From: Rhina ancylostomus
Lineage: Eukaryota
Length of the DNA: 64,000 nt
Direction of reading: 5' to 3'
NCBI GenBank assembly: GCA_030265395.1
Contig: JARFYF010000063.1
Location: 108,867,345 to 108,931,344 of the forward strand
The notes below the pieces were generated by a model that saw only the letters and a list, made by a program, of their open reading frames with translations, made no database searches and was not told the DNA's origin. Below, piece by piece: positions 1 to 64,000 of this stretch. The translations under genes and the position numbers were made by a program. Every line of letters starts with the position of its first letter. Positions within the stretch are counted from its first letter, which is position 1.

Positions 1-84
1 GGGGGCGGGGAGGGGAGGAGTGAACTCAGGAGTCACAGAGATAGCAGTCCCTGCAAAACTGGGACCACTCCTATGTCCATCTAT

Positions 85-258
85 TTCTGCTCTGCTTTTC
101 CTTGTATATTTTTTCTACCTTCAGCCCTGAAGAAGGGTCCTGACCCAAAACGTTGACCACCGCCTTTTCTCCATGGATGCTGCCTGGCCTGCTGAGTTCC
201 TCCAGCATCATCATTTTTGTTTCATTTAGATTCCGGCATCTGCAGTCCTTGTTTCTCT
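85..258 (+). mobile_element. PLE terminal repeat with degenerate hammerhead motif (122-159)
   Basis: CAGCC-CTGAAGA-A-GGG TCCTGA CCC-AAAA-CG-TT-GACCA (GAAA changed to AAAA), followed by gatgctgcctggcctgctgagttcctccagcatc; homologous to 26647-26820. Confidence 0.75.
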
Positions 259-470
259 ACCTTGTTATGACCTTGCACCTTACTGTCTACCTGCACTGCA
301 CTTTCTCTCTATTCTATATTGTAACTTGTATTGTAACTACACTTCAGTCTATATTGTTTTACCTTGTACTACCTCAATGCACTGTGTAAAGAATTGATCT
401 GTATAAACAGTATGCAAGACAAGTTTTTCATTGTATCTTGGTACAAGTGACAATAATAAACCGATTTCAA
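256..470 (+). mobile_element. Rex-Babar LINE 3' UTR fragment
   Basis: Homologous (reverse complement) to 2015-2250 and 6078-6230; ends ...tgacaataataaaccg. Confidence 0.7.
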
Positions 471-2014
471 TTATTTGAAGCATATTGCATCTGATAGGCC
501 ACAGTGAAGACAGCTTTGGCCTGATCACCTTTAATTCCATTTCTGGCTTTACTGGATACCTTTATAAATGCAAGTTCTTTCTCTCAGTTTTGGTATAATC
601 TGTAGTACTGAATTTGAATTTTTTCAGTGTACATGCATATTAATTAAACAAGAAACCAATATGGTGCCATGTAGCAACATATCTCCAGCAACAAATATGT
701 TGACACTCTTAACTGGGTGGAACAAATGTCAATTAAATTGGCTATCCATTTGAATATATATTTCATAATTTTTGATCAATCGATTTATCCAGATGTAATT
801 TTAGTTGGGGTTAAATTTGTAGAGTTTTTAAAAGATCACCAATAAATTCATTAATATTATCTGGGAAGGTTTTTTGAATGGAATTTGGGGATAGAATATG
901 CCAAAGTAAAATGTCATCATTTTTATGGATGTACAGAAATGATGGTACTGGATCACATTTATGATGCTTGGAGCGTGGTGACCAGACATTCTTTTGCAAT
1001 CTCCTGAGAGAGGCTCAGAAACAGAGAGAATAAACAGCAGGGCCAAAAACTAGGGAGAGGGAGAAAACAAAAATTCTCTTCAGTCCCTTCAGGCAATCAA
1101 AACCAGTCCAGAAGATCTCACTGTTTATGTGGTATTAACTGTTTCACTGCCTGCTGTACCATCTTGTATAGTATGATCACTGCCCCAGCTAGAAGTTGGC
1201 CCAGATCTCTTATGAAGGCGTGCAGAGATTGTGTACTAAAGACACATGAACAATGTGTTGCACTTTGATGATTTAAGTGCAGGAGCCCGGTCCACTTCAA
1301 CTTCCAAACACAATTTGAGAAAGACTTTAGGAAGCAATCGGCATTACTCTTTGTTAGCAACAACCACCATTGTTGAAAACTGTGCTACATTATGGCATAA
1401 ATTCTCATTATCAGCTTTGATAATCCCTTACGTAATTTGTTAAATGATATAATTTTTGTTGTTAAATCTGTTGAATTTTTGCCCTTGCTCTTTAGTTCAG
1501 AACTATAATATATGCAATTTTGGTCAACTCTGATACTATGATTTTTTTTAAAAATAATGTCGACTATGGTCAGGGGATTTTCCAAAGTGGTAGCAGTAGT
1601 TCTGAATGTGAGAGGTCAAGAACCCTTCAGAGGAACTCCAATTGGCTTAACCCAAAAAGATGAACCTGGTTATTTCCCCACTGCTGAGTGCTTCCAGCAT
1701 TGCCTATTTTTGTTTGCTCACTTGCACCTTAGCTTATTTACCATAGGAATGAGAGTGGGCCATTTAGTCCCTCAACCCTGTCCCACTATACAGTTTGACC
1801 ATGACTGACCTTTACCTCAGTTTGGATCATCTATCTTTATTCCATATTCCTCAGTTTAAAGTCTGAGATTAACCCAGCATTTCATGTCTCTTCAGATTTT
1901 GTATTCCATATTTCAGCTACCTTTTGTGTCAAAGTCCGAGCTCTGATGGAATTTTCCAAGGTGGTAGCAGAAGTTTTGGAGTCATAATTATTAATTTGCT
2001 TGCCATCCTTTCAC

Positions 2015-2250
2015 TTGGTATTGGTGTTGGTTTATTATTGTCGTTTGTACCGAGATATAGTGAAAAACTTGTCTTGCATACCATTTGTACAGATCAATTC
2101 ATTACACGGTGCATTAAGGTAGTAAAGGGTAAAAACAATAACAGAATATAGAGTAAAGTGTCACAGCTACAGAGGAAGTACAGTGCAGGTAGACAATAAG
2201 GTGCAAGGTCATAACAAGGTAGATTTTGAGGTCAAGAGTCCATCTCATCA
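2015..2250 (-). mobile_element. Rex-Babar LINE 3' UTR fragment
   Basis: ggtttattattgtc...gtaccgagatatagtgaaaa...gtgcaggtagacaataaggtgcaaggtcat, shared with the copy at 6078. Confidence 0.7.
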
Positions 2251-3215
2251 TATATTGTTGTCCCTATCTAATTTCAAGGATGTGTTCCTTAGCTCTGGAT
2301 TCCATTAGCAAAAGAAATATCCTCTCTACATATTTTTATTCATTTTGTATACCACTGTAAGATCAGGCACATGTTTCCTAAACCCAACCAAGTACAAACT
2401 AAGTTCTTGCAATCTTTTTATTGTCTAACATTTTTAACTGGTATAATTATAGCAAATATGAACTGTTTCTATTGCTAGGCCAGTAAGTCTTTGGTTTAGT
2501 TCCCAAAGCTGAATGTAGCCTTCCAGATGGGTTCTCACCAAAGCTTAGTACAGCTGAAGAACAGAATCCTATTTTTTGAATGACAGTCATCTCAAAGTAA
2601 ATGGCAACATTGCATTGATGTACTAGCTTTGTGATTTCAATACTTGGGCATCTAAATCTCTGCTCAATCACTATTCCCAACTCCTTGTCAGTTAGAAAAC
2701 AGCCTTGATGACATCGCCTTGTCCCTGTGCCACAGTTTTGCCAGTTCATTTAGCCTGCCTTTGTAGTCATTCACAATGCAAACAATCCACAATGCCGGAT
2801 AACATTTGCAAAGTTGGGTGCTCTACTCTGTTGACTAGAAATTGGATTGTACTTTTTTTTTTGATGCTCTGAAACATCATGGTGGGCAGCTTCCACTGCT
2901 TTGCAGAACATGATAGAGAAAAGATGGTCATCTCTTAAAGGCAGATTCTATGTGGCAGTCAGACCCCTGCATCACATAGGCTGTGATGGGACCGAGAGAA
3001 GCTGTAGGGCAGATAATCTTCAGTTTTGTGCATTTCTGTGTCTTCTCCCCAGGGTCAACCATTTTCCCAGATTCAACTGCCACATCTAGCCCCACAGTTT
3101 TGATGCCTGCTGGATGTTATTGAACCACACGTAACATTAATTTCTTAAGCTTTCTTTACATACTTCTAAAAGCACTTTTGGTCAGTTTGAGTATAGGTGG
3201 AGCACCTCAGTGTGT

Positions 3216-3309
3216 AGGGACATCTGCTGATGTCAGGATACTTCATAAGCAGTTTCCAGTGAGTTTTGGAACATGTTTATGAAGTATCCTGACATCAGCA
3301 GATGTCCCT
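3216..3309. repeat. Perfect 33-bp inverted repeat with 28-nt spacer
   Basis: agggacatctgctgatgtcaggatacttcataa (3216-3248) and ttatgaagtatcctgacatcagcagatgtccct (3277-3309). Confidence 0.97.
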
Positions 3310-3644
3310 TTAAATTTTGAGCAAAGCAAGTATAGCACTATGGGTTCCTAGTCCTCTTGAGATTCATTCACAGTGACCACATATGGAACTGTAAGCTCTA
3401 ATTTCTATCAATATGAACAGAAACCTATATTACACATTGAGTAATGCCACTGGATATTGCACCTGATGTCAGGAAAAGATCAGATACACAAATGTGGATC
3501 ATGACTGAAAGTGCCCATTTTAATTTTCTGATTGGTGTGATTTCACCTGGAAATGAGTGGTTATCTCAGTTTACTCCTGGTAAAATCTGTTTTTGATCAC
3601 ACAGCATAAGAGAACTGTGCTCTGTGATTCAATTTCTCAGTCCT

Positions 3645-4255
3645 TATAGAACAATACAGGCCCTTCGGCCCACCATGTTGTGCCACCCATCAAACCACAC
3701 CTCCCACCATCTAACCCTTTCCTCTCGCATATNNNNNNNNNNNNNNNNNNNNNNNNNNNNNNNNNNNNNNNNNNNNNNNNNNNNNNNNNNNNNNNNNNNN
3801 NNNNNNNNNNNNNNNNNNNNNNNNNNNNNNNNTGAAAACCAGGAACATTCAACATCCACTCCTGCCCTGACGTCAGCCACGTCTCTGTTATAGCCACAAT
3901 ATCAAAGTCTCCCATACTTATCCAAGCCCTCAGCTCATCTCCCTTATTCCCGATGTTTCTTGCATTTATGTACACGCACTTCAGTCCATCCACCTTACTA
4001 CTTTTAGAGCCTGCGCTCTGCTTCTTCTCTAAAGTTTCTCTACCTGATTGATCTAACTTTTCCCCATCCCCTTCTTCCCCTGACCTACTCCTCCGGTTCC
4101 CTCCCCCCCTCACTAATTAGTTTAAACCCTCCCAAACCACCCAAGCAAACCTAGCCGCAACGATATTGGCCCCTGTCTGGTTTGGATGTAACCCGTCCTC
4201 TCTGTACAGGTCCCACCTTCCCGAGAAGAGATCCGAATGATCCAGAAGTCTATCC
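3645..4255 (-). mobile_element. CR1-clade LINE: ORF1 esterase end, ORF2 endonuclease start, N gap, 3' end
   Basis: Minus strand reads LLDHSDLFSGRWDLYREDGLHPNQTGANIVAARF...GLN* (SGNH DxxH motif), then LKCVYINARNIGNKGDEL...DIVAITETWL (APE endonuclease). A CR1-type 3' end (caggcccttcggccc) lies left of the gap. Confidence 0.88.
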
Positions 4256-6077
4256 AAATCATTAACATATAAAATGAAAACTTGTGACATTTTCCCACCC
4301 TCTCCTCCCCATTCTTTCCAAAGAATTTCAAAAAGTATTTTTTATTACCTTCCTCGAGATCTCTGTTGCAGTTATGTCACTAGTGGCTGCTATGTTATAT
4401 CCTTTAACTTGAATTTATGCTTTATCTGGATAATTGTCACCATCTTGTTCGTGTAATCGGTTCCTTTTCTCACAGTACTAATTAAGTGTGCCTTTTCACC
4501 TCCCAACTCCTAATCTAAATCTCTTCCCACTGTCCTATTTACTCATTCTGAAATGGCAAATAGAATAATTTGATTATGTTTTTACTGGATCTGCTATCAC
4601 ATAACATTGATTGAGAAGTATGTTTAAAAATCAGTGCTAGCTGGAGATTTGTTCTTGTAAAGGAACCAGCAACTAACAAATATATTTTGTTTTGTGCGTT
4701 TACCTAATTTGTTTTCCTTTTTAAGGATGCATAGAGTATATGGTTAGGGACACTGATGGCATGTGTGCTGTTGTTAACTGCGGCTGCGGTTGTCTCACTG
4801 TGTTACTTTCTGGAGGATAAAAATCTTTTCCAGTTATTCTACAGGGAATTACAAAGAACAATTCATCCAATAAGGCCATGTGCTAGCTAATCAAATGCTT
4901 AAGATTCTTGTCGAAGGCTAGTGCGAAATAAATAATGAATAGTAAATAAATGATGAGTTGTCTGATCTACATAAAAAGCTGGGCTTCAAAAATCAAATTA
5001 GAAAATGTAGTTTACATTTTAAAATTCAGCTTTCTGGCCAGGCTCAAGCTTGTTTTATTCTTGTGCAGAGTGTTCTTTAAAAAGATTTTCATCTAGTTCA
5101 CTTGTGAATTATTTAAGCTGAGTATTCTATTGATCAATGCAGGCACCTTTGTGCTTGCTGGAGGATATGGGAACATTGATGCTGAGTAATTGCTCTCAGA
5201 TGGTGTGATATTTTGCAACTTGAATTCTGAAAAATTTATTTCATGAGCTTTGTGCAGTAGAGGTTACTTTGTTACTGGACAGGCTTAAAGAGTCTATTAA
5301 TATTCCAGAAGACATGGCCTTTGTTAATGCAATATTATTTTCTGAATTTTGCACTTGTTCACTGTCCTTCACTTTCACCTGTTAGATTTTAAATACACTA
5401 AATTGAAATTTCCTATTTTTCATATTTGAACAAGAATTTTAAAATATTTTCATAATGAACATTTATAAGGAACATTCATATTATTATCATATTATTTACA
5501 TTATCATATAAAAGTGACAATGGGGTCACAAAGAGAAATTAGGATCGATGGCCAAAAGCTTGGCCAAGAAGGGTTAATAAAATTTTTAATAAGGGACATT
5601 TTTAGTATAGGTCCCAAATAGTTGAAGGCAAGGCTATCAATGATGAAGCAGTGAAGTAGGAGCTACAATTGGAGGGTGCATATTGTAGGACAAGAGAAGC
5701 TGACAGGCATAGGGAAAGGTAAGGCAATGGATGAACTTGGAAACAAAGGGTCAAAATTGTAAAATCCACATATTGCCATGGGAAATCCATCAGGAAATTG
5801 CACTTTTCAGGAAATTGCAGCATGGGCATTTGGGTTAGGAAATCGTGTGCTACTATGCATAAAGGGCAAGATTGTACCTCCAATTTTCTTTGTTGTTTCA
5901 CCAGCAGGAGCTTAATCCTGTCCTCTCCCATGCTCACATAAGGATAAGATGCACTTGATGTTTTCTGGTGTAAATAAAACTATATAAATTGAATACAATC
6001 TCTTTACAATGCATTCAGTCTCTAGTTTTGGATGAGTTGATGGGAGTTATTGGGTGACCAGGGCATTTTCAATTGGT

Positions 6078-6725
6078 AAATTGGTTTATTATTGTCATAT
6101 GTACCAAGGTACAGTGAAAAGCCATAATAGAATGCAGGATATAGTGTTACAGTTGCAGAGAAAGTGCAATGCAGGCAGACAATAAAATGCAAGGCCATGA
6201 TGAGGTAGATTGTGAAGTTAAGAGTCTTTTTGTTATGCAAGATGTCTGTTCAATAGTCTTATAACAGTGGGGTAGAAGTTGTCCTTGAGCCTGGTGGTAT
6301 GTGCTTTCAGGCTTTTGTATCTTCTGCCTGACATGATGGGGAAGAAGCGAGAATATCTGGGGAGGGAGGTGCCTTTGATTATATTGGCTGCTTTACCAAG
6401 GCAGCTAAAAGTGTAGACAGAGTCCATGGAGGGTAGGCTGGATTATATGATGTGCTGAGTTGTATTCACAACTCTCTGCAGTTTCTTGCAGTATTGGGTA
6501 GAGCAGTTGCCATACCAAGCCATGATGCATCTGGATAGGATGCTCTCTCTGGTGCAGCTATAAAAATTGGTGAGGGTCAATGAAGTCATGCCGAATTTCT
6601 TTAGCGTCCTGAGGAATTAAAGGAGCTGGTGCACTTTCTTGGCCATGGCATCTATGTGGATGGACCAGGACAAGCTATTACTGATATTTACTCCTAGGAA
6701 CTTGAAGCTCTCAACCTTCTCGAAG
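6078..6725 (-). mobile_element. Rex-Babar-type LINE 3' fragment (RT C-terminus + 3' UTR)
   Basis: Minus ORF ...KAANIIK...SGRRYKSLKAHTTRLKDNFYPTVIRLLN, typical of the Rex1/Babar ORF end. Confidence 0.8.
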
Positions 6726-8579
6726 CTCTGGTGACTTCCCAATGTCCAATTTCTTCTATAATAGATGAAATGAACTTGGTTTGGTTACGATTCCATTACA
6801 ATTCTGATATTGAGTGGTAATAGCCACTTGTGTAATTTGCCGACATCAGCAGAGTTCTTGGAAGAGAAAGATGACAATGGGATCAACCAACATATTCTGA
6901 GATTTTTGTTTTGGATCCTAATTGTATGTACTTATTAGTCTCAGCCATCAAAACCTTACTTTAGATTTTGTAAATACTTTTTAATATTTTTATAATTTCT
7001 GAAATCAATGTAAAAAAATGATTAGACCAGATTTCATGGATGATTGCCTGTACCATTAGAACTTAAACTTTATACTGCAGTCTCATTCCAGGAAACCAAT
7101 TAGATTCAAATTATTTCTCTATGATCCTGGGTCTGGAGATTTTAATACAGTAACATATTAAAAGATTACACATTCAAACTGCTGAATTTTATATACGCTC
7201 TCTATTCTCATTCCACTCAATACAATTTATCCTTTGGCAGCTGATAAGGATGATCTCCAAGGTAACCATTAGCGTGACTTCATAACTGCCTGCCAATCTG
7301 ATTTCTGTTGGCCGAGTCACACTAAATTGGTTTCTCTTGTACACATACAGCAGTAGAATTCCTCATCTGAATGTAGTGTTCTACTCTGCAGCCTAATTAA
7401 AACAACTGCACGCAAACTAGGAAAGTGAGAAAAATTGATGGACAGCTCTTGGAATCAAACCTTGTTTGTGACAGAGCAACTTCATTTGCTCCCAATGATG
7501 GACCATTCATCCAAAAAGAAAACATTGTTTTATTTAGAGGATTGTAATTTTTTGTGTAAATAATCATTCATTTTTGTCTGATAAATCCTAAGACAACATA
7601 ATGTGACAGGCTGTCAACCAGCTGTCAAAGCCATTAAAACTAGAAATTTCTCTTTTTAAAAACTGCAACATCAATATGATATGAGATGATATGATTTCAA
7701 CACTCTTATTTTGTACAACTCTATGTATAGCCAAGCATTATTATCCTTTGTATATTTTCCATAATTGGACATTTTCTAACAGTGGTAATTTGTGAAGTGC
7801 AATGCTCTCATGAAAAGAGAACTAGAAATTAATTTTTAATTCTGGTTGTCCAATCAAGAATTGTATGTAATTTTTGTAACCACTTTGAAAGATTTAATTT
7901 CATTAGCTTGAAACTGCCTGGTCAGTTAGTTTTCATGAGTATAATTGATAGAATTGATGTGGAACATCAAGAATCATGAAATATGTAGCTGGCTTTTGCA
8001 GAATTGTGTTACTAATGGTGGAGATTGAAGTCCAAATTTGGAAAATCAACAGTTTCTTAGGTGTGTGGCATTTCAGCTAAGAGCTGTGCCAAGGCCCAGC
8101 TTCTGGTGGTGCAGGAATTGCAAAATCTTAATATGTAATAACTATTTAAATATGTAGGGTAAAATGAATGTGTTGATCTTAAAATATGCAGCTGTGTTTC
8201 TATGGCTTATATTGGCAACCTATTTGGATCTTCTCCCACCATTTGTCTGTCTAAATTTGGCTTGTGAAATGCTGCACAATTGTTACAGCAAAAGATTACG
8301 TAAGACATGACAAGCAGACTGATTATTGCAGAGATACAGGAATTGGTGCTGGTGCAAGGTTATCTTGCCAAAAGTGAATCATCGAGGCAATTCATGATTG
8401 ATGAGAAAGAGATACTTCCAAGAATATCTTAATGATCTTCTAATGCTAAATGATCTGGGTCTTTGCAATCCTGTAAGTTTTCCTGGTAAAATTAAATACT
8501 ACTTCCCATATTTTTATATTCCATATTCTCTTACAGCAGAAAAGGCTATTTGAGCACATTGGGTTTCTNNNNNNNNNNT

Positions 8580-8772
8580 TCCCATCGACTCCTCCCCAGA
8601 TTCTACCACTCACCAACACAATATGTGCACAATTGGGATGAGGGATGAAACCAGAGCACCAGAGAAAACCCGTACAGTCACAGAGAATGTGCAAACCGCA
8701 CACAGACAGTATTCCAAGGTCAGGGTTGAACTAGGGTTGTTGGGCAGCAGCTGCACCACAGTGCCACCCCAG
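8580..8772 (-). mobile_element. Degenerate V-SINE
   Basis: gaaaccagagcaccagagaaaacccgtacagtcacagagaatgtgcaaaccgcacacagacag...gggttgaac. Confidence 0.7.
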
Positions 8773-11700
8773 CAACTAGATCTTAAATTATTAACAGTAA
8801 AGCAATTCTAGTGGAAAATAATATTGTAACATATGTGCACCAGTGTTCCAAAGTACTTTTCTATTTGTAGTATGCTGCATTTGGTGTTTAGATATACATG
8901 CTGCATAGGAATATCTAATGGTTCACTATGATGCAATTCGAATGTATAAACATTCATTGGAAGGCAACAGAGTACATATTTGATAACCACTTAATGATAG
9001 AGGCATGAAGCAAATAGAAAAAGTGATTGTAGCTCAGTAAGACTGCCAGGTGGTTAGAAAGGCTGAGTCAGGAGGGACTAAATTAGATAACCCCAGTAAA
9101 ATGGGTGTGGAAACCACAATTTAGGATTTAACATTTCTGAGCACCAACTTTATGTCATGTAAAGAGCTTTGATCTGGTTCATTTGTTAAGGATACATTGG
9201 CTAGGATAGAATGTGTTTCTTCCACTGAATGCATGAGGTCCTGCCTTGTAGCTTCTTCAGATTGGGCCTCATTTTTAGCTACTCCTGTATCATTTCTCGG
9301 ATGCAAGTCCTTCTAACATTTGTTAGTTGGAGGATTGCTCAAGTGCAGGTGGCCCATAGATTGCTACAGAACAAAGGCATTGTGATGGCTGCAAGGCTGC
9401 AGGATGTCAATCCATATCATTTACTGTCTTTTGTCTCATGTTCTGACCCAAAGATGATATGATGCAGATGTCAGTGAGGAAATTTCACATGTTGCCTCTT
9501 GGTGCGGAATTTCTTCCTGAACACCTTTGTCAAATGTAGTTTGCTGAGAGCCATTCTTCTTCTGCTCCTTTCCTTCTCATCATGTTCGAAGTTTCTAAGT
9601 CTCTTTTTCTCATTCCCCTAGTCAAAATATACTTCAAGTGGAATGTGTGCATTTTCACTAATTTTTGCAAATATCTAGTTTACACAGAGACCTTAAAATG
9701 ACGTTAAATTCCTTCAGCATCTGACCCAAAGCTCGATGTAGATCTCAGATATTTTGCATAAACCACTTGCACAATCATAGAAACAGCCAGTATAAATCAG
9801 GCATCAACTAGGCAAATAGTTGATGATCCTCTTAAATAGCACTTTTGGGGTCCTTCCATGCAGCTAAGCTTGTGCTCAATTGTAGGGGATTAGGAAAAGG
9901 TGCTTTAGCCAGATTGTTGAATTCCAAAAGAGCAGTGTTCATGTCAATCACCACTGTATGCTTAATGCCATGATAATTTGCTTACTATGCATAGATGTTC
10001 AGCTATAATTGTGCTAACAAATGTCCTCGCCAATATGGCTTCTGGCACAAATATTGGATGCCATTTTGGAATTTGTTGAACTAAGTAGCCAGTTTTTATA
10101 CTTTGCATTCTGATCAATGAAATACCATATTTGGACATGAAACATTTTGCATTATAAGGTAGAGTGGCAATCCTGTGAATCATAATTATGCTGCATGATC
10201 AGCATTATTCCTCAGTTCCCAAGTAATTGACTTAATTATATTGTTTATATCAAACTGTTTGTTTTAATGTTAATAGTAATTTGAGTAATCTTCATATTAA
10301 AAAAGTGCCATTTGGCAATCCTATTAATATGCAGGTTGAATACAATATGACCTCATACTTAATAAGCAAGACTTATTATGAATGGGGTCATATTGTCTTC
10401 AAAAGTTTTGGTCTTCCTGTTTCCAAATGCAATCTGAAATAGTTAGGAATGGAGGATATAACTACAGTAACTTAGTTCAGACACTATGTTTAAGCCAAGA
10501 TGGTGAATGGCTTTAAGTCACACATCTAATATTTGAAAAAGTAAATATTTAATGATGTGAATGTTTAATCACTTTTATGGCAGCATTGCACATAATAAGG
10601 CAGCAGTGATGTTCTTAGCCTCCGTACAGATGTTTAAACATACAGAAAGTAAATTTTAATTTTGGCTAAATTTATGGTTTTACCTCAGAAATAGGATTGA
10701 ATCATAACTCCTAAAAATAAGTAGGTTGAATTCACATCAGTAATTTCAAATGCACACAGTCTACAATCAAGTCCACCCTTCTGGTGTTAGTGGAGGTGAG
10801 ATGAGTGGCAGTCAGATAGCTAATCTGTTTCTTGGAAGTTTCTTGTACTTAATGATTTAAGAGCATTTGTTAATTGACCACAATTAAAGTGCCTTTCATT
10901 CCTAACACTCCAATATATTACTCTTCATGGAGACCAAGCAATGCAGTGGGTTCAAAGATATGTTTTTTAAGTCTACTGAGGTTCAAGGATAAAAGCTTCC
11001 TCTGTTTGCTGGTTCATCTTGGGAATGAACTAATTTAGGTAATCTCAATGAATGGGCATGGGCCAATTGGATAAAATCACCTATAACTTGACATCAGTTA
11101 GGAAGTTCACTGTGATTAGATGAATGTATCAAGGTAGGGTCCTGTGGAACTCTTTAAACCAGGACTCTTAAATTTATCAATCTTGATTTGAGTCATGTCA
11201 TTGAAAATCCTAGAGATGAATGAGCACAATACAAGCAAACACCCACCATTGTATTCTTTGGATGTATCTGCACTATTTTCATAAAGTAGAACATAAGAAC
11301 CACTTGCCTACATAGGCAACATTGATTGATGAGTTCTATGCCTTCATTTCTGAAGGCTCTGGCTTTCCTGAATGTTGAGAAATCTTTCAGCTGATGGTAG
11401 TTCAGAAGAGCTGAATCTATGAAAGATATGCCTAGATTTGACTGATTTTATTTCTGTACGACCCATTAAACCCTTCGCTTGTAGGCGGCACATCTGGTAT
11501 GACCACAAATGTCATTGCACTCTTGCTTCTGAACCTACCTCTTGCCTACTTCCTCCCCATGCCCATCCTTTTTCATTCCTTCCTGCCCCCATCCTCTTCC
11601 ATTCTTTCTCCCCCTCCCCACTTCTCCCATCACCCCATTTACTCCAATCCAAGCCACCCTTCTCNNNNNNNNNNNNNNNNNNNNNNNNNNNNNNNNNNNN

Positions 11701-13764
11701 NNNNNNNNNNNNNNNNNNNNNNNNNNNNNNNNNNNNNNNNNNNNNNNNNNNNNNNNNNNNNNNNACCAGTTTGATAAAAGAAAGAAGATAAACAGAATTC
11801 GGAATCCTACTTTTCAATAATTCAATTGTGGCTATAAATCCAATATAATATCCTTATTTGGAGCTAGTAGTGAAATATTCACTATCCTCACAGACATAAA
11901 ACTTTTTATCAGACATTTGTCCATTATGTGCACTATACAAAGTTAATAGAAAGAAAAATCAATACAAACATGTAACGTCCAATCAATCTGCAACCATTTG
12001 TTCTCCACCCAACCTAAAGGGGAGAAAAATGCTGTTAATCATTCTAAAATATATAGAGTTATTTTTGAAGAATGTTTCCAGTATGGAAAATCCTTAAATA
12101 GAAATATTGGCTGGAAAGAATTTTCCACCATGGGGTTATTTATTGATTTATACATCTCCTGTGAAGTTCTATACTTGAAGTGTAGAGAAACCTAACAAAA
12201 GTTTTCTTCTGAGTTTAATTTGGTTTCATTAAGAGTGACATAGACCTGATGAGCTATCCAATTTGTTTGCCTGTAATTCGATTAGGTTGAGACATACAAA
12301 ATGCCTACAATACACAGTAGGGTATACTGTGACAAAGATCACTATTAAGAGAACAGATAACAGATGGAAGATGATAAAATAATAATAGTATTAATAATAA
12401 TAATGGAGAACCTCTTAGGAACACTGTTAATCAAAGTAAACCCATGTGATACTTTTTCCAAACTGGCAATGAATATTGTGATCCAGTTGCAGCCTGTGCT
12501 AAGTCACCTGTTTCTCAATGGTATTTTCAAAGAAAGAATAGGCTGCTGGTATATTATGAATCATAATATTAGGATGGCTTAAATTACTTTATAGCAAATT
12601 AAGTACTACTTGAAGTAAAGCCATAGATGTAATGCAGGGAATCGAAGGCTTTCGAGCCTCCAATCAGCACTGAGATGAAAACTGGTTTTGTTTTAGTGAT
12701 GTTGGATGAGAGATAAATGTTGCCACTGTAGTATGTACTACTTTTGCATGCTTTGAGAAGGGTGTCTGAGCTGAAAGAAGGAACCTCTATAGGAACGCTG
12801 GATAAGTTTTTGTGTTCAAGTTTCTGCCTTGGAACTTGAACCAACACACTGCGAGCCAAGTGACGGAGAGGCAAGAATTCTTTCTTCTAATGTTCATTTG
12901 TTCACACTTGCCAAGTGAATATTTGGTTAGAGATAACCAATTACAATTTTCCTTGTTTTGCTGATATTTGACACCTTAGGGTGTGCCTCTCAGACCACAT
13001 TTTCATGTGTGCTCCTTTTGCAAGAGATTGTGCTATGCATGTGTACAGGATGGATGTCTTTAAACATATCAATTATTAAGAGGTTGCAGGATATTCTCCT
13101 TGTCCACCCATTCAATTAAGTTCAGTAATACTGATCACAGTCATTTGGAAAATTACTTGACCAAATATGGAAAAGCAACGTAATACTTTCTCACAGAAGT
13201 TTTCCATTGAGCAATATCTTTCTCCTGTTTTCTGAAACTGAAGACAAAATGTTTCATAATGTTACTGTCATCAGTTGTTCATTGCTCATTGCTCAAAAAA
13301 GTTTCTTAAATTTTCAAAATGCCTGTACTTCGCAGAAATCATTGCCTTTACTGTTGTTCAATGTGTTGAACTATTTGCTTTGTTATGGATTCCAATAGTT
13401 TTGATATGAATGTCAGCCTAATAAGTCTATAATTCCTAAATGTTTTGTAATTTTCTGGTGGTTTAATGAGATGTGAAAAACTCTTCTATCCCTTTCTTAC
13501 AAATAAATTTAATTAACTATTCTTGGATACATTCCACTTTGTTCCCTTGGTTTATGAATTGTCAGGCATGGCAGAATTAATAACAATTTCATTATGATTC
13601 TGATTTGCTATCAATTATGAAGAATTTATTGTTGTACAAATACCAGAAAGTACATCAACATCATTCTCTGCTATTCTCTTATTCCTATTTTTGTCAGTTT
13701 TGAACAACTTTACATTCTCACTCTCCCTTTTCTCCTGTCACAATTCCCTGTAATGTAACGTGAA

Positions 13765-14097
13765 GTGTCAGTTGTTGGATGTTCATACTCCACTCTAGAT
13801 TTCAATATATAATCTAACCTTCATATGGACATTGAAAATTTCTGGATGTTATTCAAGAGTAAGGAAAATCCAGCAGTGTTTTAATCAAAATTTATCCAGG
13901 AGCAAAAATCACAAAAACAGATTGTCTGGTCATTTTTGTATTGCAGTAGGAATGTTGCTGTGAGAAATTTGGCTGACTCATTTCCTGTTTTACAGTAGTT
14001 ACCTTAGCTCAAACAAATGAAGTTCATTGACTTTAAAAGATTTTGATGATGCCTGAGGTCATGAAAAGTGATTTCTGAATGCATGATCTTTCTTTGA
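13765..14097 (+). mobile_element. SacSINE1/Deu-domain SINE relic
   Basis: aaaacagattgtctggtcattt...ttgctgtgagaaatttggctg...ttcattgac...cctgaggtcatgaaaag, resembling the recalled Deu-SINE consensus. Confidence 0.65.
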
Positions 14098-14534
14098 TGT
14101 CATTCTTCCCCAATCAGTATCTTACTGAAATCACTAAGACTCATTACAGCTTTTGGGTCTGCCTTTGATGTTCTTATTGATGTGGTGGTTTGAGTCATTG
14201 CTGTAAATGGTCTGGTTGTCTTACAAGAGTGGGTCTGCAGTGTTCAACATTTCATTGTTCAATAGTGTAATAAGAGTATATCACACAGTACTATTGTATG
14301 TTTCAAAGTTGGTAAAGCAATCAGCAATACACTGGCAATCGATTGGGGCCATTATCACTTCTGATCTGAAACTGGACAGTTTGACCCACATTGTTCTACT
14401 CTACAAGCAAATCCATCTAGTTTTGAAAATGTTCTCTATGCAGGCAGCCTTTCACAGTTTGGGGAAAAAAAACATTTGTTTTGAAATATGACACAAAAAA
14501 AAAACAAAAACTCTTTGGTAAGAGGAATCACAGG

Positions 14535-14935
14535 TGGATTATTATCTAAATGGGAGAGACAGGAAGGAAGTGAAATTAAGAGGGATCTAGGCGTTCTAGT
14601 ACATGAATCTCAAAAAGTTATCAGGCAGGTCCAACAAGTAGTTAAAAAGGCAAATGCATATTGACCTTGTATTACTAAGTGATTGGAGTTTAAGAACAAA
14701 AGAGCTGTTTTGTTTCAGTTGTACAGAATGTTGGTGAGACCACACCTGGAATACTGTGCACAGTTTTGGTCCCATTACCTAAGCAAATTATATCATACAT
14801 TGGAGGCAATCCAATGGAGATTCATTGGGCTAATTCCTGGGATGAGAGGATTGTCCTATCCTGAGAGGCTAGATAGTTTGTGTCTGTATTCCTTGGAGTT
14901 TAGAAAAAATTAGGGGTGACTCTATTCAAGCATAC
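14535..14935 (+). mobile_element. CR1 LINE ORF2 C-terminal fragment
   Basis: LYRMLVRPHLEYCAQFWSHYL...LEAIQWRF...GMRGLSYPERL. Confidence 0.85.
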
Positions 14936-15069
14936 CCATTCAATGGATTTGGTGGATTTTGAGAGTCAGCACTGGCCATATCTTTCCATTGTATTGAAGT
15001 GCCTACTGTAAATAGTCCAGGTCTTGGAAGCATAGAAGAGGGCAGGGATCACTGCTACCCATCAGATCA

Positions 15070-15590
15070 TGAAGTTCATGCCAGGTCTGAGGTCTTGCAA
15101 AACCTGAGATCTTCAAAAACCTTTTTCCTCAGTAAACAAAGGTGCACAGAAGCTGAATTTTGTCATTAACGTTTGCCTTTGCCAAGTTATGAGTAATGAT
15201 CCACATTTTCAAGGTTCTCACTATGAACTTTTGACAGAGGGCAGTGTGTTGCAGTGAGGCCAGGTTGATAAAGGAGCATTGTCCTAAGTATGTTGAGCCT
15301 GTGGCCCATTCTCTTGTATGCTTCAGTGAATGAATCAATTATGGCTTTGAACTTGGGCTCTGGGCATACATAAACTCGCATTTCATTTTCACAATGTTGC
15401 TCATTCCGAGGTTTGGATAACCTTGGTTCTGGAGCCTAGTCTCTGTAGGTTGAATAGTTTCCCATTACTTATAAAGATTAGCTCCAATTCCACGGGAAGT
15501 CACTGGAACTGAGGATCAACATTGTGATGAGAAAGATTGAGAAAAGTGTTGAGGCATGATGCAACTTTGCTTTATGTTTGTCTTCACTGA
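15070..15590 (-). mobile_element. RTE-clade LINE RT fragment
   Basis: Minus strand reads AIIDSFTEAYKRMGHRLNILRTMLLYQP...ENLENVDHYS, followed by a ...ANVNDKIQ remnant. Confidence 0.7.
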
Positions 15591-16052
15591 GATTGGTTCT
15601 GTTGCTGATCCATTTGATAATTTGGTACACTTCTATCACATAGTATTAACATCCTATTCCATGCCTCTGTCACCTCTAGAGATGTCATTCTAGACTCTTT
15701 CTTTCTCCCTTGTTCTGTCTCTAGTAAACTTGAGTTGGTTCAAACTCCTGATTATGTCCTAATTTGGACAAAGTCAGGTTCACACATCTCTATTGACCTC
15801 CACGGGCTCCTGCTTGAGCAGTGTTTAATTTTAAAATAGACATCCTTGTTTTCCAATTGCTTCATGTCCTTATCCTCACAACCCCTACTCATCTCCCACA
15901 TCACTGTAATCGCCAGCTCTTCACCCTTTATGACATGTACAGACTTAAAATTGTGGGCTCTTGAGCACATATGATTCAAGTCTTTCCACCACTGACTCCC
16001 ATGCCTATAAACTTGCCAAGGCTATAAACTTTGGAATTCCTTCCCTGAGCCT

Positions 16053-16259
16053 TCTCCGTTCTAAGTTCAAAGGTTTTAAATCCAAGTCCTACTGAATATT
16101 TGAGCTACATAGAAATCCCTATGTGATTTTTTTTTTTGCCATCATGTCTTCTGTGGGATTCCCTTATTCCACAGTGCTATATACGATTTGATATACTCTT
16201 TGTAGTCTCCGTTCTAAGTTCAAAGGTTTTAAATCCAAGTCCCACTGAATATTTGAGCT
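16053..16259 (+). repeat. 54-bp direct repeat pair (1 mismatch) flanking 99 bp
   Basis: tctccgttctaagttcaaaggttttaaatccaagtccYactgaatatttgagct at 16053-16106 and 16206-16259. Confidence 0.95.
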
Positions 16260-16261
16260 GC

Positions 16262-16510
16262 ATTATTGAAGGTGCAATTTTCTGACTGGCACTGTGCAGC
16301 ATTCTTATCTGCTTGCTTGTGAGTTTTCAATCATCCATCAATAGTAAAAGATGATCATCTGCTCACTCTTCTGCCGTTTGTGGGAATATGCTGTGTACGA
16401 GTTGAATGCATCTTTTACTTGCATAACAACCGTGATTGCATTTCAAAAGTAACCCACTGGACGTGGAGCACTTCAAAATGACCCAGGGATTGAAGAAAAA
16501 GTATATTTAC
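16262..16510 (+). mobile_element. SacSINE1/Deu-domain SINE relic
   Basis: gtttgtgggaatatgctgtgtac...acaaccgtgattgcatttcaaaagtaacccactggacgtggagcactt. Confidence 0.6.
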
Positions 16511-17959
16511 TTTTCCATCTTTATTTTTTCTTTTCTCCAGTTCACACTCCCTGTTTCCTTCCCTTGCTGCTCTTCCCATTTTACTCATTCCTTCTTCCCA
16601 AAACAGTTATTTGCTCTGATTGCTGAGCAATCCTTTCAATCGTGAAAGCTTGTGTCCTCATCCCAAATGTCCTTGGAAGGATATTTCCTACAGTTCCTAA
16701 TCCATATCATTCCATGTTTCCTAATCTATTTTCTATTTATTGAAATCTTTTTTTGAAGTTTTCTTTTTAATTGCAAGAGAGAAAATATTTACAAATATTT
16801 CTATCATAGCTATTTGTAAACTAAGTCAACATCGAAATACAAAAGCATCCTTTTTGGTAACATTTGGAGAAGCTTACCTTAAGAAATGTATTATGTATAA
16901 GGTCCTAACTAAATTGTGATTTTGCAAAAATTGGTGATTCCATAACGTTAAGGTCTCTACTACATGGGGCTGTATTGTCTGACCCACTCCCAGATTCTGC
17001 CATCAAGCCACCCGAGCCCCTACACAGACTTGCCTTTTTCTGCAGCCGAAATGCCCTAAACCAAATCAATCATGTTCCTGGATTGGAGCAGTGAACTGCA
17101 GTACACTGTGAATGTGTACTGGAAACAAAAATGCTGGTCTGTAATGTAACACACTCCACACATGAGCTAAAGACATGATTTAAACGTTTTAAAAGTTTAT
17201 GTAGCTTAAGACTGCTCTCCCCACTCCACATGAAAATGCCTATTGATCACTGTACACTACTACAGTACATAACTAAATATTATGTTTCCACAGTTTTTCT
17301 CTGCCTTGACTGCAATTTTTTTTTTGAAGTTCACCCCATAATTTATGTAGGGCCTTAAATATGTAGCTCTGGAGCATATAGACCCTTCGGCATCATTTAA
17401 TTGCTGAAATGCAAAATATAAATATTGAGTCTTATAAAACAGATTTATATTGACTGTTAAATATTTACTTTGAGACCATGTTCAGAATTCCAGTGTTACA
17501 AATTCATAAGTTATGAAGCATCTATTTACTTAAAGGGGCAGTGAATAAATGTGTAAAGTTGTATTGCTGCGCTGCATTTAGCCCTCAAATCTGACAGCTG
17601 AAAAATTAACCATCCACAGAGGGTTAACTAGATCCTGAAGATTACAGTGTCTATTTAAAGACAAATTCCATGAGTTATTACATGCTCACATTAGGCCAAA
17701 TTGCTCACAAAGACCTGTTGACCTCTAGGTTTTCCCTTTCATATCATTAATTTTATTTGTCTGTCAGTTTTGGTGGATGTGTGTCATTCAGCAATAGTGC
17801 ATCACTGACCAGGTTGAGCACCCAGTCATGTTGAAGAAATCCCAAAATAGCAAACCATATATTAAAAAAACAACCTTCAAAGATTTCAGACTGAGTCAAA
17901 TAAAGATTGGAACATAAGCATACAATAGAACATAAAATATCAAAATGCTTTAAAAAAAA

Positions 17960-18140
17960 ATTAGTCATGCAGCATGGAAACAGGCCCTTCAGCCCAGCTT
18001 ATACATGCTGACCATGGTCAATCTGAGCTGAGCCTGTATTTGGCCCTTCTGAACCTTTTTCTATACATGTACCCGTCCAAATGTTTTTTAAACATTGTAG
18101 TTGCATCCACCTCTACAGCTTCCTCTGACAGAACATTCCA
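17960..18140 (-). mobile_element. CR1 3' end
   Basis: gcatggaaacaggcccttcagccc...ctatacatgtacccgtccaaatg, reverse homologue of 61650-62142. Confidence 0.7.
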
Positions 18141-19779
18141 TATTAATATTGTTGATTTTCCTGCTAAGGAAAAGCTAACCTATCTGTGTGGAGTCTGACA
18201 GGGTGAAAAATATGTTCCAGTTTGTTTAAAATTTCAATTGCATCCTATTCATCAAGACTCAATTTTTTTGGAAACATTTTGATATTCCTTATTTTATGAA
18301 GGAGGTTGGTGTGTGAGAAGCAGTTCAGAAGAGAGTTTGCAAACACTTGGAATGAATAAGTCTTTTAAAGTGAGTTTGTTCAGGTTTGCCTTGTATCTTC
18401 TGGAGTTTGGAAGAGTGAGAGGGTCTTTATTGAAACATATGCAATCCTGAGGTTTAATGCCATAAAAATAAGGGATTGTCCATTTAAGACAGAGTTGAGA
18501 TATAATTTTTTTTCCTCTTAGAATTACCACTCAGTGGATTTCTGTGATTACACAAAGCAGGCTGCAAATATTGCCATTGTCATAGTAACAATATAGCTGC
18601 AAATTTTGATAGTTCCCCTGTTGTTAAAACTGCAAAATCTGGATCATTGCCATATTAGTTCCAAGTTAACAGAGTTTTGTAGTTTACATGGTTTACTATT
18701 CAACAATGTATTTTTGAATTGTGCATATTTTCTGTTCATTAAATCATGACAGAATAAACTATTGGTTCTGGACAGACTATTTGTGCACAGTCTTCAAATG
18801 AAGTCACTTGGAAAGAGTACGAGATGAAAACTTGAGTAATATGCCAAAAATGTTATAAATTGGTTGAATAACCAGTTATTGAAATTAATCGAAAGTACTA
18901 ACATGGAATATTAATATTTTTATATTTATTATTTTATATCTATGGAATAATAATAATTAATATTTTTTAAAAAATAACATGAAATGTAAAGTTTAGAAAC
19001 AAACTAAATTGTCCACGTCTATGTTCACGCACCATAAACAGTGTCTTCTTTCCCCCCCCCCTTCATCTCACTCCACTAGCATAACATATTCTTTTCCCTT
19101 TCATCTGTTTTTCTATCTTCCATTAAAATGCTGGTCCATCTCAACTCCTGCTGGTGGTGCCATAGTCTCTGGGTAAAGTAATCGTTTCTAAATTACTGAC
19201 TTGATTCACTGGTGCCAACTTGTATTTTGGCCCTTTGTTTTTTTTTATTTCCGTACGGAAGTGGTAATCTATTTATTACTTTGGCCATTCTATCCTTGCA
19301 GATGAAGACAGATGGTATTTCTAAACTTTTCTTTAAAGTTCTTGAATGTTATTTTCACCCACTTCCTAACCATATGCCACATTACCAAACTACAACTCTG
19401 TATGTGAATCCTTCCATTTAGGTTTACAGCCTGCTATAGTTTAGAAACACTTTATATCAATATTGAAAATTATATTCTATGTTTATGACTGTGATAAGAC
19501 TTCATTCTTCTAGACATGTCTGGAGCCTGTTGCTATTTAGTCACTTAAAAATGAAAACAGAATATAATCCTTTCAAGCTTATCTCCAAAGCCAGTTTCCT
19601 TAGTCAAGCTTTCAGTCACGTCTCCTAAACTCACCAAATCCTGGTGACCATGTCCCCAATCAACCAAGCCCTGTGAGAGTTTGTCAGGCTTGAGGGGCCC
19701 AGTAGCTGACTCCTGCACCTATTTTCTTATGTTTAGAAGAGATGTTGGCAAGGGCACTGACAAAATAGCATATGGTTAT

Positions 19780-19985
19780 AGCAGTGAAAACAGAAAATAG
19801 CCAGAATAAACTGGAAAATATTGACAGAGAGAGAAACAAGAGTTAATGTTTCTGGTCAATGATTTTGCATCAGATGATGACTGATTTTTGTTTCTCTCTC
19901 CATTGATACTGCCTGACCTGCTGAACTTTCCAGTACTTTCTGTTTTTATTTCAGATTTTCAGCATCTGCAGTTTTTTTTTTGTGT
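19780..19985. mobile_element. Two PLE terminal-repeat fragments in inverted orientation
   Basis: A minus-strand half (gagagagaaacaagagttaatgtttctggtcaat...catcaga) is followed by a plus-strand half (tgtttctctctcc...gcctgacctgctga...cagcatctgcag). Confidence 0.55.
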
Positions 19986-20448
19986 TTTGATATGATTACA
20001 TCATTCTGTTCCCTGCTGTCTCAGGGACAATACTTTTACAGTCCTCTCTGAATGAATGCAATAAAATATTATTTTTCATCTCCCTGTGTTAAAATTGTGA
20101 GCTGCCTGAACAGCTCTGAAAATAGCTNNNNNNNNNNNNNNNNNNNNNNNNNNNNNNNNATATCCATTTACTGGAGTGGTAAAGTGAATTATCAATTTGA
20201 TTTTTCATCACCAAGGCCATGCAGGTTTGCCACATTCAAATTAGTTCTGAATTTGACTGCTGGTTGCCTTTAATTCAACTGAAGGCTTCCTCTTGAAAAC
20301 CTAGACAAGAAAATGCTGGGGATTGGGGACAAAACACTATTGTAATTTCCAAGAGTTTTAAGTTGCACAACTTAGGCTTGTGTTCAGTCAGAGCAATTAA
20401 CTGGAGCNNNNNNNNNNAGTTTGGCCTCTGAGCAAGTCCATTGTAGAG

Positions 20449-20451
<3 letters not shown>

Positions 20452-20516
<65 letters not shown>
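20452..20516. repeat. (CA)n microsatellite, about 32 units
   Basis: Uninterrupted CA run. Confidence 0.99.
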
Positions 20517-20518
<2 letters not shown>

Positions 20519-21849
20519 TCCTGTAACCTATTCTGCCTCACTTTCCCTTTTAATGTCTCCTACCACCCACCTCTACCACCTGCACCGGGGCAGTTTGCGG
20601 TTGCCATTTAACTTAACAACTGGTGTTAATGCAAGAGGCTGTCATAGTTGTATTCAGATTTCTGATTAAACTTGGAGCCAGTAATTGGGCCAGTGAAAGC
20701 TGCTGACATTAAATATATCATTAATCAGCAGAGATCTTGTGACACCACTAAGAACATTGAAACCAGAGTAAAACATTCAACTCCTTAAGAGAATTCTATA
20801 TTTTAATGCAATCGTGGCTGATCCCTCAACAAACTTCACGTACTCATGTTTGCTGCACACTCCTTAATTAATTTTGTTAACATAAAAGAATCACTTTTCC
20901 TGAAGTTCTTTGTAAACCAATAACATCCTTCGCTTGTGATAGTATTTTCTTACTTCATTTGTGAATAGCCTGACTCTGATGACTCCCACTGAGACTGTCC
21001 CAAACAAATGTACACAGTTTCCCAGTATCTGGACAACTGGATATCAGGGAAATCTCTTGACTTCAGGTTCAAATTATCCCTGAACCTACCAAAGTTGAGG
21101 GAATACTACTTAGGTTTGTGTAATTGCTCTACTTAATGTAATCATTGATGTCCAATTGTCATCTTTGTCAAAGATTGATAAATCTTTGCTGTATTCTCTA
21201 CAAGGCCATGAAATCTTTATTGGGCTTATAAAGACCAAGATTTCATGAGTATTTTTGGTTATTTTCTGTGGCATTTTAATAACCTATACTGAAGAGCTTT
21301 GATTCTTTGCACCTCCGTTTCTAGCATTTTAGAAAGCAAGCATTCTGTTCTTTCTCTTTTTAGTCCAAAGTGGATTATTTAACCTTTGCTTGCATTGTAA
21401 TCAATTTTTCAAAACTTTGCCCATCATTGAATGTATTATACTTGTTTGTAATTTTATACTTTAATACACAGTGCACCAAACTTTTATGTAGTCTGTGAAC
21501 TTGGATTTGTAGCTTTTCTATCTCATCAACTAATTGTGTATAGATATGGTGGACAGTGAGGATCCAACATGTCCAAGTAGGTAACCCACTGGTCATTTTT
21601 TAAGATCTTTGTGGAATGCTGAAAGAGTTGTGAAAAGGATCTGTATAAAGAGCAACCCTATCCTCAATGATAGCAGGCCCAGCACATGTGTTCTAAAGAC
21701 AAGGGTGAAGCATTCACAACTGTTTTTGGCCACAAATACCGAGTTTATGATCAGTCTCTGTTTTTCTCCTGAGATCTCCACCATAACTGAAGTTATTTAG
21801 CAGTGATTTGATTCTCTCCATGTGATATCAAAAGACAGCTGAGTTCACT

Positions 21850-23295
21850 GGATACAGCTTAGGCTATGGGATTATGAAAGATCCCAGCTTTAGTACTGAA
21901 CAACTGCGTTGTAGAACTAGCTGCACCTCTCGCCAGGCTGGTCCAGTACAAATGCCGCTATAACTTGGCCATCAACTCAACCAATGTGGATATTGCCCAG
22001 GTATGTCTGCTTCAGAAATAGAATAAATTCAGTCTGATTAATTGCTGCCCAACCAGTCTACATTCAATCAGCCACGTGATGGAAGATGTTATCAACAGTA
22101 CTATAAAGCAACACCCAAGTCACCAGTGCCTGGGTTTTGTCAAGACCACTTGGCTCCAGAAGTTGTCACAGCCTTGGTCCAAATGTGGACCAAAGAGTTG
22201 TTCCAGAGATAAGGTGAGAGCCCATGACATCGATGTAGCATGCATGCCCTATAAAACTGACAACAGTGGACGTCGAAAGGGAAACACTCCAGTGGCTGGA
22301 GTCATGCCATGTACAAAGGAAGGTTGATATGGTTATTAGAGGCATTTATTCCATTCCCAAGCATCTTCAGCTGCTTCATTAATGGCCATGCTTCCATCCT
22401 AAGGTCAGAAATGGGATTGTTCTGTGATTGCATATTGTTGAATTCTGTCCTCGTCTCCTCAGCAAATGCAGCTGTCTACATATGCGTGTAGCAACATTCC
22501 AACTTTGGCTGGAAAGTGGCAAATACCATTCGTACCATGAGAGTGTCAGAAAAAGGCCACCTTGAAAACGTGAGATTCTAACTATCTACCCTTGACATTC
22601 AATAATGTTGCTGTAATCAAGTCCCTCACTACCAAAAATCTTAGTGGAGTGAGGGTCACTATTGACCAGAAACGCAGCTGGATCAACCACAAATACTGTG
22701 GCTTAAAGAGCAGGTCCATTGTTCATTATTTTGCAGCAAGTGATCCACTTCTCGGCAGCACAAAGTCTTTCCACTATCTACAAAGCATAGGACAGGAGTG
22801 GGATGGAATAACGTCCACATGCCTGGATGAATGCAACTCCAGCAACTCTCAGGAAGCTCAACACCATGCAACCTTGGATATAGACATAACAGCCTTTTTG
22901 TTTGGTTCCCCATCCACATTAATTCCCTCCACCACCAGTGCACGGTGATTGCAGAGTGAACCCCCATCTACAAAATGCACTGATTTACACACCTAGGCAA
23001 CTCCAACAGTATCTCACAAATCTGTGACCTCCACTAGTAAAAATGGCAAGCACTTCAGAAACATGCCTGACAACACCGCATGCCTGTCCCCATCGATGTT
23101 GTATATCATCCTGACTCAAAAATATATTACCTCTCCTTCATTGGTGCTGATTCTAAATTCTGGCAATCATGCCCCAACAAAATTGTACCTTCAAATGAAG
23201 GACTGTAGCAGTTCAAGAAGGCTGTTTACCACCACATTGTCAAGGGCAATAAAGAATGGACAATAAATGCTGGCCCAGCAAGCAACGCCCAGAAA
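21850..23295 (+). mobile_element. Old CR1/L2-clade LINE RT-to-3' end fragment
   Basis: Decayed ELAAPLARL...W.IAQV...VMEDVIN motifs; 3' end caccacattgtcaagggcaataaagaatggacaataaatgctggcc. Confidence 0.65.
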
Positions 23296-26200
23296 AATGC
23301 AAGTCTTTCTTTCCGTGCTGATACACAAACATATACAATCTCCTTTCTTCAAAAAAATTACTCTCAAAAATATTTGCCTGAATAAAGCCTAAAAAATTTT
23401 CAGCATATTAAAATAAAAACTATTATTCCAAACAGTGCTGAAGGGTGAAGAGAAAGGACTGGGCTGAGTAAATGTTACTGATGCATCCTGGAATATTGTA
23501 CACATTGTCAAACCACAAGGTTGCTGTGATGTGATCAACATGAAAATCAATTAAAGGAAGCCTCAGAAACTGAAAAGATTAACCAATGGTTAAACATATT
23601 CATATTTTGAAAATTAGACATTTTTATATCAATATTTTGTTCAGACTGGCACTTTGGAATTTAAAATTTCAATAGATGTATTTCACTTTTCTTTGTCTGC
23701 ATTGATGGGGGAAAAAGAAGTATCTTTTAGTTTACCTTCTCTTTAATTGGCAGACTTTTCTAACTCCATTCAGGTTTGTTTCCATAAGTCTTCCTTGTAT
23801 CATAAACATTCTACAATAATGGCTTTTCCTTTACTTTTGTGAATAGCAATAACATTCACAAGTTAGGCCATCGTTCCTTAGGAGTCTGTTGATATTTTGC
23901 CTCTGTGTGGCATCTGGCACTAGATTAACTTGGATATAGAAATGTGTAATTTGTGCATTTGTCACTGAGCTTTGCAGATCTGTTTGTCAAAAGAGTATAA
24001 TCCAGATTATTGCAGACTCAAGATAGTCTCTGAATAACTTTAAACCCATTGATTTAAATCATGCCTTTTGTAAGGATGACAAAAATAGATATTGTTCATG
24101 TAATTGCACTGTGACAACAGTGATAAATGTTGGAAGTGATAGGGCTATGGACCATTAGAGTAGGGTACAGATTAAGTACTGTTAAATATGATTAGTACAG
24201 ATTGATACTTGATGGTCAGCATGCCCATGGTAGGCTGAAGGGCCTGTTTCTGTGCTGTATGACGATATTGAAGGCAGGAAAAGAAGTGAGAGAGATGGCA
24301 AGTATATGGGGAAAAAATAAATATAGTACCTAGGAAGTCGATAAAAATTTTAAAAAGACTGTTACTGATTGTGATTGAAAGCCTGGACTTGAACCATTAA
24401 GTTCTAATGGCAACTTTTCTCTCAATTAAAAGCAGTGATATAATTCCTAAAGTACATTTAGCAATATTACTTACAATGAGTGAAAGGGAAATATGGCTGA
24501 TAAGCATTTAGTCTTATTGATCTGACCACATTGCACTTATTTTTTTGTTTTAGGAGTGAACCAGCCATTCCTAGAATCCAGTTATAGAGCCTGGCTGAAT
24601 AAAAGCTGGCTCATATTATTTCTTCCCACTCTTAGTCTCATTCCTCTGATATCAATAATAATTCAATATACATGAAATGATACTGCTGCATCATGCATAG
24701 CATCAGCATATTTTGTGGAGCAGTGATGTGAAAATAATGAAAATCGAATATATCATTCTTGCAATTCACACAATCCACCAAGAATAAGCTATCTGACATT
24801 TTCTTTGTATACATGCTATAAAGTACTTAACGATCCCTCTGTAGTACACTTGTACATTGTTGGTTTATAGCTTTTAATATGCTCATATATTTCCTTCATC
24901 AGATGGTGGTAAAGCCATTATTGCAGCAAGCTTAGTTGATCTACATTCAGAGCTTGCAAGGTAACAGCAACACTTCGTAAATGTTTAAAATATAATCAAA
25001 ACTTGTATACCAATCTACAGTACAAATAACGTAACAAATTTACTTAGAACAGAAAATCTTTTCAGATCATTCCCTTATACATATATTTACTGTGGCCAAG
25101 AAAACATCCCTCAGACCAAAAGATTTTGTATCGCATTATTATCTGTATTATCATGAGCAGTAAATCAACTTTCATATTCAATACACAAAAAATAAAACCA
25201 TTATCAGAAATTTGATGGTCACTAAGATTGTCTTTTGAAAATCCATTTATAACTCCAGTGAAACTATGGCACGTGATTTCACTCCAGAGAATACTTCAAG
25301 GTAATTGAGATGAATGCAGCTGCCTCTGATCGATAAGAGGCAAAGCAGAATACTGCACTGTCCTGGCTCTCCATAGCCAATGTTTTAACTTCTGTGACTG
25401 CAGACCTAATTCTTCCTGCATCTCCTTTTGTAATTGGTCCAGTAAATTGGAAAGTTCATTCTTTGTCACTCTTCCTTTGCCTTGTGTCATGATCCTGGTA
25501 ACAAAACACTAACATTGATGATGTCTGCAAATTTCCAGCTGTCATGAACAAAGCTTCTCATGCTTGACTCTCTCATTAGTCACTTGAAACAATCCTTATG
25601 ACCCCCTCTAATTAAGTCATACCTTCCGACAAAAGAAAAAAAAATGACCTTCTGCAAGTTTGGAGTGTTTATTTTACTCTTTCATCTGCTTTCACTGTAC
25701 CTACGTAGCTGTAGCATTTCATAATCAGAAGTTTATATAGAAGATTCCAGAGGTTCTCGTGAGTTTGTGGACCCAAGCACCAGGCTGAGCTGGGAGTAGT
25801 GATCTATGGTGTGCACATGACCCTCAGTGAATCCCAGTTATGTATTTTATTAAAGAGAGGGTTGTGTCATAATCCACCACAAGTCTAAACTCAGCTGGTA
25901 TCCTGTTGCCAAAAAATGCTGGCTGAATTGCAGGATGTTTTATTTTTGAAAATAATGCACACAGAATTGACATTAGTTATGATGATTATGATAAATAGTT
26001 TCTCAATAACAAGGGCATTTGAAGAATTGCAACTGTCAGAAAGATCCCCTTATATTTCAGGAGTATGTTCATTTTGTGTTTTATGTGGGAACTGAATATT
26101 TTTTCCTTATTATTCTTCTGATTAAATAGATGANNNNNNNNNNNNNNNNNNNNNNNNNNNNNNNNNNNNNNNNNNNNNNNNNNNNNNNNNNNNNNNNNNN

Positions 26201-26646
26201 NNNNNNNNNNNNNNNNNNNNNNNNNNNNNNNNNNNNNNNNNNNNNNNNNNNNNNNNNNNNNNNNNNNNNNNNNNNNNNNNNNNNNNNNNNNNNNNNNNNN
26301 NNNNNNNNNNNNNNNNNNNNNNNNNNNNNNNNNNNNNNNNNNNNNNNNNNNNNNNNNNNNNNNNNNNNNNNNNNNNNNNNNNNNNNNNNNNNNNNNNNNN
26401 NNNNNNNNNNNNNNNNNNNNNNNNNNNNNNNNNNNNNNNNNNNNNNNNNNNNNNNNNNNNNNNNNNNNNNNNNNNNNNNNNNNNNNNNNNNNNNNNNNNN
26501 NNNNNNNNNNNNNNNNNNNNNNNNNNNNNNNNNNNNNNNNNNNNNNNNNNNNNNNNNNNNNNNNNNNNNNNNNNNNNNNNNNNNNNNNNNNNNNNNNNNN
26601 NNNNNNNNNNNNNNNNNNNNNNNNNNNNNNNNNNNNNNNNNNNNNN

Positions 26647-26820
26647 TCCCTTCTATATATTGGGCTTCCTCTTTTCCTATCTTCAGTTCTGTAGAAGGAT
26701 CCTGACCCGAAACATTGACTGCCTATTTTTCTCCACGGATGCTGCCTGGCCTGCTGAGTTCCTCCATCATCATGGTGTTTTTCATCTAGATTCCAGCATC
26801 TGCAGTATTTTGTTTCTCTC
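26647..26820 (+). mobile_element. PLE terminal repeat with degenerate hammerhead motif (26684-26721), abutting an N gap
   Basis: CAGTT-CTGTAGA-A-GGA TCCTGA CCC-GAAA-CA-TT-GACTG, followed by the same downstream tail as the copy at 85-258. Confidence 0.75.
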
Positions 26821-26829
26821 CCCTCCCTC

Positions 26830-27625
26830 ACCCAGGCTTGTTTCCCCATTCAGTAAGCTCATGCCAGATCAATTATCTATTCCTGTCAACTGTGTAACCT
26901 TTCACCACACAAGGATCTGTCCACTTTAGCTTTAAGTCTATTCAAAAACTCTGCTCTGCTTAAGAGTGTTTCAATGATTTCTAATTCAAGATTATACAAA
27001 AGAAAAGGCCCTCTTCATATCTACTGTCTAGAAACATTAGGATCTTGTATGTTTCGGTCAAGTCCCTTCTCATTCTTCTGAGCTTGAACAGATACAAGAC
27101 TAGCCTGTCCAACCATTCCTCGTAAGTCCTCTTGTCCATTCCAGATATCAGTGTAGTACAGTTTCCCTGATCCTTCCCAACTCCCAACATATTTCCATCA
27201 TTCCTTAAATGTGCTGAACACTGAGGAAGGATACACTATACTGAACACTGTATTCCAGATGTGATCTCTCCAATGCCATATAACAATTGAAGCATAACCT
27301 CTCTATTTTTGCATTCAGTTATCCGCAATAAACAATAGCACTGTTAATTTTCCTGATTACTTGCTCTACCTGTTGGAAATTGTGGAGAGGAGAACAAAGA
27401 TCCTTCTGCTTCTCAGAGCTCTGCAGTCTCTCGCCATTTGGATAATGTGCTTTTTTTTGTATTTCCTGCTAAAATAGACATTTTCACATTTTCCAACATT
27501 ATGCTCTATGGCCAGATCTTTACCCTTTCACTTAACCCAGCTATATTCCTCCTTGTGTGCTCATCACAACTTACTTTCCTACACACCTTTTTGTTGTTAG
27601 CAAATACAGCAACCATGCTTTCAGT
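26830..27625 (-). mobile_element. Degenerate CR1 ORF2 3' fragment
   Basis: Minus strand reads ...YEEWLDRLVLYLFKLRRMRRDLTETYKIL. Confidence 0.7.
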
Positions 27626-28289
27626 GCCTTGTAAAGAAGGTTAATTGATCTTTGTAACCTGGAGGTTTGCATGAACTAAATGGATGTACATTATTGCTTG
27701 TGATTACACAGGAGCAATCGCAACCTTTGGTCAAAAGTTCCTGTGGAAATTGCAATGCATAAAAATAAAATTCCATTGTGCAACATCACCTGCAATGATA
27801 AGAATTTTGTTTCTGTCAATAAACATATCTTGAAGTAGTGTTGACGGTTTATTCAATCTTAAATGTTAATTAGCTTGATATACTAGTTTTCTTATTTGTA
27901 GCTCCAAATATTTCAAAATAAGATAATGATTAATAGTATTATTGATTGACGATTTGAAAAAGGAAACTCCTTTGCAGCAGTTTTTCAACCAGTCAGAGGC
28001 AAGTAGTTAAGCACAGGCTCCAAGCTCAAAATTAATGGCAACAGCTAGTATTGACGGATATTTTAATATGCAAGAAAACCAGAAAATGCAGCAAAGTAGA
28101 AGTAGTTCGGGTAACTTTTTAAAAAGGTAAATTTTTGAAGTAAGGGAAGTTGGAATTATTGGAATAGTGTTATAATATTTTCTTATGACAGAAAAAGCCA
28201 GTCAACCCATCCAGTCTATGCTGGCTCTCAGCCATCCTATCAATCTGATTCTTCCACTTATGTCATCCTAATCACACTTATGTGCCTAT

Positions 28290-28485
28290 CAACTCTCTGT
28301 GATTCTCCTACAACCCTCCTGCATTAGAGATAATTTACAATTGCCAATTAACCTACCTACCAACACATCTTTGGGATGTGGGAGGAAATCAGAGTACATC
28401 CATGTGGTTACCAGGAGAATATGCAAATTCCAGACAGTACCGGGGGTCAGGAATAAATCTGGGTGGAGGAATGGCTCAGTGCTGC
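28290..28485 (-). mobile_element. Degenerate V-SINE
   Basis: tctttgggatgtgggaggaaatcagagtac...atatgcaaattccagacagtacc. Confidence 0.7.
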
Positions 28486-30184
28486 CCCTATCTTTTTTTT
28501 CTCTTTTTGTATAGGATAGAATTGCAACCATACTTCCAATGCCTTGTAAAGAAGCTTGATTGATCTTTGTAACCTAAAGGTTTACATGAACTATTTGCAT
28601 AGTTACAATAACAAAATAGTTATCCAGATTTTGCAGAAGGATAAAAGAATGAAACTAGATGTTCATCATGCTGAAAGCTGCCCACAGACATTTTGTGAGT
28701 ATTTGAGCAGCAACTTGCTATATTTATCCAGCTGGACCATTTCCAGCACAATGTCCTCTGGAGAGAGTCTGCAGTGTGCACCAGAACGGCACTTCTCCCA
28801 ATCAGATTGAAGAATATATACTGTGACATATAAGCCCAGTAATTGGATCATGTAGTGCCTGTTTTTCAGCATTGATTGGACAAAATTCAGTTTTGCCCAG
28901 AGTAGCAAATATTTCCAGGTGAAATCACTCCAAATGTGAAATTGGACTGGCACTTCTGTGCACAATCCACGTTAGTGTGACTGACTTCTTCCTCGTGTCA
29001 GGTGCAAACCTAGAGATGTTGTTATTCACCAAACATTCATTTCTGCCTGTACCAGTGTAAATTGGAGCTGAGAGTGGAGTGTTTCCTCCATGTATCTACT
29101 GAGGTGCTCGTTGCATGGGTGCTTCAGTTGTGATCTCTCTGACAACCACATTACCAGAGGTGTCATGATGACCACCCTGGGTGAGTCAGGGGTCATGGGA
29201 CAGTTGCCCAAAATTTGTCCATCAGTGAAGTGCCAATTCCCAGAAAATTTTAAGAGATGCCACACCAACCTAGACCTCCTGACGAACAATGCATTCACTG
29301 GTTCTAGATTTCCAAAGCATTCAATTACAGAGAGATGTGGAATTCTGAGGAAGACCTTCAGCTGTGCTCTCATGCCTGGACTGTGGCATTAATACTCAAA
29401 GTCCTTGTCGCAAATTTATCCAGGCAGACGCACCAGATCGCCACAGCTTCTCCTAATTTGCTCTCATCAGTGAGATCATCCTGGCACTATGTTTGCATAG
29501 AACTGAGTTCATCTGCTTTACCTCAGTGAGGAACAAGTGGCATCTAAGAAAATGGGAATTGCAAGTATTCCCTTCATCCTGAGGGAGACCCTCAACCAAG
29601 ATGGATCCAGGGCAAAAAGTATTGCCGACTCCTTCACTGGTTGCTCAGACCAGCACACTGTCTGACTATAGACACTGAGTGTAGCTATAACAAAAGCAAT
29701 GTAAGTACCACAATAGTAATGGGTGGTACCAGGATTAACTTCCATAAGATTTTGTTGCATGCACCAGGCCAAGAGGGCCTTTCAGTACACACCCAAAGTG
29801 GATGTGCAGATTTCATTGTTGTGCGCTGCTCTACATTGCAACCTGAAGACAGCAGCTGATGCCCGAGGATGAGCAGCAAGGACACCGGGTACCTGAGGCC
29901 ATGAAGAAGAACCTGGACAACTAAGAGGAAGATGACAATGAAAACCAAGTGATCCTCTCCACATTATAATCATCATCATCAACATTGTATACCCAAAATC
30001 TTAAGGGAGTTCAGCTGAGGCACACGAGTCACCCACGTCCCTCTTTGGTATTGGTTATTGGTTTATGATTCGCAGATCTGCTTACACTGATTACAGCATG
30101 TGATTGAATGAATCCCTGCCACAATTATTTGAGTGACTTACGACCATATTAGTGGAATATCACCTTACTCAGAGTCCAGACTCA

Positions 30185-31050
30185 TTTCAGGCACTTATAC
30201 CTTCAACCATGCTAAATGTCACACCTGCCCCTACACCTCCTCCCTCACCACCATTCAGAGCCCTAAACAGTCCTTCCAGGTGAGGCAGCGAATCCATGTA
30301 AATCATATGAATCCATCGGGGTCATTTACTGCATCCTGTGTGGCCTCCTGTACGTTGGTAAGACCCGACGCAGATTGGGGGTTTGCATTGTCGAGTACCT
30401 TTGCTCCATCTGCTGCAACAACCAGGCTCTCCCAGTGGCCAGCCATTTTACTTCCACTTCCCATTCCCACACTGACCTGTGTCCACGGCCTCCTCTGATG
30501 CNNNNNNNNNNNNNNNNNNNNNNNNNNNNNNNNNNNNNNNNNNNNNNNNNNNNNNNNNNNNNNNNNNNNNNNNNNNNNNNNNNNNNNNNNNNNNNNNNNN
30601 NNNNNNNNNNNNNNNNNNNNNNNNNNNNNNNNNNNNNNNNNNNNNNNNNNNNNNNNNNNNNNNNNNNNNNNNNNNNNNNNNNNNNNNNNNNNNNNNNNNN
30701 NNNNNNNNNNNNNNNNNNNNNNNNNNNNNNNNNNNNNNNNNNNNNNNNNNNNNNNNNNNNNNNNNNNNNNNNNNNNNNNNNNNNNNNNNNNNNNNNNNNN
30801 NNNNNNNNNNNNNNNNNNNNNNNNNNNNNNNNNNNNNNNNNNNNNNNNNNNNNNNNNNNNNNNNNNNNNNNNNNNNNNNNNNNNNNNNNNNNNNNNNNNN
30901 NNNNNNNNNNNNNNNNNNNNNNNNNNNNNTTCTGCCCTCTTTGTTTCCAGTCCTGATGATGGGTCTCAGCCTGAAACATCGACTGTTCATTTCCCTCCAT
31001 AGATGCTGTCTGACCTGTTGAGTTCCTCCAGCATTTTGTGTTTGTTGCTT
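30185..31050 (+). mobile_element. Penelope-like element (PLE) 3' part: GIY-YIG endonuclease remnant, N gap, terminal repeat with hammerhead motif
   Basis: Frameshifted translation GTYTFNHAKCHTCPYTSSLTTIQSPKQSFQVRQR / VIYCILCGLLYVGKTRRRLG...LPVASHFTSTSHS fits the PLE Cys linker and GIY-YIG motif. After the gap come the hammerhead motif and the gatgctgtctgacctgttgagttcctccagca terminal repeat. Confidence 0.85.
30948..30985 (+). ncRNA. Minimal type-I hammerhead ribozyme motif (PLE-associated), core intact
   Basis: CAGUC-CUGAUGA-U-GGG(UCUCAG)CCU-GAAA-CA-UC^GACUG. Stem I is CAGUC/GACUG, both core boxes are present, and the predicted cleavage site is after C30980. Confidence 0.7.
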
Positions 31051-31649
31051 CCTCATAATGTACATTTTTCTCTGAGGATCTCCATTCTGCAGAAATAAAA
31101 ATGGTGTTTAGATCTTCCTGACCTATCATGTGAGGAGTGGAATTTCTTTTTGTATTGCTCTCCTGTGTGGGGACATTCACTCTTGTTGACTTTAGTCGCC
31201 CATTATTGAGGAATCAAGGACAAGTTGGGCTGCAGCTTCTGCATTTCTGTGTGTAAATGCACATGTGTGGGCTCTGTGAGGTGCTGTCACATTTATTCCA
31301 TAATGGTGAGTTCTGACATCCTCAGTGTTTTATGAACTGATTTTTTTTGCAGCTGAGAAGGATGTAAAACTTGCCTGGTGCAAGCTAAACTGGAGTAGAG
31401 AATCAAAAACTGGGGTTTGGCAGAAAATCTTGTGAGAGTAACTGGCCAAAGCTATCTGCTCGATTCAGTCTGAATTTGATGCTCGTGCACTTTCCACCAT
31501 CTGCAGTGTCTTGTGTCTCTGTTTTACTACTCCACTGTGAATTCTCTTCAAGGCATGCCAACTTTGAAGAAGTTTTCCTCCTCTCCTCTTTTCTTCGACG
31601 GGAGTTCTGTGAGACATTGTCTCACTGCTCCTCTGTGGTTTCTACTGCT

Positions 31650-31805
31650 CTTTGATGAGTTCAGATGCAGGGTTTCGATGTGAAACATTGACAGTTCCTC
31701 ACCCCCACCCCCACCCCCCCTCCCAGAGATGTTGCTCAACCCACAGAGTTCCTCCAGCAGATTGTTTGTTGCTCCAGATTCCAGCACCTGCAGTCTCTTG
31801 TGCAC
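31650..31805 (+). mobile_element. Degenerate PLE terminal repeat
   Basis: cagatgcagggtttcgatgtgaaacattgac...gagttcctccagcag...agattccagcacctgcagtc. Confidence 0.6.
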
Positions 31806-33221
31806 CTGTTGAATGCTGTTTTGTAGTGACTTCCCATGCAGTTGGGATCAGTATTGATGCAAATATGTCAAGGTGTGAGTTGTTTCTTCTTTTTTGCTTT
31901 TTTTCTATTGTTTCTTAATTTCTCCAAAAATCTCTGTTGCTTCTACTTGGTTGCAACTTAAGTATATCCCTTCCTCAGAACTCTATACTAGGACACATTC
32001 ATAAATCAATACATTTCCCTTTCCTGATGTTCCTGTTGGATGATGGCATGCGATCTCCAGATTCAGATAATCATGAATTGAACATCCTGAAGCACTCAAT
32101 CTAATATTTCAATGCTATGCAAGCTAGTTATATTATGATTCTTTATAGAGGACATTGTTTTGAGATCCCTTTTAACTCTAAGTGCATAATATGGATAAAT
32201 GACATTATTCTGAGAAAAGCACGATGGACTTTTGCAATTTCAGCCAACCTTTATGACCCATGCAAAATGAGACTAACTGGACATTGTGAGATCTTATTGT
32301 GTGCAATGTGATTGACGTGTTGGCTCAGGGAATAGATAACATACTTTAAAGTAGTTCATTAACTAAAATATTTTAGCATTTCTGAGAAATGAGATAAAAA
32401 CATGACTGAGAATGGTCTCAGTTTATGCATTGAGTTGTGTTGATAACCCACGGTAACTGGAAATAGATTGAGATTGGTTTGACTTAATTCATTTGAGGTG
32501 CAATCGCATTGCAAATGCTCATCAGAGACAAATAACAGTAGAGTTTCAGATTCATTTGACAAACCCTGCTAAGTTTCTGGGTAGATGCCGTATTGTATTC
32601 AGTAACAAAGAACCAGTTTATCCATGCCAGCCAATGCCGATCAATTTTAGGATAGAACATGCAGGGTAAGGAATTTTTTTTTAATCTTGGAAGAAAGTAA
32701 GTTGCATATAGTTTCCAGGTGCTGCAGTTCAATCTAACAACAGATATATTGTTGAATATCTGCAGCCAAGCCTAAAAGTTAGGAGGCAAACCATATGAGA
32801 TGTGCACAGAATCTTATTGCTTGGCTACCAATTATAATACAGTTCTTGCCCTGAATGTAGTATCATCTTCCAACTACCAATTACATTGCTACTCTGAGGT
32901 TGCAGTTCAGTGTTAAGGTGCCTTTGTAGGCAACAGAATTAGGCAAGTTCCTCCCTAGGGCTGGATTCAAATCAAGGTAGCAAAGGTGAAAGAGGTTGTG
33001 TAGTAATACACTGACCTGCCCTGTTCTGCATTATGTTTGTTTTGACACCAATCCCAGTTTTCTGTCAAGGATCAAAAATAGATGGCCCTTGTATTGATGG
33101 CTTCATAATGAATACTCTGTGGTATTGATGGCTTCATAATGAATTTAAGAAGTTTATGCTAAAATGGTCTAAAGTTTTAAAAGAAAATGCACAATTCTAA
33201 CATTAATTTTTATTTTATTAG

Positions 33222-63465
<30,244 letters not shown>

Positions 63466-64000
63466 GTAAATACTTGCAAGATTCCAAACATAGAAAGTTT
63501 CAGTAACATGAGAAACTGAGTCAAGAAAAGCACTTTGGAATTCAGATTAAAAAATCCTGCCTGAAAATTGTCTTTCTTTTCTAGATGCAATGGAATTTGC
63601 AAGTGCTTTGATATATTGATATGATTGCTATGAGATTTATAGCTTCCATAGTCTTTCTTTTATTCCAAATTGAAGTTGCACAAGCACAGAAAAAATCTCC
63701 CTTTGTAGTATAGTTCCAAATAAAATTCAAATTCATGCCCACATGCTGACTATGTTTGAGATTGGATCACATCTTTATGTATCAGAATTTTTTTTTCAAA
63801 AATTGATAATTCAATATGGTTTCTCCTTTGTAGTATCTTCATTCTGGCATACTTAAACCACTAAAGTATTGATGTCTCTGTTCTTATATGCATAATACAA
63901 CAATCAGAACTAGAAATAAAACAGAAATACTTAGGTCTGGCATATTCTGTGGAGAGAGAAAAAGTTAATATTTCAAGTTCATGATATTTTCAAAGTAACA

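Follow-up and report, generated by a model that had tools for sequence, protein, structure and literature searches.

A probably silent, CpG-decayed hammerhead motif of likely Penelope-like origin in a MARK1-like intron of Rhina ancylostomus

The stretch of DNA analyzed here, referred to as the window, comprises 64,000 nucleotides of the genome of Rhina ancylostomus (contig JARFYF010000063.1, positions 108,867,345 to 108,931,344 of the forward strand). It contains plus-strand exons of a MARK kinase gene at about 33222, 37060, 39190, 43520, 43719, 47165, 47430, and 47850. Two preceding exons are located 63.8 kb and 62.9 kb upstream from the window, and the last exon is located about 16 kb downstream from it. 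The exon encoding 79 residues matched MARK1 to MARK4 nearly equally. The UBA exon was most closely matched by MARK1 (2hak, 37.7 bits versus 34.6 for MARK2, 31.6 for MARK4, and 29.3 for MARK3). Judging from its sequence, the host gene is likely to be the MARK1 orthologue. A hammerhead motif is present in the sense orientation in an intron of this gene of about 96 kb (gaps included), with 2,242 nucleotides between C30980 and the next exon. An earlier note, based on the letters of the window, had placed the motif in sense in a MARK1 intron, about 2.2 kb upstream from the first exon found. Both points were supported, the former by the plus-strand exons on both sides of the motif and by the score of the UBA exon. 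In a later intron, two near-identical translated stretches about 1 kb apart (53354-54761) point to directly repeated sequence or to a further mobile element.

The motif is a minimal type I hammerhead (Table 1), with the letters and coordinates given in the earlier note. Stem I is perfect, as 30948-30952 forms five of five Watson-Crick pairs with 30981-30985. The catalytic boxes CUGAUGA (30953-30959) and GAAA (30973-30976) are located on either side of stem II (30961-30963 paired with 30970-30972), and GAAA is followed by a linker, CA, and by UC (30979-30980). The description of the motif as core-intact holds for the 11 letters of the boxes only, since stem II ends in a G10.1-U11.1 pair and U replaces A as the extra base, two features left unmentioned in the earlier note. 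A degenerate hammerhead pattern recovered the motif with 0 mismatches, the second site of the window (127-151) having 3 mismatches, and none of 100 shuffles of the window reached 2 pattern matches. The hammerhead motif at 30948-30985 is not a chance occurrence. When 29000-33000 was scanned with Rfam at E ≤ 10, no hammerhead family was detected, the single match being a chance one to a lncRNA. The silence of Rfam would be unsurprising for a motif devoid of helix III. None of the fold z-scores obtained for the 38-mer and its flanks was significant (-1.64, 0.80, and -0.49).

Table 1. Coordinates of the hammerhead motif, the surrounding element, and the neighboring features of the host intron.
Feature	Position	Strand	Basis or remark
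GIY-YIG-type endonuclease coding remnant, 5'-truncated, frameshifted	30188-30501	+	Translation; genome matches beginning at 30188
Assembly gap, 428 N	30502-30929		Presumed content: ORF end and pyrimidine-rich 3' region, as in gap-free copies
3' terminal repeat (pLTR) end of the element, without the optional tail	30930-31049	+
Minimal type I hammerhead motif: stem I, CUGAUGA, a single additional base, stem II of 3-4 bp, and GAAA, with no helix III in the monomer	30948-30985	+	Letters, pattern search, sister-copy alignment
Extra base between A9 and G10.1, U	30960	+	A in 18/18 GIY-selected copies and in 70/73 sampled rows
C11.1 to U by CpG decay; G10.1-C11.1 becomes a G-U wobble	30972	+	Comparison with other copies
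15.2/16.2, CA instead of CG by CpG decay; helix III palindrome lost	30977-30978	+	Comparison with other copies
Would-be scissile bond after C17	30980-30981	+	Predicted from hammerhead numbering
Nearest same-strand relative, older, broken core boxes, ACAU; unusable as partner	31654-31802	+
Next exon of the host MARK kinase gene (16-residue translation)	33222-33270	+

The whole remnant of the element extends from about 30188 to 31049. Upstream from the gap and on the same strand as the motif, a GIY-YIG-like reading frame contains GVIYC...LLYVGKT. Position 30188, at which the matches of this pre-gap piece start, is the point of 5' truncation. Thirty of 40 matches to the pre-gap piece were examined, one of which is the locus of the window itself, leaving 29 sisters. 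A hammerhead was found downstream on the same strand in 21 of the 29 sisters, at a distance of 398-474 nucleotides in 16 of them (8 gap-free). The eight sisters devoid of a downstream hammerhead comprised three at a contig edge, three with gaps of more than 400 N, and two without the motif. In the window copy, the endonuclease piece and the hammerhead are 447 nucleotides apart, across the gap. Since this distance falls within the range of the sisters, the motif and the GIY-YIG piece are assigned to one element, with the motif at its 3' end. In addition, the sequence located right after the gap matches the stretch preceding the motif in long copies. The earlier note had linked the motif to the GIY-YIG remnant on the other side of the gap and had recognized a Penelope-type minimal type I hammerhead. 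The conserved spacing in the sisters supports the link, and the identification is supported as well. The unsequenced 428-nucleotide gap could in principle harbor a second motif.

A 3' tail of 30-35 nucleotides is present in 16 of the 28 readable closest copies, the remaining 12 stopping earlier, as does the window copy. An optional tail of 30-40 bp is presented as a signature of Penelope-like elements (PLEs) in PMC11167929. Pfam did not match either of the two coding fragments of the window. The fragment of one sister, L131, matched PF01541 (E = 2e-4) with a score of 22.0 bits, just below the cut-off of 22.6, and six other fragments were unmatched. None of seven element fragments matched reverse transcriptase families, and no intact full-length element was found among 10 loci containing long open frames. 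The closest protein relatives of the element are from rays (66-70% identity for the top four) and sharks (55-58%), and 9 of 17 database homologues carry PF26215. A search for target-site duplications at the window copy produced two 5-mers only, which were disregarded. Pieces of the ORF were also found inside the unrelated ray gene models P0001, P0004, P0010, and P0013 (mucin-2, divergent protein kinase domain 1C, receptor-transporting protein 3-like, and chitinase domain-containing protein 1), probably as a result of annotation read-through or exonisation. Many loci (L082, L083, L088, L095, L096, L105, L010, L015, and L027 among them) contain an inverted second copy within a few hundred bases, which corresponds to the head-to-head arrangement reported for insertions of PLEs. 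The window copy has no such neighbor.

The 121 bases following the gap had 3,222 first-look candidates in the genome, 40 of which were scored (89-94% identity). The pre-gap piece had 4,016 candidates and its translation 17,272. Exact matching of both boxes with CpG-tolerant stems identified 6,520 copies. Over a thousand copies (1,455) also keep G10.1-C11.1 and ACGU and are hence better preserved than that of the window, and the best-preserved form of the subfamily of the window copy is represented by 200 exact copies. The reversed control was 0 for each of these three counts. A remnant profile, built from the 18 of 29 sisters with a gap-free match, was run on 50 evenly spaced stretches of 10 kb (431,853 non-N bases in all) and detected 83 remnants, i.e. 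about one per 5 kb. Sixty-three of these cover the motif; both boxes were present in 6 of the 63, and none was fully intact. Extrapolated roughly to the genome, this density would correspond to a few hundred thousand remnants, old and young. Forty-three remnants were found in the 264 kb around the window. Within the window, six older remnant ends (120-209, 19874-19944, 26678-26774, 31654-31802, and 36471-36550 on the plus strand; 52375-52477 on the minus strand) were devoid of any complete hammerhead. Some copies of the genome begin right at the motif, without upstream element sequence.

Several subfamilies have altered boxes, with 83 exact copies for CAGAUGA (U4A), 145 for CUGAUG-C-A (A9C or an inserted C), and 522 for N7=A with a GUU triplet. 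Each has its own flanking diagnostic bases (examples are L191-L202, L215-L226, and L203-L214). Either the variant cores have retained activity or the element was able to spread in the absence of an active ribozyme, the latter possibility fitting PMC11167929. In L218 (about 1470-1640), a natural multimer consists of about 4-5 short tandem units that resemble a hammerhead and recur every 33 nucleotides or so. Apparent tandem pairs with a spacing of 164-170 nucleotides were found at C7:74622928-74623131 (L101/L102) and at C112:5577742-5577939. The L101/L102 pair is split by a gap of 100 N and is probably an assembly duplication instead of a real dimer.

The substitutions present in the window copy were determined by comparison with L091, a natural intact copy. 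Differences were found at 30960, 30968, 30972, and 30978, CpG transitions accounting for three of them. The motif was covered by 73 of 126 sampled rows, 72 of which were readable at 15.2-16.2. ACAU was the commonest state at this position (26/72), followed by AUGU (19), ACGU (16), and AUAU (7). This comparison confirmed the decay of the helix III palindrome from ACGU to ACAU, as read in the earlier note. The 10.1-11.1 pair was G-C in 30 and G-U in 29 of the 73 rows. All 11 box letters were kept in 7 of 18 sister copies, none of which had both G-C and CG. The coding remnant of the window copy differed from the column majority at 11.8% of positions, for a median of 10.1% in 28 sisters. The motif did not display extra conservation in the window copy (3 differences in 38 positions versus 5 in 83 for the rest of the 3' part). 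The 3' part of this copy was 6.6% off the column majority, compared to a median of 14.9% for 18 sisters that is inflated by the presence of several subfamilies. This low divergence counts against a reading of plain decay and places the window copy among the better preserved ones. Covariation exceeded that of shuffles only for pair 2.1-1.1 (C-G 27, U-A 18; a value reached by 15 of 1000 shuffles), relatedness being uncontrolled, and compensatory changes in the remaining pairs of helices I and II were not above shuffles.

In organisms C and D, contigs cross the 5' junction from the unique flank and extend 62 bases into the element with about 8% divergence; the 3' junction flank is also present in both organisms. 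Organism B holds part of the 5' junction region. Since the 5' junction is common to other organisms, the insertion is older than the corresponding splits. The flanks of the species sharing the insertion differ by about 6-8%, and the contigs of related species break inside the repeat, short of the letters of the motif. One contig of organism B (run X2) connects 29819 directly with 30326, so that about 500 bp, including the 5' junction of the element, are deleted in this species. Nine remnants in the sense orientation were found in the host intron. Besides the window copy, these comprise eight that are either fragmentary or broken in their boxes, the nearest being located at 26678 and 31654. No intact sense partner copy was found in this intron. 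Between the second and the last exon found, 12 remnants were sense and 10 antisense, a small sample that does not reveal any strand bias.

The minimal hammerheads of PLEs (Cervera and De la Pena 2014, PMC4209133) share with the present family a helix I of 4-5 bp, an unpaired base between 9 and 10.1, the absence of a monomeric helix III, a 15.2-16.2 position that is palindromic at the level of the family, and an occurrence mostly as single dispersed copies of truncated elements, in thousands per genome. Helix II is 3-4 bp long here versus 7-8 bp in the Schistosoma families, for which monomer cleavage was undetectable and that of dimers and trimers was low (PMC4209133). All box features of this class (CUGANGA, GAAA, U16.1, and H17) are present in the window copy, as is a helix I of the expected length in type I topology. 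The single unpaired base is also present, as U30960 where the family has A. The G10.1-C11.1 pair and the ACGU palindrome, both found in 1,455 other copies, are replaced in the window copy by G-U and ACAU, respectively. These two departures led us to file the motif as a decayed descendant and not as an intact member. It is likely to derive from the minimal hammerheads of metazoan PLEs and is an ordinary, probably silent copy. No description of this hammerhead family in sharks or rays was found in the literature searched. A prior report is possible, for example by Lunse, Weinberg and Breaker, who reportedly described small variants of PLE hammerheads and whose work may cover shark and ray motifs as well as core variants. 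Sharks and rays are not named in the text portions and in the two of three supplementary files of PMC4209133 that were examined.

The Poseidon element PAc of Anolis carolinensis (PMC11167929) also combines a hammerhead in the pLTR, a GIY-YIG endonuclease, and an optional tail. PAc is a full-length element that is active in vitro, its cleavage being assisted by protein, whereas the window copy is a truncated and frameshifted fossil. According to PMC11167929, the PAc hammerhead is inactive without the protein of the element, RNA-seq reads ending at the cut site are absent, and cleavage is dispensable for insertion in vitro. The animal non-LTR retrozymes (bioRxiv 10.64898/2026.07.22.740005) also contain PLE-related hammerheads and have also been found in one chondrichthyan genome. 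These retrozymes are tandem repeats without coding sequence, and the window copy was not assigned to them since it is a single copy joined to an endonuclease remnant and does not consist of tandem non-coding units. One of nine dimers of Xenopus retrozymes was cleaved (bioRxiv 10.64898/2026.07.22.740005).

The 10.1-11.1 and 15.2-16.2 pairs, designated according to hammerhead numbering, are of general importance for hammerheads. We infer from hammerhead biochemistry and from the conservation of these pairs that G10.1-U11.1 and C15.2-A16.2 are harmful; no measurement of the effect of either in a minimal hammerhead was found in the literature searched. Both pairs are conserved in the hammerheads of PLEs, for which a dimer model has been proposed (PMC4209133). 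In such a dimer, the active site would comprise the 5' arm of stem I, CUGANGA, stem II, and GAAAC from one copy. The other copy would, by our assignment of the halves, provide the 16.2-16.1-17 triplet and the 3' arm of stem I. Two motifs of the parent element would dimerize via the ACGU palindrome, probably with the aid of the protein of this element. In a lone copy, helix III would be impossible, and the window copy has additionally lost the pair next to the cut site and the G-C closure of stem II. ACAU breaks the 15.2-16.2 pair, two bases from the predicted cut site of the window copy itself. The catalytic half of an ACAU copy would still read a GUC partner, but its substrate half would be spoiled, and an ACGU partner acting on the window copy would generate a C15.2-A16.2 mismatch beside C30980.

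Folding was modeled with nearest-neighbor energies. The model ranks the copies without giving an absolute activity, since intact copies are also predicted to be mostly in the off hairpin, and the energy of the dimeric hammerhead was -3.4 kcal/mol for two window copies, -9.0 kcal/mol for a window copy combined to an intact copy, and -17.1 kcal/mol for two intact copies. The monomer of the window is predicted to form a hairpin of -10.8 kcal/mol in which GAUG pairs with CAUC. The ACGU to ACAU change converts a U-G pair of the off hairpin into U-A, and G12 is the predicted pairing partner of the extra U30960 (p = 0.62). The RNA of the window copy would be made within the intron, misfold into the inactive hairpin, and leave uncut with the intron. 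Together, these observations indicate that the window very probably contains the hammerhead-bearing 3' end of a 5'-truncated, CpG-decayed PLE copy inserted into a MARK1-like intron, likely without cleavage of the pre-mRNA. The earlier note had proposed that this pre-mRNA carries a potential self-cleavage site. A meaningful site is not supported because a mismatch would persist beside the cut site even with an ACGU partner and because G10.1-C11.1 is lost. The failure to find an intact sense partner in the intron, the existence of over a thousand better-preserved copies, and the lack of any sign of strand bias or of extra conservation provide further evidence against it.

Weak cleavage in trans, with a catalytic half supplied by the transcript of another copy, is improbable. 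It would require that two separate short-lived RNAs meet via 5+5+4 pairs in competition with stable monomer hairpins, although AUGU copies complement ACAU at all four positions, as deduced from the sequence, and would yield a helix III of four pairs, the cut triplet being AUC. The genome contains 538 copies combining an intact catalytic half, a matching stem I arm, and AUGU. None of the nine sense remnants of the intron combines an intact catalytic half with AUGU, however, the boxes being intact in the window copy alone. PLE hammerheads act as dimers according to PMC4209133 and to the review PMC6765202, but covalent dimers themselves cleave poorly (PMC4209133). CpG decay could split the ACGU palindrome into the complementary ACAU and AUGU forms, so that dead-looking copies could form fully paired heterodimers. 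It is very improbable that transcripts of the 500-plus AUGU copies, perhaps with a Penelope protein, cut host pre-mRNAs such as that of MARK1 in trans at ACAU copies.

The conserved intronic hammerheads of amniotes are canonical motifs able to fold alone. Those of RECK, CTCL, and DTNB (PMC6155905) are type I motifs located inside a host intron, as is the window copy, and are conserved across species, whereas the window copy is a minimal motif belonging to a high-copy repeat with neutral-looking decay. Domestication of the window copy as an intronic ribozyme tuning MARK1 splicing or output, in the manner of these hammerheads or of the CPEB3 ribozyme, would have precedents (PMC6155905 and PMC10919898), but it is an even fainter prospect. 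The sense orientation 2.2 kb ahead of an exon is expected for some copies in a genome containing a remnant about every 5 kb. The boxes and stem I are intact, but the losses affect pairs required for activity and helix III is lacking. The insertion is old, being common to species that have diverged by about 6-8% in the flanks, but the coding remnant has diverged like those of the sisters (11.8% versus a median of 10.1%). Least credible of all is the proposal that separate insertions flank the gap, the motif being a short stand-alone element unconnected to the GIY-YIG piece. The gap is indeed unsequenced and some copies do begin at the motif, but the 447-nucleotide distance fits that of 16 of the 29 sisters (398-474 nucleotides, 8 gap-free) and the post-gap sequence is the stretch found before the motif in long copies.

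The single locus is of little weight, as it consists of one decayed copy of a known class of motifs. If the window copy did cut, this would show that a minimal Penelope hammerhead is able to act on the transcript of a host kinase, and the same would then hold for thousands of introns in these fishes. As a whole, the family constitutes a natural data set, with more than 1,000 intact copies and subfamilies with altered boxes. This data set allows asking whether hammerhead activity is needed for the spread of Penelope elements or is selected against in sense introns.
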